A stretch of DNA of 64,000 nt from Candidatus Babelota bacterium (GTDB lineage Bacteria > Babelota > Babeliae > Babelales > Vermiphilaceae). Both the position numbers and the translations under genes were made by a program. How positions within the stretch are numbered: the first letter of the stretch is position 1; the number at the start of each line of letters is the position of its first letter. Below the pieces are notes generated by a model. It was not told the origin of the DNA. It worked only from the letters and a program-made list of their open reading frames with translations, and did no database searches. The stretch covers positions 22,123-86,122 of the forward strand of contig JAJCZB010000041.1 of NCBI GenBank assembly GCA_029262595.1, read 5' to 3'. Below, piece after piece: positions 1 through 64,000 of this stretch.

Positions 1-155
1 TTTGGATCAACGACATCCCAATGAGGACCACCGTGAGCTGTCGAACCTGGACCAGTTGGAACCCAAATCTTTCCTTTTTTATCGGGCCAGCCATATTGAC
101 CTGTTTTAGGATGCTTCTTTTTTTTGCCATCCGAATTTTTTCGGAATAAAACCAT
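1..155 (-). CDS. Partial ORF running off the left edge: polymorphic-toxin-like C-terminal module (family not named)
   Basis: My own minus-strand translation from the ATG at 155 gives MVLFRKNSDGKKKKHPKTGQYGWPDKKGKIWVPTGPGSTAHGGPHWDVVDP... It is absent from the ORF track because no stop lies inside the window. It is paralogous to the fragment at 48949-49068 (GNIWIPSGPNGHGCQHWDVQ). Confidence 0.4.
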   Translation of the reverse strand, partial: MVLFRKNSDGKKKKHPKTGQYGWPDKKGKIWVPTGPGSTAHGGPHWDVVDP

Positions 156-196
156 CGCCTTCTGTTGGCTTGTTTGGTGAAGCAAGCAAAGATAAA

Positions 197-586
197 TTAA
201 ATTTCTGGATATTTTTCAGGAGTAGCTCGAAAATACTGAGCTTTTGAATTGTCTTCTTCCATTTGAATGGTATCAATATAGATACCACGTTCAAAGCCAC
301 CACGCTCAGCTATTTTTGCGTGCTTTGCGGCGCTGACCTCTTCGGGTAAAATGCCTTGCGCTTTGCAAAGCCCATCAATCACTTCAAGTACATCTGCAAG
401 CTCTTCAATCATTTCTTGACGATTCGTTGCATCATGCACTTCATGCGCTTCCTCGATGAGTTTTTTATTAAACGCATCAAAAAGATCTGTGTTACTTACT
501 ATTTTATACTGCGGAGTAACGCCCGCAGCTTTAAAACGTTTCAACGTATTATCGCGGACAAGTTTGTCGCATCGAAATGTAATCAT
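197..586 (-). CDS. MazG-like all-alpha NTP pyrophosphohydrolase (house-cleaning type)
   Basis: 129 aa. KLVRDN near the N-terminus, acidic helices LIEEAHEV and EELADVLEV, then ERGGF; this pattern is typical of small MazG-superfamily proteins. Confidence 0.65.
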   Translation of the reverse strand: MITFRCDKLVRDNTLKRFKAAGVTPQYKIVSNTDLFDAFNKKLIEEAHEVHDATNRQEMIEELADVLEVIDGLCKAQGILPEEVSAAKHAKIAERGGFERGIYIDTIQMEEDNSKAQYFRATPEKYPEI

Positions 587-605
587 TCGTATTTTTTTCC
601 TTTAA

Positions 606-1865
606 TTAAACAAGCGTAATTGCCTGCCCAATTTTATTTGCACGGCCAGTTCGGCCGATTCTGTGAATGTAATCTTCATATGTTTGCGGTAAATCAAAGT
701 TGATCACATGGGATATGTCATCAATATCAATTCCTCGCGAAACAACGTCTGTAGCCAAAAGAATGTTTGTCTTACCAGCTTGGAATGCTTGCAATGCTTT
801 GCTTCTTTGCGCTTGCGATCTATTACCATGAATTAATCCAACCACAAATCCACGAGCAGTCAGTTCTTTAGCTAATTTATCTACTACGCGCTTCGTGCGT
901 AAAAAGATCAAAACTTTTTTAAGTTCAGGCTTAATAAGCAGATCATGCAAAAGCTCTACTTTATTTTGCGCGCCAACCTTTATAACCTCTTGGTTAACGT
1001 TTTCCGCAGACTCACGCGTCCTCACACTTATTGAAATAGGATTGCGCAAAAAACTGCTCATAAGGTTTTGTAAATCTTTCGGCAGTGTCGCAGAGAAAAA
1101 GAGCGAATGGCGCTTTTTAGGCAACTTACCAATGATATGCTTTATATCTTTAATGAATCCCATATCCAGCATTCTATCAACTTCATCTAAAACGATAGAG
1201 CTATAGTTGCCGAAATTAATCATGCCATTTTCTTCTAAATCAAGAAGTCTTCCGGGCGTACCGATCACAAACGTAGGATTCTTTCTCAGCCCTTTTATTT
1301 GGAAATTAATATTTACGCCACCGATACACAGCACTGAAGTAAGATTAGTCTGCTCAGTAAAACTTTTAAATTCTTCTCTAATTTGAATTGCAAGCTCTCG
1401 AGTTGGCGCAATAACCAACACGCGAGACGCTTTTCCAGTAAGCACGTTGTTAATAAGTGGGATTAAAAACGCTGCCGTTTTTCCCGTACCCGTATTTGCT
1501 GCCCCTACAACATCACGCCCTTCTAAAAGATGGGAAATCGCTTGATCTTGTATTGGAGTCGGAGCTACGTATCCTTTCTTTTCAATATTCTCGTGCAACT
1601 GCCCTTCAAGAGCAAAGTCAGAAAAAGTATTTTGCGGCACATATACTTGCGCTGCTGTTTGCTCTTCTACTTTTTTCATAAACAATGACGGATCAAAGTT
1701 TACAACTGGCCGCTTACCTCTGCGCGGACTTGCTCCACGAGGAGATGAGCTACTTTTGCGCTTCATAGCAGAAGACGAACTTCTTTTTTTACTACCGCGC
1801 TCATCTCTTGATGTATAGCGCTTACTTTTATCCGATTTTTTTCGGGAATTAGAATAATGTGACAT
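606..1865 (-). CDS. DEAD-box ATP-dependent RNA helicase with a basic Ser/Arg/Lys-rich N-terminal tail
   Basis: Motifs seen: Q-motif region TPIQ, AANTGTGKTAAF (I), PTRELA (Ia), VLDEVD (II, DEVD variant), SAT (III), ATDVVSRGIDI (V), HRIGRTGR (VI). I prefer the ATG at 1865 (MSHYSNS...) over the longest ORF start at 1925. Confidence 0.9.
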   Translation of the reverse strand: MSHYSNSRKKSDKSKRYTSRDERGSKKRSSSSAMKRKSSSSPRGASPRRGKRPVVNFDPSLFMKKVEEQTAAQVYVPQNTFSDFALEGQLHENIEKKGYVAPTPIQDQAISHLLEGRDVVGAANTGTGKTAAFLIPLINNVLTGKASRVLVIAPTRELAIQIREEFKSFTEQTNLTSVLCIGGVNINFQIKGLRKNPTFVIGTPGRLLDLEENGMINFGNYSSIVLDEVDRMLDMGFIKDIKHIIGKLPKKRHSLFFSATLPKDLQNLMSSFLRNPISISVRTRESAENVNQEVIKVGAQNKVELLHDLLIKPELKKVLIFLRTKRVVDKLAKELTARGFVVGLIHGNRSQAQRSKALQAFQAGKTNILLATDVVSRGIDIDDISHVINFDLPQTYEDYIHRIGRTGRANKIGQAITLV

Positions 1866-2255
1866 TACACTCCATATATATTTTAAAAATTTTATCTCGC
1901 CATTCATGCATGCAATGGCAAACACAAGAAGGATAATGCCTTACCCAGGCGCCCAACTTAGTTATTATTACAATTTATAACGGCTTTTTATGCATAATCA
2001 GATGGAAAAAAACTTAGATTTCGACAAGGTAAGTAGAAATGAATTCTTCGTAATTTAGCCCCCTAATACGGCTTATATCTTATATGTAAGGATAAAGCAT
2101 ATTAGAAATTGAGCAATAGGGCTTACAAATACTGCTCTGGGAGCTAGAATTGGAAAAATCAATGGCGGCTGCGCCATGCATTTGAGAAAAGCCTATCAAG
2201 GCACTGCAACAATTATTTTAGAACTTTTAGAGTGTAAAAAAGGGCCCAAATAGTC

Positions 2256-2837
2256 TTAGAATGAAAATCCTATGCCGGCTCTTAGATCAAATCCTCCAAC
2301 CCATATTTTTTGGCCATCTTGCCGTTGAGATGGAAAAAGAGCTCGAAAAGCACCCGTTAGCCCAATGCCTTTCCAGATAGGATATCTCAAACCAACTTCA
2401 GCCTCACCAATACCCTTAGTAAAGGTTACGTTGCCCAAGTAACTTTTTTCTTTGGTCCAGATAATACCGCCTCCAAGTGAAGCATAAAGCTGGAGGCCAC
2501 TACTAAATTCTTTTCTTCTGCGCAGATAAAACGTGAAGGGCAATTGCTGGACAACTGTGCAAAACTGTAAAAACGATGTTTCTCCTTTTCTGCGCCAATA
2601 GCCCAGCTTGGCACCCAAGCCCCACCGTTTCCAGGGATAATAACAACCGTCTGCAGTGATGGCATTTATGATGCCCTTCCCGTAGACATCTTTAAACTCA
2701 CACTCCGGTTTAAACACAAATCCAGCAGACAATGCGCCGTCGAAACTGCGCTCATACTTTTCAAATGTTCTACAAAAAAGTTGTAAAGATGACGTTGATA
2801 CAAGTACAAAAAATAAGAAAGCTACTATTTTTTTCAT
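2256..2837 (-). CDS. Small outer-membrane beta-barrel protein (OmpX/OmpW-size)
   Basis: Signal peptide MKKIVAFLFFVLVSTSS, alternating hydrophobic/aromatic strands, and C-terminal GIGFSF ending in Phe. Confidence 0.5.
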   Translation of the reverse strand: MKKIVAFLFFVLVSTSSLQLFCRTFEKYERSFDGALSAGFVFKPECEFKDVYGKGIINAITADGCYYPWKRWGLGAKLGYWRRKGETSFLQFCTVVQQLPFTFYLRRRKEFSSGLQLYASLGGGIIWTKEKSYLGNVTFTKGIGEAEVGLRYPIWKGIGLTGAFRALFPSQRQDGQKIWVGGFDLRAGIGFSF

Positions 2838-2852
2838 ATACCGCTCTTACCG

Positions 2853-4025
2853 TTAACAACAAACATTAAGCCACATTCTATCCATAATATTAATCACAGT
2901 CACATCATTCGAAGTGTAATTAGTAACATACGCACGCTGGCCATCGCATGAAATAGCAATAGCACTCGGAGACGCGCCAACCACTAATACCGGGCAAAGC
3001 ACCTTATTGGTACAGATATCAATAACATTCACTGTTCCTTTACCCGCAGTTAAATCGGTGAAGTTTGGTCCAAGATAAAACGTATTATAGTTGCTTGCGT
3101 ATGCAAATCGGCCGTCTGGCGTAATAGCAATGCCTGCTGGTTGATTGCCCAAAGTAATAGTTGTTTCTACAGTATTAGAACTCAAATTCACCGCACTGAC
3201 CGTTGTCCCAGAAACCTCATTAGGCGCAATTCCTCCTGCGGTAGGGGAAAAGTTATTGCTACCAAAATTAGTTACGTAAGCAAATGATCCATCGGGGGTA
3301 ATTGCAATTGCAAATGGCCCAAAAAATCCTGTAATAGTTTTAACTACTGTATTATCACTGGTCTGTATCACACTTATCGTTCCCGTGCCCGGATTGCCAT
3401 CAACATAATTAATGACATACACAAATGCTCCATCGGGAGTAATTGCTAATGACGCAGGAGCAAGTCCCACCGTGATTGTGCCGCTAATAGTATTGGTAGT
3501 TAAATTCACTATATTCACCGTAGTGGCATTTCCGCTCCCAACGCCCGCTGGACTTCCATAATTATTAACGTAAGCAGTTTTCCCATCTGGCGTGATGACC
3601 ATCCCCGATGGCCCATCAAAACCTGTGATCGCTCCTACTACTTCATTGGTTGCAGTATCTATAATTGAGATGGTGGTACTATTACTGTTAGTGATGTATA
3701 CCCTGGTGCCATCAGCATTAATAGTTACTGTGTACGGCTCATTAAAACCAGCATCGGTTATTGATTTGGTAAGCTTATTTGTCCGCAGATCAATCACACT
3801 TACCGAACTTCCTCCGGGAATACCATTGTCCATAAAGAATGGATGATTATCATTATTCGCAATATACGCAAAACAATTATCTGGAGTAATTGCAATTCCT
3901 GCTGGACTGTTTCCTACCGGTATAGTTGCGCATGTCCTATTGCAAGCACCTGTAACAGCGATATTGAAATGGATCAGTGCTAAAAAAATGAAAATATAAT
4001 GTATAAACTTTTTTTCTACCATCAC
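2853..4025 (-). CDS. Secreted YVTN-type beta-propeller repeat protein (7 blades)
   Basis: Seven repeats of the form IAITPDG.FAYVTN: AITPDNCFAYIANN, INADGTRVYITNS, VITPDGKTAYVNNY, AITPDGAFVYVINY, AITPDGSFAYVTNF, AITPDGRFAYASNY, AISCDGQRAYVTNY. An N-terminal signal/TM segment is present. Confidence 0.75.
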   Translation of the reverse strand: MMVEKKFIHYIFIFLALIHFNIAVTGACNRTCATIPVGNSPAGIAITPDNCFAYIANNDNHPFFMDNGIPGGSSVSVIDLRTNKLTKSITDAGFNEPYTVTINADGTRVYITNSNSTTISIIDTATNEVVGAITGFDGPSGMVITPDGKTAYVNNYGSPAGVGSGNATTVNIVNLTTNTISGTITVGLAPASLAITPDGAFVYVINYVDGNPGTGTISVIQTSDNTVVKTITGFFGPFAIAITPDGSFAYVTNFGSNNFSPTAGGIAPNEVSGTTVSAVNLSSNTVETTITLGNQPAGIAITPDGRFAYASNYNTFYLGPNFTDLTAGKGTVNVIDICTNKVLCPVLVVGASPSAIAISCDGQRAYVTNYTSNDVTVINIMDRMWLNVCC

Positions 4026-4187
4026 GTATCCTCTCTCACAAAAGCGTGTAAAAATGTAACTATCTTAAAAGTTAAGTCTGCAGAGAGTCAATAACTCGAA
4101 AAAAATGATATGCATGGGCAGATTACTTGCAATCTAAAGCGACAATATATTTCACTGTCTAATAAAAAACCTTAAGGTAAAATAATC

Positions 4188-5228
4188 ATGCGTATACCCT
4201 TTTATAGTCTCATTATTAGCTTGCTTGTAAATTGTTGCGCGGCTGCTCAGTCTGAAAAATCCCTTGAACATCCCGCATTACAAAACATCAAACAAATTAC
4301 TTTTCCATCTATGGGCTTTGAAAAAGCGGGAGAATCCTATTTTTCCCCTGATGGTAAAACATTAATTTTTCAGGCGGTTCCCTCCGGAAAAAAAGGGTAT
4401 CAAATTTATAGTATTGCTATTGAAGAAGGGCAACCTCGTCTAGTAAGCACCGGCCGTGGCACGTGCACCTGCGCTTTCTTTAGACCAGATGGGAAAAAAA
4501 TTATATTTGCATCAAGCCATGATGCCCCCGATAGCGCTGAAAATAATAATCCGCAAGGATATCAGCGAGAAAATAACAACTATGTATGGGAATTTACTCC
4601 CTACATGAATATTTATGAAGCAAATCCGGATGGTTCGGATTTGAAAGCACTTACGCATGGCCCAGCGTATAAAGCCGAATGCGCTTACAGCTCAGATGGG
4701 TCTCACATTGTATACGCAAGTAATGCTACCGGCAGCATGCAACTCTATACCATGCGCGCCGATGGTTCTGATATTCAACAAATTACTCACACTGATAAGG
4801 GATACAACGGCGGCCCCTTCTTTTGCCCAAACAATAGAAAAATTATTTATCGCGCTGATTATGAAAAACAACATTATTTACAAATTTATTGTATCGATCT
4901 GCGTACAGGCCATCACCAACAAATAACTACAAATACTGCAGTCAATTGGGCTCCGTTTTGGCACCCAAGCGGAGAAGTTGTCGTTTTTACCACATCATTA
5001 CACGGCCATACCCAATATGAATTATATTTAGTACATACCAAAACAAAGAATCTTTCTCGCCTCACGAACAATTCAGGATTTGATGGGCTGGCCAGCTTTA
5101 ATAAAGACGGCACACAAATAACCTGGACCTCTAAAAGAGGGCCCGATAAAACATGCCAAATTTTTGTAGCTGATTTTGTTATGCCAGAAGCGGTATATGC
5201 ATCTAAAAAAAATAAGGACGACGTATGA
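4188..5228 (+). CDS. Periplasmic TolB-like (PD40/WD40-like) beta-propeller protein
   Basis: Signal peptide, then repeated SPDGK.LIF / RPDGKKIIFAS / SSDGSHIVYAS / NKDGTQITWTS blade motifs. Confidence 0.6.
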   Translation: MRIPFYSLIISLLVNCCAAAQSEKSLEHPALQNIKQITFPSMGFEKAGESYFSPDGKTLIFQAVPSGKKGYQIYSIAIEEGQPRLVSTGRGTCTCAFFRPDGKKIIFASSHDAPDSAENNNPQGYQRENNNYVWEFTPYMNIYEANPDGSDLKALTHGPAYKAECAYSSDGSHIVYASNATGSMQLYTMRADGSDIQQITHTDKGYNGGPFFCPNNRKIIYRADYEKQHYLQIYCIDLRTGHHQQITTNTAVNWAPFWHPSGEVVVFTTSLHGHTQYELYLVHTKTKNLSRLTNNSGFDGLASFNKDGTQITWTSKRGPDKTCQIFVADFVMPEAVYASKKNKDDV

Positions 5229-6631
5229 AAAAAATAATTTTAATTGTTTTTCTTATTTCACATACAGCATATGCAAGCAACAATCAGACGGATGACGTAT
5301 CTCCCGTTTTAGTTAATTCATCCCTTCCCTTTAAAATATCCATCGAAACTGCAGGTTTTACATTACCGGGAGGAATACACTCAGCAGCATGCGCGCAAGA
5401 TGGATCACAGTATCTCTTTATAACGGGTAGAACCAATGGATTGCATGGCTTTGATGATGGCAATAATGACTTTCCCCCATCGCTGCAAAATACAAACGTT
5501 TTTGTTGTAGATGTATGCAAGCAAACAGTAAAATTTCGTTCTTTACACGATTCTTCATCTGGGTTAACTCAAGCGCAAATTGATACTCTTTCAGTAACCA
5601 GTCCCCAATCATATCAATCTGGTAACACATTATATATTACTGGCGGCTACGGGGTTGAGTCAGATACAGGTAATTTTTCGACTAAAGATACGCTCACTGC
5701 AATTGATGTTCCCGGGCTCATTCGCTGGGTAACTAAGCCGTCCTGCGCCGCGCCCGCATGTAAATATATTCGTCAAATTTCTAATCCTGTCTTTCAAGTA
5801 ACGGGTGGGGCAATGTATCAAGTGGATCAATGCCCAACACTCCTTATATTTGGCCAAAACTTTATAGGTTTTTATACCACTTCATCAAACGGGCTTTACA
5901 CAAAACAGGTACGAAAATTCAATATTATTGATGATGGAAAATGTCTGGATGTTGCAGTTAAAGAATCCACTCTCCCTGATCCAAGTTTTCGCCGTAGAGA
6001 CCTCAACGTTATTCCAATTATAGAAACTAATTGCGGTAAAAAAACTCCTGCATTTGTAGCTCTTTCAGGGGTATTTACTCTCGATACAGGCGTTTGGACT
6101 GTTCCCGTTGAAATTACTGCAAGCGGAAATCCATCTATGGCTAACCCCGATCTTGATACCACATTCAAACAAGGTATGAATAATTATGCGTCTGCGCATA
6201 TTGAGTTACTGGCTAAAAATGGTGATATGTTTTCCATATTATTGGGCGGCCTTACGTTTGGATTTTTCGAAAATGGAACATTTAAAACCGATCCAGACAT
6301 TCCATTCACTAATCAAATAACCGCAATACAGCGCAGTAAAAAAGGGGAGTACAAACAACATCTACTGCCCGTTGAATACCCTACGATTCTATCCACCCAA
6401 TCAAATCCAGGAAACACGCTCCTCTTTGGAGCTGGAGCTAAATTTATAATCGCACCTAACGTGCCTATTTTTTCTAATGGCGTTTTGAATTTGGAAAAAA
6501 TTAAAAAACCAACCACCATCGGCTATATAGTAGGCGGCATTCAAAGCACACTTGCTAATACAAATGGACCTTCTGATTCAGCAGCATCACCTTATATTTT
6601 CAAGGTGTGCCTTACTCCTACGTGTTATTAA
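5225..6631 (+). CDS. Secreted hypothetical protein (possible propeller-like fold)
   Basis: 468-aa ORF with signal peptide MKKIILIVFLISHTAYA. ATGA overlap with the upstream TolB-like gene suggests translational coupling. I recognise no diagnostic motif. Confidence 0.45.
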   Translation: MKKIILIVFLISHTAYASNNQTDDVSPVLVNSSLPFKISIETAGFTLPGGIHSAACAQDGSQYLFITGRTNGLHGFDDGNNDFPPSLQNTNVFVVDVCKQTVKFRSLHDSSSGLTQAQIDTLSVTSPQSYQSGNTLYITGGYGVESDTGNFSTKDTLTAIDVPGLIRWVTKPSCAAPACKYIRQISNPVFQVTGGAMYQVDQCPTLLIFGQNFIGFYTTSSNGLYTKQVRKFNIIDDGKCLDVAVKESTLPDPSFRRRDLNVIPIIETNCGKKTPAFVALSGVFTLDTGVWTVPVEITASGNPSMANPDLDTTFKQGMNNYASAHIELLAKNGDMFSILLGGLTFGFFENGTFKTDPDIPFTNQITAIQRSKKGEYKQHLLPVEYPTILSTQSNPGNTLLFGAGAKFIIAPNVPIFSNGVLNLEKIKKPTTIGYIVGGIQSTLANTNGPSDSAASPYIFKVCLTPTCY

Positions 6632-7218
6632 AAGCGATAGCCAAGCGCTGCTCCAAAAATAAACGCGCTCGTATTAGATTTGCAATCCGTTACTGTATGC
6701 CCATAGAGATTACCGCTGCGTATATAGCTATAATCAATAAAGACATCAAGTAAGAAATTGTGAAAAATATTTATGTAAGCGCCCAGTTTTGCAATGCCCC
6801 CATACCCCCATTGATGGGTTTTTGATACAACACATCCCCGACGGTTTTTTGTTCGTATATAAACAGGCTGAAACCCTGCGCCCACATAAAAATTGGTACG
6901 ATCACCAGCTGGTATAAAATATTTTATGCCCGCAGCAAGAGGAAGTAATTTAAGCTTTGTAGAATCACAGCGCCTTAAATGGCGCCCCCTTTTTTGAAAA
7001 TAATCGAGACTAAAAAAGGCATACCAATTTTTATCATTTTTCAATTGCACGCTCAGCTCAGGGCCATACAATGCGCTCCCCTTATAGCACTCTTTAAATA
7101 TTGAATCGACGGGCAGCAAATAAGCCCCTTTGAATTCTAAAATAATATCTCTACTAAAAAGGGAACCCACATTTAAAAACAAGATAATGAAAATATATAG
7201 ACTCTTTGATCGCATCAT
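6628..7218 (-). CDS. Small outer-membrane beta-barrel protein, distant paralog of 2256-2837
   Basis: Signal peptide, beta-strand periodicity, C-terminal LGYRF. ATG at 7218 is preceded by AAGGAG; the longest ORF starts at a TTG at 7239. Confidence 0.5.
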   Translation of the reverse strand: MMRSKSLYIFIILFLNVGSLFSRDIILEFKGAYLLPVDSIFKECYKGSALYGPELSVQLKNDKNWYAFFSLDYFQKRGRHLRRCDSTKLKLLPLAAGIKYFIPAGDRTNFYVGAGFQPVYIRTKNRRGCVVSKTHQWGYGGIAKLGAYINIFHNFLLDVFIDYSYIRSGNLYGHTVTDCKSNTSAFIFGAALGYRF

Positions 7219-7332
7219 AGCACCATTTCTCCTTTGCAACGTAGCTCTGAAATTATTTACAGTGTGATGGTATCAATTAAAGATCAACACTACGATCACA
7301 TCGTACACATATCACCAAAAAAAGAGCTCGTG

Positions 7333-7698
7333 CTACTTTTTTCCTTTTACATGTTTCTGAGACGTAGGAGGATTTTTTTTGGAACCTCCCGGGCCAGCCC
7401 ACAACACCTTATCCGACCAATAAGCAGCGCTCAATTTTCCTTTTGCGATATTTCGTGCATGACGCGCTTTAAATGATTTGCGTGCTTCCGGGCTATAGTT
7501 GTGCCCCATGCTGCTGTCTCCAAAATGGATAAGCTTTATCACATCTCCATCCTTAGCAAGCACCATCCCTTTTTTGCTTTCTCGCGTACTTTTACGTGGC
7601 TTATTAAAGCCATCAAAAATAATTCCGCGATATTTTATTTTGCCGCTGGGTAATTTTTCAAGCCCTGGCGGGTATTTTTTCTTACGTGAAACTCTCAT
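7333..7698 (-). CDS. Small, highly basic conserved hypothetical protein
   Basis: 121 aa. The core KKGMVLAKDGDVIKLIHFGDSSMGHNYSPEARKSFKARHARNI...AAYWSDKVLW looks like a conserved small-protein family whose name I cannot give with certainty. Confidence 0.5.
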   Translation of the reverse strand: MRVSRKKKYPPGLEKLPSGKIKYRGIIFDGFNKPRKSTRESKKGMVLAKDGDVIKLIHFGDSSMGHNYSPEARKSFKARHARNIAKGKLSAAYWSDKVLWAGPGGSKKNPPTSQKHVKGKK

Positions 7699-7851
7699 TA
7701 TCTCGGCCCTTCGTTAAAATCGATACTATATCTTCTTTCTATGACTATATAGCAACCCAAAGGCCTCCTTCAATAAAAAACGTCCAATTTTACCCTGTTT
7801 TATTGCTTTTATCGGCTCATATTCAGTATTCTAGTAAAAAAGGAGTAGAAG

Positions 7852-8034
7852 ATGGCCACTAAGAAAACGTCTCGTGTAAATGAAGCGGGCAATTATACCA
7901 AGCCCGCACTCCGCAAAAAACTTTTCGAACAGATTTTAGCCGGCTCAAAGGGAGGAAAGCCGGGCCAATGGTCTGCGCGAAAAGCTCAATTTCTGGCGCG
8001 AGAATATAAAAAAGCAGGAGGAGGATATACATAA
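7852..8034 (+). CDS. N-terminal half of a small basic conserved protein (split gene, see findings)
   Basis: 60 aa with GNYTKPALRKKLFEQILAGSKGGKPGQWSARKAQFLAREYKKAGGGY. AGGAG lies upstream of the ATG. Its stop overlaps the next ATG (TAATG). Confidence 0.5.
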   Translation: MATKKTSRVNEAGNYTKPALRKKLFEQILAGSKGGKPGQWSARKAQFLAREYKKAGGGYT

Positions 8035-8276
8035 TGGGAAGAAAAAAAACGCAACAATCGCTCGTTACATGGATGAAGCAAAAATGGCAAACCAAATCAG
8101 GCGAAAAAAGCTCTGAGACCGGTGAACGCTATTTACCTGAAAAAGCAATTAAAGCGTTATCACCTCAAGAGTATGCAGCAACGACACGCAAAAAACGCAA
8201 AGATAGCGCTGAAGGGAAACAATTCAGCAAGCAGCCTAAAAAAATTGCAAAAAAAACGCGTAAATATCGTAAGTAG
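8034..8276 (+). CDS. C-terminal half of the same small basic protein family
   Basis: 80 aa with QQSLVTWMKQKWQTKSGEKSSETGERYLPEKAIKALSPQEYAATTRKKRKDSAEGKQFSKQP. It lies in a different reading frame from 7852-8034. Confidence 0.5.
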   Translation: MGRKKTQQSLVTWMKQKWQTKSGEKSSETGERYLPEKAIKALSPQEYAATTRKKRKDSAEGKQFSKQPKKIAKKTRKYRK

Positions 8277-8282
8277 TAGCGA

Positions 8283-8777
8283 TTACAGAATATCAAAGCG
8301 CTGTATAAAACCGTGCCAAGTTGCGTGATCAGTAATCTCAGTGAAATTTTTGTGATCAATGCTCTTAATTGCTGAGATCCAAAAATTGCGAACTGTTTTA
8401 CCCAACTCCGGAAGTTGCCGAACTTCCCACCGTCCCGGATACAATTTAAAAATATAATGCGCAAACCATGTGCCATATCCTGAATGCCTGTAGATTGGCG
8501 TTATATAAAATTCTGCAATATCATGCGTAGAGGTATCTCCATCGATCATGCTTTGACAATTTACTACGCAAAACCCTGCCGGAATGTCACCGTTATATAA
8601 AAGATAGATGTCATACTTGTGCGCCCATTCAGCTTCAAGCTCTTTTTGATCGTATGTGCCATCAGGCTCCATCTGCATCTTAGTAATCGGTGCAAATTCG
8701 CACTCATAACAGAGTTGTAAATGTTTAAACACCTGGTTGTGTATATCCGTTTTTACCACAGATAGATTTTTATCCAT
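8283..8777 (-). CDS. GNAT-family N-acetyltransferase
   Basis: FYITPIYRHSGYGTWFAHYIF...GRWEV......N..FW matches the acetyl-CoA-binding core (R/Q-x-x-G-x-G/A) of a small GNAT subfamily. I prefer the ATG at 8777 (GGAGA upstream); the longest ORF extends to 8849 and would add a hydrophobic N-terminus. Confidence 0.65.
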   Translation of the reverse strand: MDKNLSVVKTDIHNQVFKHLQLCYECEFAPITKMQMEPDGTYDQKELEAEWAHKYDIYLLYNGDIPAGFCVVNCQSMIDGDTSTHDIAEFYITPIYRHSGYGTWFAHYIFKLYPGRWEVRQLPELGKTVRNFWISAIKSIDHKNFTEITDHATWHGFIQRFDIL

Positions 8778-9080
8778 GCCTGCATCTCCCCACAATAAAC
8801 CACCTGATATTAATAACATAATAACAATACAGAGATTATACTTATTCATACTTATAACTTCCTACAAAAAATTATCCTAAGCGAGCAGCGTTTCGTAAAT
8901 AGCGAGAACGACTAATGCCACTTGGATGCCCCTATAAAAGAAGAGTCGGTATATATGCTGCTAATCCACCAATGCTGTTTCTATACTCCTGAGCTTTAAA
9001 CAATATATTACTAAAGTAATAGATATATGTAATGCCCCAAAAATCGTAAGCCTTGGCGAAGGATGGATTATTTAGAACTT

Positions 9081-9743
9081 TTATTTTCGATTGAAACGAT
9101 AAATCGTCGCTCCAATAAGCGGCAATGCGATTATACCCCCAAAGATACTCACATACAGTATAAAATCATTAAGGGAATTTAAATTATGCAAATAAGCGCC
9201 TGCTATTACATAAATAACGGTGAGGGGTACTGCTCCAATAACATTTACTCCTATTACATTATATAGCGACATAGATGAAAGGCTCATTGCAATATTGGGC
9301 AAAAAACTTGGCATAAATGGAATGCTATGAATCATCAAAACATAATATAAGCCATATTTTTCTATTTCTTTATTAAATGGATCAAGTTCATCACCATATC
9401 GCTCTTGCACCCAATCATGCATTACATAACGAACAAAAGAACCCAAAATCGTAACTCCAATCAATACTCCCAACATCGAGTAGGCTATGCCATGAATAAT
9501 TCCAAAAAAATATCCTCCTATAATGGTTATACTAATTGGAATTCCAAAGATAATGGACAACACATACATACTCATATACACAACAGAAGCAAAGAGAGGA
9601 TAATGATTTGAAAAAAATAATAATTGATCTTTTATCTTTATAAAATCAGAGAGCGTTATTGGATTAATCCAATACGTAATCTGTATTAATACCAACAATA
9701 TAACAAATAAAATTGCTACAATGTTTTGCCAAACAAACTTCAT
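9081..9743 (-). CDS. TVP38/TMEM64 (DedA-related) family inner-membrane protein
   Basis: Multi-pass membrane protein with LFASVVYMSMYVLSIIFGIP and GSFVRYVMHDWVQERYG, as seen in SNARE-associated/TVP38 proteins. The ATG at 9743 is preceded by GGAG. Confidence 0.6.
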   Translation of the reverse strand: MKFVWQNIVAILFVILLVLIQITYWINPITLSDFIKIKDQLLFFSNHYPLFASVVYMSMYVLSIIFGIPISITIIGGYFFGIIHGIAYSMLGVLIGVTILGSFVRYVMHDWVQERYGDELDPFNKEIEKYGLYYVLMIHSIPFMPSFLPNIAMSLSSMSLYNVIGVNVIGAVPLTVIYVIAGAYLHNLNSLNDFILYVSIFGGIIALPLIGATIYRFNRK

Positions 9744-9905
9744 ATCCAATCTCCTAATAATGAAATTGCCATCATAGCACGATAGAAAAAAAGTTCGCAA
9801 AAATTTGTATCTTTACAATACCTATAGAGTTGAGTGGCGCCCTCCAGACGCCATGTCCGCCGGAGATTAACACAAGAAGATTGTTATAGCGAAATTTCAG
9901 CATAA

Positions 9906-10170
9906 TCACTTTTTGACAAAGTCACGGCCAGCACCCGATTTTAAATATCTCTCAAATCGTAATGCTTCTGATTGAGTTTGAAAGCCAAGAAACATTTTCA
10001 ATTTCGTCAGACAACCTTCGTTTGCAAAATGTCAAAATCAGCCTTACTAGTTTCATCACTTGTTGGCGTCAGCCAGGCGTAGCCCAACGGGCGAAAACTG
10101 GCATCCCAAAACCGACGATGGTAGAACTTTTGAGTCCTAAGACATCTTCTTTCATCCACTCATAATCTTG
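9906..10170 (-). pseudogene. Decayed GIY-YIG nuclease gene (small COG2827-like type), frameshifted and truncated
   Basis: The minus strand at 9906-10031 reads HFANEGCLTKLKMFLGFQTQSEALRFERYLKSGAGRDFVKK*. This matches the C-terminal ...HN.G...T...LVMFLGF.....A..FEKYLKSGSGR.F.K signature of small GIY-YIG proteins, with an internal deletion. Upstream pieces lie in other frames and no intact start exists. Confidence 0.4.
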
Positions 10171-10237
10171 ATTATTCACATACCTATGTGATTTAGTAAT
10201 CCATGAAAATCAAACTCTTTTTAATGAACGGAAACAT

Positions 10238-10984
10238 ATGAAGCAAAACAGAATATTTTACCTTTACTTACTATTTGCCTTGAGCTTAGGCCTTACAAGC
10301 TGTTTGCCAGAAAATAGCACTTCTCAAAAGCAGCCAAATGAACAAAGTCACACTAGTCCCGAAAAACAGCAGCGCTGGCAAGCCATGGAAAAAAAAGTTG
10401 AATCATGGGGCGATGGATTAGGACTCGGCATTGATCCGGGTATAAAAAAAATGGTTACTGTTCTTAATCTACTTGGCTTTAAAACAAGACAATCATGCGA
10501 AGGACACATTGATTGGGGTTTGCCATATCCTTGGATAGACTTTGAAACCGAAAATAAGCAAATAAAGGACCTAAGCATCAAACTTCAAAGTGTTAGTACC
10601 CTAATCCAGAAAGAAGAATCTGACATCCAAAAAAAATATCCGGATTTATCATTAGGTGAAGCACTTAGAAAAGAAGAGTCACAAGATTTAAATAGTTTGT
10701 ATCAAAAAATGCGTGCTATTAATGAAAATATAGAGAAAACATCTAAATCACAACTTATGCCATTAAACAATTTAATTGAAAATTTTTATAAAAATCGGCC
10801 AACTAATACAGATCGAATAATAGCGGTCCATGAAATCAATCCCACCTTTCTCAGAATGTATAGTTTAGGGGGAGACTGGCAAATCGTTAGAGATGATAAA
10901 GAAAAAAGATCAAAGCTCAATGAATATCAGCAGGAAATGAAAGAGTTCACAGAATTTTTAACAAATTTTTATTTTAGTAAATAA
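10238..10984 (+). CDS. Lipoprotein, hypothetical
   Basis: Lipobox LGLTSC after a signal peptide. The mature part is charged and helical. No recognisable domain. Confidence 0.5.
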   Translation: MKQNRIFYLYLLFALSLGLTSCLPENSTSQKQPNEQSHTSPEKQQRWQAMEKKVESWGDGLGLGIDPGIKKMVTVLNLLGFKTRQSCEGHIDWGLPYPWIDFETENKQIKDLSIKLQSVSTLIQKEESDIQKKYPDLSLGEALRKEESQDLNSLYQKMRAINENIEKTSKSQLMPLNNLIENFYKNRPTNTDRIIAVHEINPTFLRMYSLGGDWQIVRDDKEKRSKLNEYQQEMKEFTEFLTNFYFSK

Positions 10985-11068
10985 TACTTTGACTGCTCTA
11001 GAAGCTAAAATTAGTGGCGTCCCACAGTCGACTATTTTAGAACTTTTTGAAGCAATTTTACCTATTGA

Positions 11069-12304
11069 TTATACCACTGATTTTTTGTTTATAACCCTTA
11101 ACCAATCATTTCTTCGATAAGCGTATATGTCTCTAGAAAACTCTACAATTCCCAGCTTCTCTAGATAAATAAAATATGCGCGCAAAGTTTTCCATGTCGA
11201 TGGGAGATTATTGTAAATATTATCAGGGACAAGATGTGGGTTGCGTCTGCCATATATACCCACAATTTTGACGCTCTGATGAACCTTAAAGCCAAGTACA
11301 TCTTGAAGCCAGCCATCAACATGCTTAATAAGAAACGGCTTATCTTTACGCTTAAGAACAAAATAATTATAACAAGCTGTTTGCCAAATACGCCTATCGC
11401 ATCCAAAAATCCAGTCTCCATCAGGAACATCTACATTGACAAAATTCGGTAAATTATTGAATGAAAACGATAGATATCGAGCATTATCTCTCCAAAATGG
11501 ATGTGCTTCTGCTTGTTGCTTAAATTGGGCTATAGATTCATCGCTAGACAGAATCTTTAATTCCTTGAGAGATGGCAAAAGCTGTTCTTTTCCTCTTTGC
11601 TCTATTTTTTTTCTTTTGATTTCTTCTTGCCGATACTTCTTTTCTTGTTCAAAAATCTTATTTTCTAATTCTTTTTCTAATTCAAGACCATATCTCTGGG
11701 CCTTGGTGTTATGTAGCCATCGAATGCGATTGACATCATTGATATACAACCAGAAAGTCTCCCAACTTTTGATATCTTCCGGTGTTAAATCTGATAGATC
11801 GATTTCTATGGCGGATATGTTAGCTTCGAATATTTTTAAACGCTTTTGATCTTCCACTTTATGACGGTAAAAAATTTCAATTATGAGTGGCGTACTACCT
11901 TTTTGAGCAAGTATGTCAGCTTTCATGCCATGCAGTACCATTTCTTCCTGCACAGAATCAAAATTTATAATTTCCCCATCTTTTACAACTGATTTTGGCT
12001 CAACAGAATGCCATTCTCCTCTTGAATCTTTTTTTCCTGATCTATCAATATTATACCCTGGAAGAGTTATTCGCTTTCTTTCTCTTATAATTTGTTTAGC
12101 TGCGAAATGGATGGCGCTTTCACCTTTGCATTGATTATCAATAGCATGTTTGAAGTGAGGTTGATTTTTGCTCCCCTTGTGTGCAATAAGTGAAAATCCG
12201 CAATCTGGACAGACACAATTGCAATTCCTTCCTCTTTCTACATCAGTAATATGTACAAGAATTTTGTTTTCATTAAAACCGAAAGGCAGTTTGATTGATC
12301 TCAT
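11069..12304 (-). CDS. CoiA-like protein: N-terminal Zn finger plus PD-(D/E)xK-type nuclease core, with a long unique C-terminal half
   Basis: CNCVCPDCGFSLIAHKGSKNQPHFKHAIDNQCKGESAIHFAAKQ matches the CoiA N-terminal pattern (CP.CG..L....G....HF.H......C..ES..H...K). It is followed by MKADILAQKGSTPLIIEIFYRHK (D...E-x-x nuclease-like core), a coiled coil (aa ~200-260) and an uncharacterised C-terminus. Confidence 0.6.
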   Translation of the reverse strand: MRSIKLPFGFNENKILVHITDVERGRNCNCVCPDCGFSLIAHKGSKNQPHFKHAIDNQCKGESAIHFAAKQIIRERKRITLPGYNIDRSGKKDSRGEWHSVEPKSVVKDGEIINFDSVQEEMVLHGMKADILAQKGSTPLIIEIFYRHKVEDQKRLKIFEANISAIEIDLSDLTPEDIKSWETFWLYINDVNRIRWLHNTKAQRYGLELEKELENKIFEQEKKYRQEEIKRKKIEQRGKEQLLPSLKELKILSSDESIAQFKQQAEAHPFWRDNARYLSFSFNNLPNFVNVDVPDGDWIFGCDRRIWQTACYNYFVLKRKDKPFLIKHVDGWLQDVLGFKVHQSVKIVGIYGRRNPHLVPDNIYNNLPSTWKTLRAYFIYLEKLGIVEFSRDIYAYRRNDWLRVINKKSVV

Positions 12305-12445
12305 AGAGGACTGTCCTACGTGTCTCGCTAAGCTACCTTCGTTAAAACTTACATCGCCACTGAAACTATGACGTACAAGCCGGTGGGCAACCTACTAATT
12401 TTTCTATTAAGCAGAGAATTCCTAGCTGGCTATACAAAGATCACA

Positions 12446-13009
12446 TTATAATATCTGTACAAAATGAGACCTATAAGGCCTTTTGCCGGGAAATATAAGA
12501 TTATCTATATCATGTTTGGTTGGGCAGACAGGATATATAACAAGATATATGGCATTAAATATCTTAGGTTGTAAATTCAAAAAATTATCTTTTCTCAGAA
12601 TCGCATCAAAATCTTCTCTCCAATCTAATCCATATCCCTCGACACGAACCAATAGTATTCTGTTTTTATATAGACTGGGTAAATCTCGATAAGAAGGCTT
12701 ATTTTGCTTCTTATGAATTTCGTTTAAAATTCTATTTATAGCAACTGAAATCCTATCGTCATGAATCATCAATTTGAGAGTCTTTTCATTCGCGCTTTTT
12801 GATACAGTATCAACAACATCATACACTCGTACCGACACTTCTTCGATACATAGTCCTGCGTCAAAAACAACACAATCCGGCAAGTCAAAATCATCCGCAT
12901 TCTGAGCGAAGAAAGGCTTATCAGTTATCCCAGAATAGCTCAAAAAATGATCTATGATAAATCGCTCCTGAACCCTATCAAAATTAATTTTTTCAGAATT
13001 TTTCGTCAT
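12446..13009 (-). CDS. Hypothetical protein (island gene 3)
   Basis: 187-aa ORF on the same strand as its neighbours, with an ATG start. No motif recognised. Confidence 0.45.
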   Translation of the reverse strand: MTKNSEKINFDRVQERFIIDHFLSYSGITDKPFFAQNADDFDLPDCVVFDAGLCIEEVSVRVYDVVDTVSKSANEKTLKLMIHDDRISVAINRILNEIHKKQNKPSYRDLPSLYKNRILLVRVEGYGLDWREDFDAILRKDNFLNLQPKIFNAIYLVIYPVCPTKHDIDNLIFPGKRPYRSHFVQIL

Positions 13010-13214
13010 AGCCTAAAATCCTATTCAGAAGCTATAGCTAAAACTATCTATTGAAAAAGATGAAGTAAGTTGGCGTTACTTAGTGGACGGTCTGGGCAAT
13101 AGATCAATTGAATTTGATTTCTCATTAGAGACTATGCAACGGGCCTATCGCAATTTGGGACTTGAGTAATGTTTACTTAATTCCACATTTGCTGCGATCA
13201 CCATGCATGAGACT

Positions 13215-14009
13215 TTAAATATTAATCTTATTGTTTATATAATGCATCAAATTAGCGACCTGGTAAACCAGAAAAAATGCATCTTCCATAGTTATATCGC
13301 CATCTTTATGTTTTGAGTTTTCGTTAAAATAGGAATCAATATATTTAAAAGTCTGACAAATAATACTCCTAATATCACTGGCAACTTTATTAGTTTTGAG
13401 AAGTTTTCCAAGCTCAGCAATATTAACTGCCAACCCTTTCCCGTTTTTAAATTTAAAACGTAAAAACTCTTCTAATGACCGCCTTAAACTCTCTGCAACA
13501 GAGATATATTTCTTTTCCAATAAGTTCTTATAAACTTCTATGAAGTGCTTTTTACTTTTACTATCTAGAAATGAAAAAACCGGACCAACAAGTTCTTCAT
13601 CTAGTTTTTTATTGCCAGCAGGAACAATCAAAAAAACATCATCCATCATTGTACGATAAGGCAATTTGGATAACTTTAGAGCTTCTATTATTCCCATACA
13701 ATAGGCGTAGTATTTTTTTTCACCCCCGGACCAAGGCAAATTAAAAATTAATGCTACAAGTTTAATAAACTCAAGTTCATTACTTTCTTCTTTTAATCGA
13801 GGTAAAATATATTTTGCAATCGGGGATCGCCTGTCATACTGAATTCCATAAAACTGACAAAACTCAAAACGGCCTTCTAGAGTTATATTTAAATCTATAT
13901 CATCCGGAATAACATTTAATATTCTGTTTTTAAAGGCTTCAAACGTTGATTTTCGCTCTTTAAGGCCAAATTCACGATTAAATTTTTTATCAAATTCTGA
14001 TAAATTCAC
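13215..14009 (-). CDS. Hypothetical protein (island gene 2), translationally coupled to the helicase-methyltransferase gene
   Basis: 264-aa ORF. GTG start at 14009, preceded by AGGA, lies only 8 nt after the stop of 14018-17839. Helical and Lys/Glu-rich; no convincing catalytic motif (no clear R-x4-6-H HEPN motif). Confidence 0.5.
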   Translation of the reverse strand: MNLSEFDKKFNREFGLKERKSTFEAFKNRILNVIPDDIDLNITLEGRFEFCQFYGIQYDRRSPIAKYILPRLKEESNELEFIKLVALIFNLPWSGGEKKYYAYCMGIIEALKLSKLPYRTMMDDVFLIVPAGNKKLDEELVGPVFSFLDSKSKKHFIEVYKNLLEKKYISVAESLRRSLEEFLRFKFKNGKGLAVNIAELGKLLKTNKVASDIRSIICQTFKYIDSYFNENSKHKDGDITMEDAFFLVYQVANLMHYINNKINI

Positions 14010-14017
14010 TTTCTATC

Positions 14018-17000
14018 CTAAGCTAAAACTTTTTCCTGCCTATCCAAACCAATCTCATTCATCTCTCTCTCAGATTTTAACGCTTTAATAAAAGTAAATC
14101 GATCTTTTGATTCCACATCTATCATATAAAAGCCCAATTTTCTCAGAAGCTCTTTAAACTGCTCAATGTCTTTTATTCTAGAGGTCGGCTCAGCTAGCCA
14201 TAGCCAGCCATCCAATTTAAGACAGCGTTTTGCTTCTTTGAGATAATCAACAAAATTTGTGCCCATCAAAGACAACGAAAATATTGCAGCCCCTATCGAC
14301 TCATTCTCCAAAGGCACTTGAGACATATCGCATGCAATTACGCTGTTATTGATAGCAACATGGTCAAATGAATAAATTTTGTTTTTAAGCTCTTGTGCCA
14401 GTAAAGCCTCTCCGCATCCAAAATCACCAATCACTAAATCTGGCCTTGTTTTGCACCACTTTAATGCTTCATGATTTGGGATCACTGGCCATGATTCTCT
14501 TGTTGCTCTGAATGAAGCATGGTAGTCATGCCACTCTTCAGGACTCTTTAAAAAACGCTTATGCGTATCCTGGCTACTGTCATTATTTATTTCCTGATTC
14601 ATTCTCGATAAATCGCCAATCCTCCTAAGAGGCGGTTGTTGAAAATCAGCAGATAACTCCAAAGCTATCTTTGACCGCTCTACCTCATGGATGCCACTAT
14701 TGGCTAATCGATCAAACCACTTCATACTATCTTTATGCGCTAGAGCAGCACTTCTCAAATGACCTTCGGGAATTACTCCATCGACTGCAGCATCAGCTAT
14801 GCTCTTTTTAAATTCTATTCGTTTCCATCTCGACTCACACCACGACCATCGCTCGCCATTAATTTCTGCAAACGTAAGGGGGACAATAATATCAACATTA
14901 TCTTTGATTTGACCTTGACGATAAATTCTACCGATTAGTTGTTTATACTCTGCATGCGTCCACGGCAAGCAATTAATTATTAATCGATTGCATACTTTTT
15001 GCAGACCATCAACACCCGTCCCTATACAACTCGTAGCAATTAGGATATCAACATCCCCATTGATAAATTTATCCAATCCATCTTTAGTACTTCCATTGAA
15101 TAGAGAGGCACTCCATCCTTTTTGCACAATAGCCTCTTGAAGAGCTATTTCTATTCCCTCTCTATAATGCGTATACACTATAGTCTTTGGTCGAAGTTGA
15201 TCCAAAATAAATGGCAATTTTGCCCGCGTAAGAATCCCTTCTAATTCAACCCAAGATTTGTGTTCCTTGATTTCATCAAACTGATCACTACAATCAATGA
15301 GCTCTTTTTTTAAATTGAACTGCATCTTATAATCCGGCAAATATCGAATTCCATGACTCACAAATTTCTTATACAACGCAATACAATTTGAGGGAGTTGC
15401 CAGAGTGTTCAGTTCGTCATGATAGATACCAGTGATAAGCTCTAATAACGTTTTACCCTCAAACAAATTGTTTATGACGGGTGTGGCAGACATTCCAAGA
15501 ATAGATAGGTTTAAATTTTTATCTGATGCCTCTGACAAAAAAGACGCTACAAGAATTTTTCTTTTAGATATTTTTTGCTGCACACGCTGCTTTGATTGGT
15601 GAATTTCATCAATTACAATGAAATCAATTGCACACTTTTCAATCAGTTTTTTTAACTTACTTTCTGAAGTAGACTGCTGAAAAAACTCATAATTTAAAAT
15701 AAGATATTTATTTTTTGCATCATCCGTAGTAATTCGTAAAATGGACTCTTTCGTATAAATCACACTATCAGAATAAGATCCTTTAATCTGACTTCTCCAA
15801 GTACCAATCACATTATTAGGACAACAAATAACAGTCAATTTTGAATCAATTACTCTGCTAGCCAAAATTGCGGATAAAGTTTTTCCCGCCCCAGTTCCAG
15901 ACCAATTACCAAATCTTTTTCTAGTCTTGATCTGAGAAGCAACATAGCGCTGCATAAGACCAAGTTCTTCTTTCCTTGGAAGCAATCCTGGTGGATTCTC
16001 ATTGTAACCCTCAGGAATCTTTAAATTCTTAGCACTATGATATCCATCTAAAAATAATTTTTTAACTTCCCTTGGGTATTCGCCTTCGCCTTGATATTGC
16101 TCAAGTTGCAATTGCGCTTCCTTTTCATTTCGAAAAGTATGACGCCAAATTTTTGCTACCGCTGACTTAATCAAAAAATCAACAGTTTCTGCATCAGCAC
16201 TCGCCACTATTTTGCTATCAATTGATTCGAGAATATCTTTAGTCTGAACGATTGGAAGATCTGATTCGTCAAGCTTAACTTCATTCTCCGAAAGAATACC
16301 TATCTCATCCTCATTATTGATCAACTGGTCTTTTTGTAACTCAATTAATTCAGTAAATTTTTGAGGATCACCCACAGCTTCAATCAAATCGTCTTTAGGC
16401 AATTTTCCCGAAAGAAAATTTTTAATAAAAGAAGATCCCTTACCCGTCGAATTTAGCAATCCATTCTGTTGAAATATTGCATATAGTTCTACAGGAGAAA
16501 GAGTATTTAAATAAGGCAGAAGAGAAAGAATAAACCTCCGTATCTTTTCAACTGTCCACCCAGAATTACAAAAGGGACAGCCTGTACCGGTAGCCCTCGC
16601 ACAGACAGCAGCTTTCCATATATGCTCTACATCCTTAGCACACGCCCACCATACTCTTTTTCCACTTCCTACCACAACATCAAATGGAGTCAATTTGCCA
16701 TTTTTCGATGGATGCCATTCCTTAGCAAGGTTCGGTTTTAGGGTTGCTAAACAATTAGATATGTGTACTTGTGATCCCAAGCAAATTGGACAACCTGACC
16801 CACGATAAGCCCTGTTCTTAACAGGGGCCATCCATTCATGGCTATCGTCTTTTAAGCATTGCCACCACACTTTTTTCCCACTCCCTGCAAAAATACCTTT
16901 CGGAGTTATAGAATTTTTTGTTGGATGCCATTCCTTTACGATATTTGGATAAGTTGAAAATAAAGAATTAGATAAAACAATCTTCAATCCCCTACAAATT

Positions 17001-17839
17001 GGACAGCCGTGACCTGAGGCCCTCTTCTGTATATTAGCTTGCCATTCATGATCGGAGCCTTTTGAGCATTTCCACCAAAATTTAGCTTTGCCCCCCCCAA
17101 AAACACCCTCAGGCAATAAGTTCCCATTTTTAATAGGATGCCACTCATTTGCTAAAAATGGATGCTTACTTGATAAAGAATTGGTTACACTTACTCTTTT
17201 TCCATCACAAAACGGACAGCCTGATCCTGCACGGCTACGCTCAACAGCCTTTTGTCTCCATTCATGATCTGGCCCCTTAGAACACTTCCACCAAATATAT
17301 TGATTACTTCCAGCTCTAACCTTGTCTGAAAACAGTCCTTTATTTTTTGTAGGATGCCATTCCTTTAAAAGGCCTAAATGAGTAACTGATAAGGGTGCTT
17401 TATGACATTTTGGGCAACCACGATAAGAGCCATCTTTTCTTATATGAGAAATAATAGAAGCTTTCCACTCATGATCAACATCACATCGCCACCAATAAAG
17501 TCTTTTACTTCTAGATCCAACCACATCCTTTGGAGTTAAAGGAAAATTTTTTTTGTAATGCCATCGCTTAGCTAAAATGGGATGAAGCGTCAACAAACTA
17601 TTGGTTTTAGATAATCGATAATTAATACAAAAAGGACATTTTGAATTAGCCTTTGCACGATAAGCAACAGTATTCTGCCACACATGATCATCAGATACAG
17701 GGCATAACCACCACACATTACGATTAGTGTTTGCGATTAATTTAGATGCGTATAGGTCACCATTCTTAACAGGGTGCCATTGTTTAGCAATATGAGGATG
17801 AGTTTCTATCAATGATTGTTTTTTCGATTGCTTCTTCAT
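14018..17839 (-). CDS. 1273-aa fusion: 6x treble-clef zinc-ribbon repeats + SF2 (DExH, SNF2/DEAD-like) helicase + C-terminal Rrp8-like SAM-dependent methyltransferase
   Basis: Six repeats of WHP.KN...(V)WW.C...H.W......R..G.GCP.C (aa 12-424). Helicase motifs are GTGAGKT (I), CPNNVI (Ia), VIDEIHQSK (II), MSATP (III), [14 protein letters not shown] (V) and [11 protein letters not shown] (VI). Methyltransferase blocks are [36 protein letters not shown] and [15 protein letters not shown]. Confidence 0.85.
   Translation of the reverse strand: [1273 protein letters not shown]
14075..14557 (-). other. Rrp8-like (Methyltransf_8-type) class I methyltransferase domain of the fusion protein (aa ~1095-1255)
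   Basis: Block-by-block resemblance to eukaryotic Rrp8/nucleomethylin as I remember it: YH..F......WP, DFGCG, CDM.QVPLE.ES, F.LSLMGTN, EA.R.LK..G.L..AE..SR, LGF. No (D/N/S)PP(Y/F/W) DNA amino-methyltransferase motif. Confidence 0.65.
14885..15967 (-). other. SF2 helicase core domain of the fusion protein (aa ~625-985)
   Basis: Walker A GTGAGKT at aa 648-654, DEIH at aa 744-747, SAT at aa 784-786, GRIYRQGQ at aa 970-977. Confidence 0.8.
16568..17806 (-). repeat. Six tandem, diverged ~68-72-codon zinc-ribbon repeat units inside the fusion gene
   Basis: The conserved Trp of the W(H)P.KN motif falls at aa 21, 93, 161, 233, 304 and 375. Each unit ends in a C-P-x-C knuckle, with the H.W element 16-20 residues (about 18) before it. 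Confidence 0.8.
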
Positions 17840-17925
17840 AATGTTTCAATATGCCTTATACTGGCGTTTTGAGCAAGTCAAAGAGCCTCATAAAAGGACT
17901 TTTGCTTCTTTGCAATCATTCCCCG

Positions 17926-17954
17926 TTGCCATATACACCCATCCCCCCTATACT
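17926..17954 (+). promoter_or_regulatory. Candidate sigma70-type promoter facing away from the island operon
   Basis: TTGCCA (17926-17931), a 17-nt spacer, then TATACT (17949-17954). It would drive rightward transcription into the structured non-coding region. Confidence 0.35.
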
Positions 17955-17960
17955 ATTCCT

Positions 17961-18554
17961 CATTCAAATAAAGCATTCCCATACGGCTTCGCATAACCTG
18001 TCCTTCGTAGTTTTAACGAAGTAGGAAGCTACGCCGTACACGCAAAGGAAGATCATGGCAGTATTCACAATCACATCCTTATATTGGCCTCTGGGCGCAC
18101 CCGTCTTCGCTCTAGCGAGCTTCTTCGGGCTACCGCAGCCAGCAATGCTTTTAGAGCAACGCTAAGATCAGCTGCCCAATTTCAATATCTAAATCCTTAC
18201 TTAATAAGTATCCTGAAAAATCCAATAACTTTCGCCGTAGCTTTCAAGCAAAGGCGAAATATGGAGAATGCTATGACCTTATTCATTCAATACTATCTCC
18301 CGGGTGCGCCCGAGAGATAATCTCTTAAAATCACTGTTCAATAATTTTCGTATTTTTATTATCTGAGATTTATATGGTTAAAAACCGCGTGGTGGTTTTG
18401 ACCCTCGATGATTACAGGAGAATGGCTTCTGCCTTTGCTGTTTTCGTGCGCGTTGATACACGAAGAAAAGCGGCAAAAAAATCAAACAGGAAATCAAAAC
18501 CTAATGACGATAAGAAGGCCCGTAGTCCATCTGGATTACGAGCCTTTCTTTTTT
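17961..18554 (+). ncRNA. Candidate large structured non-coding RNA, class unknown
   Basis: The region is locally GC-enriched. There is a nested hairpin at 17982-18038. A 15-bp long-range helix pairs 18089-18103 with 18301-18316. A 7-bp hairpin pairs 18230-18236 with 18253-18259. Another hairpin lies at 18381-18399. A strong terminator ends the region at 18515-18554. The ORFs here run through these structures. Confidence 0.35.
18515..18554 (+). terminator. Rho-independent terminator
   Basis: AAGGCCCGTAGTCC-ATCT-GGATTACGAGCCTT forms 13 pairs (including one G-T wobble) with one mismatch, followed by TCTTTTTT. Confidence 0.6.
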
Positions 18555-18615
18555 CCCACGTTCCTTTATCCTGTACTCATCAAAGAGGACCACCCTCTCT
18601 TAATTACTAACTTTT

Positions 18616-19100
18616 TTATGAAAGTAATTTCTGTATTATCTGCGTAATTTTTTCAATCGATAGCTCTATAGTTTTCAAATCATTAATGAGCAGTGCTTTC
18701 TTGTGTAGGTTTATTTGATCTTGCAATGTTTTTCTTTGCCAGAACCACAATTGCTTTGAATCTTTCACCATATCACTTGCTTGATCTATTAACTCTTCAA
18801 GCAGCCTCTTTTTATCAATAATTAACCGAGTGCTTTCATCCTCTTTTTCATGCTGCTTTGCATTTTCAACTATAGCATTAATGTTATCTGATGAGAGCGC
18901 ACTGCGATTGGTTATTATTATACCCTTCTTTTCTCCTGTGGATTCTTCTTGAGCAGTGACTTTCACAATACCATTCGCGTCTACCGCAAAAGTGATTTTA
19001 ATTTGAGGAACACCTTTAGGCATCGGTGGAATTCCTGAAAGCGAAAAATCTCCTAATAATAAATTGTCTTTTGCAAATTGTAGAATCTTCGGATGAAGTA
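18616..19100 (-). pseudogene. Truncated Hsp70/DnaK: only the distal substrate-binding domain and helical lid remain
   Basis: LLGDFSLSGIPPMPKGVPQIKITFAVDANGIVKVTAQEESTGEKKGIIITN.SALSSDNINAIVENAKQHEKED aligns to the DnaK region L.[44 protein letters not shown].DAE. No ATG, GTG or TTG start lies between it and tRNA-Glu. The track ORF only stays open because it reads through the tRNAs. Confidence 0.6.
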
Positions 19101-19103
19101 AGA

Positions 19104-19181
19104 TGGCGTCCCTAATGGGATTTGAACCCATGTTTTCGCCGTGAAAGGGCGATGTCCTAGACCAGGCTAGACGATAGGGAC
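19104..19181 (-). tRNA. tRNA-Glu (anticodon UUC), CCA encoded
   Basis: The reverse complement folds as GTCCCTA/TAGGGAC acceptor, anticodon arm TCGCC-CTTTCAC-GGCGA, T arm ATGGG-TTCAAAT-CCCAT, discriminator G, CCA. It closely resembles bacterial tRNA-Glu. Confidence 0.9.
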
Positions 19182-19286
19182 GCGGAATTTTCAATAGTAC
19201 GCCGTTGAAGGCGTTATATAAAAGACAAGTGTATGAATAATCATCATCTTTCTTAAAGGCTCTCTTTTGAGAGAACTTGAAAAAGA

Positions 19287-19362
19287 TGGTGAGCCGCGTT
19301 GGATTCGAACCAACGACCCACAGCTTAAAAGGCTGTTGCTCTACCAACTGAGCTAGCGGCTC
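19287..19362 (-). tRNA. tRNA-Lys (anticodon UUU), CCA encoded
   Basis: The reverse complement is GAGCCGC-TA-GCTC-AGTTGGTA-GAGC-A-ACAGC-CTTTTAA-GCTGT-GGGTC-GTTGG-TTCGAAT-CCAAC-GCGGCTC-A-CCA, a perfect 76-nt cloverleaf. Confidence 0.92.
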
Positions 19363-19469
19363 ACACACATTTTTATTTCAAAAGATAAGGAATAATACTC
19401 TAAAAGGTATATTCCAGTGGGCTATTTGTCAAGAAAAAAGAGGACTTTTTGCTGACTTTTAGCTCACTA

Positions 19470-20237
19470 TCACTGAGAAGTAATATAAAGAGGCACTCCT
19501 TGAGCACGCGCCACAGTGCTACACAGCTTAATATACTCTGATTTTGCCGCTATAATATCGGAAGTTTTGACCCAAATATTAATTGAAAAACCCAGAGTAT
19601 CTGCCGAGGATGCTGCATAAGAAACACTTATTTCTTTATCTTTAATAGCAAGATCCATTTGTTGCCACGCATCTTGAAAAACACGTATGGCCTTATCAGC
19701 ATCATCCTTTGTGGATACTGAAGCATGAAAAACAATCACCCGCTGCTTTAATGCCGTAATATTTACTACTTTATTTTTAATCAATAGTTCATTGGGAACC
19801 CGAATAAGCTTATTATCTATCGTTTTTAGCATCACTGAAAGCAATCCGATATCCTGTATTTTTCCTTGAGCATCGTCATATTTAATAACGTCACCCACTC
19901 GCAATGAATGTTCTATCATCAAAAAAATACCACTTATCACATTCGCAATAGTTGTCTGAGAAGCAAAACCAATGGCCACACCAAATACCCCGGCAGCACC
20001 TAATAACGTTGTAATATTAAAACCAGAGACATTTAAAATTATACCGACGGTAATAATAAACAACGTATATTTTAAAAAAAACGCTAAAACATCTTCTGTA
20101 GATTGTGGCAATCGATTGGATACAAATCCCACTATTTTTCCCGTAGCATATCCTACAATAAAATATGCCATAAAACAGGTTGCGGCTGCCCCAACAATGC
20201 GAATAATATCCATTACTTCAAATTCACCAATGAGCAT
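19470..20237 (-). CDS. Small-conductance mechanosensitive channel (MscS family)
   Basis: TM3/beta-domain signature LLGAAGVFGVAIGFASQTTIANVISGIFLMIEHSLRVGDVI....G.I.DIGLLSV.L.T.DN.L..VPN. The start is uncertain (ATG at 20237 or 20213; the longest ORF start at 20279 overlaps mgtE). Confidence 0.8.
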   Translation of the reverse strand: MLIGEFEVMDIIRIVGAAATCFMAYFIVGYATGKIVGFVSNRLPQSTEDVLAFFLKYTLFIITVGIILNVSGFNITTLLGAAGVFGVAIGFASQTTIANVISGIFLMIEHSLRVGDVIKYDDAQGKIQDIGLLSVMLKTIDNKLIRVPNELLIKNKVVNITALKQRVIVFHASVSTKDDADKAIRVFQDAWQQMDLAIKDKEISVSYAASSADTLGFSINIWVKTSDIIAAKSEYIKLCSTVARAQGVPLYITSQ

Positions 20238-20250
20238 AATACGTACCTTT

Positions 20251-21618
20251 TTATAATAAACTCGACAAAAGATATCCACTCACATGACAGTAAATCAAAA
20301 TTCCCAAAATATCCATAAATGTAGCAAGCAATGGCCCGGCAGAAAACGCTGGATCAATGTTAAACTTACGCAACACAAAGGGAATGACATTGCCCAGCAT
20401 TGATGCTAGCAACACAACGAGCGCAAGAGAGATGCCAATTGCATAGCATTCCATTAATGATCCACCAACCCAATAAGCACGCCCAAAAGAAATTGCACCC
20501 AACATCAAAGAAAGAGTACTTGAAATAATAATTTCACGTCGTAAAAGCCGGAACAGATTACCAAATGTAAGTTCACCTGATGCCATTCCTTGAATCACTA
20601 CAGCAGACGTTTGGCTACCACTATTTCCTCCAGCACTCATTAAAATAGGCAAAAATGAAAACAGGATGCCTATTTTCATCGTTCCTTCATAAAAGCGCAA
20701 AAGTTCTCCTGAAAAAGTCTCTGCAATCATAAATGCAACAAGCACATATCCTCGCAAATAGAGTAAACGCCAAAATGAAATTTCAAAGTAGGGATACTTC
20801 ATAGGCGGCAAAGACGCCATACGCTGCACATCTTCTTCTGCTTCTTCCACCAATACGTCGACCAACTCTTCACCCGCAATCACACCTAAAAATGTATTGC
20901 TATCGCTGACGACAGGAACCGCAATTAATCCATAGTGAACCATCTCTTTGGCCACCGTTTCTTGGTCATCGTCCGCGCGCACTACTAATTCGTTTTTTTT
21001 CATAAAATCACTAATGCGCTCTTGCGGCTTATGCAATACTAAATCTTGCAATGTGATATAACCAAGAAGATTATGGTCTTTATCTACTACAAACATTTGC
21101 TGATGAATTTCTTGGCGTGGTTGCACGCGTTGCAATAGCTTGATTGCTTGATCTACAGTAAAGCCACCCATAATGGTAAGCACGTCGGTGGTCATAATAC
21201 CACCAGCTGAGTCAGGCTCAAACTGCAAAATCGAAATAACCCCTTCACGCACATCTTTGGCAAGCATATTAAGATATTTTTTCAAATCTTCATCAGAAAG
21301 ATGATCAAATACATCGGCAAGCTCATCAGTGGACAGCGCACGAAACGCTTCAAGCTTTTCACCGTCACTCAGCGACGCCAAGACATCAACTTTCATCAAA
21401 TCTGATAGTTCTTCAAAGACGGATGTTTTTAAATTAGTAGGTAATTGCGCAAAAAGATTCTGCCCGTCATCTCTAGAAATAGTACCCAAAAAAATCGCTA
21501 TATCTGCAGGATGAAGCCCGGTGAATGCCTCCCACAAAGACTCTCCTAATGCAGAGTTTCGGCTAATAACAACCTCTAAATTGTCTCGTACTTCACCAAA
21601 TATTCTTTCTCTATCCAT
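20251..21618 (-). CDS. mgtE: Magnesium transporter MgtE
   Basis: MgtE N-domain, tandem CBS region, and C-terminal TM domain with GGNSGSQTSAVVIQG and FSAGPLLATFMDILG. Confidence 0.9.
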   Translation of the reverse strand: MDRERIFGEVRDNLEVVISRNSALGESLWEAFTGLHPADIAIFLGTISRDDGQNLFAQLPTNLKTSVFEELSDLMKVDVLASLSDGEKLEAFRALSTDELADVFDHLSDEDLKKYLNMLAKDVREGVISILQFEPDSAGGIMTTDVLTIMGGFTVDQAIKLLQRVQPRQEIHQQMFVVDKDHNLLGYITLQDLVLHKPQERISDFMKKNELVVRADDDQETVAKEMVHYGLIAVPVVSDSNTFLGVIAGEELVDVLVEEAEEDVQRMASLPPMKYPYFEISFWRLLYLRGYVLVAFMIAETFSGELLRFYEGTMKIGILFSFLPILMSAGGNSGSQTSAVVIQGMASGELTFGNLFRLLRREIIISSTLSLMLGAISFGRAYWVGGSLMECYAIGISLALVVLLASMLGNVIPFVLRKFNIDPAFSAGPLLATFMDILGILIYCHVSGYLLSSLL

Positions 21619-21805
21619 GGCGCCGCTCCTGCGATACGTGCTTGTGATATGATAAAATCCCTAATACCCCCAGTCTAGCCGCTGAATCCAATAGGCGCAA
21701 GTTGGGCCTTTCCATTTGACTTTAGGGCACTTTAAGCTACTATTTTTAATTATTGGAGGACATTATAGTGATTTTGATCAATAGAAATAAAAATAGAGAG
21801 AGTGC

Positions 21806-22771
21806 ATGGATACAAAGAGTTTGGTAGAGCCCAATAGCCACTTTGTGCTACATGTGCCTCGAGAGTATGATAATAGCCGTCTTGATAAATTCATTGCCGC
21901 TCAATTCCCGCTGTATTCTCGCTCTTTTTTCACACGCCTCATCGATGATGGATTGGTTACGATCAACGATAGCGTGGTGAGCAAATCGGGCGCTCGAGTA
22001 ACCATCGGAGATACAATCTCAGTGCGATTTCCTGCACAGCGTGAAGTGCAAATAGATGCACTCAAAGAGAAAGCTCCAGCAATTGAAGTCCTCCATGAAA
22101 GCCCACAATTTCTCATTATTCATAAACCCGCGGGGCTTTTGGTCCATCCAACTTCTATGGCCAGTACGGCAGCAACGCTGGTCGATTGGCTGCTCGTGAA
22201 TTATTCAAATATAGAAAACGTTGGATATGTGGATCGGCCGGGAATTGTACATCGCTTAGATAAGGACACCTCTGGCCTCTTAATCATCCCACGCACAAAT
22301 CAAGCGCATGGCATCTTTGCGGATCTTTTTCGTGATCGAAAAATGAGCAAAACGTATTATGCGATTGTAAAAGGGCATCCCGAAAAAATGGGAGTCATAA
22401 CATCTGCCATCGGCCGTGATCCCATTTCTCGAACAAAAATGACAACCAAAGAGCACAACGGCCGCGGTATTAAAATGCGCGACGCAACGACGCACTACAA
22501 AGTCCTTGAATATTTTGATGACGCAGCTCTCGTGCAAGCAAAGCCAGTCACCGGCAGAACACATCAAATTCGCGTTCACCTTGCTTCAATCGGGCATCCC
22601 CTTATTGGAGACGTTGTCTATGGATCCAAGTCAAAGCTCATCAAACGCCACGCGCTGCACGCGCACAATCTTGAGTTTGAGTTTCAGGGCAAAAAATATT
22701 CATTTGAAAAGACGCTTCCAGAAGATATGACGCAATTAGTTGATACACTTCGCGCTCAAACTACAAAATAA
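21806..22771 (+). CDS. rluD: RluA/RluD-family 23S rRNA pseudouridine synthase
   Basis: N-terminal S4 domain (RLDKFIA), catalytic HRLDKDTSGLL, and C-terminal TGRTHQIRVHLA. Confidence 0.85.
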   Translation: MDTKSLVEPNSHFVLHVPREYDNSRLDKFIAAQFPLYSRSFFTRLIDDGLVTINDSVVSKSGARVTIGDTISVRFPAQREVQIDALKEKAPAIEVLHESPQFLIIHKPAGLLVHPTSMASTAATLVDWLLVNYSNIENVGYVDRPGIVHRLDKDTSGLLIIPRTNQAHGIFADLFRDRKMSKTYYAIVKGHPEKMGVITSAIGRDPISRTKMTTKEHNGRGIKMRDATTHYKVLEYFDDAALVQAKPVTGRTHQIRVHLASIGHPLIGDVVYGSKSKLIKRHALHAHNLEFEFQGKKYSFEKTLPEDMTQLVDTLRAQTTK

Positions 22772-22857
22772 TTGACCATTTTTTCTTTTTATTTTTTACG
22801 TATACTTGCATACAAGTAAATACATAATTAATTCCTATTTTACATCACAGGAACGTC

Positions 22858-23280
22858 ATGAATAAATTTCTTTTCATTGCACTTCTTGCATGTGTATCTC
22901 CCGCATTAGCTATGCAACGAAGTGGAGCAGCTTGCGCACGTGCAGCAATAGGCGCGCACGCTAGTCGCAGAGCGACTGCAGCGCCTGCTCATTCTACTGC
23001 TTTGCAACTAGCCCAAAGAAGAATATCTGTACGCCTCGGAGACGATAAAAAAGAAAAGTCAACCGCTAGTCCTCAGCCAAATCTGCCCACCTCTCATGCC
23101 GATCCTGACATTAAATTATATACAGCGGCCACCCAGGCAGCAGCAATAATAGCAGCAGCTACATTCTGCTCGGGAGATCCATATATAGGAATATTTGCTG
23201 CAACGACGGCAGGTGCTATGGGAGCTGAGACCAGAGCTATGAGACGAGATGCTCAACGAGCACGCCAGAAGAGAGACTAA
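22858..23280 (+). CDS. Ala-rich secreted/membrane hypothetical protein
   Basis: Signal peptide MNKFLFIALLACVSPALA, an Ala-rich low-complexity body, and a hydrophobic C-terminal segment. No known motif. Confidence 0.4.
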   Translation: MNKFLFIALLACVSPALAMQRSGAACARAAIGAHASRRATAAPAHSTALQLAQRRISVRLGDDKKEKSTASPQPNLPTSHADPDIKLYTAATQAAAIIAAATFCSGDPYIGIFAATTAGAMGAETRAMRRDAQRARQKRD

Positions 23281-23395
23281 TCCAAAAAGAGATAATTAAT
23301 TTTCTTGCAATTTTAATTTTTCAGAGCTAGCATGTTTTCGAGCTAAGAAGGAATTGTAGTAATGAAGCACTCTTTTCTTTCAGCTCATTATCTTT

Positions 23396-24088
23396 TTATG
23401 CCTGTAAAGACTTACCATATCGATACGATCGATCTTTTAATCGTTGGAATTGTGCTGCAAATTTTTGAAATGTTTTGTGGTCTTTCACAACGATCGCATT
23501 TTCTTGATTTGATTTACTTGCCGCTTTTGTAAAATTATATGAGCCGGTCCAAAGAGTTGATTGAGAATTAAATAGCGCAAATTTATGATGCATCAAGCTT
23601 GATCCACTACTTGCTGCCGGTGGATTATATACAAAAATAGAACATCCTTTATCGCAGAGCATGTTCATTTTATTTGCCCGCTCTTTTAAACACCCCACAT
23701 CAGTCACCAGCGAAACAGCCACTCCTCGCTTTTGAGCACGAGCAAGAGCGCGTGCAATTTCAGGCTCGGTTAAAATAAAAATTGCTGCATGTATTGCTTC
23801 AGTTTCTTTATCTATTAATGAAATAAGCTCTTTTTTCACGTCATCATCGGGAGAAAAAAGAGAACGAATTGATAACTTTTTTTTGCTATCGCCTACTGGT
23901 GCAGGCGACTTTGTCTCTGGTAATTCAAAAAAATCGGACTGTCCCACAATAAAATGCGTCTTTCCAAATGTATCTGGCGCAGCGAAGGCTACCTGCAACG
24001 GCTCCTCTTGCAATGACTTTGAAAAAGAACAATATGAAGATTCAGCTGCCGCACTCCATGCGAGCAGAAAGACGATACTCCAAAACAT
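23396..24088 (-). CDS. Secreted phospholipase D-superfamily protein, Nuc-like single-HKD endonuclease type
   Basis: Signal peptide. Single HKD-like motif MHHKFALFNSQSTLWTGSYNFTKAASKSNQENAIVV. Confidence 0.7.
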   Translation of the reverse strand: MFWSIVFLLAWSAAAESSYCSFSKSLQEEPLQVAFAAPDTFGKTHFIVGQSDFFELPETKSPAPVGDSKKKLSIRSLFSPDDDVKKELISLIDKETEAIHAAIFILTEPEIARALARAQKRGVAVSLVTDVGCLKERANKMNMLCDKGCSIFVYNPPAASSGSSLMHHKFALFNSQSTLWTGSYNFTKAASKSNQENAIVVKDHKTFQKFAAQFQRLKDRSYRYGKSLQA

Positions 24089-24135
24089 AGCTCACTCCTT
24101 TTTTATGGCAAAACTATCTCTTTTTTAGCGCCGCA

Positions 24136-26850
24136 TTAAAACTTCCATTTCATTTCTACTTCTCCTCCCACATCTCGACGCTCATCACGAATTACTCGAA
24201 AGGTTACATCATCAGATAAGATATATTCAAGTTCAAAATGCGTATCTTCCGTAAGCGAAAAGTTTTTTTCAATCATTGCACGCCATCTCTCATTGACTAC
24301 AATTTCTAAAGTTCCCCGCAAACCGCCTCGGCCTGATTCATCACTAAAATTAGGCTTTAATTGCACGTTTATCTGATTCATCCACGGCTTAATATAATGA
24401 TCAAAAAAATTAGATTTATGAGAACTAAAAAGATAGTTAGTAACATTCTGCATGAGTAATGCAGGTATAACAGCGTCCAAAGATTCTTCATGCGCGCCAG
24501 CAACTAAAAGCCCTACCACCTGTTCTTCAGATAACGGAGGAGTGGATTCCAAAAGCACTGTCGTATCTTGCAAGGAGCCGGTTACATTAAGCGTAACGTT
24601 ATGATTTTTTATTTTATTTTTCGCAACCAATTCAACAAAGGGATTCAATGGCTGCTCTTTAAAAAAGGTAATTTTCCCTTTATTTATATATAACGGCTTA
24701 TAAGGAAATCCAATCGTACCTGATGGTACTTGCACTGATCCTTCAACAATCGGATCATATAACGACCCCTTTACATGTAACCCCACCTGCGCATTCGCTT
24801 GTAAAAAATTAGTGTCTACTTTTATCGGCTCTTTAGTCTCAACCGTTACATCACACTCAATAGGAACCCCTTTGCTCTCACGCATAGAGCCGGCTGCATA
24901 AAAAAGTTTTTTTTGTATCTGCTGAGAAAAAAGATTTTCTTTTAATTGCGCACGATTAAGCATCACGTTACCTGAAACAAACAGAGGATTTTTTTCCTTT
25001 TTTGAAAGCAAAAGATTACCCGATATTACTGCAAAAAGATCTTGTTTTGCCGTAACCAAGCAACGATCAATTAAGAGCGGTGCATGCACAAACTGCAACT
25101 GCCCTTCATCAGTAAACCATATCGTTGCTTGAGAGCTAGTGATTGATCCGTTATGCAGCGTGCAATGCAAATCATTAAATGAAAGCCGCTTTTTGGCCAG
25201 ATCCCCTACGATATTAACAGCCGCACCACTCATAAAATTATAGGTCTGCGGCAATCGAATGGTCGCCTCATCAAGCGCAAGATGCGCATACAACTGATTA
25301 TTTTCTTTGCTTGCAGTGCACCGAATTTTCCCCTCTCCATGTATATCCGAATGTAAAAATGCATTACACAACTCTTGCACAATCGAAATATCAATCGTCG
25401 ATTTATATTTTTTACTGTGAGCGTCATAAAATAAATCAACTACCTCATCCTTCTTCTCGTTCCATACTTTCACGTGAGAAATATAAGGCGTATCCATTGA
25501 CGCGCCACATTCATAGTAATGCGATCCGAGAGTGCCCTGGGCAGTCAAACTTTGTTGATCATCCAAAGAGCACGTCCCCTTCGATGCAATTTTTGCGTCC
25601 GTTAATGAATGGGACGCAATCATTGCATACGTTCCGTCTAAACGATCAATTTTTCTGTCGTATGAAATCTGTATATGCGCATCTTGAGGACGTACTACAA
25701 ACTGGCAATAGCGAGCAAACGAAAGAGTTGTTTCATTTGCGGCAAACGCTTCTCCTTTTTCTTTTTGCGCATTCCAATCAAAAGATCCATGTAAAGCATG
25801 ATAGAGGCCATCTTTAATAGCCCACATACCATTCCAATCCGCCGCTCTTTTTGAAAAGTTCGCATTAAACAAACACGGCTGCGCAAGCCATGGATGCTGA
25901 ACATCTTCACACACAATAAGTCCATCTGAGCTGCCTGCCTCATCGAGCGAGCCTTTAAATTTTACCGCACATATCCCCGAAAGAGGCGACACATCTGTCT
26001 TAAAAAAAAGTTTATACAAAAAATCGAGCGCAAAAGAAGCAGTCGCCTCGACGTATAAATCATCATCTTTCTTCCCAATAATCAGAGGATTAATGCGCAA
26101 TGAGCGATCAAGACTTTGCACCTGAAACCGCCCACGATTACGATGCCAGCTTCCAGACAAAAAACACGTTGGATATTCTCCTAAGGATGCAGCCGAAGCG
26201 TTAATATCAACTTGAAGCGCATAATCAATCTCTTTATTCTTTTCTTGCGTGGTAATATGCATTTCGCCTTTCAGATCAGAAAGGTAGTGTGTTTTTTTAT
26301 AATCTATATGGCCGTCTAAAAAGCGAAAATGTAAACGAAATAAGGCACCATCTCTGACAGCATCACAATGCCACAGATACACTGATTCAATGTCATCATC
26401 CCCCACCATTAAAGTCGCCTGACGCATCTTTGCTTCTGAAAGAACAAGAGGTATTGGAAGATCTGGACCTTTAATAAGTTCTTGAATGTGAGGAGCAATT
26501 GCGGGATTTCCGTCTTTCATTTTTGAATATGCTTGCAAATCTTTCATATGCGTCCACATATCGATGCATCGTTTTTTTATGCAATCCATCCAAGAAAAAC
26601 CAGATCTATATGTTTTGGCACTCCATGACCACGAGTTATCTGAAGCCCGCAGTGATAAGTCTTTAACGAAAATACGTGGGTGCACTATGTCAAAAAAATC
26701 AACAGTGCACGACACTTCACAGTCAAGCGTATCTGCCATAATACGCGTAAAAGAATCTCCTACCTTCTGCTTAACCCAGGGATCCTTTTGAGCAATGAAA
26801 AGGGTGCAAAAAAAACCGATAAAGGTACCGAAAATAATTCTTAAAATCAT
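24136..26850 (-). CDS. TamB/AsmA-like translocation-and-assembly module protein
   Basis: 904 aa. N-terminal anchor MILRIIFGTFIGFFCTLFIA, a long beta-rich body, and a DUF490-like C-terminus (PPLSEEQVVGLLVAG ... VGGEVEMKWKF). Confidence 0.55.
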   Translation of the reverse strand: MILRIIFGTFIGFFCTLFIAQKDPWVKQKVGDSFTRIMADTLDCEVSCTVDFFDIVHPRIFVKDLSLRASDNSWSWSAKTYRSGFSWMDCIKKRCIDMWTHMKDLQAYSKMKDGNPAIAPHIQELIKGPDLPIPLVLSEAKMRQATLMVGDDDIESVYLWHCDAVRDGALFRLHFRFLDGHIDYKKTHYLSDLKGEMHITTQEKNKEIDYALQVDINASAASLGEYPTCFLSGSWHRNRGRFQVQSLDRSLRINPLIIGKKDDDLYVEATASFALDFLYKLFFKTDVSPLSGICAVKFKGSLDEAGSSDGLIVCEDVQHPWLAQPCLFNANFSKRAADWNGMWAIKDGLYHALHGSFDWNAQKEKGEAFAANETTLSFARYCQFVVRPQDAHIQISYDRKIDRLDGTYAMIASHSLTDAKIASKGTCSLDDQQSLTAQGTLGSHYYECGASMDTPYISHVKVWNEKKDEVVDLFYDAHSKKYKSTIDISIVQELCNAFLHSDIHGEGKIRCTASKENNQLYAHLALDEATIRLPQTYNFMSGAAVNIVGDLAKKRLSFNDLHCTLHNGSITSSQATIWFTDEGQLQFVHAPLLIDRCLVTAKQDLFAVISGNLLLSKKEKNPLFVSGNVMLNRAQLKENLFSQQIQKKLFYAAGSMRESKGVPIECDVTVETKEPIKVDTNFLQANAQVGLHVKGSLYDPIVEGSVQVPSGTIGFPYKPLYINKGKITFFKEQPLNPFVELVAKNKIKNHNVTLNVTGSLQDTTVLLESTPPLSEEQVVGLLVAGAHEESLDAVIPALLMQNVTNYLFSSHKSNFFDHYIKPWMNQINVQLKPNFSDESGRGGLRGTLEIVVNERWRAMIEKNFSLTEDTHFELEYILSDDVTFRVIRDERRDVGGEVEMKWKF

Positions 26851-26863
26851 ACTTTGCGTACTG

Positions 26864-27355
26864 TTATGAAATTATATTCCAGGCATCAGTGTACTGATAT
26901 TTGCGCAGATAAGATACCGACGAGACAGCGCAACTCAAAGCATACGTACATTGTTTACTCACGTCAGTAAGATACACGGCACCCGATTGAATTACCCCAT
27001 CTGGATAAAACGTTATACTTTTGTTTTTAAACGTAATTGGACTTTGAATTGTTTCCTTTGGACTGCTTGGAGGGCCCTTTACACCCTGCGCTGTGCCAAA
27101 CTGTACGTGCGCCGGAAGGCGATAACTCTTTCCATTCGCATGATACATTTTTTTCGGCACGTCAAAGGTAAGTGTTTGTGGCACATGCAACATTAATGCT
27201 CGTCGTTGCATATAATAAGAGACGCTATACAAATGCTCAAGCTCAGCTCGTACTACCATACGTGAAAGAAAACCGGTATTGGCACTTGAAAGAAGTGCTA
27301 AAATAGAAAGCAATGCAATGACAATCAAAAGTTCTATCAGAGAAAAGCCAGACAC
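26864..27355 (-). CDS. Type IV pilin / T2SS pseudopilin-like protein
   Basis: Class III signal (M)SG/FSLIELLIVIALLSILALL with the invariant Glu at +5. I propose the GTG start at 27355, 1 nt after the gspE stop. The longest ORF (to 27430) would overlap gspE by 74 nt. Confidence 0.7.
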   Translation of the reverse strand: MSGFSLIELLIVIALLSILALLSSANTGFLSRMVVRAELEHLYSVSYYMQRRALMLHVPQTLTFDVPKKMYHANGKSYRLPAHVQFGTAQGVKGPPSSPKETIQSPITFKNKSITFYPDGVIQSGAVYLTDVSKQCTYALSCAVSSVSYLRKYQYTDAWNIIS

Positions 27356-27356
27356 A

Positions 27357-29054
27357 TTATTCGTTTGCAGTCGCAACAGAAAGAACTTCTTCAATGGTAG
27401 TAAGCCCTTCTTTAATTCTGCGCACCCCATCTTGCACCAATAGCGTCATACCCTCAGCGACTGCCTCTTTTTTTATTTGGGCAGTATCAGCGCGCTCCAT
27501 GATAAGTTTGGCAATTTTTTCACTCATTTTCATTACTTCAAAAATAGGTAGTCGGCCTTTATAACCTGAATCACCACATTCAGAACATTTTTTCGGTTCA
27601 TAAAACGTGATTGATTTTGCTTCCTCTGGAGTAATGCCCAATCGAGTAAGCAGCTCTTGTGGCGGATCATATTTTTGCTTACATTTGTCGCACAGCTTAC
27701 GAACCAATCGTTGCGCAATAATAAGAACCACTGATGACGCAATTAAAAATGGCTCAACGCCCATATCAATAAGACGGGTAACAGAAGCAGGCGCATCATT
27801 CGTATGCAGAGTACTCAAAACCAGGTGACCCGTTAATGCTGCTTGAATAGCAATTTGCGCCGTTTCTTGATCTCGAATTTCACCGATCATCACGACATCT
27901 GGATCTTGACGCAAAATAGAACGTAGTGCTGCTGCAAATGAAAGGCCAACTTTTTCTTTTACTTGTACTTGGCCAATCCCTGTCAGCTGATATTCCACTG
28001 GATCTTCTACCGTTATAATATTTGTGTCTGGATTATTAAGAGCTGAAAGAATGGAATACAAGGTGGATGTTTTACCAGAACCGGTTGGACCAGTAACAAA
28101 AATAATACCATTTGGTTCTTCTATCGCTTCGGTTACCCACTTGTAATCATGCTCACTCATGCCCATTTCGGCAAGAGGTTTAAATGAGCGAGACTTATCG
28201 AGCAAACGCATCACAACGCGTTCGCCGTATGCTACCGGTAAAATCGAAACACGAATATCAATCGCTTTATCTGCAAGTTTAATATTAATACGACCGTCTT
28301 GAGGAATTCGTTTTTCTGCAATATCAAGATTCGCCATAATTTTAATACGCGAAATAAGTGCGCCTTGGGCCCGTTTTGGGATCGTCATAACATTGTGCAT
28401 AACGCCATCAATACGAAATCGAACCCGTAACTCTTTTTCAAATGGTTCAATATGAATATCAGATGCACCGCGCTTTACTGCCTGAAAAAGAATCTGATTT
28501 ACCAGTTTAATCACAGGAGCTTCTGATCCCATAGTAAGAATATCTTTTTCGTCGACCCCCTCAAGCGCCACATCTTCAAGCTCTTTATGCTCTTCTTCAA
28601 GCTCCTCTATCATCTGTTTTCCACCCTCAAGTGGATAGTAGCGATTAATGCCTTCGATGATTACTGATTCGGGAGCAACCGCATATTTTACATCCCCGCC
28701 CAAAAGCATAGTTAGCTCATCTAGTGGCTGAAAATTGAGTGGATTACTGGTTACGATCGTTATTGCACCGTCTTTTTTAATCGGCATAACAACGTTATCC
28801 CGCAGAAACTGGAGAGGAATTTTTCCGAGCAGATCTAAATCGATCATTTTCTCATCAATTGATCCAATGTACTCATAGAGGGCATATTCAGCATATGCCT
28901 TTGCAAGCTGCTCTGCAGTTGCAAATTTCTTTTCAATAAGACAACGATCAAGCGATACGCCCGTAGATTCCATCTCTTTTTGGCATTCATCTACCTGTTG
29001 AGTGTTAACCACCCCGGAGGATACCAAAATATCTTCTAAAGCCTTTTTAACCAT
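27357..29054 (-). CDS. GspE/PilB-family type II secretion / type IV pilus assembly ATPase
   Basis: N-terminal T2SSE_N-like domain, Walker A GPTGSGKTST, Asp and His boxes, Walker B (DPDVVMIGEIRD), and tetracysteine CDKC...CSECGDSGYKGR. The ATG at 29054 follows GGAGA. Confidence 0.9.
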   Translation of the reverse strand: MVKKALEDILVSSGVVNTQQVDECQKEMESTGVSLDRCLIEKKFATAEQLAKAYAEYALYEYIGSIDEKMIDLDLLGKIPLQFLRDNVVMPIKKDGAITIVTSNPLNFQPLDELTMLLGGDVKYAVAPESVIIEGINRYYPLEGGKQMIEELEEEHKELEDVALEGVDEKDILTMGSEAPVIKLVNQILFQAVKRGASDIHIEPFEKELRVRFRIDGVMHNVMTIPKRAQGALISRIKIMANLDIAEKRIPQDGRINIKLADKAIDIRVSILPVAYGERVVMRLLDKSRSFKPLAEMGMSEHDYKWVTEAIEEPNGIIFVTGPTGSGKTSTLYSILSALNNPDTNIITVEDPVEYQLTGIGQVQVKEKVGLSFAAALRSILRQDPDVVMIGEIRDQETAQIAIQAALTGHLVLSTLHTNDAPASVTRLIDMGVEPFLIASSVVLIIAQRLVRKLCDKCKQKYDPPQELLTRLGITPEEAKSITFYEPKKCSECGDSGYKGRLPIFEVMKMSEKIAKLIMERADTAQIKKEAVAEGMTLLVQDGVRRIKEGLTTIEEVLSVATANE

Positions 29055-29185
29055 TCTATCTCCAGAATCTGTTTTGATTACTGAGTAGCATACCATACTG
29101 GTAAAAAGATTGTGTATATCTTTGTATGTATTATACTTGAAGCAGTAAGAAATAGTGCTTTGGAGGCAGACTTTGGAAGGGAAAC

Positions 29186-30013
29186 ATGAACTTCATTCGT
29201 AATCTTTTGATACTTTTGCTTTGTTCAACCAGTATCATACAAACGGCACCATCTATACGTATGCCTACAATGCCACAAGGCCTTTCTGCCGATAAAAAAA
29301 CTGATACTAAAAAAGTGCTCGTCGATGACGGAAAACGGCACACGTTAGGCACTATGACGTATGAAGAACTCAAAAAGGCAAAAGAGGAAAACTGTAAAAA
29401 AAAGCACTTTGATACGGCAATCATCTATTTAGAGCGCATGATAACGCTCTGCGAGAATGTAAACGAAAAAGCGCATCTCATTATAGAACTTGGCAATCTT
29501 CATTTTACTCAAAAAAACTACACTGACGCCAAAAACAGATATCAAGAGTTTGAGCGCCTCTATCCGGGAAACCAACTCATCGAGCATGCAAAAAAACAAA
29601 TTATACTCTGCTCTAAGCAAGCCATACTCAGCCCCGATCGAGATCAAGCGCCTACAGAAGAAACATTACGACTCGCAAAAGAATACTTAGAGCGCAAATC
29701 ATTCACACTGTATCGAGAAGATGTAGAAGCCATTAAAAAGGAATGTGAAAGCGTACTTGCGCAATCAGAATGCGGCGTTACAGAGTTTTATATAAAGCAG
29801 GGTAATTTTAAATCTGCTGAAAGACGGATTAAACATATCCGAACAGAGTGGCTCGATAAAGTTCCAGAAATTGGAACCACACTTGCACAACTAGAAGTAA
29901 ATCTTGGCGCTGCATGGACCGATTTTGAAGTACCGAAAGCGTCCATTACATTAGTAGATGCTTCAAACACACGTAAGCCAACAAAAAAATCCGATATGAC
30001 AAAACGATTTTAA
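29186..30013 (+). CDS. TPR-repeat lipoprotein, BamD/YfiO-like (tentative)
   Basis: Signal peptide with a Cys (LLLCS). TPR-like helices (NYTDAKNRYQEFERLYPGNQLIEHA; FYIKQGNFKSAERRIKHI). Size and position fit BamD, but the identification is weak. Confidence 0.4.
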   Translation: MNFIRNLLILLLCSTSIIQTAPSIRMPTMPQGLSADKKTDTKKVLVDDGKRHTLGTMTYEELKKAKEENCKKKHFDTAIIYLERMITLCENVNEKAHLIIELGNLHFTQKNYTDAKNRYQEFERLYPGNQLIEHAKKQIILCSKQAILSPDRDQAPTEETLRLAKEYLERKSFTLYREDVEAIKKECESVLAQSECGVTEFYIKQGNFKSAERRIKHIRTEWLDKVPEIGTTLAQLEVNLGAAWTDFEVPKASITLVDASNTRKPTKKSDMTKRF

Positions 30014-30016
30014 CGC

Positions 30017-30376
30017 ATGAAACCTAACACTACTAAAAAACACATTGGCAATCACGGCGAACAGCTCGTTGTAGACCAACTTGAACAAGCTGGATTCACC
30101 ATCGAAGCGCGTAATTATGCAAAGCGGTACGGTGAAATCGATATTATCGCATCCAAAAAAGACTTGCTTACATTTATTGAAGTGAAAAACCGATTCAATC
30201 CGCTTTTTGATATGACAGAATTAATACCACGATCAAAACAACGCAAAATTGTATCTGTTGCCAAAGCATTTTTAGCTCACTATCATACTGTAGAAGTTAC
30301 ATGCCGCTTTGATGTAGCATTAGTAACACGATCAAATAACATTACCTACAACGAAAACGCCTTCACTCAAGAGTAG
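30017..30376 (+). CDS. yraN: YraN-family (UPF0102) endonuclease-like protein
   Basis: GEQLVVDQLEQAGFTIEARNY...GEIDIIA......TFIEVKNR is the classical YraN pattern. Confidence 0.8.
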   Translation: MKPNTTKKHIGNHGEQLVVDQLEQAGFTIEARNYAKRYGEIDIIASKKDLLTFIEVKNRFNPLFDMTELIPRSKQRKIVSVAKAFLAHYHTVEVTCRFDVALVTRSNNITYNENAFTQE

Positions 30377-30378
30377 CT

Positions 30379-31035
30379 ATGAACGAATTTAAAAAACGAC
30401 TTGCATCCTCACTGGTTTTGGGGAGCTGCTTTTGGCTTTCGTTTATATATTTTCCTCCTATCATTTTTTCGTTTATTCTCGTTGTAATTTTACTTGTGAT
30501 TATTTTTCATGAATGGCGACGCTTTTTCGATTTAAAAAGCCCATTTTTTTGGCTTATGCTTCCAGTCTATCCCATTTTGCCGTTCGGGCTGCTTATCTAT
30601 ATGAACCAGCATCCTATCTATCATCCGCTTTTATTAGAGCTTTTTTTACTCGTGGCTAGCTTCGATACCGGATCCTACATTGTAGGCAACCTCATGGGTA
30701 AGCACAAAATTGCCCCGCTCATTAGCCCAGGAAAAACAATTGAAGGGGTTGTTGGTGGGTATATTTTCGCAGTTATAGGGTTTACGCTGCTTGAATGGTA
30801 TGAGCTGGGAAGAATGTTACCGTGGTGGTTTATTCTCGGGTTTACCTTATTTGTAAGCATACTCTCTTTGCTCGGAGATCTCTTTGAGTCTTGGCTCAAG
30901 CGTAGAGCGCATATCAAACACTCAGGAGATGCGATCCCAGGCCATGGAGGCTTTCTGGATCGATTTGATGGGATTATGTTTGCTGCAATATTTTTCTTTT
31001 TATTTCGAGATCAGCTCATTCACGTTTTAGTTTAA
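30379..31035 (+). CDS. cdsA: Phosphatidate cytidylyltransferase
   Basis: Signature SLLGDLFESWLKRRAHIKHSGDAIPGHGGFLDRFDG in a multi-pass membrane protein. Confidence 0.85.
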   Translation: MNEFKKRLASSLVLGSCFWLSFIYFPPIIFSFILVVILLVIIFHEWRRFFDLKSPFFWLMLPVYPILPFGLLIYMNQHPIYHPLLLELFLLVASFDTGSYIVGNLMGKHKIAPLISPGKTIEGVVGGYIFAVIGFTLLEWYELGRMLPWWFILGFTLFVSILSLLGDLFESWLKRRAHIKHSGDAIPGHGGFLDRFDGIMFAAIFFFLFRDQLIHVLV

Positions 31036-31043
31036 AGCCTGGC

Positions 31044-32312
31044 CTATCGTCGTAAATAAGCTGCTACGTCAACTTGCGATATCGCTTCCTGATCACCAGT
31101 CATCATATTTTTAACCAAAACTGTTTTATCGTTTTGTTCCTGCTCACCAAGAATAAGTGCATATGCTGCGCCCATTTTGTTTGCACGCTTCATCATATTT
31201 TTAAGAGAATCTCCATCCAGATAAGTATCTGTAGCAAAATCAGCAGCATGCAATGAATCGGCAAGTAATAAAGCTAAAGGGTTTTGCTCCTGAGAAAGCG
31301 GCATTACTACATAGAGAGGATGCGGCTGCGGCAATGCAAGCAAATCCATAATTGGTTCAAGCACAAGCATCAATCGCTCAATTCCAATAGCGGCACCTAG
31401 AGAAGGGTATTCCTGCTTTGATCCTATTTCTTGAGCAAGCCTATCATAACGCCCACCTCCACAAAACGCATCCTGAGCTCCCAATTGCCCACTAACAAAC
31501 TCAAACACGGTTTTATTATAGTAATCCAAGCCGCGAACTAATCGCGGATTAACCGCAAAGGTTACTGAAAGAAGCGTAAGCTCGTTTTGTAATTGTTCCC
31601 ATTCTTTTTGTGACTCCGAACTCAGATGATCTATCATCACCGGCGCATTTTCATATAATGTTTTACAGGTGGGATTTTTGCAATCAAAAATACGTAAAAT
31701 GTTATTTTCTTTACGCACCATACAGGTCTCGCAAATACCGTCTAATTGATCAACAAATACTTTAACCGTTTCTGCATATCGAGCGCGATCATCATACGAC
31801 CCTAAAAAATTAATCTGTAATGATGAGCTTTCTATCTTCAGCTTCTCATGAAAAAACCGATCCAACATAGTAATGAGAAGAGCGTCTTGAGAAATTGAAG
31901 ACGAGCCAATAACCTCCACATTAATCTGATGAAATTGGCGAAAGCGGCCTTTTTGAGGGCGCTCATACCGAAACATGGGGCCATAAGAATATACTTTCCA
32001 CGGGGTAGTAAGGGGCTGACCTTGCAAAAAAGCTCTCACAGTAGCAGCCGTAGCCTCTGGCCTTAAACACAAGGCATCATCTTTTTGTGATGCCGATTTA
32101 ATTACAAACATTTCCTTACTGACTACATCGGTATACGTCCCTAGAGTGCGTTTAAAAAGCTCTACATGCTCAATAATTGGCGTAGAAATCTGATTAAAAT
32201 GATACAACGAAACATGCGTTTGAAATTGCTCCAAAATAAACTGAAAAAGACGCGTATCTAAAAAATCTTGCGTCCCTTTTACGCGCGATATCGTTTGCAT
32301 GCCGTATCCCAT
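31044..32312 (-). CDS. hisS: Histidine--tRNA ligase
   Basis: Class II motifs: GTQD near the N-terminus, LCLRPE, MFRYERPQKGRFRQFHQ, GGGRYD, plus a C-terminal anticodon-binding domain. The start may be the ATG at 32300 instead of 32312. Confidence 0.9.
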   Translation of the reverse strand: MGYGMQTISRVKGTQDFLDTRLFQFILEQFQTHVSLYHFNQISTPIIEHVELFKRTLGTYTDVVSKEMFVIKSASQKDDALCLRPEATAATVRAFLQGQPLTTPWKVYSYGPMFRYERPQKGRFRQFHQINVEVIGSSSISQDALLITMLDRFFHEKLKIESSSLQINFLGSYDDRARYAETVKVFVDQLDGICETCMVRKENNILRIFDCKNPTCKTLYENAPVMIDHLSSESQKEWEQLQNELTLLSVTFAVNPRLVRGLDYYNKTVFEFVSGQLGAQDAFCGGGRYDRLAQEIGSKQEYPSLGAAIGIERLMLVLEPIMDLLALPQPHPLYVVMPLSQEQNPLALLLADSLHAADFATDTYLDGDSLKNMMKRANKMGAAYALILGEQEQNDKTVLVKNMMTGDQEAISQVDVAAYLRR

Positions 32313-32510
32313 CTAGAAACATATGAATAGTTACCATTATTAGTAGGTACGATCCTACCGTAAAGAAGGCCTAGAGTAAAGTATTGTGTCTTCAATGAAG
32401 GCGCCAAAAGGAGCAATGAAGACAAAAAAATTGACTCTATCAATTGAATCGTGGTAATAATTGAGAAGAAAAAGATTTAGTAATGTTCAACCCACAGAAG
32501 GAGAGTTTGG

Positions 32511-34127
32511 ATGAAAAGGTTTAATAAAAAACTTTTGGTGCTACTTTTTGCCCTAGTAGGTGGCAGCTTACTTGCAGGCGACTGCTGCCGCACTGAATGC
32601 ACCCCTGATAGTAGCTGCGATTGTGAAATTACAAGCAGATCTTACCTTTCAGTTCGCCCTCATTTTCAGTCTGCTTCACCAGAATTAATTTCAGGCTTTA
32701 GAAGCGACCGCCTCCATTCTAATGAAGATGGATGGCATGGAGCTGCTCAGCTCACAATTTATGGTAGCAAATCAACAAATGATATCGATCTTGCGCGATA
32801 CTTCTTTCCATTCTGTAAAACTTCACTCATTGTAGAAGAATTTGGTAGCGATAATTCACCAGTATTACCAACCAGCTCTCGACCAATCGACCTATTGGCA
32901 AACCACTTTAATATCTTCACTCCTAGAGGGGATTTTAAAAGTGAAATTTCCATCCGTCCAGAGCAAAGCGTAGTTGGTGCTGGATTTCAAGTTCGCAAAG
33001 CTATTGGAATGAATGAAGAAAAAGGACGTGGATTCTATACCAGCGTTTCTTTTCCTATTGAACGCGTAAAAAATAATCTTAGATTCCAAGAAAACATCAT
33101 TAGAGATGGTGGTGGCGCAAGCCCAAGCCGTGATAGCGGTACCGCTGTTGCTAATATGACTGAAGCATTCCAACAAGAAGAATGGGCATTTGGTAAAATC
33201 AGCATGTTTTCACAGTCAAAAACTGGCGTTGCTGATATGGAATGGAAACTTGGTTATGAATGGATCCAAGAAGAGCCATTTCACCTTGAGTCATACCTTG
33301 GAATGCTCATTCCAACAGGCAACAAGCCTGATGGACAATTTCTTTTTGAGCCAATTGTAGGTCATGGCCGTCACTGGGGTATTATGCTCGGAAACAGCCT
33401 CGGTATTGAAATCTGGAGCGATGAAGCAAAAGATCGTTCATTCAGAATGGAATATGCTGGACACACGCAATACCTATTTAGAAATACGCAATGCCGCTCA
33501 ATTGATTTAGTATGCAAACCGTGGTCTCGTTACATTGAAGTGTACCGCAGCGAAGATGAAGCTACATCTGCAAGCACTTTCACTGCACCACGAAGTGCAG
33601 ACTTTGCAACTCCTGGAATAAACGTATTAACAGTTCCATTAAAAGTTCGCCCTGGATTCTCTCACAATATGACTACTGCAGCACAATTTAGATCAAGCAA
33701 TTGGAGAATAGAAGGCGGATATAACTTATATTGCCGTCAGTCTGAGTGCGTTAAACTTGCTTGCCCATGGCAAGAAGGACCAGCTGTCAAATACTTCAGC
33801 GGTTCTGGTGTAACTAACCCGGTTCGTGATATAACTGGTAATGCTCGCCTTGAAAACATCACAGTTAATGCTCAACCAGGAACCGGTAATCGTCTAAGCC
33901 TTGGCGATTATAAATACAACGTCATCAAAGAAAAAGATCTTGATCTTGTATCTGCAACTAGCCCAACAGTTATCACTCACACAATCTATTTAGCTGGTGG
34001 ATACACTTTTGAAGATTACGACTACCCAACATTCCTTAATGCTGGTGGTTCTTATGAGTTTAATAAGAGCAACAATGCTGGCGTAGAACGTTGGACCATC
34101 TGGGCAAAAGCCGGTCTTTCATTCTAA
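32511..34127 (+). CDS. Large outer-membrane beta-barrel protein (possible major OMP/porin)
   Basis: Signal peptide, a Cys-rich N-terminal stretch, beta-rich body, and C-terminal KAGLSF. Strong SD (GGAGAG) and a strong terminator suggest high expression. Confidence 0.55.
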   Translation: MKRFNKKLLVLLFALVGGSLLAGDCCRTECTPDSSCDCEITSRSYLSVRPHFQSASPELISGFRSDRLHSNEDGWHGAAQLTIYGSKSTNDIDLARYFFPFCKTSLIVEEFGSDNSPVLPTSSRPIDLLANHFNIFTPRGDFKSEISIRPEQSVVGAGFQVRKAIGMNEEKGRGFYTSVSFPIERVKNNLRFQENIIRDGGGASPSRDSGTAVANMTEAFQQEEWAFGKISMFSQSKTGVADMEWKLGYEWIQEEPFHLESYLGMLIPTGNKPDGQFLFEPIVGHGRHWGIMLGNSLGIEIWSDEAKDRSFRMEYAGHTQYLFRNTQCRSIDLVCKPWSRYIEVYRSEDEATSASTFTAPRSADFATPGINVLTVPLKVRPGFSHNMTTAAQFRSSNWRIEGGYNLYCRQSECVKLACPWQEGPAVKYFSGSGVTNPVRDITGNARLENITVNAQPGTGNRLSLGDYKYNVIKEKDLDLVSATSPTVITHTIYLAGGYTFEDYDYPTFLNAGGSYEFNKSNNAGVERWTIWAKAGLSF

Positions 34128-34155
34128 ATCCCTCGAATATTTGCATAATGTGAGA

Positions 34156-34185
34156 GGCCCCGGTATACGCCGGGGCCCTTTTTTT
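34156..34185 (+). terminator. Rho-independent terminator
   Basis: GGCCCCGG-TATACG-CCGGGGCC followed by C and a run of seven T. Confidence 0.85.
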
Positions 34186-34333
34186 GGCTCTCTCAATCAA
34201 CGCCTCTAATCGAAAAATCCTTTATTTTAGGCCCAAACATGCCAAAACTCTTGATTTTGAGTATTTCACTTTGATACAGTGAAGATAGGAGAAGTGAAGT
34301 ATTTCCAACCAATAAACCCAATAAGGGGGCATT

Positions 34334-34735
34334 ATGAAGAAGCTCTTAACGGTAGGTCTATTCCTATCACTTTCAATCGGTTCTGCTCAAGCATTCACAC
34401 AGCAGGTACCAAACGTTAGAGACAAGCCATTTGGCTCAATGGCAGGGCAAAACCCGCCAATTTGGGAGCAACCACGCACTGGACCACTTTTTGGTGGTCA
34501 AAGACCAACCTTTGGTGAGCTGGCTATCTCTCGAATGAATTTGTCACAGGTTAAAAAGCGCTTAAACACAAACTCAGCGAAATTAAAAGAAATAAACCGA
34601 CAGATCTCTGATCTTAAAAAAGCAGTACGAAAAAATCCTGATATGCAGGGCAAACTTAATATTCTAAAACAGCAACAAGAACAACTCAATGCAACTAAAG
34701 CAGCCCTTCAGCAACGAATGAAAGCTGTTAAATAA
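34334..34735 (+). CDS. Small secreted coiled-coil protein (1 of 3 in tandem)
   Basis: Signal peptide MKKLLTVGLFLSLSIGSAQA. C-terminal heptad-like segment LKEINRQISDLKKAV...LKQQQEQLNATKAALQQRMKAVK. Confidence 0.5.
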   Translation: MKKLLTVGLFLSLSIGSAQAFTQQVPNVRDKPFGSMAGQNPPIWEQPRTGPLFGGQRPTFGELAISRMNLSQVKKRLNTNSAKLKEINRQISDLKKAVRKNPDMQGKLNILKQQQEQLNATKAALQQRMKAVK

Positions 34736-34806
34736 GCAAAACAGTTGCGAGTGGCTGCGAATATAGCTTCGCAGCCACCTATCATCAATTTTGCTCAGGA
34801 GAGATA

Positions 34807-35184
34807 ATGAAGAAGCGCATTATACTCATTCTATGCATTACTGCATTCAGTGTTCACAAAAATACACAGGCTTTGTTGTCCTGGGAAGAAAAATTAGAGC
34901 TTGAAGGTAGGCTCGGTGAAGTTCTTGAAAACGAACTTGAAGACGTAAGAAAAAATAAGCAGGAAGCTATCGAACAAATAGCTGAATACCAGGACGATAT
35001 TACCAGGTACAAAAGCGCTCCCGCAACCATGCGTAATAGCCAAAACATTGATGCGCAAATAGCCGGGCTTTCAAAACAAATTAGCAGAGAAAAAAGAAAG
35101 CTTTCGCAGCTAAAAAGAAAAGAAGTTAATCTTGAGAACAAACTACAAGCGCTTAAAGCAAAAGAAAAATCAATTAACGGATAG
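34807..35184 (+). CDS. Small secreted coiled-coil protein (2 of 3)
   Basis: Signal peptide MKKRIILILCITAFSVH. Charged coiled coil ending LSQLKRKEVNLENKLQALKAKEK. Confidence 0.5.
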   Translation: MKKRIILILCITAFSVHKNTQALLSWEEKLELEGRLGEVLENELEDVRKNKQEAIEQIAEYQDDITRYKSAPATMRNSQNIDAQIAGLSKQISREKRKLSQLKRKEVNLENKLQALKAKEKSING

Positions 35185-35199
35185 ATTGGGAGAAATGTC

Positions 35200-35421
35200 A
35201 TGAAAAAAAATAAAAATATAATGGCGTTTCTTCTTTCCTTAGCTGGCGTTTTTTTTGCTACGCCTACCTACGGGAAAAAAAAATCTCGATTAAATCCGCT
35301 AAAGACTGTCATACAAAGTAAAATCAAAGCGTGTAATAATGAAATTGCACAAGCAGCGATGCACAAAGCAAAGCTGCAAAAGCAACGAGATATCTTACTT
35401 AAAAAGTTAAGCGAATTATAA
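35200..35421 (+). CDS. Small secreted coiled-coil protein (3 of 3)
   Basis: Signal peptide MKKNKNIMAFLLSLAGVFFATPTYG. Short helix ...AKLQKQRDILLKKLSEL. Confidence 0.45.
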   Translation: MKKNKNIMAFLLSLAGVFFATPTYGKKKSRLNPLKTVIQSKIKACNNEIAQAAMHKAKLQKQRDILLKKLSEL

Positions 35422-35435
35422 AAAATCATAAAAAA

Positions 35436-35460
35436 GGCCCCGAAAATTCGGGGCCTTTTT
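35436..35460. terminator. Bidirectional rho-independent terminator between the coiled-coil genes and secA
   Basis: GGCCCCGAA-AA-TTCGGGGCC flanked by an A-run upstream and a T-run downstream. Confidence 0.75.
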
Positions 35461-35461
35461 A

Positions 35462-37996
35462 CTATTTACTTCCGTGACATTTTTTATATTTCTTACCTGA
35501 TCCACACGAACACGGATCATTTCGGCCTACTTTATCGCCATCACGCTCTACTTGCTTAGGAGTGTCACTTCCATCCCCTGAAACAAGATTAATCTCATCC
35601 AATTCTTTCTGGCGTTTCGCTTCAAATGCATGCTCATCAAATCGATCAACATTAATATGGAAAATGTGACGCACAATATCATATCTAATTTGATTCATCA
35701 TATCGCGAAACATATCAAATGCTTCACGTTTATATTCAATGATAGGAGTTTTTTGCCCCCATCCACGCAATCCAATACCTTCTTTCAAATTATCAAGATT
35801 AAGCATATGCTGCTTCCATGCCTGATCAATGGTCTCAAGAATAAGCCACTTTTCTGCGTGTCGAATCATTTCTTTATCGTCTTGATTTCTAAAAAGATCA
35901 TATCGAGAAAGCAAGAAGTTGATAACATCTTTTTTAAAGACTTCAACGTTTTTCGTGCTTATTCCAGCATCATTAAATGCTTCTACTGGAAGCCCTATGA
36001 CTTTAGATAAAGCATCATAAATCGCATTCACTTGCTGTGAAGTAATTGAATGCTTTTGGCAATGTGCAAAAATCGTCTCTTGCGCTATTTTTACAATAAA
36101 GTCTCGTACTAATTCATAAATACGATCGTCTCCATCCAATACATCCCGACGATAAGAATACACTACATTACGCTGCTGATTGAGCACATCGTCATATTCT
36201 AATAAATGTTTACGAGTTTCAAAGTTGTGTTTTTCAACTTTTTCTTGCGCTCTTTCAATTGTTTTAGAAACAAAGCGAGACTCAATAATTTCGTCTTCCT
36301 GCATTCCAAATCGTTCCATATTTTGCTTGAGCGTATCACCTGCAAAAATACGAATTAAATCATCTTCCAATGAAATATAAAAGCGCGAATCGCCCGGATC
36401 TCCTTGACGACCAGATCGCCCACGCAATTGATTATCAATACGTCTGCTTTCATGCCTCTCGGTTCCCAAAATGTAGAGTCCCGACGCTTCTTTCGATTCA
36501 GGAGTCAGCTTAATATCTGTTCCACGTCCCGCCATATTGGTCGCGATAGTTACGCGTCCTGGATGCCCGGCGAATTCTACAATTTCAGCTTCACGAGCAT
36601 GCTGTTTTGCATTGAGCACTTCGTGCGGAATACCGGCTGCTTTTAGAATGTTACTCAGAAGTTCTGAAGTTTCAATAGCAATCGTACCAATCAATATTGG
36701 TTGGCCTTTTTTATGACGTTCTTTAATGTCTTCTACAATCGCTTTATATTTTGCATTTTTAGTAAGAAAAATAAGATCTGATTGGTCATTACGCACCATC
36801 GCACGATTCGTTGGAATAGAAACAACATCTAGTCCGTAAATATTATGAAACTCTTCTGATTCAGTTGCTGCAGTACCAGTCATACCAGCAAGCTTTTCAT
36901 ACAATCTAAAATAATTTTGCAAAGTAATCGATGCAAGAGTCTGGCTTTCTCTTTCAATCTCCACTCCTTCTTTCGCCTCAAGAGACTGATGGAGCCCATC
37001 ACTATAACGACGTCCAGGAAGAATTCGACCAGTAAACTCATCAACAATTAATACCTGGCCATCCTTTACCACATAATCAACGTCGCGACGAAAAAGAGAA
37101 TGTGCTTTAAGCGCTTGCTGCACATGATGCAAAAGATTCATATGATCAACTGCATAAAGATTATCAACATTGAAAGCGCTTTCTACTTTATCAATACCAG
37201 CCTCAGTCATCTGAACAGAGCGGGCTTTTTCATCTACTTCAAAATCTTCATCTTTTTTTAAGCGAGAAACAACACGGCTTGCATCAGAATAAAGCTTGCT
37301 ACTTTCTTCCCCTGATCCAGATATGATAAGAGGCGTACGCGCTTCATCAATCAAAATAGAATCAACTTCATCAACAATCGCGTAATAAAGAGGGCGTTGA
37401 ACATAATCTTCTGCTCGAAACTTCATATTATCGCGCAAATAATCAAAACCAAGTTCGTTATTTGTCGCATACAAAATATCGGCATTATATGCTTTTACTC
37501 GATCTTCATCAGTCATGCTGTTATAGAGGGCTGCAACTTCCAATCCCAAGAAATTATAAATCGGAGCCATCCATTCAGAGTCACGACGAGCAAGATAATC
37601 ATTCACCGTTACTAAATGCGCTCCTTTGCCAGTCAAGGCATTCAAATAAAGCGGCAATGTAGCAGTAAGCGTTTTACCTTCCCCTGTTTTCATCTCAGCA
37701 ATTTTCCCCTGATGCAAAACGATGCCACCCATCAGCTGCACATCGTAAGGGCGCTGATCAATTGTTCGTTTTGCCGCTTCTCTTGCAACTGCAAAAGCTT
37801 CTGGCAGTAAATCGTCAAGTGTTTCGCCTTGAGAAAGACGCTTTTGAAACTCACCAGTCTTAGCTGCTAGTTGATCATCAGGAAGAGCGCTAATAGCAGG
37901 CTCAAACGCATTTATTTGTGCGACAATAGGGCGCAGTCGTTTAACTTGACGCTCATTATCGGTTCCAAGAATCTTTGAAAGTATGTTAGTAATCAT
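35462..37996 (-). CDS. secA: Preprotein translocase ATPase SecA
   Basis: MKTGEGKTL Walker A, DEVDSILIDEARTPLIISG, MTGTA, TNMAGRGTDI, and C-terminal zinc motif CSCGSGKKYKKCHG. Confidence 0.95.
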   Translation of the reverse strand: MITNILSKILGTDNERQVKRLRPIVAQINAFEPAISALPDDQLAAKTGEFQKRLSQGETLDDLLPEAFAVAREAAKRTIDQRPYDVQLMGGIVLHQGKIAEMKTGEGKTLTATLPLYLNALTGKGAHLVTVNDYLARRDSEWMAPIYNFLGLEVAALYNSMTDEDRVKAYNADILYATNNELGFDYLRDNMKFRAEDYVQRPLYYAIVDEVDSILIDEARTPLIISGSGEESSKLYSDASRVVSRLKKDEDFEVDEKARSVQMTEAGIDKVESAFNVDNLYAVDHMNLLHHVQQALKAHSLFRRDVDYVVKDGQVLIVDEFTGRILPGRRYSDGLHQSLEAKEGVEIERESQTLASITLQNYFRLYEKLAGMTGTAATESEEFHNIYGLDVVSIPTNRAMVRNDQSDLIFLTKNAKYKAIVEDIKERHKKGQPILIGTIAIETSELLSNILKAAGIPHEVLNAKQHAREAEIVEFAGHPGRVTIATNMAGRGTDIKLTPESKEASGLYILGTERHESRRIDNQLRGRSGRQGDPGDSRFYISLEDDLIRIFAGDTLKQNMERFGMQEDEIIESRFVSKTIERAQEKVEKHNFETRKHLLEYDDVLNQQRNVVYSYRRDVLDGDDRIYELVRDFIVKIAQETIFAHCQKHSITSQQVNAIYDALSKVIGLPVEAFNDAGISTKNVEVFKKDVINFLLSRYDLFRNQDDKEMIRHAEKWLILETIDQAWKQHMLNLDNLKEGIGLRGWGQKTPIIEYKREAFDMFRDMMNQIRYDIVRHIFHINVDRFDEHAFEAKRQKELDEINLVSGDGSDTPKQVERDGDKVGRNDPCSCGSGKKYKKCHGSK

Positions 37997-38082
37997 ATAT
38001 ATCCTTACAAAAGCCCGACTCAGTTGAGTCTTTCATATGGCACAACTATACCATATTTAGCCTGATCTCTCAATTACGATGC

Positions 38083-38832
38083 CTATTTTATAGTAACAAC
38101 TGTCATCTGCCTGCCAACTATTGTTGGATCTCCGTGACGCACGCCACGACGATGCGAATGAAAGCGGGTGTCGCATATCGTACATGAATTATATTCTTTG
38201 CGTATCGCATCCTGTGCAACTCCTTCGCGCAATAGCTGCAATTCTATAAAAAATGGGAGATCAAAAAAAAGGGCGTTTCCATTTGCCAGTAGGGCCTTTT
38301 GGGCGTAAGGATAGGTTTCAAAGTGCACTTCAAACTGACTATCTACCTGATAGCAACATTGCTTAGCGCTCGGCCCAAAAAAGATTGTAAAATCTGATGG
38401 GCTCACTGCATATTCTTGCTTCATTCTATTAATCATTTCTATAACAACGCCCAAGGCTGCCCCTCGCCATCCGGCATGCGCAATCCCAATTACATGTTTT
38501 TTTCGATCATAAATAATTACCGGCAAACAATCTGCCGTCAGTACACCAATTCCAACGTTCAGTTCTTGCGTAATCAAAAAGTCGCCATCATACTTCAATG
38601 GCCTTACCGCATCAATATTTGTAGGAGATATTACCATTCCGTTAGCACCATGCACTTGATGCAAAAAAAAGAGAGCGCCCAAATGAAGGCGTTGGGCGAT
38701 TGGCTGTATTGGCAGACGAGACAAAATATTGGAATTGTTCCAATTTTGATATTCATCAGGAAACATTTGATCTTTTGCATCGCCAAAATAAATCTGATAC
38801 TGGGGAGCAGAGTGAATAATCATAATGCTCAA
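38083..38832 (-). CDS. pgeF: YfiH/PgeF-family (DUF152, laccase-domain) purine nucleoside phosphorylase / peptidoglycan editing factor
   Basis: LHQVHG, LTADCLPV, GIAHAGWRG, and CTICDTRFHSHRR. Confidence 0.8.
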   Translation of the reverse strand: MSIMIIHSAPQYQIYFGDAKDQMFPDEYQNWNNSNILSRLPIQPIAQRLHLGALFFLHQVHGANGMVISPTNIDAVRPLKYDGDFLITQELNVGIGVLTADCLPVIIYDRKKHVIGIAHAGWRGAALGVVIEMINRMKQEYAVSPSDFTIFFGPSAKQCCYQVDSQFEVHFETYPYAQKALLANGNALFFDLPFFIELQLLREGVAQDAIRKEYNSCTICDTRFHSHRRGVRHGDPTIVGRQMTVVTIK

Positions 38833-38875
38833 TTAGACTAAGAAGGGCCCTATTCGGGCCCTCTTTATTAATTAA

Positions 38876-40366
38876 TTAGTTTGCATCGGGGTTAGGAACT
38901 GCAGCTGGTGCGGCCGTAGTTGACTTAGGGACCGCAGCAGTAGAAGACCCTTTTGCTGCCTCGCGTAATGCATCGGCCTCGGCTTGTTTTGCACGAGCAA
39001 GCGCTTGATCCGCCGATATTTTTTCCTTTTCTAATCGCATTCGTTCTTGCTCTCGAGCATCCTCTTTTTCAATTCTTTTATTTTCAAGAGCAACTTCTTG
39101 CGCATGATGGCGCTCACGATCGAGTCGTTCTGCTCGATCTCTTTCTTTTTCTGCATCAATACGCTCTTGCTCTAATCGAAGCTTTTCTTGCTCTTGCTCT
39201 TTTTCCGCTTGAATGCGTTGCTGCTCAAGCGCTACTTGCTGCGCATGCTTTTTATCTTTTCTCTGCCGGCGAACATCTGTTTCATATCCAGGTAAAGAAG
39301 TTACCGTATCTCGTAACGAAGGAAGAAATGTGGCTAGATCGCCTGATCGCTTGAGAAGATCTACTGCTCGTGGACAAAACGAATCTTCAGTATTGAAAAG
39401 TATTGCCTGTTGATCCATGGCTACTCGTGATTTCTCTAAAGATGTAATAGCAGCATTCGCTTTTTGAGCTACATATTTAAATGGATACTCTTGCTCGGAA
39501 TAAACAGCTTTTATTTTAGCTGCAAGCTCATCGGGTGTACTAAAAGATACTTGCCGAGCAAATGCATCAAGCTCAGTAAATGTTTTTTCCAATTGAACAA
39601 ATGTCCGTAAAGCTACTATGTTTCGCTGAATCTGCTTCAGATCGTCTAGCCATACAGCTGCCTGATGGGCAAGCATCACATAGCGCACGCCAACCTTACT
39701 GGCTAAACCAACAATACGACCATTCACCTGCTTTTCAAGCTGATTTAATGCTTGCATATTGTGAGAGGTGTAAAAATCATAAAGCTGCGAAACAGTTCGC
39801 AATTCTCCATATTTTCTTGCAAGCTCACTCAGTACACTGTGTAGCTCAAAAAAAACTTTATGCTCAGTCCAAAAATCTGCCATCACTTGTAACTTACTAT
39901 GCAGACCAACCAACTGCTCTTTCACCTTTATCAATTCATCATCATCTATAGCCCCTTTTTCCCTATCTCTTTTAATGCGCTTGGTAAGCATATCAATACG
40001 CCGCCCAAGCTGTGGAAGATCCCGCAAAACGTCTGGAACGCGAGGTAGATCCCTATGGCCGGCCAAATCAAACAATTCCCCTTCTTGATTGAGACCTATC
40101 TTTAATAATTTAGGATTATATAAAAGAGCCATAGAACCATATTTTTCGCTCACTGCCTCATACAAACTTTGCGCATGATCACATAGTTCTTCATTGGATG
40201 CTTCTTTAAAATACCACCTATAAAACGACACCGAAGCCGCAACTGTTATCACCGCAGCTGCGCCTACGCCGACCATTTCTGTGCTAGACCACGAATGTGA
40301 TTCTACCTTTTGAGTAATCGCAAGAGAAAAAATACACAAAAGACTTAATAGCTTTTTATGGCTCAT
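38876..40366 (-). CDS. Membrane-anchored hypothetical protein with a charged E/K/R/Q repeat region
   Basis: Signal/TM segments at the N-terminus. The C-terminal third contains duplicated HAQ(Q/E)VALE(Q/N)(Q/K)RI(Q/E)(A/K)E... units, then an Ala/Pro-rich tail. Confidence 0.5.
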   Translation of the reverse strand: MSHKKLLSLLCIFSLAITQKVESHSWSSTEMVGVGAAAVITVAASVSFYRWYFKEASNEELCDHAQSLYEAVSEKYGSMALLYNPKLLKIGLNQEGELFDLAGHRDLPRVPDVLRDLPQLGRRIDMLTKRIKRDREKGAIDDDELIKVKEQLVGLHSKLQVMADFWTEHKVFFELHSVLSELARKYGELRTVSQLYDFYTSHNMQALNQLEKQVNGRIVGLASKVGVRYVMLAHQAAVWLDDLKQIQRNIVALRTFVQLEKTFTELDAFARQVSFSTPDELAAKIKAVYSEQEYPFKYVAQKANAAITSLEKSRVAMDQQAILFNTEDSFCPRAVDLLKRSGDLATFLPSLRDTVTSLPGYETDVRRQRKDKKHAQQVALEQQRIQAEKEQEQEKLRLEQERIDAEKERDRAERLDRERHHAQEVALENKRIEKEDAREQERMRLEKEKISADQALARAKQAEADALREAAKGSSTAAVPKSTTAAPAAVPNPDAN

Positions 40367-40480
40367 ATTAGACCCTTCAATAAGGTTTTGTTTCTTAGAT
40401 AAAGTCAGAAGGAGTATAACAGATTCTCTATGGCGTGCAAAAACAGGTATCTATTTTAAATAGGCTACTTAACTCAAAAA

Positions 40481-40505
40481 AGAGGAGCTTTCACTCCTCT
40501 TTTTT
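40481..40505 (-). terminator. Rho-independent terminator after the small zinc-ribbon gene (symmetrical)
   Basis: AGAGGAG-CTTTCAC-TCCTCT flanked by an A-run and a T-run. On the minus strand the stem is followed by TTTTTTGAG. Confidence 0.7.
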
Positions 40506-40524
40506 CTTAATCAAACAAATGCAA

Positions 40525-40674
40525 TTACTGCAAACCACCCATGCGGCACACTGTAGTATCACACTTCGGGCATTTGCCCTTGGCTATTTTTGTGCCTTTT
40601 TTAGTTTTTGATTCTTTAGGGTTTTTTATATCAACTTTCTTTTTACATTTAACACAGTATCCCTTTGTAGCCAT
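40525..40674 (-). CDS. 49-aa zinc-ribbon protein (2 x CxxC), absent from the ORF track
   Basis: My own translation: MATKGYCVKCKKKVDIKNPKESKTKKGTKIAKGKCPKCDTTVCRMGGLQ*. AAGGAG lies 6 nt upstream of the ATG, and a terminator follows immediately. Confidence 0.7.
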   Translation of the reverse strand: MATKGYCVKCKKKVDIKNPKESKTKKGTKIAKGKCPKCDTTVCRMGGLQ

Positions 40675-40699
40675 TAACCTTCTCCTTAATTATGATTAA

Positions 40700-41932
40700 T
40701 TATTTCACATCATCTTGTTGTGCTTGTTTTCGCAAATAAGCAGGAACATCCAAATCGTTAAGATCAATCTCTGAACTCATTTCTAGCTTTTCATGATCAA
40801 CATTTTTTTCTTGAGAAGCCTCTGCATGGACCTCTTCTTTTTTATCCGACTCATTATTCTGATTTTCTAATGGCTTATGACCTGCCATTTGAGTTTCTGG
40901 TTTTTCAGTTTCACTTGAAGAGTCTAGGACGGTTGGCTGCACTTGGTCTTTCTGGTCTTCAGCGCGGTCGCCTTGGCATCCCGTTGCAATGATAGTTACA
41001 ATAACATCATCTTCTAGCGATTCATCAATAACTGAACCCAAAATAATATTTGCATCTTCATGTGCCTGATCATAGATCACAGAAGCTGCTTCGCTAATTT
41101 CATGTAATCCCAAGTTAGTACCACCAGTAATATTAAGAAGAACGCCATGCGCCCCCTTAATGCTTACATTTTCTAGTAGAGGCGATGCGATCGCTGTTTC
41201 TGCTGCCTTGCGTGCACGTTCTTGCCCAGAAGCTCTACCCGTACCCATTACTGCAATACCTCGATCACGCATAATGGCGCGAACATCTGCAAAATCAACG
41301 TTAATATGTCCCGGACGAGTAATAATATCTGAAATGCCCCGCACCGACTGACCTAATACTTCGTTAATCATGCCAAATGCATCAATCATTGATACATTTT
41401 GATCAACCACATCAAGTAACTTTTGATTAGGAATAATAATCATCGTATCTACTTCTTTGCGTAATGCATCCACTGCATCATGCGCAATTTGAGAACGACG
41501 TTTGCCTTCAAATAAAAAAGGCTTAGTTATAATAGCAATAGATAAAATGCCTTTTTCCCGTAACGCTCGCGCAATAACAGGAGCAGCACCAGATCCCGTG
41601 CCTCCTCCCATTCCTGCTGTAAGAAAAACAATATCCGCATCTCCAACAGCATTCATCACCTTGTCTAAATCTTCTTCTGCTGATCGCTTGCCTATTTCAG
41701 GATTAGCGCCCGTACCGAGCCCTTTTGTAGATTTCATACCGATTTGAATTTTTTGATCTGCTTTAGAAAGAACCAATGCTTGCGCATCGGTATTTGCCAC
41801 AATACATTCAAACCCTTCATAGCCAACATCAATCATACTATTTACTGTATTTCCACCTGCCCCACCAATACCAATTACTTTAATAGAAGCAACTGCTACC
41901 AAGTCTTTTTTTTCTGTATCCAGTGCAATCAT
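40700..41932 (-). CDS. ftsZ: Cell division protein FtsZ
   Basis: GIGGAGGN and GMGGGTGSGAAPVIA tubulin signature, T7 loop NVDFADV, and an acidic C-terminal linker ending DVPAYLRKQ. Confidence 0.95.
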   Translation of the reverse strand: MIALDTEKKDLVAVASIKVIGIGGAGGNTVNSMIDVGYEGFECIVANTDAQALVLSKADQKIQIGMKSTKGLGTGANPEIGKRSAEEDLDKVMNAVGDADIVFLTAGMGGGTGSGAAPVIARALREKGILSIAIITKPFLFEGKRRSQIAHDAVDALRKEVDTMIIIPNQKLLDVVDQNVSMIDAFGMINEVLGQSVRGISDIITRPGHINVDFADVRAIMRDRGIAVMGTGRASGQERARKAAETAIASPLLENVSIKGAHGVLLNITGGTNLGLHEISEAASVIYDQAHEDANIILGSVIDESLEDDVIVTIIATGCQGDRAEDQKDQVQPTVLDSSSETEKPETQMAGHKPLENQNNESDKKEEVHAEASQEKNVDHEKLEMSSEIDLNDLDVPAYLRKQAQQDDVK

Positions 41933-41950
41933 TATATCTCCTTGTACTGG

Positions 41951-43186
41951 TTAAAAGAAATCAACCATCCACGCTTTCATGCGATTAAATACTTTTTTAA
42001 TCAATGGCCCATGTAAATCACTCGTCTCATTTGCCTTCAGTTTTTTTATAGTATGCAAAAGAAGACCGTAACCGGTAGCATAAATAGGACTTTGTAAAGA
42101 ATCCGGTATAGAAAAGGGAACTTTGGGATGCCCAATACGAACCGGCATATCAAATAACTTCTCAGCTAGTGGCTGTATCCCTTTCAATAATGACCCTCCA
42201 CCGGTCAAAACAATTCCAGTCGTAATAAAATGCTCTAAGTGCCGCTTAATAATCTCATCATGCACGATTGAAAGAAGCTCTTGAGCACGCGGCTCAATAA
42301 TTCGAATCAAATCAGAGGAATGCACCACTTGTTTTTGCTCGCCATGCACCATTTCAACTTCTATGAACTCATCTTGCATGGCTTCCTCTGAGCCTGCTGT
42401 GCCATGCTCCTTCTTAACGCGTTCCGCGTCCTTGAGAGTGGTACACAGACCAACGGCAATATCATTCGTAAAATGATTTCCTGCAACTGGAAGCACTTTT
42501 GTATGACGAATACTGCCGTATTGATATACCGCAAAGTCAGACGTACCTCCCCCAATATCTAATACAGCAACCCCCAGCTTCTGCTCGTCTTCACTTAATA
42601 CACATAACGCCGATGCTAACTGCTCAAGAACAATATCCTGCACCGTTACTCCAGCGGACTCGCAACATTTGACTAAATTCTGCACTGAAGCAATCGCCCC
42701 CAAAATAATATGAGCTTGTACTTCTAACCGAATCCCATGCATTCCCAGCGGATCAATAACTTTATCTCGACCATCAATAACATAATATTGCGGCAATATA
42801 TGCAGCACTTGTTGGCCATCCGGAATAGGTATCGCTCGAGCTGCTGCCAATACCGCAGCGATATCGCCTTCTCGAATATCGCCTCGCTTAATAGGAACCA
42901 CTCCTTGTGAATTAAGAGAGCTAATATGCGAGCCAGAAATCCCCACTGTTACTGATTCTATTGGCATTCCTGCCATAAGCTCCGCTTCTTTGAGCGCTGC
43001 TCGAATTGAATATATTGTTTTAGCTACATCAACAACAACGCCTTTGCTCAAGCCATCAGATGGGGCTTTACCACAACCTATAATTTCAATCTCTTGGCCA
43101 TCGAGTTGCTTTGCAACCAAAACGCATATTTTGGTTGTCCCTACATCAATCGTAGCAACAATACGATCATTAAATCCTTTTGCCAT
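41951..43186 (-). CDS. ftsA: Cell division protein FtsA
   Basis: Actin-fold motifs IDVGTTKI, LDIGGGTSD and VLTGGGS. It lies immediately upstream of ftsZ. Confidence 0.9.
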   Translation of the reverse strand: MAKGFNDRIVATIDVGTTKICVLVAKQLDGQEIEIIGCGKAPSDGLSKGVVVDVAKTIYSIRAALKEAELMAGMPIESVTVGISGSHISSLNSQGVVPIKRGDIREGDIAAVLAAARAIPIPDGQQVLHILPQYYVIDGRDKVIDPLGMHGIRLEVQAHIILGAIASVQNLVKCCESAGVTVQDIVLEQLASALCVLSEDEQKLGVAVLDIGGGTSDFAVYQYGSIRHTKVLPVAGNHFTNDIAVGLCTTLKDAERVKKEHGTAGSEEAMQDEFIEVEMVHGEQKQVVHSSDLIRIIEPRAQELLSIVHDEIIKRHLEHFITTGIVLTGGGSLLKGIQPLAEKLFDMPVRIGHPKVPFSIPDSLQSPIYATGYGLLLHTIKKLKANETSDLHGPLIKKVFNRMKAWMVDFF

Positions 43187-43910
43187 AACGCCCCCCTTTG
43201 TAGCGTGATAACACTATTTGATGATCAAACCTTATATCGGCAGTCCATGCGGTTTTGGTCATCCCCTTTTTTTTCACCTCTTGTTTTACTTGATCATATA
43301 ATGCGCAAAGCGTCCCCGTCGGAAGGCTCGATGCATTACAGCAAATGGTAAATAACGGATCTGTTTTGTCTTGCAAATACCATTTTTGCTCATCACATAA
43401 ACTCACCATAAATCGATCAAAGATCTGTTCTTTAATGCTTTGCTCTATCGCAGCCATCATTTCAGGAGAAACTGATGTGTTTATTTTTGAAGAAACGCGC
43501 ATTTCAGGAAGTCTATCCAACGCATATTGCGCGTAATAATTAGAAGGAATAATGGTTTGATTCTCTGTTAAAACGTGAGAACTATTTATACGAACCACTG
43601 GATCCGGTGCAACAATTACTACTTCTGCCATATTATAAGGCAGAGATCGAACATCAATTTGTTTAATATCAGGAAAAATACGTAATAATTCCTGCATTAC
43701 GACCGCAACTTGATATTTTGCATCACATTCTAATCGAGATACCTGCTGTTCAATAGCAGAACGCATTGTAATGGAGAGTTGTGGATCAAACGAATAGGAG
43801 ATATATCGAATAGCGCAAATCTTAGAGCACACTCTTTCAAGCGTCGCAGCTAAACCAAAAATACAAAGAGCAATTGCAAAAAAATACGCAACAGAAACTC
43901 TATTTTTCAT
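43170..43910 (-). CDS. ftsQ: FtsQ/DivIB-like cell division protein
   Basis: N-terminal TM helix and a POTRA-like region. It overlaps the ftsA start by 17 nt in the canonical ftsQAZ order. Sequence motifs are weak. Confidence 0.55.
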   Translation of the reverse strand: MKNRVSVAYFFAIALCIFGLAATLERVCSKICAIRYISYSFDPQLSITMRSAIEQQVSRLECDAKYQVAVVMQELLRIFPDIKQIDVRSLPYNMAEVVIVAPDPVVRINSSHVLTENQTIIPSNYYAQYALDRLPEMRVSSKINTSVSPEMMAAIEQSIKEQIFDRFMVSLCDEQKWYLQDKTDPLFTICCNASSLPTGTLCALYDQVKQEVKKKGMTKTAWTADIRFDHQIVLSRYKGGRYGKRI

Positions 43911-44027
43911 CCCCTTTCCCCACTCGTATGAAATAGACCCTAGTAATCGTATAACGATTTTAAGATGAGAGAGTCAATGCTTTGGGAAAATACGCCTTTT
44001 TTTTGCTTCAGAGGAATTTTTTCCAAT

Positions 44028-44423
44028 CTAATCCGGCTTAAATCCCTTAATACCGGTTATTTCTTTTGGTTGCTGATGGATAGTAAAATGAGCAGCTCCT
44101 AAGTTACGGCGAAGCCTTCTTTCTGTATTAACATCTAGATCGCTTCGTTGGAGTACAAACTTTAAGGAGCCATACCGATCACGAGCAAGCACACTTTGCT
44201 CCAAAGCTTTGAGCAATGCTACCGAAGGCACTTTTCCCAACTTAAAACGCAGCGTATGGGTAGCTCTTTGGCGATCCGGTTTTAAAGAATGAACCAAGCA
44301 CTCAAAATAACTTTGAGCTTCTCGTTGCGCCCAAAGACCTTCTACTTCTGCCTGAATTGGATCGCCTTGAGATGCTCCCGCACCAGCCCCAGACGCACCT
44401 TTCTTTTTAGTATTAGATGCCAC
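44028..44423 (-). CDS. Hypothetical protein
   Basis: 131-aa ORF with a Gly/Ala-rich N-terminus, starting 4 nt after the stop of the upstream gene. No motif. Confidence 0.4.
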   Translation of the reverse strand: MASNTKKKGASGAGAGASQGDPIQAEVEGLWAQREAQSYFECLVHSLKPDRQRATHTLRFKLGKVPSVALLKALEQSVLARDRYGSLKFVLQRSDLDVNTERRLRRNLGAAHFTIHQQPKEITGIKGFKPD

Positions 44424-44426
44424 GGG

Positions 44427-44732
44427 CTAGATCCGCCAAGTATCTAATTCTTGATCTCCCTCGCGCATTAATTGCACGGCTTGGCTTAAGGGAAGTCCCG
44501 CTTGAGGTTCTATCAATGCAACCGGATGACCTTTTCTCGTGTTACCTTTTCTCGAAGATATCTGATCAAATGTTTCTTCTACTTTCGAATCAAAAAAATC
44601 ACCTGCCAACGCTTCTTGGGATGCTTTAGGAGCGCGAAGATGCTTAGAGCTTACTAACCACTCTAACGGCTCTTCCATACCTAAAAGAATACTCATCTGA
44701 AACAGACACAGTACTACTAATCGTCGCTTCAA
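44427..44732 (-). CDS. Hypothetical secreted protein
   Basis: The TTG at 44732 lies 5 nt after a perfect AGGAGG and gives MKRRLVVLCLFQMSILLG... (signal-peptide-like). The longest ORF start at 44768 would overlap rlmB. Confidence 0.45.
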   Translation of the reverse strand: MKRRLVVLCLFQMSILLGMEEPLEWLVSSKHLRAPKASQEALAGDFFDSKVEETFDQISSRKGNTRKGHPVALIEPQAGLPLSQAVQLMREGDQELDTWRI

Positions 44733-44742
44733 AACAACCTCC

Positions 44743-45480
44743 TTAGATAAGTTGATGCTTTGTTCCAATCATAAAAAGAAGAATCCCTGCAGCTACAGAT
44801 GCATTGTACGAAACATCAGCTGTTTTTTGAGGCAATGTAATAGGAGTGCCAAATTTAGAAAGTGATTTGGATATACCTATAGCCTCGTTGCCAATTACAA
44901 TACAAAGAGGAGTTTCGTAGGATTGTTTGGTCGCATCTTTACCGTTAAGCATGGCAAGATAAATACCATATTTAAGCTGAGAAAGCATCTGCAAGCCTTC
45001 CTGTGCAGAAGATACTTGTTGAATCTCAAGATGTTCAGCAAGGCCTGCAGAAGATTTAATAGCAACCGCATTGAGCGGAGCGGAATTTCTTGTCGTCATA
45101 ATAACGCCACTTGCACCTGTACAATAAGCTGAACGTAAAATAGCGCCTAGATTACGAGGATCTTTTATCGAATCAAGCATTATTACAAAAGGCTGCTTTT
45201 CTGGCTCAAATGCTTTTTTACGAAATGGAAAGAGCTGTACCCATGCGACAACACCTTGATGGTCCGTAGTGCCAGCCATATTTGCAAGCACGTCACGAGA
45301 AACGTATTGAATCGGAATCGGGTATTTAGGCATTTCTTTCTCAATCTCACGCCACTGCTTTGGTACCGGCTTAGTCGTATAGATTGATATTATTTTTCGG
45401 CGTTTTGCCTTCAGAACTTCAACTACAGGATGAATCCCATATATCAGTTCGCCCTTAACGTCTTTCTTCTTTCTAACCAT
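44743..45480 (-). CDS. rlmB: SpoU/TrmH-family 23S rRNA 2'-O-ribose methyltransferase (RlmB-like)
   Basis: N-terminal substrate-binding domain (IYGIHPVVEVLKA), then SPOUT motifs DPRNLGAILRSA, VIGNEAIGIS and LNASVAAGILLF. Confidence 0.8.
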   Translation of the reverse strand: MVRKKKDVKGELIYGIHPVVEVLKAKRRKIISIYTTKPVPKQWREIEKEMPKYPIPIQYVSRDVLANMAGTTDHQGVVAWVQLFPFRKKAFEPEKQPFVIMLDSIKDPRNLGAILRSAYCTGASGVIMTTRNSAPLNAVAIKSSAGLAEHLEIQQVSSAQEGLQMLSQLKYGIYLAMLNGKDATKQSYETPLCIVIGNEAIGISKSLSKFGTPITLPQKTADVSYNASVAAGILLFMIGTKHQLI

Positions 45481-45530
45481 TGAAAAGCCTTTCTGTATAG
45501 GCCTTATGATAGCATGTTTTTTAATTATTA

Positions 45531-45824
45531 CTATTCAAGTTCTTTTTCATGATGATTTAAAACTTCCTGATCATAGTCATGCAAAATTAAATCCACAACA
45601 CCCACTTGAATGCCTCCAGAAGAAATTTGATCCCTCAAGCCAGGATGCTGATGCAATAATGCTAGTGCTTGGCCAGAATCACCACGATTTGCTAAAGCAC
45701 AAAAGTCTTGTACTAAATTAGGATCGCTCAAAAAGATATCCGACTTAAATGGATCACGTTCGTTGCAATAAGCTATATTGCAAAAAAATACCAACACAAA
45801 ACCAGACAAATACTTATAAGACAT
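45531..45824 (-). CDS. Small secreted hypothetical protein
   Basis: 97-aa ORF with signal peptide MSYKYLSGFVLVFFCNIAYC. Confidence 0.4.
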   Translation of the reverse strand: MSYKYLSGFVLVFFCNIAYCNERDPFKSDIFLSDPNLVQDFCALANRGDSGQALALLHQHPGLRDQISSGGIQVGVVDLILHDYDQEVLNHHEKELE

Positions 45825-45899
45825 GTAACCTCCAATGAATGTGATATATACTAGCTATTCTATTACTCTCTCATTTCTTAGCAAAAGGCGTGCAGATTA

Positions 45900-47087
45900 A
45901 TGAATAGATGGCGAACATGGATTGAAATCAACCAAGATCACTTTGACCACAATATATCCCAGTATAAAAGAATTATCGGACTACGCAACCTTTCAATAGT
46001 CGTAAAAGCCAATGCATACGGGCATGGCCTTGCGAACATTGCTCAACTTGCTCAAAATAACTCAACCGTGCATTCATTCTGCGTGGCCACAATCAGAGAG
46101 GCACTTGAAATAAGAAAAATTGGCGCTACAAAACCAATACTTATCTTAAGCGTATTGGATAGCGATCCCACCGATATTTTAAATAAAAACATTGCTGTTG
46201 TAGTCTATGACCTCGATCAAGCACAATATTTACAATCAATTGCTAAACGCCACAACGCAATCTTGCCAGTACACATTAAAATAGACACTGGGCTCTCTCG
46301 ACTTGGCATTGAGCCTGAAATCACGCTCTCTTTCATTCATATAATTCAAAAAATGCCCAATCTTGAAATCGAGGGTATCTATTCTCATTGCGCTGAATCG
46401 CACAAAAAGGACAATGCATTTACACTCAAACAGCGCGATCTATTTCACTCAGCAGTGAAGCATCTAAAGGCAAAAAATATATCAATTCCCCTTATCCACT
46501 TTGCAAACAGCGCCGCAACGACTAGCCTTGATCTATCATTTTGCAATTTTTTTCGCATCGGAATTGGCGCATATGGCCTGTGGCCCGGACCTGAAAATAA
46601 AAAAATTACACAACAAAAATATCCGTGGTTCAATTTAAAACCAATTCTAACCTGGAAAACTTCCATTCGAGCACTCAGGAATATCTCCAAAGGAAGTTTT
46701 ATTGGGTACGATCGCACACATCGCGCAACGCAAGACATGCGCATCGCAATTCTTCCCATTGGATATTACGATGGATATGATTTTCGGCTTTTTAATAAAG
46801 GATCAGTGTTAATTAATGGCGTACATGCTCCAATTATTGGACGCATATCCATGAACCTGTGCTCAATTGATATTTCTCACATCCCCAGTGCACAGATTAA
46901 CGACAAAGTCATACTTATGGGGCCATACCCGCAACTTTCGCCCGCTGAGCTGGGAAAAGTAGCCGGTAACTCTAATGTGCGAGAAATGACAACTAAAATC
47001 AATACAGAAATTCCCCGACTAATTAAGACAGAGAAAAAATCTGAACACCAAAAAGAACTATTCTTCACGCTCGAAAATAGATGCTAA
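45900..47087 (+). CDS. alr: Alanine racemase
   Basis: PLP-lysine motif VVKANAYGHG. The C-terminal beta domain carries GYDR and GRISMN. Confidence 0.9.
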   Translation: MNRWRTWIEINQDHFDHNISQYKRIIGLRNLSIVVKANAYGHGLANIAQLAQNNSTVHSFCVATIREALEIRKIGATKPILILSVLDSDPTDILNKNIAVVVYDLDQAQYLQSIAKRHNAILPVHIKIDTGLSRLGIEPEITLSFIHIIQKMPNLEIEGIYSHCAESHKKDNAFTLKQRDLFHSAVKHLKAKNISIPLIHFANSAATTSLDLSFCNFFRIGIGAYGLWPGPENKKITQQKYPWFNLKPILTWKTSIRALRNISKGSFIGYDRTHRATQDMRIAILPIGYYDGYDFRLFNKGSVLINGVHAPIIGRISMNLCSIDISHIPSAQINDKVILMGPYPQLSPAELGKVAGNSNVREMTTKINTEIPRLIKTEKKSEHQKELFFTLENRC

Positions 47088-47090
47088 TTT

Positions 47091-47357
47091 TTAAATATAC
47101 GAAGGCATTTCTTCCTGCTTTTTAAGCCCTGACCATATTTGCATGTCAGCAAAGGTCGGAATAACCTTATATTCTGTACTCAACAGTTCAATTGCATCTG
47201 CCGCTTTCTCTGGGCGCTTCCCCGGCGCAAGCAATTGCGTTAATAAAATTCCAATCAAAGACAGTCCCGCTTCGTTAGTTACATCTGCAAGAGACACCTC
47301 GGTAATACCAGTTAAATATTCTCTTAATACGCGAGTATCCATATATTTTGAAAGCAC
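47091..47357 (-). CDS. Hypothetical protein
   Basis: 88-aa ORF on the same strand as the following gene. No motif. Confidence 0.35.
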   Translation of the reverse strand: MLSKYMDTRVLREYLTGITEVSLADVTNEAGLSLIGILLTQLLAPGKRPEKAADAIELLSTEYKVIPTFADMQIWSGLKKQEEMPSYI

Positions 47358-47389
47358 GCCCTCAACGATATCGCTATAGTCCTCTTCAA

Positions 47390-47938
47390 CTATGAATCCT
47401 GAGTCGTCGGGAGCTTTTTCAAACTGTTTTTACCAAGCCATACCCCTCCGGCTACGCCAGCAACTACTATCGCTGATTCAATAGCACGAATAAGCCATTT
47501 TGCCATATCCGAGCAAGCTCCAAATTTTTTGCATGCCATTACTTCTGGTGATTTTAAAAATTCTTTAATTGAGCTGATTGCACTTGGGGCAACTTCTACC
47601 GGCGGTTCTGCTTTGAGCTCTTCCAACGATGCAACTTCTGGCTCAAGCTGCGATGAAACTGTAGGCTGTTGCGGCCGCGCAATCCTACCAATTGCATATC
47701 CCGCACCGAGTAACCCCAAATTCCGAGCAATTAAAAGCAATCTTTTTTCTAACCGAACACACCCCTGGCCAGTCGTTAAACATGCCCTAGTTCGCGCACT
47801 TTTTAAATACTTTTCAGCTCCTATAGCAACTCCCGAAGGCAATTCTTGACCGAGTCTTCGCATGGCAGATGCTGATTGAATCCCAAAACACATAAAAAAC
47901 GTTAAAATAACGGCGCAAAAGCCTAAAAAATTCTTCAT
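47390..47938 (-). CDS. Secreted/membrane hypothetical protein
   Basis: The ATG at 47938 follows GAGGTG and gives MKNFLGFCAVILTFFMCFGIQSASA. A hydrophobic C-terminal helix is present. Confidence 0.4.
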   Translation of the reverse strand: MKNFLGFCAVILTFFMCFGIQSASAMRRLGQELPSGVAIGAEKYLKSARTRACLTTGQGCVRLEKRLLLIARNLGLLGAGYAIGRIARPQQPTVSSQLEPEVASLEELKAEPPVEVAPSAISSIKEFLKSPEVMACKKFGACSDMAKWLIRAIESAIVVAGVAGGVWLGKNSLKKLPTTQDS

Positions 47939-48113
47939 GCCACCTCTCTTTTTCACAACTACTCTTTTCATATTTGAAAATACCAAATTAAGCCCGGAGA
48001 AATCAATAGTTTACTCAGTATATATCCGCAAAAAGAAGGCTAGCCGTCAGGCAAAAATCGGGTATACTATACTCTTTCCTATACTTATTTAATGCACTAA
48101 AAGGAGCCTTTGC

Positions 48114-48830
48114 ATGTATCTTCTTGAAGGGAATATTGGCGCGGGAAAATCAACCTTCTTACGCCTTTTGGCTCACCATATGCCCAATATTAAAGCAATT
48201 GATGAGCCAGTGAATAATTGGCAAAATACCGTGTATGGCCAATCCCTGCTAACCAATTTTTATGAAGATCCAAAAAGATGGGCCTATACGTTTGAATTGC
48301 TTACCATGACATGCCGCGTTGAAGAGCATCTTAAGGAGCAAGAGCACGACAACATGACCACTAAAGTAGCCGAACGATCCATCTACTCAGGCTACTATTG
48401 CTTTGCTCATAATAGCTATGCTCAACAATTCTTATCTGATATTGAATGGCAAATGTATCAAGAATGGTTTTCTTTTTTGATTCCCAATAAATGCAAGCCT
48501 CCACAAGGATTTATTTATTTGCGCGTTTCTCCAGAAGTAGCCTATGAGCGTATTAAAAAAAGAAATCGTCACGCGGAAAAAACATTATCATTCGCTTACC
48601 TAAAGCAAATTCACCGTCGCCACGAATCTTTTTTAACAAAAAAAGAGGGAATTCTTCCGAACCTCAAGCGCGTTCCTGTCTTAACACTTGATTGCAATGA
48701 AGAGTTTGAAAATAATCCAGCGCAGTTACATCGGCACATGCATGCTATTGAATCATTCTTCGTGCAAACTGGTTCTCACGTACCGCCGTACACACAAAAA
48801 CATATACACCCTCAATCTTTAGCGTTATAA
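48114..48830 (+). CDS. Deoxynucleoside kinase (dAK/dGK/dCK family)
   Basis: P-loop EGNIGAGKSTF, the ERS motif (AERSIYS), and an Arg-rich lid RIKKRNRHAEK. Confidence 0.85.
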   Translation: MYLLEGNIGAGKSTFLRLLAHHMPNIKAIDEPVNNWQNTVYGQSLLTNFYEDPKRWAYTFELLTMTCRVEEHLKEQEHDNMTTKVAERSIYSGYYCFAHNSYAQQFLSDIEWQMYQEWFSFLIPNKCKPPQGFIYLRVSPEVAYERIKKRNRHAEKTLSFAYLKQIHRRHESFLTKKEGILPNLKRVPVLTLDCNEEFENNPAQLHRHMHAIESFFVQTGSHVPPYTQKHIHPQSLAL

Positions 48831-48948
48831 GCGCTAACGGGATTAACTGCATTAATTTCATAATCAATTGTAAGTGCTTTGCTCGCATCTCTCCTAGGAG
48901 TGCTACTAATTGCTACTGTCGCATTAGCTTTAATACCAAGCCTCATAA

Positions 48949-49068
48949 GGAAACATTTGGATTCCTTCCGGTCCAAATGGGCACGGATGCCAACATTGGG
49001 ATGTCCAAAAACTAAATGGTGATTATGAAAATATTGTTCCAGGTGGACGAATTAGAGGTCAAAAATGA
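48949..49068 (+). pseudogene. Orphan C-terminal fragment of the same toxin-like family as 1-155
   Basis: It reads GNIWIPSGPNGHGCQHWDVQKLNGDYENIVPGGRIRGQK*. An in-frame TAA at 48946-48948 and another at 48931-48933 lie upstream, and there is no start codon. Its stop overlaps the next ATG (ATGA). Confidence 0.45.
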
Positions 49069-49376
49069 AAAATGTAAAAAAAACTATTTTGCTTTGTAAA
49101 AGTGTCACTTTCTATTGCCTTAAAGACGAGGATGCTTTTTTTGAGTGGATAAAAAAAATAAACTGTATTAAAAAAATTTCGGCAGAAGGAGATGAATTAT
49201 ATCTCCATCTTAAAAGTGATTCTATTGATGATAATGATTTGGATGATTTAATTGGACTTTTTTATCGATACAAAATAAATATGAAGCAACTCAAGCAATT
49301 TTTAAATGATAAAAATAAAGAGTGGTTTTACAATAATAGAAAAGCTTTTTGGCACCAACCAGTTTTTGGTAAATAA
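49065..49376 (+). CDS. Small acidic protein, candidate immunity protein to the adjacent toxin fragment
   Basis: 103-aa ORF, ATGA-coupled to the toxin remnant. It is AT-rich and Asp-rich (SDSIDDNDLDDLIG). No known motif; the call rests on position only. Confidence 0.35.
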   Translation: MKNVKKTILLCKSVTFYCLKDEDAFFEWIKKINCIKKISAEGDELYLHLKSDSIDDNDLDDLIGLFYRYKINMKQLKQFLNDKNKEWFYNNRKAFWHQPVFGK

Positions 49377-49449
49377 TGGCAAATTAGCAGTAAATGCTTA
49401 AATAAAGTCGGATATTAAAAGCTTTTTTAAACTAAAGTAATTTCCTGAT

Positions 49450-50643
49450 TCAACTAAGACGATAAATGCGATGCTTGCCAACTTTAATATTCATTCCCAG
49501 TTTCCACGCAATTTCAGCTTTAAATTCAGAAACTGCCTCCCCGTCTATCAAGACGGACTTTGATTCAAGCAAGCGTTTTGCCTCTGAAGAGCTTTTAATG
49601 GCGCCAATGCGCTTTAAAAGTTCAACAATCCAAAGGGGATTTGGCGTGTCATCTGGTAGTTTAACTGCTTGCGCCTGAGAATAGTCTTTTTTCTGGAACA
49701 GAGCCTCAAATGTATCACGCGCCTGATCAGCTTCTTTGTCTGACCAAAACTTTGCAATTATTTGATGCGCCATTTCTTTTTTGAGTGCCATGGGGTGCAT
49801 AGTTCCATATGCAACTTTTTCCTGCAGTTCACTAAGTTCTGCCGGCGTCTTTGAAAGCAACAACTCAAAATAACGCCACATCAACTCATCGGATATAGAC
49901 ATTAGTTTGCCAAATGCTTCATTGGCTGGCTCGGCTAGTCCAATGGCATTCCCCAAAGATTTAGACATTTTTTGAACGCCATCAAGCCCTTCGAGTAATG
50001 GCATAGTTATTACTACTTGCGGCTCTTTGCCAAATTGCTCTTGCAAAAAACGGCCCATTAATAAATTGAACGTTTGATCCGTACCGCCGAGCTCAACATC
50101 AGCATCCAGCGCAACCGAATCATATCCTTGAAAAATGGGATACAATAATTCATGGAAACTGATCGGCTGTTGGTCTTTAAGACGCGTTTGAAAATCTTCT
50201 CGTTCAATAAGACGAGCAACGGTTACTTTGGAAGCAAGCTTAATAAGATCAGCCATTGAAAGCTTTGAAAGCCATTCAGAATTATAGCGGATAGTAACTT
50301 TTTTAGGATCAAGAATCTTTCCTACCTGCTCAAAGTAGGTTTTCATATTCTGCTCAATCTCTTCATCAGACAACGCAGGGCGCGTCTTTGATTTACCACT
50401 CGGATCGCCAATCTTACTAGTAAAGTCTCCTATCAAAAAAATAACCTCATGGCCGAGATCTTGAAAATCCTTCAACTTTGAAAGGACTACTGCATGCCCT
50501 AAATGAAGATCGGGCGCAGTAGGATCCATGCCCAATTTAATTTTCAGTTTTTTTTCTGAGGCTAATTTTTTTTCTAATTCTTCACGAGGCACAACTTGTA
50601 CTGCACCTGCACTCATTTTTTCTAACGCTTTCTCTAATTTCAT
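49450..50643 (-). CDS. tyrS: Tyrosine--tRNA ligase
   Basis: HIGH-type motif [13 protein letters not shown], and a C-terminal S4-like domain. Confidence 0.95.
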
Positions 50644-50655
50644 ACTATTACCTAA

Positions 50656-51369
50656 TTAGGCCAAGCCAACAGCTCGACTGATTGCAAAACTAGCTGCCGC
50701 TATAAATTGAATAGCCCAAATACGCAGCGGTTCAGAAAAAAGAAAAATTAAAACCATCGGAAGTAAAATAACAAGATAAAAATTGGGCTCACGATATTCC
50801 GTTGATCTATCCATCACAATAAACATGCCGAGCTGAAAACTATTCATAATAAAAGTTAAAACTCCCAAAATTACATTTAAATACACAAATGCGATCACTA
50901 TAAATGAAAGCGTAAGCGTTAATGATGAAAATGTAGGGCAGTGAGTCACCAAGAAAAAATGAGACAAATTTCTACAACTCAGCATTTGCTGAGCAATAAA
51001 AAGCATGCGCGGACCAACAGTAATAATCAAACCAGTAATACCAATAAACGCTGAAAATAAATAAATAAATGTGTCTGAAAAATATGCAGCAGCCACTTTT
51101 ATTCGTCTATATGGATCTTGTATATTGAAATGATTGATAGGAACATACCTTCCCCATCCAAAGTAAAAAAGAAATAAAAATAGCAAACCTATCGTATCAA
51201 TATGTGCCAATGGATTAAGCGTCAAAAATCCAAGAGAGGCAGCAGTATCGTCTCCCATTTTATCCGCTACCCATGCCCGAAACGATCCGGCAAATGTAAC
51301 TGATACGATGTATGCTATAAAAAATGTTAACACTGTAATGATTAATTCTGTGGTGTGCATATTTAGCAT
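50656..51369 (-). CDS. Site-2-protease (M50)-like membrane protein lacking the HExxH motif
   Basis: VADKMGDDTAASLGFLTLNPLAHIDTIGLL....FGWGRYVPIN matches the small bacterial M50 family. The expected HEFAH is AGSFR here. The ATG at 51369 follows GAGG. Confidence 0.6.
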   Translation of the reverse strand: MLNMHTTELIITVLTFFIAYIVSVTFAGSFRAWVADKMGDDTAASLGFLTLNPLAHIDTIGLLFLFLFYFGWGRYVPINHFNIQDPYRRIKVAAAYFSDTFIYLFSAFIGITGLIITVGPRMLFIAQQMLSCRNLSHFFLVTHCPTFSSLTLTLSFIVIAFVYLNVILGVLTFIMNSFQLGMFIVMDRSTEYREPNFYLVILLPMVLIFLFSEPLRIWAIQFIAAASFAISRAVGLA

Positions 51370-51550
51370 AGAAGCCTCAATTAAGCTGAAAATATAATAA
51401 AGAAAGTCTACGTAAAATATCAAAAACGGTCAATTGAGACGAGTTTGTAGTTATGGCATGCTATGGGGCATAGCAACTATCTTTCACAAAAAATCAACCT
51501 TTGCTAGAATGGTGCAACTTAAAAAAGAGATAGATCTACAAAGGAGCATA

Positions 51551-53788
51551 ATGGAACAGCGCCAAGAACAGCAACTACCACTCATATACCGTGTTATCCC
51601 GCCTATGATTTTAGCCTTAACTACTGGGCTCGTATATTACCCATCCCTATCATATGACTTTCAATTTGATGATATCGCAAATATCACCAAGCATTTTGAC
51701 ATCAGACACTATTCTCTTTCAAAACTTTTCTTTTCAGGTACGCGATGGATTAGCTACTGGCTCAACTCGCTCCACTATCAAATCGGCAAATTCGATCCGT
51801 TTTCCTATCGCCTCGGCAATGTACTCATCCATACAAGCAACGGACTTTTGGTCTTTTTCATATTACTCATGATACTCACTCGCCTACCGCAAAAATCTTT
51901 TTTTAAGCGTAATGCATTTGGATTATCATTTCTTACTGCGCTACTTTTTCTTTTACACCCCGTCCAAACACAAACAATTTCATATGTAATTCAGGGCCAA
52001 CTTGAGGGGATTTCAACGCTCTTTACTCTCTGTATGACATTGTGCTTCCTTGTTAGCTCTTATTATCAACAAAAAGCGATACGCTTTGCAGCAACGATTC
52101 TCTTCTTTCTCCTTGCTCTGTTTTCAACAGGAACAAAAGAAATTGCCATAATAAGCCCCTTTTTAATTATGCTTGTTGATTGGTTTTTTGTAGCACGTGG
52201 CTCAATTGGTTCACTTAAGTCCCGCGCTTGGTTTCATATTGCAAATACCGTTACGGTGGTTGGTCTCTATGTATTTTTGCTCAAACCATCATTTTTTATC
52301 GAACTCTTTGGGTTGCAAATGAAAGTGGGTAACAATCTCGGAAATATTATTACCCCTGATCCAACGCAAAACATTACCCCTCTTCACTTTTTCATTTCTC
52401 AATTCAAAGTAATCCTCCATTATCTATGGATATTTTTGTGGCCATTCAATATCAGCGTTGAATATGATTGGATGCTTGTGGATGGATTTTTCGCTGCCGA
52501 TTGCATTATTCCACTCGCATTTCTCTCAACGATTACCTACTTTATTTACAAGCTTCTCAAGCAAAACCCCACTAATATCATTGCATTTGCAGCATTGTGG
52601 TTTGCTATCGCAATGGCGCCCCGATCAAGCATTCTGCCATCTCCAGAGCTACTCGTTGATTATAAAACGTACCTCGCATCGTTCGGATGGCTCTTTATTA
52701 TTAGCGCAGGAATAATCAAATGTTACGATTGGCTGAGATGGCAAAAGGCAGGATTTAGGCAGTTTGCAGATACATTCAAAGTGCCGCAGATATTTGTAAC
52801 CAGCCTTGCATTGCTGCTTTCTTTTGGGACAATGAATCGCAACACAATTTGGAAGTCTGGATTAGATTTTTGGGCAAATATTGTACAAAATGCTCCTGGA
52901 AAAGCACGTGCGTATAATAACTACGGAGTAGAGCTTTCTCAAAAACTCGGAAAGTTTGCTGAATCAATTCCCTACTTTGAACATGCAATTAAAATGCAAA
53001 GAGATTACAGAGACCCATATAACAATCTTGCTGTCGCCTATGCCGCTACGCATCAAATAGATCGTGCCATTGACACTCTGCAGATAAGCCTAAAAATTAA
53101 CCCTTACTACCCTGAAGCTTACAATAATATTGCTTCGTTTTTAATTGAAAAAAAAGATTATGAACAAGCGAAACGTGCATTACGAGTTGCTCTACAACTG
53201 CGCCCACACTATGGCAAAGCGCACTTTAATATGGGGCGCGTTTTGATGGAACAAGAAGAACACGAACAAGCATGGGAATCATTCCGAAAAGCGTGTATGG
53301 AAGCTGATCTTGATAACGAATCCGGCTTTTTTGGATTAGCAAAATGTAGCCTTTTTTTGAAAAAATTTGATGACGCCATCTTTGCATGTAAAAAAGTCCT
53401 TGAGTGCAATCCAAACAATGAAGATGCCGCCTTTTCTCTGGCAAACGCATATTACATGACCGATCAATTTAGTATGGCCGTTCAAACCTACACAGCAATG
53501 CTACAGAAAAACCCTCAAGATGGGCGCCTTTGGTATAATTTAGCCGAAGCGCATTTTGGAGCTGGCAATACCGTTGAAGCACTCAAAACATTCGAACGAC
53601 TAAAAGGCAGCCCTCAAATATCTCCAAATTTGTTCATCAGGATAGCTGCTTGCTATGAAAAACTAGGCAATCCACGCAAAGCTCAAAATACATTACAAGA
53701 ACTTCTTTCACGAAACATACCAGCAGACGCAAAACACACAATCCAGACTGCGCTCGCCAAATTGAACCAGCAATACCAGCTTAGCTAG
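51551..53788 (+). CDS. Polytopic membrane domain + C-terminal TPR array (TMTC/PMT-like glycosyltransferase architecture)
   Basis: N-terminal YDFQFDD motif in the first loop, about 10 TM segments, then at least 7 TPR repeats. The ATG at 51551 follows AAGGAG; the track ORF begins upstream at a TTG. Confidence 0.6.
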   Translation: MEQRQEQQLPLIYRVIPPMILALTTGLVYYPSLSYDFQFDDIANITKHFDIRHYSLSKLFFSGTRWISYWLNSLHYQIGKFDPFSYRLGNVLIHTSNGLLVFFILLMILTRLPQKSFFKRNAFGLSFLTALLFLLHPVQTQTISYVIQGQLEGISTLFTLCMTLCFLVSSYYQQKAIRFAATILFFLLALFSTGTKEIAIISPFLIMLVDWFFVARGSIGSLKSRAWFHIANTVTVVGLYVFLLKPSFFIELFGLQMKVGNNLGNIITPDPTQNITPLHFFISQFKVILHYLWIFLWPFNISVEYDWMLVDGFFAADCIIPLAFLSTITYFIYKLLKQNPTNIIAFAALWFAIAMAPRSSILPSPELLVDYKTYLASFGWLFIISAGIIKCYDWLRWQKAGFRQFADTFKVPQIFVTSLALLLSFGTMNRNTIWKSGLDFWANIVQNAPGKARAYNNYGVELSQKLGKFAESIPYFEHAIKMQRDYRDPYNNLAVAYAATHQIDRAIDTLQISLKINPYYPEAYNNIASFLIEKKDYEQAKRALRVALQLRPHYGKAHFNMGRVLMEQEEHEQAWESFRKACMEADLDNESGFFGLAKCSLFLKKFDDAIFACKKVLECNPNNEDAAFSLANAYYMTDQFSMAVQTYTAMLQKNPQDGRLWYNLAEAHFGAGNTVEALKTFERLKGSPQISPNLFIRIAACYEKLGNPRKAQNTLQELLSRNIPADAKHTIQTALAKLNQQYQLS

Positions 53789-53872
53789 ATTGCTTTTGGC
53801 CAAAATAGCCTTTTTTTAGTAGGCTGTTTGTATAACAAATCATTCAAAGAGCAATTTGCCTTGGAAAATCTG

Positions 53873-56338
53873 ATGGATAAAAAATACAATAATACTGCGG
53901 CCGAAACAGATCTTCCCATTCGATGGGAACAGGAAAAAACATACAGCATCACACATAACCCTGGTGAACAGTACAGCATCGATACACCGCCTCCAACCGT
54001 ATCGGGGTCTCTGCATATTGGACATATTTTCTCATACACCCAAACTGATATCACAGCTCGCTATAAACGTATGAGTGGATACTCGGTTTTCTATCCATTT
54101 GGTTTTGATGATAATGGTTTGCCCACTGAACGATACGTTGAAAAAAAGGCAAAAGTTCGACCGCACGAAGTTGGCCGATCAGAATTCATTACATTGTGCT
54201 TAGAGCAAACAAAAGAAGCCGAACAACAATTTAAGTCTCTGTGGCAACGCATTGGTCTATCAGTTGATTGGGATTATTGGTACTCAACAATTTCCAAAGA
54301 AGCTCGAAAAATTTCTCAGCTTTCTTTTTTAAAGCTATATAAAGACGGCTATATTTATCAAAAAGATGAACCGGCAATTTATTGCCCAACCTGCAGAACC
54401 ACCGTTGCGCAAGCTGAACTTGATGACCAAGAAAAGCCATCATTTTTTAATGATATTATTTTTAAAGCGCAAGACGGATCTGATCTAATCATTGGCACCA
54501 CTCGCCCAGAACTTTTGTATTCAACGAGCGCATTGCTCTATCATCCTGATGACGCGCGCTACCAGCACCTCAAAGGCACAAAAGCTACCGTGCCAATTTA
54601 CAACACTGAAATTCCGATCCTTGAAGATGAACTGGTTGAAATAGAAAAGGGCACTGGGCTCGTTATGGTCTCTACGTTTGGAGATCAAACTGATATTATT
54701 TGGTACAAAAAACACAATCTTCCCCTACGTCTTTCAATTGGCCTGGATGGAAAGTGGATCCCTGAAACAGGAATACTGGCAGGGTTGAGAACCGCTGCTG
54801 CACGCGAAAAAATCATTGAAGAGCTTAAAACGCGTGAACTTCTCGTCGATCAAAAAGCCATCAGCCACTCTGTAAATGTTCACGAACGATGTAAAAAAGA
54901 AATTGAATATGCCGTGCTCACGCAATGGTTTGTAAAAATTTTAGAACACAAACAAACCTTTATTGATCTGGCTGATCAGATCGAATGGTATCCTTCTTTT
55001 ATGAAATCACGCTATACCAACTGGGTTGAAAATGTGAAATGGGATTGGTGCATTTCGCGCCAGCGATTCTATGGCATTCCGTTTCCGGTATGGCACTGCA
55101 ACGATTGCAAAGAGATTCTGTTGCCTGACGAAAAAGATCTGCCAATTGACCCTCAAGAGACATCTTTTCCTGGTAAGTCATGCTCATCATGCAAAAGTGA
55201 AAACATTACTCCTGATACAGACGTAATGGATACGTGGAATACATCTTCTTTAACCCCGTATATTTGCTATAACTTATTTTCAAAAAAAGAAGACCCTTTC
55301 TCTAAAGAGGCGCTAGAGTTTATTCCAATGGGAATGCGCCCGCAAGCACATGATATTATTCGCACATGGGCATTTTATACCATCATAAAATCATGGATGC
55401 ACTCTAAAACCATTCCATGGAAACAGATTGTTATCTCTGGGCACGTGCTCAGCAATGAAAAAGAAAAAATTTCAAAATCAAAGGGCAATAATCCGCTTGA
55501 TCCTGAAAATTTATTGCAAAAATATTCAGCTGATGTAATTCGCTATTGGACAGCATCTGGAAGTCTTGGCCAGGATATTTCATTTTCTGAAACGCAATTA
55601 AAGATTGGGCAAAAACTTGTTACTAAATTGTGGAATGCGTTTCGATTTGCAGAGCCTCACTTGCAGGATTTTTCTCCAAAAGAAGCTCCTAAAGATTTGG
55701 GCGTCGTAAATGAATGGCTGCTAGACCGTATCAGTACTACATTTGAAAAATACCAATCATATTTTGCAAAGCATGAGTTTGGGCTCGCGCTACAAGTAGT
55801 TGAGCAATTTTTCTGGACTGATTTTTGTGATAACTACTTAGAGCTTATTAAAAATCAACTGTTTAATCCCGATGAATATGCGCCAGAAGAAGTCTACGCA
55901 ACTAAATGGACTCTCTACACAGTTGGCTTGCGTATTTTGCAACTTTATGCGCCCTACCTGCCTTATGTAACTGAAACGATATATGATGAACTATATAAAA
56001 AACAGGTTGGAATAAGCTCAATTCATCAAAACAAGTTTACTGCTGCACAAAAAAAATATCGCTTTGAGCACGCACGCGAGATCATGAGCTCAATTAATTT
56101 CATAGTTTCAGAAGTAAGAAAATTAAAGACAAACCTACAACTATCGCTAAAAACCCCTCTTGCTTTTCTTACTATTACATCTGACCAGAATGTTATGAAA
56201 CAATTGAGCAATCATGAACAACTTCTTAAAGGAGTTACTCAAGCAGAAGAAATTACTCATATTGTTTCGGAAAATGGAAAAACATTACTTTCAAAAGAGG
56301 GTGAAAAATGGCACGCAAGCGTAGCGATAAAAAAATAA
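53873..56338 (+). CDS. valS: Valine--tRNA ligase
   Basis: PPPTVSGSLHIGH (HIGH), GFDDNGLPTE, an editing domain, and KISKSKGN (KMSKS). The start is taken as the ATG at 53873 (MDKKYN...). Confidence 0.88.
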   Translation: MDKKYNNTAAETDLPIRWEQEKTYSITHNPGEQYSIDTPPPTVSGSLHIGHIFSYTQTDITARYKRMSGYSVFYPFGFDDNGLPTERYVEKKAKVRPHEVGRSEFITLCLEQTKEAEQQFKSLWQRIGLSVDWDYWYSTISKEARKISQLSFLKLYKDGYIYQKDEPAIYCPTCRTTVAQAELDDQEKPSFFNDIIFKAQDGSDLIIGTTRPELLYSTSALLYHPDDARYQHLKGTKATVPIYNTEIPILEDELVEIEKGTGLVMVSTFGDQTDIIWYKKHNLPLRLSIGLDGKWIPETGILAGLRTAAAREKIIEELKTRELLVDQKAISHSVNVHERCKKEIEYAVLTQWFVKILEHKQTFIDLADQIEWYPSFMKSRYTNWVENVKWDWCISRQRFYGIPFPVWHCNDCKEILLPDEKDLPIDPQETSFPGKSCSSCKSENITPDTDVMDTWNTSSLTPYICYNLFSKKEDPFSKEALEFIPMGMRPQAHDIIRTWAFYTIIKSWMHSKTIPWKQIVISGHVLSNEKEKISKSKGNNPLDPENLLQKYSADVIRYWTASGSLGQDISFSETQLKIGQKLVTKLWNAFRFAEPHLQDFSPKEAPKDLGVVNEWLLDRISTTFEKYQSYFAKHEFGLALQVVEQFFWTDFCDNYLELIKNQLFNPDEYAPEEVYATKWTLYTVGLRILQLYAPYLPYVTETIYDELYKKQVGISSIHQNKFTAAQKKYRFEHAREIMSSINFIVSEVRKLKTNLQLSLKTPLAFLTITSDQNVMKQLSNHEQLLKGVTQAEEITHIVSENGKTLLSKEGEKWHASVAIKK

Positions 56339-56751
56339 AAAAAGTTTTTTGGTTCTTATTGTCTTTCACATGCGCAAACACATCTTTTTGCGCAGAAACT
56401 CCTTATCCCCCTGGAGAAGCGGAAACACGCCCGCTTACAAGTAGTGGTATTGCAAATCTCTTGAGAGGGTCTGCATCTGACAACGCATCGGCAGGTGGCA
56501 ATGGTGTAGTTCTTGTGGAGGAAGAAGATGGAAGGGACGCATTGCTCCAAAAATGCTTACAAGCTATTGAAGGCAATAATCCAGATGAGTTAGCGGAACT
56601 CATGTCACCTGACCTAGATCTTGCAGCGCTACAAGCCGCACAACAAGTCTTACAACATTCTATCGCAGAAGCTGCATTACCTCACGGCGATACCTCAATG
56701 ATAAAAGCCACCCGCATCCTCTCCATCATTCTTGAGGCACAAGACGCATGA
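56308..56751 (+). CDS. Secreted hypothetical protein
   Basis: 147-aa ORF with a signal-like N-terminus KKVFWFLLSFTCANTSFCA. It overlaps the valS end and is ATGA-coupled to ybeY. Confidence 0.4.
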   Translation: MARKRSDKKIKKVFWFLLSFTCANTSFCAETPYPPGEAETRPLTSSGIANLLRGSASDNASAGGNGVVLVEEEDGRDALLQKCLQAIEGNNPDELAELMSPDLDLAALQAAQQVLQHSIAEAALPHGDTSMIKATRILSIILEAQDA

Positions 56752-57197
56752 TTGCTCTTCAAAATAAACAACCCATTCCTCTCGACACGCAGCAACTCGA
56801 AAAGGACGCACATATTATTTTGCAGCATCTTGAGTACGGTGATTTTGATCTGGGTATTTTATTGACTGATACAAAAACTATGCATGATTTGAATAAAAAA
56901 CATCGTGATAAAGACAAGCCTACTGATATTTTATCATTTCCTTTTTATCCTGAATTACAACCAGGGCAACGCATTAAAGCGCACACTGATGATGAAAAAA
57001 ATATCGGCGATATTATTATTTGCCCCGAATACGTTAAATCAGATCTAGAACGATGGGGCCAACCATTTGAGCAGCGCATGCGCGTACTGCTAGTTCATGG
57101 CATCTGCCATCTTATCGGGTATGATCATATTAAGGATGAAGATTACGAAGTAATGAAACAAAAAGAAGAAGAGCTTCTTTCATTACTTAAGGCGTAA
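56748..57197 (+). CDS. ybeY: rRNA maturation endoribonuclease YbeY
   Basis: Zinc motif HGICHLIGYDH. Confidence 0.85.
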   Translation: MIALQNKQPIPLDTQQLEKDAHIILQHLEYGDFDLGILLTDTKTMHDLNKKHRDKDKPTDILSFPFYPELQPGQRIKAHTDDEKNIGDIIICPEYVKSDLERWGQPFEQRMRVLLVHGICHLIGYDHIKDEDYEVMKQKEEELLSLLKA

Positions 57198-58502
57198 CAC
57201 TTCTGGTTTCTTATAAGCCAGTAATACAATACCAATCAAGTTTGGAATAGCAACAAACATAACGAGCGTATCAATAATATCCCACAATAATTTCATGGGA
57301 ACCAATGCGCCGCTAAAAATCATACAAACCGTAAACGCCATATACATATTCATCATCACACGATTGTCTTTTACCAAAATTCCAAAACTTTGCATGCCGT
57401 TTAGCGTATTACCCATTACAGTGGTAAGAACAAAAAGCGTAACACTAAAAAGCAAAACATATTGCCCCATGCCTGGCGCTTGCAGTTTAAACACTTCATA
57501 AATAAGTGTACTTCTAAATGCTCCCAAACTCCAAATGCCGGTTACTAATACTAATAAACCTGATAGCGCTGATAAGAAAATATCTGCAAGAACTGATCCC
57601 ATAGCAAGCGTTGCTTGATCAGTTGGATTTTTTGTATCGGCAAGAGAATGAGCAATTGACGATGTGCCTAGGCCTGATTCAGTAATAAAAATACCTCGAA
57701 ACATTCCTTCTCGAACCGCACGCAATACAGAGGCGCCTAAAAACCCTCCCACTGCTGCAGCTGGATTAAACGCATTGTAAAACATAAGACGAAATGCACT
57801 TAAAAGCGCTGCCGGATTTCGCAATAAAATAGAAAGTGCAAACGTTACATAAAGCACAAACATAATAGGAACCAACCTGCTTGCAAAAGCACCCACTCGC
57901 TTTGCGCCTCCAGATAACGCAAGCACTACAAAGCTTGCAAGCACAAGCCCAACAATCCAATGAGGCACACCTTCAAGAGCCATGATATTAGCCAGTGTAT
58001 TTGCTTGCCCGCTCGACCAACTTAAAATTACAAAAATAATGAGATAGCCATACCAATTAGATAGCCACATACCTACCGATTTTAAATACTGAATAGGGCC
58101 ACCCAATACAAACCCATCTTCTAAATATTTTCGAGTATCAAGCGCAAATGCAACTTCAGTATATTTTGTTACCGAGCCAAAAAACATATAAAAAATTAAC
58201 CAGAAAAGAGCCCCGGGTCCTCCAATCATAATTGCAAGAGATGGGCTGACCACATTTCCCATACCAATTGTGGTGGCCATTGCAGCAAACAGCGCGTGAA
58301 AAGGATTAATTGTTTTACCTTTAGACTGCTTTGCTTCCTTTACGCCAGTAAATATTAACTTTAAAAAACGAGGAAATGCTCGAAACTGCACAAATCCTGT
58401 CTTAAACGTTAGAAAAATACTTACACCAAAAAATAATATTATCGAAGGAAATGCAAGAACTTGATTGTTAAGCCAATCAAAAAAACTATATATAGCGATC
58501 AT
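57183..58502 (-). CDS. Sodium:alanine (AGCS family) symporter
   Basis: FHALFAAMATTIGMGNVVSPSLAIMIGGPGALFWL is the AGCS signature. About 11 TM segments. Confidence 0.85.
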   Translation of the reverse strand: MIAIYSFFDWLNNQVLAFPSIILFFGVSIFLTFKTGFVQFRAFPRFLKLIFTGVKEAKQSKGKTINPFHALFAAMATTIGMGNVVSPSLAIMIGGPGALFWLIFYMFFGSVTKYTEVAFALDTRKYLEDGFVLGGPIQYLKSVGMWLSNWYGYLIIFVILSWSSGQANTLANIMALEGVPHWIVGLVLASFVVLALSGGAKRVGAFASRLVPIMFVLYVTFALSILLRNPAALLSAFRLMFYNAFNPAAAVGGFLGASVLRAVREGMFRGIFITESGLGTSSIAHSLADTKNPTDQATLAMGSVLADIFLSALSGLLVLVTGIWSLGAFRSTLIYEVFKLQAPGMGQYVLLFSVTLFVLTTVMGNTLNGMQSFGILVKDNRVMMNMYMAFTVCMIFSGALVPMKLLWDIIDTLVMFVAIPNLIGIVLLAYKKPEVLRLK

Positions 58503-58548
58503 ATAAATTCTCTTTCTGTGTTACTGTCGATGTAATGTAGTTTTGTAG

Positions 58549-59148
58549 CTAATTCGGCTGCTTTGATAAATAAGACAATGCTTGTCGCATTAATTGATCA
58601 AATGAACTGCTTGAATCTGTATTTTTATTTCTTACAAACTCAAGCGCCTGAGTTACTTCAGGACGAGAATAATTCAGGGCACGTAACGCTTCTGAAACTG
58701 TTTGAAAGTGTGTCTGATCTTTTCCTATAGGGGTAATGCCGGTATCTATCATTTGCTGTACTTTATGCTTTAGCTGGACAATCATCTGCTCTGCTTTTTT
58801 TACCCCAATACCATTTACCTGGCTCAATAATTTTTCATTTCCTGTTTGAACCGCTTCGATAAACCCTGAACCCCCTAAATCACAAAGTATCGCCAACCCA
58901 ATCCTTGGGCCAACCCCCGAACAGCTTGTTGCTAATAAAAAGATCGTTTTATCTACTTGAGTAGCAAATCCATATAAAGATGGCCCCTGCTCTTGATTCC
59001 AATGGAGGTGTACTTGTATCGTCTTTTGGGTTCCTATCGGAAAAATTGATTCATCTGGCACAAGACAATCTACCCCTATCGGCCCAATAGAAAGGGATAC
59101 TGACTGCTTTTTGTGAGCAATAATAGTTCCGGTCAATGCGTGAATCAT
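58549..59148 (-). CDS. ruvA: Holliday junction branch migration protein RuvA
   Basis: N-terminal OB fold (MIHALTGTI), double helix-hairpin-helix (GVGPRIGLAIL, VNGIGVKKAEQMI), and a C-terminal domain III. Confidence 0.85.
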   Translation of the reverse strand: MIHALTGTIIAHKKQSVSLSIGPIGVDCLVPDESIFPIGTQKTIQVHLHWNQEQGPSLYGFATQVDKTIFLLATSCSGVGPRIGLAILCDLGGSGFIEAVQTGNEKLLSQVNGIGVKKAEQMIVQLKHKVQQMIDTGITPIGKDQTHFQTVSEALRALNYSRPEVTQALEFVRNKNTDSSSSFDQLMRQALSYLSKQPN

Positions 59149-59302
59149 TCAATTTCCTCGATATATCGATAAACTCCTAACAATGTACCCGAAAACCTAC
59201 CTGCTTTGCAAGTGGCTCCCTAATGGCCAAAAAAGTGATTATTCGTTGACAAATAAGGCCACCATGCTACCATAGTTTTATTCTTTTAGAATCAATGACA
59301 TC

Positions 59303-59378
59303 GCGGAAATAGCTCAGCTGGTAGAGCGTTGCCTTGCCAAGGCAAAGGTCGCGGGTTCGAATCCCGTTTTCCGCTCCA
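59303..59378 (+). tRNA. tRNA-Gly (anticodon GCC), CCA encoded
   Basis: GCGGAAA-TA-GCTC-AGCTGGTA-GAGC-G-TTGCC-TTGCCAA-GGCAA-AGGTC-GCGGG-TTCGAAT-CCCGT-TTTCCGC-T-CCA. A possible promoter is TTGACA (59246) N16 TACCAT. Confidence 0.92.
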
Positions 59379-59452
59379 AAACTCTAGTCAAGAAAAAAGC
59401 TTTTTAAAACATCTCAATCTATACCATTACACAGTAAGTAGGATCGCGGTAT

Positions 59453-60007
59453 ATGAAATCAATCATGGAAGAAGCGTCATCAATCAGTAAAGCTGTTGAT
59501 TTAGCATGGAACAGAGCTGGAAAACCAGCACAATTTTCAGTTAAAGTCCTGGAAGAGCCTGAGCGCAATATGTTTGGATTAACCGTTAAATCGGCAAAAA
59601 TCGCTCTCTTTTTTGAAGAAAGAAGAAAGGCAGAATCCCCTACTCGACAACCTGAAAGAAGACGTCCTGCTCGACAAGAACAACCAACGCGAGCTGCTGA
59701 ACAACCAAAAAATCAAAATGAAACTCGCCCCTTAAAACGCCCTCGCCCTGAATGGACAGAGTCACTTGCGCAAGAAGCAAAAGATTGGGTTGATAGCACA
59801 TTAAAGATTTCTGGAATGGATCACATACAATATAATTCTTCTTTTTCTGGATCCGCCATTAAGTTTATTTTCGACGCAACGCTAACTGGCACTGAAGGCA
59901 AAGATCGTATGCTTTTTAGCAGCTTTGCCTGCTTAATACTTGCCACACTGCGCAATCGGCACAAACGCCAACTTCGAAACTTGAAGGTTATACTGCTTAC
60001 TGCGTGA
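59453..60007 (+). CDS. Jag/KhpB-like RNA-binding protein (tentative)
   Basis: Jag_N-like start (ISKAVDLAWNRAG....V.VLEEP...MFG). It lies directly upstream of mnmE, as in the conserved jag-mnmE arrangement. The C-terminal KH/R3H part is divergent. Confidence 0.5.
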   Translation: MKSIMEEASSISKAVDLAWNRAGKPAQFSVKVLEEPERNMFGLTVKSAKIALFFEERRKAESPTRQPERRRPARQEQPTRAAEQPKNQNETRPLKRPRPEWTESLAQEAKDWVDSTLKISGMDHIQYNSSFSGSAIKFIFDATLTGTEGKDRMLFSSFACLILATLRNRHKRQLRNLKVILLTA

Positions 60008-60034
60008 TAGCTACAAAATGGGGGTATCTTTTTT

Positions 60035-61411
60035 ATGTCTTTGCATATGCACGATGAACAATCTATTGTTGCGCAATGCAGCCCAAAAGGCTCGGGAGCC
60101 ATTGGCCTCATTCGTATAACAGGAATCAATGCTATTCAAATAGCTGATTCTATCGCCCAGCTTGCTGATACAAAACAGCTTTCTAATCACTCAACGCATA
60201 CTATTCATTATGGAAAAGTTGTTGATAACAAGGGCGTTGTTATTGATACAGTTCTCTTTCTTTTAATGCATGGCCCAAAGACCTTTACAGGGCAAGATAC
60301 CGTAGAAATTACGTGTCACAACAATCCATTTATTATTGAATCCATCATCGCTCAAGCTATTTCTGCTGGAGCTCGATTAGCTCAAGCTGGCGAATTTACT
60401 AAGCGAGCGGTTATTAATAAAAAAATCGATCTCATTCAAGCTGAAGCAATTAATGATCTCATTCATGCCAATAGCCAGGAAGGGCTCAAGCGATCTCTTT
60501 CTCAGCTTAAAGGAACACTTTCCCACCATATTCACAACATTGAGCAACAACTAATAAAAGCTTTGGCGCTCTCTGAAGCAAGCTTTGAGTTTATCGATGA
60601 AGAGTCTCTAGAATTTGGAGATCAAATCAAAGAAATAGTTACCAGCACTCTCAGCGCAATAAGCAAGCTTCGAAAGACATTTTCACAGCAAAAACAAATA
60701 CGAGAGGGCGTTCGAATTGCTCTCATCGGTTCAGTTAATGCTGGAAAATCTTCCTTATTTAATAGCATTATTGGCTCCAGTCGAGCTATAGTAACCAATC
60801 AAGCAGGAACTACCCGAGACGTCATTGAAGCTGGCTTATACGAAAAAAGCCTCTACTGGACATTGATCGATACCGCTGGATTACGCCAAACAAATGACGT
60901 TATTGAGGCCGCCGGGATTGAGCGATCTCACAACGAAGCTCATAAAGCAGATATAATACTCTTAGTGGTGGATGGCAGTAGGCATCTCACTGCACAAGAA
61001 ATCATTGTTTATAACGATTTGCTGAACAAATATAAGACAAAATCCCTTATTGTCTATACTAAATCAGACCTCTCACAACATGCTCAAATCCTAGGCGACG
61101 GTCGTATATCGATATCCTGTACTCTACCAAACAGCGTAAAATCGCTCAAAAAAGAGCTTCTCGCTAAGGTTGATCACTTACTGAAAATAGAAGAATCGCC
61201 TCACCTTTTGACTCATCGCCAGCACAATCTCCTTTTGGGGCTTGAACAAAAATTAGGCCTTATTATGCCACATTTTGAAAAAGATTTGGCCTATGAGCTC
61301 ATATCGCACCATCTCCAAGAAGCCCTCTCTGGGATTGGAGAAATAACAGGAAAAACCATATCAGAACGCGGTATGGATGCGGTTTTTCGAGATTTTTGCG
61401 TAGGAAAATAA
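60035..61411 (+). CDS. mnmE: tRNA modification GTPase MnmE (TrmE)
   Basis: N-terminal GAIGLIRITG, G-domain GSVNAGKSSLFN / DTAGLR / TKSD, and C-terminal FCVGK. Confidence 0.92.
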   Translation: MSLHMHDEQSIVAQCSPKGSGAIGLIRITGINAIQIADSIAQLADTKQLSNHSTHTIHYGKVVDNKGVVIDTVLFLLMHGPKTFTGQDTVEITCHNNPFIIESIIAQAISAGARLAQAGEFTKRAVINKKIDLIQAEAINDLIHANSQEGLKRSLSQLKGTLSHHIHNIEQQLIKALALSEASFEFIDEESLEFGDQIKEIVTSTLSAISKLRKTFSQQKQIREGVRIALIGSVNAGKSSLFNSIIGSSRAIVTNQAGTTRDVIEAGLYEKSLYWTLIDTAGLRQTNDVIEAAGIERSHNEAHKADIILLVVDGSRHLTAQEIIVYNDLLNKYKTKSLIVYTKSDLSQHAQILGDGRISISCTLPNSVKSLKKELLAKVDHLLKIEESPHLLTHRQHNLLLGLEQKLGLIMPHFEKDLAYELISHHLQEALSGIGEITGKTISERGMDAVFRDFCVGK

Positions 61412-61501
61412 AGGCTCTATGTAAGGGCTGTAGCGACCAATCGCCATATATGATATACTAATAGAAAACTAAAGCTTGGAATAACTGGGGAAAAAGGGAT
61501 T

Positions 61502-62827
61502 ATGAAAAGAATATTTGCGACTATTATCAGCATTCTTTTTTTGAGCGGTATTGTCTTTTTTTATCTTATGCCACCTAAAAAAGAAACTATTGAGACTGAA
61601 TCTCCATACTTAATGCATACATGCAACAAGGATAAAAAGAAAGTTCTCATCTTTTCTAGTAAAGGTGGTGGCGGACACATTTCAGTTATGAATGCTCTTC
61701 ATGAGTATCTAGATGAAGAATTCTGTACTGGCCACAGCTTTATCTTTTCAGAAGTTTTGAGCAAAATAGATCCTGCTCAGTGGGTCAGCAATAAATCCAA
61801 CGGGGAAGATGTTTACAATTTCTTCTTGAAGAAAAAATGGTTTCAGACGATTAACATGATGTATAATTTTGGCTCATGGTATTACGTGTGGCGAAAAAAT
61901 TCTATTGAAAGACTTTTAGAAGAGCACATCAAAAAAAATAAACCCGATTTGATCGTGTCGGTTATTCCTTTAGTAAATAATATGATTCTCAATGTTGCCA
62001 AAAAATTAGATATACCCTTCCTACTAATTCCTACTGATTTAGATGGAACAATGGCGCTTAATGGAATTGATAATCCCGATTATGAAAAATTCCATCTTGC
62101 ACTTTCGTATGACATCGAAAAAATTAGAAAAATTGTTGATGAGCATAATATTGATGAAAAATATATCACTCATGTTGGGTTTCCAGTTAAAAATGTATTT
62201 TTCAAACCTGCTAACATAAAAGCAATAAAAGCTGATTTTAATGTTCCAGAAGACAAACCGACCATACTCCTTCTTATGGGCGCTCAAGGCTCACAAGATC
62301 TTTTGAAATTTACAAGGGAACTTACCAAGCTCAACATGCCGGTCCACTTATTGATTGCAATCGGAAGAAGTGAAGACTTGCGACCACAACTAGAAAAACT
62401 TCCCTTCCCAAAACATGTAACAAAAACTGTTATTGGATTTACCAATCGCATGCCGGATTTAATGCGCATCTCAGATATTTTTGTTACAAAGTCAGGAGGA
62501 GTAAGCTTTAATGAAGGCCTCTACGCACATTTGCCAATGATTCTTGATGATACATCTGGCGTACTTAATTGGGAAAAATTGAATCACACACTTGTGCAAG
62601 ATTACAATCTCGGAACTATCGTAAAACGTTATTTCAGACTTCCTGCTATCGTAACTGAACTATTATCTAACAAGAAAAAACTTGAAGAGATTAAGAAAAA
62701 CTTTGCACAGTTTACGGTCAAAAATCCAGAGCAAGAAATTAGACTATTGATCAAACAAATATTGAAATCAAATGAAAACAGGGGAACTGAAAGTTCCCCT
62801 GCTCTGCTTACCAACGAAGTTGATTAA
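61502..62827 (+). CDS. MGDG-synthase/UgtP-like diacylglycerol glycosyltransferase (GT28)
   Basis: N-terminal TM helix, then VLIFSSKGGGGHISVMNAL, typical of the MGDG_synth domain. A C-terminal GT-B domain follows (VTKSGGVSFNEGL). Confidence 0.65.
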   Translation: MKRIFATIISILFLSGIVFFYLMPPKKETIETESPYLMHTCNKDKKKVLIFSSKGGGGHISVMNALHEYLDEEFCTGHSFIFSEVLSKIDPAQWVSNKSNGEDVYNFFLKKKWFQTINMMYNFGSWYYVWRKNSIERLLEEHIKKNKPDLIVSVIPLVNNMILNVAKKLDIPFLLIPTDLDGTMALNGIDNPDYEKFHLALSYDIEKIRKIVDEHNIDEKYITHVGFPVKNVFFKPANIKAIKADFNVPEDKPTILLLMGAQGSQDLLKFTRELTKLNMPVHLLIAIGRSEDLRPQLEKLPFPKHVTKTVIGFTNRMPDLMRISDIFVTKSGGVSFNEGLYAHLPMILDDTSGVLNWEKLNHTLVQDYNLGTIVKRYFRLPAIVTELLSNKKKLEEIKKNFAQFTVKNPEQEIRLLIKQILKSNENRGTESSPALLTNEVD

Positions 62828-63481
62828 TTAAGCATGTACCACGTGTAATTCTACACGACGGTTTGCCCACTGCTCGTCACGATCTCCATCTTTGACGACA
62901 GGCATATCATACCCACGACCAACTACACGAAGACTGTCGCGATCCATACCACCTTCTACAAGGCTATCTGCAACATCCTGTGCACGTTTTTGAGAAATGA
63001 GTTTGTTATATGCCTCTGAACCTGCCGAAGAACATGCGTGTCCTTCAATTATCAATTGCGCATCTGAATCTTGCTCACGTGCTTTTTCTAGAAGCTCTTT
63101 TGCAGCCTCGGCATTGAGGGCAAGTTTATCCATTTGATCTTCAGCGACGCGATCTTTACCAAATTCAAAGTAAACTGTGTCCAGTTGCTCACCATCTTGG
63201 CTCCACGCAAATTGATCTTCTGCAAAATCACGCTCTTCTGAATTTTCAAATGCTACAAGATCATCCATGTCGCTAAAGAAGCTTTGAAGTTCGGCATCGG
63301 CCAAAGACATAGTCTCGCCTTCTGCGCGCTCATCGGATTGCGCCATACGATTCTTTTTATTAGTTATTTTTGCGGTGCTGGCAGATTTCTTTCCTTTGCC
63401 TTTCTCAGTATCGCCACCACCACAGCCAGGAAGGCCGAGAATGAGAACAAGAAGAAGCAGTGCTGATCCTCTTTTATTCAT
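62828..63481 (-). CDS. pal: Peptidoglycan-associated lipoprotein (OmpA-family, Pal-like)
   Basis: Lipobox LGLPGC. OmpA-C motifs: IEGHACSSAGSEAYNKLISQKRAQDV and NRRVELHVV. The ATG at 63481 is preferred over 63523. Confidence 0.8.
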   Translation of the reverse strand: MNKRGSALLLLVLILGLPGCGGGDTEKGKGKKSASTAKITNKKNRMAQSDERAEGETMSLADAELQSFFSDMDDLVAFENSEERDFAEDQFAWSQDGEQLDTVYFEFGKDRVAEDQMDKLALNAEAAKELLEKAREQDSDAQLIIEGHACSSAGSEAYNKLISQKRAQDVADSLVEGGMDRDSLRVVGRGYDMPVVKDGDRDEQWANRRVELHVVHA

Positions 63482-63654
63482 TACAAATCCTTTCATTTTG
63501 GTTATTAGAAGACACTTATCCACGCTTATTCAGGAGAATCTAGCACATTTTTCCCTCCATTGCTACTCATCTTTGAAAATATTCGGTATAGTAAAGAAAG
63601 AGGGAGAGGGTGGCTTATTTAAAGCCATATGAAAAAAATTAGGTAAAAAAAAAT

Positions 63655-64000
63655 ATGAAAAAAATTCTCATCAATGACAACCTGTGGCAAACTCGGGTAG
63701 CTATCACGCAGGACGGTCTTCTTCAAAACATTTATTTTGCTACCCACAATCAAGAAACCTTAGAGCGCTCATTCTTTAAAGGAATGGTCACTAAGGTTCT
63801 GCCAGGAATCCAAACCGCCTTTGTCGACATTGGCCAAGAGCGCGCAGGCTTTCTTCATATTTCAGAAATAGATCGAGAACTTGCAATTGAAAACATGAGC
63901 AAACATGCTCAAGTTGAATATGATGAACAGGCCAAACAAAAAGCTCGCCGGCAAAAACCAAACATTGCAAAGATTGTTAAAGAAGGCGATCCAATTCTTA
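63655..64000 (+). CDS. rng: Ribonuclease G/E family (5' part, runs off the right edge)
   Basis: My own translation: MKKILINDNLWQTRVAITQDGLLQNIYFAT...FFKGMVTKVLPGIQTAFVDIGQERAGFLHISEI. This is the S1-domain signature of RNase G/E. Confidence 0.8.
   Translation, partial: MKKILINDNLWQTRVAITQDGLLQNIYFATHNQETLERSFFKGMVTKVLPGIQTAFVDIGQERAGFLHISEIDRELAIENMSKHAQVEYDEQAKQKARRQKPNIAKIVKEGDPIL

Follow-up and report, generated by a model that had tools for sequence, protein, structure and literature searches.

The window, a 64,000-nucleotide stretch of contig JAJCZB010000041.1 from a Candidatus Babelota bacterium, contains four consecutive genes on the minus strand, g1 to g4, which lie beside a tRNA pair and are followed by a fifth gene, g5, in the opposite orientation. 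The features of the region are as follows, in window coordinates.

19287–19362, minus strand: tRNA-Lys(UUU) (ARAGORN and Rfam), first of the tRNA pair and proximal border of the island
19104–19181, minus strand: tRNA-Glu(UUC) (ARAGORN and Rfam), attachment point of the variable island
19092–19120, minus strand: direct-repeat copy 1 (TCCCATTAGGGACGCCATCTTACTTCATC), the tRNA-Glu 3' end plus 12 nt of flank
18616–19083, minus strand: Hsp70/DnaK C-terminal fragment, a gene remnant of 155 aa in module A (Pfam HSP70, E 8.5e-29)
17840–18615, minus strand: non-coding, strongly structured stretch of ~780 nt upstream of g1
14018–17839, minus strand: g1, 1273 aa; zinc ribbons, SF2 helicase, and Rrp8-like SAM methyltransferase
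16562–17839, minus strand: g1 residues 1–426, six DUF4379 treble-clef zinc ribbons (Pfam)
14870–15952, minus strand: g1 residues 630–990, SF2 (DExH) helicase core (ResIII and Helicase_C)
14066–14602, minus strand: g1 residues 1080–1258, Methyltransf_8 of the Rrp8/NML type (Pfam and PDB 2zfu match)
13215–14009, minus strand: g2, 264 aa, GTG start; PDC-S32-like, with a C-terminal HEPN-fold four-helix bundle
13059–13087, minus strand: direct-repeat copy 2, 23/29 identical, between g2 and g3; distal border of module A
12446–13009, minus strand: g3, 187 aa, a near-orphan
11069–12304, minus strand: g4, 411 aa; CoiA_N-type C2H2 zinc finger, PD-(D/E)xK-like core, coiled coil, and C-terminal helical domain
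11015–11047, minus strand: 33-nt island repeat, proximal copy, between g4 and g5; identical to the 3' end of tRNA-Glu at its own 3' end (GGGACGCCA)
10238–10984, plus strand: g5, 248 aa, a lipoprotein-like open reading frame between the two 33-nt repeats
10099–10131, minus strand: 33-nt island repeat, distal copy, probably the outer island border; homology with the related locus L085 resumes here

The intergenic gaps g1–g2, g2–g3, and g3–g4 measure 8, 205, and 141 nt; four minus-strand genes had been predicted with exactly these positions and spacings, in agreement with the list of open reading frames. The junction of g1 and g2 reads TAG-GATAGAAA-GTG, wherein AGGA overlaps the stop codon of g1. 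Compared with their homologues, g1–g4 are all full length.

The island at tRNA-Glu

The genes lie in a variable island of ~9 kb (about 10.1–19.1 kb) that is attached to tRNA-Glu and exhibits a low GC content (0.34–0.37 vs ~0.40 in the flanks). The tRNA-Lys is 97% identical to that of the syntenic relative L090, and in three related genomes the cargo at the same tRNA-Glu site differs from that of the window. Both L085 and L090 carry other cargo immediately after this tRNA-Glu, which in L090 includes a serine recombinase, a g2 homologue, and a type II restriction-modification pair.

Module A (13.09–19.10 kb) is bracketed by the 29-nt repeat and contains the Hsp70 remnant, the structured stretch, g1, and g2. 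The second repeat copy parts g1–g2 from g3–g4, and block-shuffling the island 2000 times never produced a match of its quality. As the repeats enclose g1 and g2 together, these two genes may stem from a single acquisition and may share a transcript. The Hsp70 remnant covers positions 442–593 of the 599 of the Pfam profile, and its N-terminal part was not found. The structured stretch has a folding z-score of -6.25, with 0/20 shuffles folding equally well; its only Rfam match is a weak one to RAGATH-30, below threshold, no match was obtained among plasmids or phages, and the stretch is absent 5' of the g1 homologues in L082 and L096. Module B consists of g3 and g4. Module C is g5 bracketed by the two 33-nt repeats; g5 matches no family in Pfam, PADLOC, NCBIfam, or PHROGs.

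The locus resembles tRNA-linked genomic islands and defence islands that arise from successive integrations: it borders on a tRNA, has a low GC content, contains a direct repeat of the 3' end of the tRNA, and is occupied by differing cargo in relatives, of which one has a serine recombinase there. It differs from these by containing no integrase, as well as no transfer or replication genes, and by the additional 33-nt repeat, which flanks genes singly. An earlier suggestion of inert cargo from horizontal transfer is partly right, in that the cargo was acquired horizontally.

Architecture, spread, and proposed activity of g1

Among the four genes, g1 alone is of wider interest, since it represents a widespread, unstudied family whose members tend to lie among anti-phage genes. 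The predicted order of zinc ribbons, helicase, and Rrp8-like methyltransferase is confirmed by Pfam, by sequence motifs, and by PDB 2zfu. The six N-terminal DUF4379 zinc ribbons (Pfam E 1e-99, 6 stretches) contain six CPxC pairs at residues 68, 142, 208, 279, 350, and 421, and this part matches the kinetoplastid mitoribosomal proteins mt-SAF33 and mS66. The SF2 helicase displays the motifs GTGAGKT, DEIH, and SATP and a further one of 11 residues; no variation in motifs I, II, III, and VI is seen among 13 homologues. For residues 874–1074, there is a match (E 3e-35) to the long phage profile PHROG 62 ("DNA helicase").

The C-terminal domain scores 149 bits against Methyltransf_8 (cutoff 27) and matches human RRP8 (PDB 2zfu) with an E value of 2e-36 and 38% identity. 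The similarity to Rrp8/nucleomethylin, a eukaryotic rRNA m1A methyltransferase, extends over the whole catalytic domain and includes the conserved DFGCG SAM motif and the CDM-QVPLE-ES segment. However, Rrp8 is a stand-alone nucleolar enzyme, whereas in g1 the domain forms one protein with a helicase and six zinc ribbons and belongs to a prokaryotic accessory island. The [DNS]PP[YFW] motif of DNA amino-methyltransferases was not found in g1, as had been anticipated.

The family comprises at least 2290 proteins from at least 314 species genomes of bacteria and archaea. Its members are mostly chromosomal and usually solitary. They occur on 3 of 72,556 plasmids, where they are annotated only as "zinc-ribbon domain-containing protein" and one of which is MOBP-mobilizable; 10 large viral contigs carry the helicase–methyltransferase core with other N-terminal repeats, and full-length g1 is found in none of 50,697 phage genomes. 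The favored reading takes g1 as an autonomous accessory gene; its family, widespread and without functional annotation, has a conserved core of an SF2 DExH helicase fused to an Rrp8-type SAM methyltransferase, and a varying N-terminal array of nucleic-acid-binding repeats, here the six DUF4379 zinc ribbons.

Genes adjoining g1 homologues include Dsr1 (E = 0), PDC-S39 (E 7e-186), FRG/PDC-S15, and NERD; ~11 of 130 neighboring open reading frames, counted without a matched control, match PADLOC at E ≤ 1e-10. At 13 Myxococcota loci with otherwise unrelated flanks, an MmeI-like type IIG restriction-modification enzyme, which also scores as DrmMI (1e-67), lies directly upstream of g1. This context suggests a role in defence and favors the defence-island part of a further early reading, a modification-dependent defence island; the original claim of a single system fails, as described below. 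Class 1 DISARM comprises the SNF2-like helicase DrmD and the adenine methyltransferase DrmMI, and DrmD is the best PADLOC/NCBIfam match of the g1 helicase, scoring 33 bits where the cutoff is 610, over only ~100 residues of the C-terminal lobe. Yet DrmA, DrmB, and DrmC are unmatched among the five island proteins, the methyltransferase is of the Rrp8 type without a DPPY motif, and no MmeI-like gene is present anywhere in the window. The expectation that no named defence system would be recognized holds, PADLOC and NCBIfam giving only partial helicase matches.

As to its activity, the zinc ribbons of g1 would hold nucleic acid, and the helicase would use ATP to translocate along it or unwind it. 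The Rrp8-like domain may then methylate exposed adenines, putatively at N1 and in RNA, a chemistry suggested by Rrp8 homology only. Such a mark would block base pairing and so disable translation or replication, either the invader's or the cell's own. The pairing with MmeI-like enzymes in Myxococcota points instead to DNA as the target.

That g1 is a secreted effector methylating rRNA or other RNA of an amoeba host, a form of the original proposal of an effector on host RNA in an intracellular lifestyle, has next to no probability. Its best matches do come from Dependentiae, Simkaniaceae, Parachlamydiaceae, Babeliales, and Berkiella, the methyltransferase domain shares 38% identity with human RRP8, and the DUF4379 relatives with a known structure are proteins of the mitoribosome. 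But free-living cyanobacteria, Planctomycetes, Verrucomicrobia, Myxococcota, and archaea possess the family equally, and it occurs on plasmids and viral contigs as well; g1 itself has a HEPN gene as neighbor within a variable island, and neither a secretion signal nor linkage to a secretion system was seen.

The families of g2, g3, and g4

The product of g2, formerly taken as unknown, is not wholly so: it matches PADLOC PDC-S32 (E 3.8e-10; 2.4e-13 for the homologue in L090), and a structure search with its AlphaFold model (pLDDT 89) gives the HEPN proteins 2hsb and 2q00 as top Foldseek matches, with weak E values, for the C-terminal four-helix bundle. PDC-S32 is itself a PADLOC candidate family, and g2 departs from the HEPN canon by an N-x4-H in place of Rx4-6H; K233, H234, D236, and R176/R177 are invariant. 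PDC-S32 and HEPN-domain abortive-infection proteins are its closest known counterparts; homologues of g2 occur in restriction-modification islands, beside restriction-modification, GmrSD, and NERD genes and without g1. At L088, g2 is 77% identical on the amino acid level, homology is limited to 13208–14022, and the neighbors are others, with no g1. The AGGA ribosome-binding site is part of g2's own leader, which L088 possesses without g1, and the g1/g2 joint falls at a shared TAGGATA microhomology. Hence, g2 is an independently mobile single-gene module of HEPN fold and PDC-S32 type, which may act as an abortive-infection-type RNase.

No match to g3 exists in Pfam, PADLOC, NCBIfam, or PHROGs, and among 1.84 billion representative proteins its relatives form only 8 clusters; it is an orphan passenger gene.

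For g4, the designation "CoiA-like" applies to the N-terminal zinc finger (CoiA_N, 23.6 bits, under the cutoff of 26.3) and not to the nuclease part; no CoiA nuclease-domain family is among its Pfam matches. Within the g4 family, CoiA_N is matched in 35 of 36 members and CoiA_C in only one. A PD-(D/E)xK fold is suggested because D130/E143 are invariant and H148/K149 are present in ≥90% of sequences, together with weak Foldseek matches. CoiA is a competence D-loop resolvase reported to be restricted to Bacillota (bioRxiv 10.1101/2024.02.06.579203). The g4 family has in common with it the zinc finger and the conserved acidic/lysine motif on a restriction-endonuclease-like core; it differs in occurring outside Bacillota, in Legionella, Berkiella, and similar bacteria, and in a conjugative element or islands. 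In Legionella pneumophila, the homologue is part of a conjugative element, with ArdC/Toprim on one side and the relaxase on the other; an SNF2 helicase and an N6_N4 methyltransferase are further genes of this element. Another homologue adjoins AbiEii. L085 harbors g4 (89% amino acid and 92% nucleotide identity) inside the tRNA-Glu island, in the order tRNA-Glu, three other genes, and g4; homology with the window starts only at 12382, and g3 is absent. Taken together, g4 appears to be a DNA-processing nuclease of the kind typical for mobile elements, combining a zinc finger with a restriction-endonuclease fold.

The setting of the g4 homologue in L. pneumophila, together with the tRNA attachment and repeats, could also mean that the island is a decayed integrative/conjugative element whose genes serve the element, with g1 in anti-restriction or anti-defence and g4 as DNA-processing nuclease of a transfer module. 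The methyltransferase–helicase DarB of phage P1 would be an analogue of g1, and the PHROG 62 match and the homologues on the MOBP-mobilizable plasmid and large viral contigs agree with this. It is nevertheless very unlikely, given the rarity of g1 on plasmids, its lack in full length from phages, the mostly chromosomal position of its homologues beside defence genes, and the missing transfer, replication, and integrase genes.

Relationship between the neighboring genes

Close relatives of g2 and of g4 are found without the other three genes. With tblastn, no homologues of g2–g5 were detected at 80 g1-homologue loci taken with flanks of up to 10 kb, and clustering of the open reading frames neighboring g1 homologues yielded no partner common across phyla. 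The original prediction had joined g1–g4 into one novel surveillance system akin to restriction-modification, DISARM, or BREX and had named co-occurrence across genomes as its check; ~95 related loci show no shared neighborhood. Contiguity, common orientation, the presence of helicase, methyltransferase, and nuclease functions, and the lack of a matching named system speak for such a machine. However, the tRNA-derived repeat divides the cluster, gaps of 205 and 141 nt lie on either side of g3, and L085 keeps g4 without g1–g3, so that a four-component system is scarcely credible. The triad of motor, methyltransferase, and nuclease was likewise rejected, its adjacency being accidental.

The cluster is therefore probably not one machine but a low-GC island at tRNA-Glu that accumulates unrelated conflict genes, best read as a decayed stack of independent ones.

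The main rival reading, though unlikely, is a two-gene system: herein g1 would be the conserved sensor and motor and the immediately downstream gene an exchangeable effector, with g3 and g4 unrelated. A co-directional gene very often follows g1 at a distance of 2–30 nt in the chlamydia- and Dependentiae-like clade; such spacing is seen in the window and in L001, L003, L031, L050, L052, L055, L076, L082, L083, and L096. The proteins concerned—HEPN-fold g2 here, elsewhere a transmembrane protein, a NERD nuclease, FRG, SIR2/Dsr1-like, or DUF4209 protein—span the range of effectors common in modular defence systems, and in the window both genes lie inside the module A repeats. The three closest g1 relatives have one transmembrane partner in common (39–47% identity), kept in three different genomic contexts, and it is swapped for g2 exactly at the g1 stop codon; in L096, where g1 is 76% identical on the amino acid level, homology stops at 14014 and a transmembrane protein takes the place of g2. 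Since this partner is common to them, a two-gene unit exists in at least that subclade. Outside the clade, however, most g1 homologues have no close co-directional neighbor, and in Myxococcota the conserved partner is the upstream restriction-modification enzyme instead of a downstream effector. Moreover, Dsr1, PDC-S39, PDC-S15, and PDC-S32 are each catalogued as a single-gene system that stands alone, homologues of g2 exist in the absence of g1, and compact genomes give tight spacing by chance.

In the window, g2 fills the same slot as the transmembrane partner of the closest g1 relatives.

A mosaic of independently mobile genes

The cluster consists of four minus-strand genes that encode a zinc-ribbon/helicase/Rrp8-like methyltransferase (g1), a PDC-S32-like protein (g2), a near-orphan protein (g3), and a CoiA_N-type protein (g4). 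Their reading frames and spacings, as read from the sequence in the original prediction, match the ORF list exactly, with spacers of 8, 205, and 141 nt between g1–g2, g2–g3, and g3–g4, respectively. All four ORFs are full length when set against homologues.

14018-17839, minus strand: g1, 1273 aa (ORF list)
13215-14009, minus strand: g2, 264 aa, GTG start (ORF list)
12446-13009, minus strand: g3, 187 aa (ORF list)
11069-12304, minus strand: g4, 411 aa (ORF list)

The original prediction combined these genes into one candidate system of nucleic-acid surveillance or host manipulation. As written, this four-gene system does not exist; instead, genes that move independently of one another have assembled into a mosaic at a tRNA-linked hot spot. 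Eighty loci were taken, each with flanks of up to 10 kb per side, from species genomes in which a g1 homologue is encoded. None of the 80 carries g2, g3, or g4, and homologues of these genes and of the neighbouring plus-strand ORF g5 are absent from them by tblastn even at E = 10. Clustering of the flanking ORFs around the 80 loci likewise yields no partner common to different phyla, and the loci reached via g2 or g4 lack the other genes. What stands of the overall reading is the island and its defence context.

The closest relatives of each gene illustrate the mosaic. In L085, which bears the closest g4 relative (89% amino acid and 92% nucleotide identity), tRNA-Glu is followed by three unrelated genes and then by g4, and nucleotide homology to the window begins only at 12382, within the g3–g4 gap. 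Another g4 homologue adjoins AbiEii, and that of Legionella pneumophila lies within a conjugative element, with an ArdC/Toprim gene on one side and a relaxase on the other. The closest g2 relative (L088, 77% amino acid identity) has only 13208-14022 in common with the window, different neighbours, and no g1; more distant g2 homologues adjoin type II restriction-modification, MmeI/Eco57I, GmrSD, and NERD genes. The closest g1 relative (L096, 76% amino acid and 84% nucleotide identity) shares 14014-16583, after which a transmembrane protein occurs instead of g2. The near-orphan g3 is represented by 8 clusters among 1.84 billion representative proteins and is probably a passenger gene. Its exact sequence is on record only in a 933-bp contig of the same organism, and that of g1 is not on record.

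The junction between g1 and g2 reads ...GCT TAG GATAGAAA GTG..., so that the g1 stop codon and the AGGA share nucleotides. At this stop codon the homology tracts of L096 (g1) and L088 (g2) meet, at a TAGGATA microhomology, and the junction is a recombination joint. Coupling by AGGA-GTG had been proposed for the two genes; the 8-nt gap and the AGGA are real, but the AGGA is part of g2's own leader and is present in L088 without g1. Pursuit of the four-gene block as a unit is not warranted, and a clone of the complete operon would examine genes that are adjacent only by accident.

The variable island at tRNA-Glu and its repeats

The region is a variable island at tRNA-Glu. Its GC content is 0.34-0.37 over approximately 9-17 kb versus approximately 0.40 in the surroundings. 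Read along the coding strand, MgtE, MscS, tRNA-Lys, and tRNA-Glu come first, followed by a C-terminal Hsp70 fragment, approximately 780 nt of non-coding sequence, and g1–g4. Features beyond the four genes are the following.

18616-19083, minus strand: Hsp70/DnaK C-terminal fragment, 155 aa, Pfam profile positions 442-593 of 599
17840-18620, minus strand: non-coding stretch of ~780 nt that lacks a convincing ORF and separates the Hsp70 fragment from g1
18084-18320 and 18374-18610, plus strand: two short ORFs overlapping the non-coding stretch
13059-13087, between g2 and g3: copy of the tRNA-Glu 3' end, 29 nt including a 12-nt flank, 23/29 identical
10238-10984, plus strand: g5, 248 aa, lipoprotein-like N terminus (LTSC), between two 33-nt repeats
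10099-10131 and 11015-11047: 33-nt repeat, flanking g5 on both sides
L085, 4740-4772 (after the g4 homologue) and 12044-12076: full copies of the 33-nt repeat
L085, 1525-1551, 2093-2123, and 3079-3094: partial copies of the 33-nt repeat
L088, 281-313: 33-nt repeat upstream of g2
L096, 49-81: 33-nt repeat upstream of g1

With a tRNA at its border and the 3' end of that tRNA directly repeated, the region qualifies as a tRNA-integrated genomic island. When the island was block-shuffled 2000 times, no shuffle gave an equally good match to the 29-nt repeat. Given this and its position between g2 and g3, the Hsp70 remnant, the non-coding stretch, g1, and g2 are bracketed like an integrated element (module A), with g3 and g4 outside. 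The ORFs of the island in the window include no integrase or recombinase. In L090, a locus that has MgtE, tRNA-Lys (97%), and tRNA-Glu in common with the window, tRNA-Glu is followed by a serine recombinase, a g2 homologue (45%), and an N6_N4 methyltransferase/MvaI_BcnI pair. Comparison of the window, L085, and L090 at this site therefore reveals three relatives with three different cargos. The locus is a clear small example of a tRNA-linked hot spot swapping single-gene cassettes among close relatives.

The 33-nt repeat has the form AAAAGTTCTAAAATAG...GGGAYGCCA, of which the last 9 nt correspond to the tRNA-Glu 3' end, and in the L085 island it recurs in a number of gaps between genes. Both in the island of the window and in those of close relatives, it flanks single genes on either side, and some copies run approximately 45 nt longer, with a GCCAG...CTGGC symmetry. 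An integron-like cassette array was considered and rejected as unproven, given that the GTTRRRY/RYYYAAC core is absent and that the 5' half of the repeat (AAAAGTTCTAAAATA) also follows ordinary chromosomal genes, in at least one case (2213-2228). Candidate identities for the repeat are a scar left at an attachment site, the boundary of a cassette, and an intergenic repeat specific to the lineage. The g5 protein that it encloses has no match in any family library searched.

Directly after tRNA-Glu, the inserted module contains the Hsp70 fragment, the remnant of a gene, which L085 and L090 lack at this position. The adjoining non-coding stretch is much more stably folded than its shuffles (z -6.25) and is absent upstream of the closest g1 homologues. 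It contains no Rfam family at threshold, a weak RAGATH-30 match at 18294-18359 lying below it, and has no blastn match in plasmids or phages.

Domain architecture and comparison with named systems

The g1 protein begins with six DUF4379 treble-clef zinc ribbons (Pfam, E 1e-99), seen as six CPxC pairs, which are followed by ResIII and Helicase_C domains, both above their cutoffs. The C terminus belongs to the Rrp8 family at profile level (Methyltransf_8, PF05148, 149.4 bits versus a cutoff of 27) and matches human RRP8 (PDB 2zfu) with an E value of 2e-36 at 38% identity. In an alignment of 13 homologues, helicase motifs I (GTGAGKT), II (DEIH), III (SATP), and VI are present and invariant, as are G1138, D1139, F1140, G1141, C1142, and G1143 of the SAM motif I (IGDFGCGEA, residues 1137-1145). 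The (D/N/S)PP(Y/F/W) motif is absent from g1. Ribbons, helicase, Rrp8-like methyltransferase, and missing motif had all been read from the sequence beforehand, and the profile and motif searches bear this out. Against PDB profiles, the helicase yields only marginal matches to Hel308, XPB, Slh1, and similar proteins, which place it in no particular subfamily. For the ribbons (residues 62-428, 16556-17656), the only solved relatives are the kinetoplastid mitoribosomal small-subunit proteins or assembly factors mt-SAF33 and mS66. Since RRP8, mt-SAF33, and mS66 act on rRNA, both accessory domains of g1 have rRNA-acting relatives.

The g1 family comprises at least 2290 proteins, with a relative in at least 314 species genomes, and ranges at 40-75% identity over Chlamydiota, Dependentiae, Legionellales-like bacteria, cyanobacteria, Planctomycetes, Verrucomicrobia, Myxococcota, Chloroflexota, and archaea. 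It also occurs on three plasmids, where it is annotated only as "zinc-ribbon domain-containing protein". Full-length g1 is absent from 50,697 phage genomes. Ten large IMG/VR contigs encode the same helicase–Methyltransf_8 core with differing N-terminal repeats (INT_rpt, other zinc ribbons); what the family conserves is therefore the helicase together with the Rrp8-like methyltransferase, with a variable binding array at the N terminus. In L100–L107 (IMG/VR, 16-379 kb, GC 0.25-0.40), the core proteins measure 1166-1409 aa and the arrays are INT_rpt and Zn_ribbon_HMPTM; these contigs may represent jumbo phages or giant viruses, or host DNA binned in error. In L082, the closest g1 homologue on a long contig has three ribbons fewer than g1 and is adjoined by a divergent 731-aa protein made only of DUF4379 repeats (3966-6158, minus strand in that locus). 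Pfam, NCBIfam, PADLOC, and PHROGs hold no functional description of this architecture beyond domain names. Searches of the literature on DUF4379, Methyltransf_8, PDC-S32, Rrp8 with helicase, and defence islands retrieved nothing functional for the family, and two surveys of the Aravind laboratory do not mention it. The g1 family is horizontally mobile, highly conserved, and without functional annotation.

Neither g2 nor g3 has a Pfam match. At profile level, g2 belongs to PADLOC PDC-S32, for which the library has no curated cutoff (E 3.8e-10, residues 122-261 versus profile positions 91-232 of 237). Its structural model (pLDDT 89) ends in a C-terminal four-helix up-down bundle, and Foldseek places the HEPN crystal structures 2hsb and 2q00 on top, with probability 1.00 and TM(target) 0.62-0.66 but an E value of only 0.04-0.2. 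Residues R176, R177, E180, E181, K233, H234, and D236 are invariant. Compared with the canonical Rx4-6H motif, H234 is preceded by N229 rather than by an arginine, and R176/R177 reside on another helix. The g2 gene is probably a separate HEPN-type single-gene module.

For g4, Pfam gives only subthreshold matches, to CoiA_N (23.6 bits versus a cutoff of 26.3) and DUF7828, but 35 of 36 family members match CoiA_N at E ≤ 0.01. The zinc finger is formed by the invariant C32, C35, H50, and H53. D130 and E143 are invariant as well, H148 and K149 occur in at least 90% of sequences, and together with E62, H66, and K70 these residues fit a restriction-endonuclease-like site. With the model (pLDDT 89) as query, the top Foldseek matches are all restriction-endonuclease-fold nucleases (Bax1, RecU, HincII, McrC, Hjc), albeit weak (E ≥ 0.06). 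The g4 protein is probably a mobile-element nuclease. Its description as a CoiA-like nuclease holds for the zinc finger only, since the Pfam matches of the family include no CoiA nuclease-domain family, CoiA_C is found in 1 of 36 members, and CoiA proper is reported to be a D-loop resolvase confined to Bacillota (bioRxiv 10.1101/2024.02.06.579203).

Membership in DISARM, BREX, type I/III restriction-modification, or CoiA fails on the defining features tested, in line with the initial view that no named defence system is present. Against the DISARM DrmD equivalog NF038317, g1 scores 33 bits versus a cutoff of 610, and none of the remaining four proteins of the island matches a Drm model. Matches of BREX BrxH to g1 are confined to the Helicase_C lobe (E ~1e-5). 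The motif that g1 lacks is that of the N6-adenine methyltransferases of BREX and type I/III restriction-modification, and g2–g5 match no specificity, PglZ, or BrxC partner.

Neighbours and possible role of g1

What merits pursuit is g1, an Rrp8-type methyltransferase joined to a helicase and a zinc-ribbon array, whose family is repeatedly encoded next to known anti-phage genes and, within a single phylum, next to a type IIG restriction enzyme. Among the products of the genes that immediately follow g1 homologues are Dsr1 (PADLOC E = 0), PDC-S39 (7e-186), FRG/PDC-S15, NERD, DUF5677, and several transmembrane proteins. Approximately 11 of 130 neighbouring ORFs match PADLOC at E ≤ 1e-10, a count that stands without a matched control and is therefore used as supporting evidence only. 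In 13 Myxococcota loci (L061, L063–L069, L071, L073, L076, L079, L080), an MmeI-like type IIG restriction-modification enzyme of approximately 1050-1090 aa lies immediately upstream of the g1 homologue (PADLOC REase_MTase_IIG, 1.6e-219); it scores as DrmMI, too. The outer flanks are unrelated, which argues that the pair moves as a unit, and the two genes are a candidate two-gene module specific to Myxococcota. The window contains no MmeI-like gene.

Rrp8-type methyltransferases are otherwise known as eukaryotic rRNA m1A enzymes. We propose that g1 is probably an autonomous conflict gene, in which the zinc ribbons would bind nucleic acid, the DExH motor would translocate or unwind it, and the Rrp8-type domain would methylate the exposed adenine, by homology at N1 and most likely in RNA. 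The main rival explanation is that g1 acts jointly with whichever gene adjoins it downstream. A transmembrane partner is indeed common to the three closest g1 relatives, and g2 fills that slot in the window; most g1 homologues, however, have no such neighbour, and g2 and the catalogued neighbours are also found alone.

A further reading, which we consider unlikely, is that the helicase/Rrp8-like methyltransferase family constitutes a new immune or conflict effector. It would move along nucleic acid under the power of ATP and, rather than cut it, deposit N1-methyladenine, which blocks base pairing, on single-stranded DNA or on RNA of invaders or ribosomes, either by itself or together with an exchangeable partner. 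Such a partner would be a HEPN-fold, transmembrane, NERD, or SIR2 protein encoded downstream or, in Myxococcota, the MmeI-type enzyme encoded upstream. If g1 indeed serves defence or counter-defence by base methylation, the mechanism would be one that no system in the libraries searched here yet represents. What novelty is left lies in an unstudied helicase–methyltransferase family with an unusual type of methyltransferase in a known kind of setting.

Removal of 1-methyladenine is an activity of AlkB enzymes. In L076, and in this locus only, an AlkB-like 2OG-Fe(II) oxygenase (11767-12348, PF13532, E 8e-25) is encoded 10 nt past the g1 homologue. The vicinity of an AlkB-like gene to an Rrp8-type (m1A) methyltransferase is suggestive, and a demethylase at this position fits a methyl mark that is toxic and needs reversal. 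Together with the MmeI pairing in Myxococcota, it leaves DNA or single-stranded DNA open as the target of g1. A separate helicase–methyltransferase pairing on a mobile element occurs in the g4-bearing conjugative element of L. pneumophila (L111–L113), where a 943-aa SNF2/DEAD helicase is followed by an N6_N4 DNA methyltransferase.

Follow-up and report, generated by a model that had tools for sequence, protein, structure and literature searches.

What is encoded in the hairpin-rich gap between a helicase-methyltransferase gene (start at 17839, minus strand) and a fragment of DnaK (18625–19080, minus strand), and does it act as RNA or as protein? The original prediction for this part of the window (the whole 64,000-nt stretch of DNA that was analysed) described a GC-enriched, non-coding locus with its own promoter and terminator, close to tRNA genes. 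We find that the observation was largely right and that the non-coding-RNA reading was not. The locus is best explained, with a probability of around 70%, as the orphaned promoter-proximal control and small-gene module of elements that integrate at tRNA genes in the Dependentiae (TM6/Babeliales), bacteria that are either uncultured or dependent on amoebae.

Extent and coding content of the conserved unit

Searches with the whole gap at the DNA level gave no match in 60, then 261 related genomes, its 30-nt hairpins alone being matched, and no similarity to collections of phages and plasmids. Homologous units were found through the protein of a frame within the gap, ORF2, after the DNA-level searches had returned hairpins only. 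Positions 17918–18560 form one conserved unit, with around 12 close copies in metagenomes of Dependentiae/TM6 and at least 29 further, distant copies across the order. In the contigs fetched for the ORF2 homologues, DNA homology begins a few bases before the −35 hexamer and ends at the T-tract, and homology over the whole unit, from promoter to T-tract, is seen in loci L162 (two copies, a and b), L163, L175, L176, L180, L184 and L172. By this comparison the unit is a conserved promoter-to-terminator module encoding a predicted small protein, with the following features:

17926–17954, plus strand: putative promoter, with −35 TTGCCA (17926–17931), a 17-nt spacer and −10 TATACT (17949–17954); 10 of 12 consensus positions
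18055–18165, plus strand: uORF1 (MAVFTITSLYWPLGA...MLLEQR*, 36 codons), with a Shine–Dalgarno (SD) sequence AAAGGAAG at 18044–18051
18273–18320, plus strand: uORF3 (MTLFIQYYLPGAPER*), with an SD sequence GGAGAA at 18263–18268
18374–18610, plus strand: ORF2, gene for a small basic protein; residues 1–61 (to ~18556) are conserved, the tail after the T-tract is not
18515–18554, plus strand: intrinsic terminator, a 12–13 pair stem (18515–18546) followed by TTTCTTTTTT; within ORF2, whose stop codon lies 54 nt further on

A consensus scan found six promoter-like sites in the region where 5.3 were expected, which is the level of chance. The putative promoter is nevertheless credible because it is conserved in homologous copies: both hexamers and much of the spacer (CACCCATCC) recur in L162a, L162b, L163, L175, L176 and L184. 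The TTGCCA-N17-TATACT element and the terminator hairpin with its T-tract, both facing rightward, were present as first described. As both signals are conserved in homologous copies, the reading of the locus as a self-contained, rightward candidate transcription unit is supported. The proposed link with the neighbouring helicase-methyltransferase gene fared worse, as the divergent upstream gene is different in every homologous locus, and the constant partners of the unit are a downstream gene, here called X, and a serine recombinase. We also reject the suggestion that a 15-bp inverted repeat marks a MITE-like element: the gap is single-copy in its own genome (G000; 1.45 Mb in 71 contigs), the arms of the repeat are internal, lying in uORF1 and uORF3 and not at element ends, and the homology spans promoter to terminator without the inverted repeat forming its boundary.

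The frame at 18374–18607 retrieved ten homologues with phmmer (E 2e-19 to 7e-6), all conserved over residues 1–61 only and one annotated as a hypothetical protein of a Candidatus Dependentiae bacterium. Across 12 copies, pairwise differences at codon positions 1, 2 and 3 numbered 777, 795 and 1483, with 735 synonymous codon differences and switches between the two serine codon families. By its pattern of substitution ORF2 is a real protein-coding gene, because differences at third positions are about twofold more frequent and because synonymous codon differences are so many. The gap had been said to hold no credible ORF; 18374–18610 is a conserved protein-coding frame, and two short SD-led ORFs precede it. 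A first profile placed ORF2 in 23 of 261 genomes of the order, at one to three copies each, and found it absent from three genomes of the same genus; on this distribution ORF2 is a member of an order-wide family of predicted small proteins. No relatives were detected in Pfam (E ≤ 10), NCBIfam, PHROGs, PADLOC or PDB sequences, nor in IMG/VR viral contigs or JGI metagenome contigs. The protein is highly charged, and AlphaFold2 predicts, with moderate confidence (pLDDT 70), one long helix (residues 11–41) and, after it, a disordered and strongly basic tail.

Upstream of ORF2, the SD sequence, ATG and first ~13 codons of uORF1 are kept in seven close copies, and at least 17 of 29 distant copies have an SD-led uORF 190–350 nt before ORF2. 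The SD sequence and ATG of uORF3 are kept in nine copies as GG(R)GAAYRCYATGA. Differences at codon positions 1, 2 and 3 (49/75/95 in uORF1; 51/68/98 in uORF3) amount to a moderate third-position excess across copies, and this excess and the strong SD sites of both frames are suggestive of translation of uORF1 and uORF3. The annotation of this region is corrected accordingly: where the first reading saw a non-coding gap, there are a conserved gene for a small protein and two probable leader ORFs.

Hairpins of the leader and the case for a structured RNA

Much of the predicted folding in the leader can be assigned to hairpins that come and go between copies of the unit, and the nested hairpin and the TTTCGCC/GGCGAAA hairpin first noted here are both present as described. 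The inserted hairpins and the TTTCGCC/GGCGAAA hairpin are:

17982–18038, plus strand: inserted outer hairpin (TACGGC TTCGC..AGCTAC GCCGTA), recognised as an insertion by comparison of copies
17997–18026, plus strand: element A, nested in the loop of the outer hairpin; in the window and L175 only
18100–18129, plus strand: element B (CCCG TCTTC GCTC TAGC GAGC TTCTT CGGG), a 30-nt in-frame insertion in uORF1
18230–18259, plus strand: hairpin TTTCGCC/GGCGAAA with a family-like loop, at the site of the anti-SD hairpin TTTTCCT..AGGGGAA of other copies

The outer hairpin, within which the inner helix CTTCGT/ACGAAG was confirmed, occurs in the window, L175 and L162a but not in L162b, L163, L176 or L180; element B is present in the window, L162b and L163 and absent from L162a, L175, L176 and L180. 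Only two pieces of the gap, each of ~30 nt, recur elsewhere, namely elements A and B, which belong to one hairpin family. Element B also stands directly after the CCA of tRNA-Leu(caa) and tRNA-Val(tac) in this genome, and both the outer hairpin and element A are members of the same tRNA-trailer family, defined by a covarying stem of 4–7 bp around the conserved loop TTCG-YTAAAR-CTTC. Around 13 chromosomal tRNA genes here directly precede such a hairpin, with the CCA of the tRNA forming the 5′ strand of the stem (e.g. CCATAC TTCGCTAAAGCTTC GTATGG), and an exact-pattern scan found the motif of element A in more than 120 contigs from many phyla. Further insertions follow uORF3 in other copies, and one lies in frame inside gene X (L163). 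Taken alone, these insertions resemble REP/BIME sequences with their RAYT transposases, and MITEs, in being short GC-rich palindromes scattered through intergenic DNA, in their presence or absence between copies and in their nesting into one another. They differ in that their loop is common to many phyla, in their preference for the site right after the tRNA CCA, with the CCA in the stem, and, from REP/BIME with RAYT, in that no partner enzyme has been identified. The copies of the unit offer filled-versus-empty comparisons for these tRNA-following elements, including one insertion in frame within a coding sequence.

Three small, apparently mobile hairpins in the leader supply part of the hairpin density and of the GC excess. 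They have a GC content of 51%, and the locus without them 40.2%. The claim of GC enrichment holds against the AT-rich island (42.3% in the locus versus 36.8%) and fails against the genome as a whole (44.5%). Of the remaining helices, the AAAACC/GGTTTT hairpin at 18381–18399 is present as described, and the SD sequence of uORF3 is paired within a small anti-SD hairpin in most copies. The long-range helix proposed to enclose the middle of the locus was borne out in part: a perfect 11-nt inverted repeat exists (18093–18103 and 18301–18311), with arms in uORF1 and uORF3 that are quasi-palindromes (GGGYGCRCCC) both encoding Gly-Ala-Pro, but the more distant copies L176, L180 and L184 lack the 15-bp helix. 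The 3′ arm of the helix forms a local hairpin (18294–18319) spanning the 3′ half of uORF3, and this hairpin recurs in those three copies although its sequence there differs.

These features bear on an alternative in which the locus is a large structured non-coding or dual-function RNA (like RNAIII or SgrS), with RNA activity as its main function and the ORFs secondary or incidental. Such a reading draws on the very low fold scores of a 601-nt stretch (z = −6.0 on the plus strand and −4.8 on the minus strand, against dinucleotide shuffles), on conserved sequence blocks and hairpins outside the ORFs of the ~400-nt leader, and on compensatory changes in the terminator stem. At ~600 nt, with many hairpins and a position on a mobile island near tRNA genes, the locus is also reminiscent of ROOL, GOLLD, OLE, raiA, HEARO and 6S RNAs. 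However, it holds a protein gene, and none of these families gave a covariance-model match, even at E ≤ 10. Running the Rfam search that had been proposed for a ROOL- or GOLLD-like RNA over the window at gathering thresholds returned three tRNAs and nothing else, and at E ≤ 10 over 17700–19500 it returned chance-level hits only, the best in the gap being RAGATH-30 with 25.7 bits against a gathering threshold of 59.5. The third-position excess, synonymous differences and serine codon-family switches of ORF2 speak against a primary RNA function, as do the loss of much of the structure, as hairpin insertions, from other copies and the lack of conservation of the long-range helix. We consider an RNA of this kind unlikely.

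The terminator inside ORF2

The notable feature of the family as a whole is a predicted intrinsic terminator inside a conserved ORF. In the window a GC-rich stem-loop is followed directly by a T-tract that ends at 18554, within the ORF2 frame and upstream of the stop codon at 18608–18610. The hairpin is kept, with compensatory changes, in 12 of 12 close copies (RNAfold), and the compensation is visible in the protein itself, where KAR...LRAF becomes KPR...LRGF, the two ends changing together. More widely, a simple scan detected a terminator-like hairpin in 34 of 41 modules, and in 33 of these 34 the ORF2 frame stays open past it. Beyond the T-tract the tails of ORF2 diverge, and the stop codon follows 2–50 codons later.

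To our knowledge, the characterised cases of a terminator conserved inside an ORF have until now been the ribosome-rescue genes arfA and brfA. In brfA of B. subtilis a rho-independent terminator lies within the coding region and the product has ~62 residues, a design also described for arfA of E. coli (PMC6881298). ORF2, with a basic product of ~60 residues, resembles these non-stop mRNA genes in that its terminator falls inside the coding sequence, ahead of a non-conserved tail and the stop codon. One may suppose that ORF2 serves, like ArfA and BrfA, as a back-up factor for ribosome rescue, a reading that is consistent with this rare design, found in 33 of 34 copies, and with the presence of a tmRNA in this genome. 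The differences make it quite improbable. ORF2 has no sequence similarity to either factor, lying outside the ArfA family PF03889 (no Pfam match at E ≤ 10) and every other Pfam family; it is sometimes multi-copy, is preceded by a long leader with uORFs and is tightly linked to the mobile-element gene X. Such a linkage, together with a patchy distribution that leaves out three genomes of the same genus, is unlike a housekeeping back-up factor.

Still less probable is a type I toxin–antitoxin-like locus, in which the hydrophobic peptide of uORF1 or ORF2 itself would be a toxin silenced by folding of the mRNA. The highly structured mRNA with its SD-sequestering hairpins, the location on an island with several copies in some genomes, and the aromatic and hydrophobic N-terminus of uORF1 would all suit it. 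Three results speak against this candidate: a consensus scan of 17840–18615 found no promoter-like site on the minus strand from which an antisense RNA could arise within the unit, the hydrophobic run of uORF1 extends over ~15 residues only and its C-terminus is not conserved, and ORF2 is highly charged.

Gene X, the recombinase and the parent element

In other genomes ORF2 is followed by gene X, which encodes ~370 aa and starts MIDTIVLTL. Almost all ORF2 copies found by profile across the order lie 70–1000 nt upstream of X, the gap in relatives being ~70–150 nt with the terminator within it, and conversely, when loci were chosen by X alone, an ORF2-like frame was seen immediately before it in 11 of 12. 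Of 261 genomes, 57 carry X, at one to six copies that include fragments with stop codons; the gene has about 1,300 homologues in a large public protein collection, all labelled hypothetical. Searches of X against Pfam, PHROGs, NCBIfam, PADLOC, PDB sequences and PDB folds gave nothing significant; one of 35 members matched the Pfam G2P N-terminal domain (PF05144) at E = 0.004. The best fold matches were to unnamed viral models (E = 7e-8, TM ~0.45–0.49), with a further match to one Inoviridae Rep (E = 3e-3). X is probably a rolling-circle-type replication or transfer protein, which these matches indicate weakly.

A large serine recombinase (Pfam Resolvase, Recombinase and Zn_ribbon_recom) lies 1.5–6 kb downstream of X in nine of ten regions. 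In four genera (G013, G084, G046 and G012) its gene ends inside tRNA-Glu, beside tRNA-Lys, MgtE and a pseudouridine synthase, and the same neighbourhood is found in the window. The arrangement expected of a tRNA-integrating element, with a recombinase at the element end abutting or overlapping its target tRNA, is seen in G013, where the recombinase gene (L231, 10606–12117) overlaps tRNA-Glu (12058–12135). In further genomes tRNA-Asp or tRNA-Arg serves as the target, and a full paralogue of the recombinase in the genome under study overlaps tRNA-Asp (contig C47). Beyond the unit, the window carries:

18625–19080, minus strand: C-terminal fragment of DnaK (Hsp70), Pfam HSP70 profile positions 441–593
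19053–19103, plus strand: remnant of the recombinase, its last ~17 codons, running into tRNA-Glu antisense
19104–19181, minus strand: tRNA-Glu, at the end of the recombinase remnant

The remnant was recognised by tblastn, residues 475–502 of the G013 recombinase matching 19053–19157 with 63% identity. No plus-strand gene follows ORF2 in the window; neither X nor the body of the recombinase is present there, and X is absent from the whole assembly of this genome. The place that X and the recombinase occupy in intact elements is taken by the DnaK fragment. A degraded dnaJ downstream of that fragment was also considered and rejected, as six-frame translations contained nothing DnaJ-like. Three genomes of the same genus carry unrelated cargo at the same tRNA-Glu site. 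These shared neighbourhoods show the unit to belong to a family of putative tRNA-integrating elements and, since X and the recombinase are lost from the window, to be an orphan here. The proximity to tRNA genes was rightly taken as meaningful, though for another reason, namely that the parent element integrates at such genes.

The least probable reading, that the locus is functionless junk at an island junction made up of chance hairpins and scars of tRNA 3′ ends (att), could appeal to the mosaic, decayed state of the island and to CTGGGCGCACC (18091–18101), which equals the 3′ end of the tRNA-Arg genes of this genome, but it is already largely refuted by homologous copies elsewhere in which ORFs, promoter and terminator are all intact. 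The 11-mer is part of conserved uORF1 (codons L-G-A), and we therefore dropped a tRNA-Arg att scar at 18089–18103 with an inverted copy at 18301–18316, as these positions belong to conserved uORF1 and uORF3 and also occur in copies elsewhere.

Under the preferred reading, as an orphaned module of a tRNA-integrating element, an intact element would comprise in order a promoter, a structured leader of ~400 nt containing one or two mini-ORFs that are translated, ORF2 (~60 aa, one helix and a basic tail) with the intrinsic terminator inside its 3′ end, X, none to two cargo genes, and a large serine recombinase overlapping the target tRNA gene. In the window, the module (17918–18560) is intact and X and nearly all of the recombinase have been lost, with the DnaK fragment by tRNA-Glu in their stead. 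Because ORF2 reads through its own terminator, a ribosome following closely behind the polymerase would be expected to suppress termination and let transcription proceed into X. The precedent is the pyrBI leader attenuator of E. coli, in which a leader ORF runs through a terminator just upstream of the regulated gene and a close ribosome prevents termination. In relatives ORF2 likewise extends through an intrinsic terminator just upstream of X, whereas the window has no downstream gene left; in contrast to ORF2, the leader peptide of pyrBI shows no conservation at the protein level. Terminated transcripts would carry no stop codon, so that tmRNA would tag the ORF2 protein they give rise to and mark it for degradation, by analogy with arfA and brfA.

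In the close clade, the window included, X is often missing immediately after the unit; an attenuator role is impossible for such copies, and ORF2 may therefore have a function of its own. We suggest a role in trans for its product, which would be either a small regulator that binds nucleic acid (Cop-like copy control) or a recombination directionality factor. Cop-rep control modules are carried by rolling-circle plasmids such as pMV158 (copG-repB) and pT181 (repC leader attenuation), and the present module resembles them in having a small gene directly upstream of, and co-directional with, a putative replication-type gene, one conserved promoter and a terminator in the leader of the rep gene. 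It differs in that ORF2 is predicted to be a single helix and not a ribbon-helix-helix, in that no promoter for an antisense RNA was found, and in that X is but weakly indicated as a Rep.

The conservation of a terminator within a gene of this kind offers a further, tentative possibility that we put forward as speculation: ORF2 would be made from a self-terminated mRNA without a stop codon and normally be destroyed through tmRNA, accumulating, along with read-through into X, when quality control is saturated or ribosomes are close, and so coupling excision and replication of the element to translation in the host. If so, the ORF2 product would represent a novel type of switch protein gated by tmRNA, serving as directionality or copy-control factor. 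The same design in a mobile-element gene as in ribosome-rescue genes suggests a wider use of non-stop mRNA and tmRNA gating, or of translation-coupled attenuation. A literature search on mobile elements of the Dependentiae found nothing relevant, and the succession of ORF2, X and a large serine recombinase at tRNA genes would be the core of a family of integrative elements of these bacteria that has not been described before.

Hairpins at tRNA trailers and within coding sequence

Hairpins of one family lie directly 3′ of tRNA CCA ends; their stem, in which the CCA is paired, covaries, and their loop, TTCG-YTAAAR-CTTC, is conserved. Family hairpins occupy the 3′ trailers of ~13 tRNA genes in the window's own genome, two of which are listed here as examples, and also occur within the window.

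Members of the tRNA-trailer hairpin family
C53:26689-26720, tRNA trailer, own genome
C26:699-742, tRNA trailer, own genome
Window 17982-18038, outer hairpin enclosing element A
Window 18100-18129, element B

Family hairpins were found nested, one in another's loop, and the motif of element A (17997-18026) was recovered from >120 contigs spanning many phyla. Among the copies of the ORF2 unit (the promoter-to-terminator module) that were compared, hairpin sites were filled in some and empty in others. Two insertions are in frame within coding sequence: one in the leader mini-ORF uORF1 (18100-18129), the other in gene X, the ~370-aa gene 3′ of ORF2, on contig L163 (2638-2690), where it contributes residues ...PVLRSFNEVGGYAGQGK.... 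Both reading frames remain open despite the inserts.

Recombinases at tRNA genes in the same genome

On contig C47 this genome carries a further integrated element of this type, which lacks gene X; there, too, a large serine recombinase gene ends within a tRNA gene.

Recombinase/tRNA locus on C47
22047-23531, + strand, large serine recombinase gene, full length, overlapping the oppositely oriented tRNA-Asp at its 3′ end
23508-23585, - strand, tRNA-Asp

In the window, the C-terminal ~28 residues of the element's serine recombinase are still encoded, at 63% identity, by 19053-19157 (tRNA-Glu antisense and 50 nt beyond), a remnant that the DnaK fragment (18625-19080) overlaps. Elsewhere in the assembly, contig C71 (~4400-13900) carries an array of ~30 tRNA genes and a second tmRNA gene with the tag GNVHNMSDYTRPLALVA, an arrangement suggestive of a large phage, a giant-virus-like element or contamination of the assembly.

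Apparent helicase cargo and joined ORF2-X frames

Upstream of the ORF2-X module on contig L231 of genome G013 (3128-6748) lies a 1,207-aa helicase (ResIII and Helicase_C) with eight helicase-associated (HA) domains; its window counterpart, in the same kind of island, bears six DUF4379 zinc-ribbon repeats. Helicases decorated with repeats appear to recur as cargo at this site.

ORF2 and X share a single open frame of 457-486 aa in L187, L190, L191 and L195 (genomes G150, G164, G046 and G084, respectively), and many database entries for X measure 450-490 aa. As about 5/29 is the frequency expected by chance, the joined frame is probably not a selected fusion; such frames do, nevertheless, distort gene calls.
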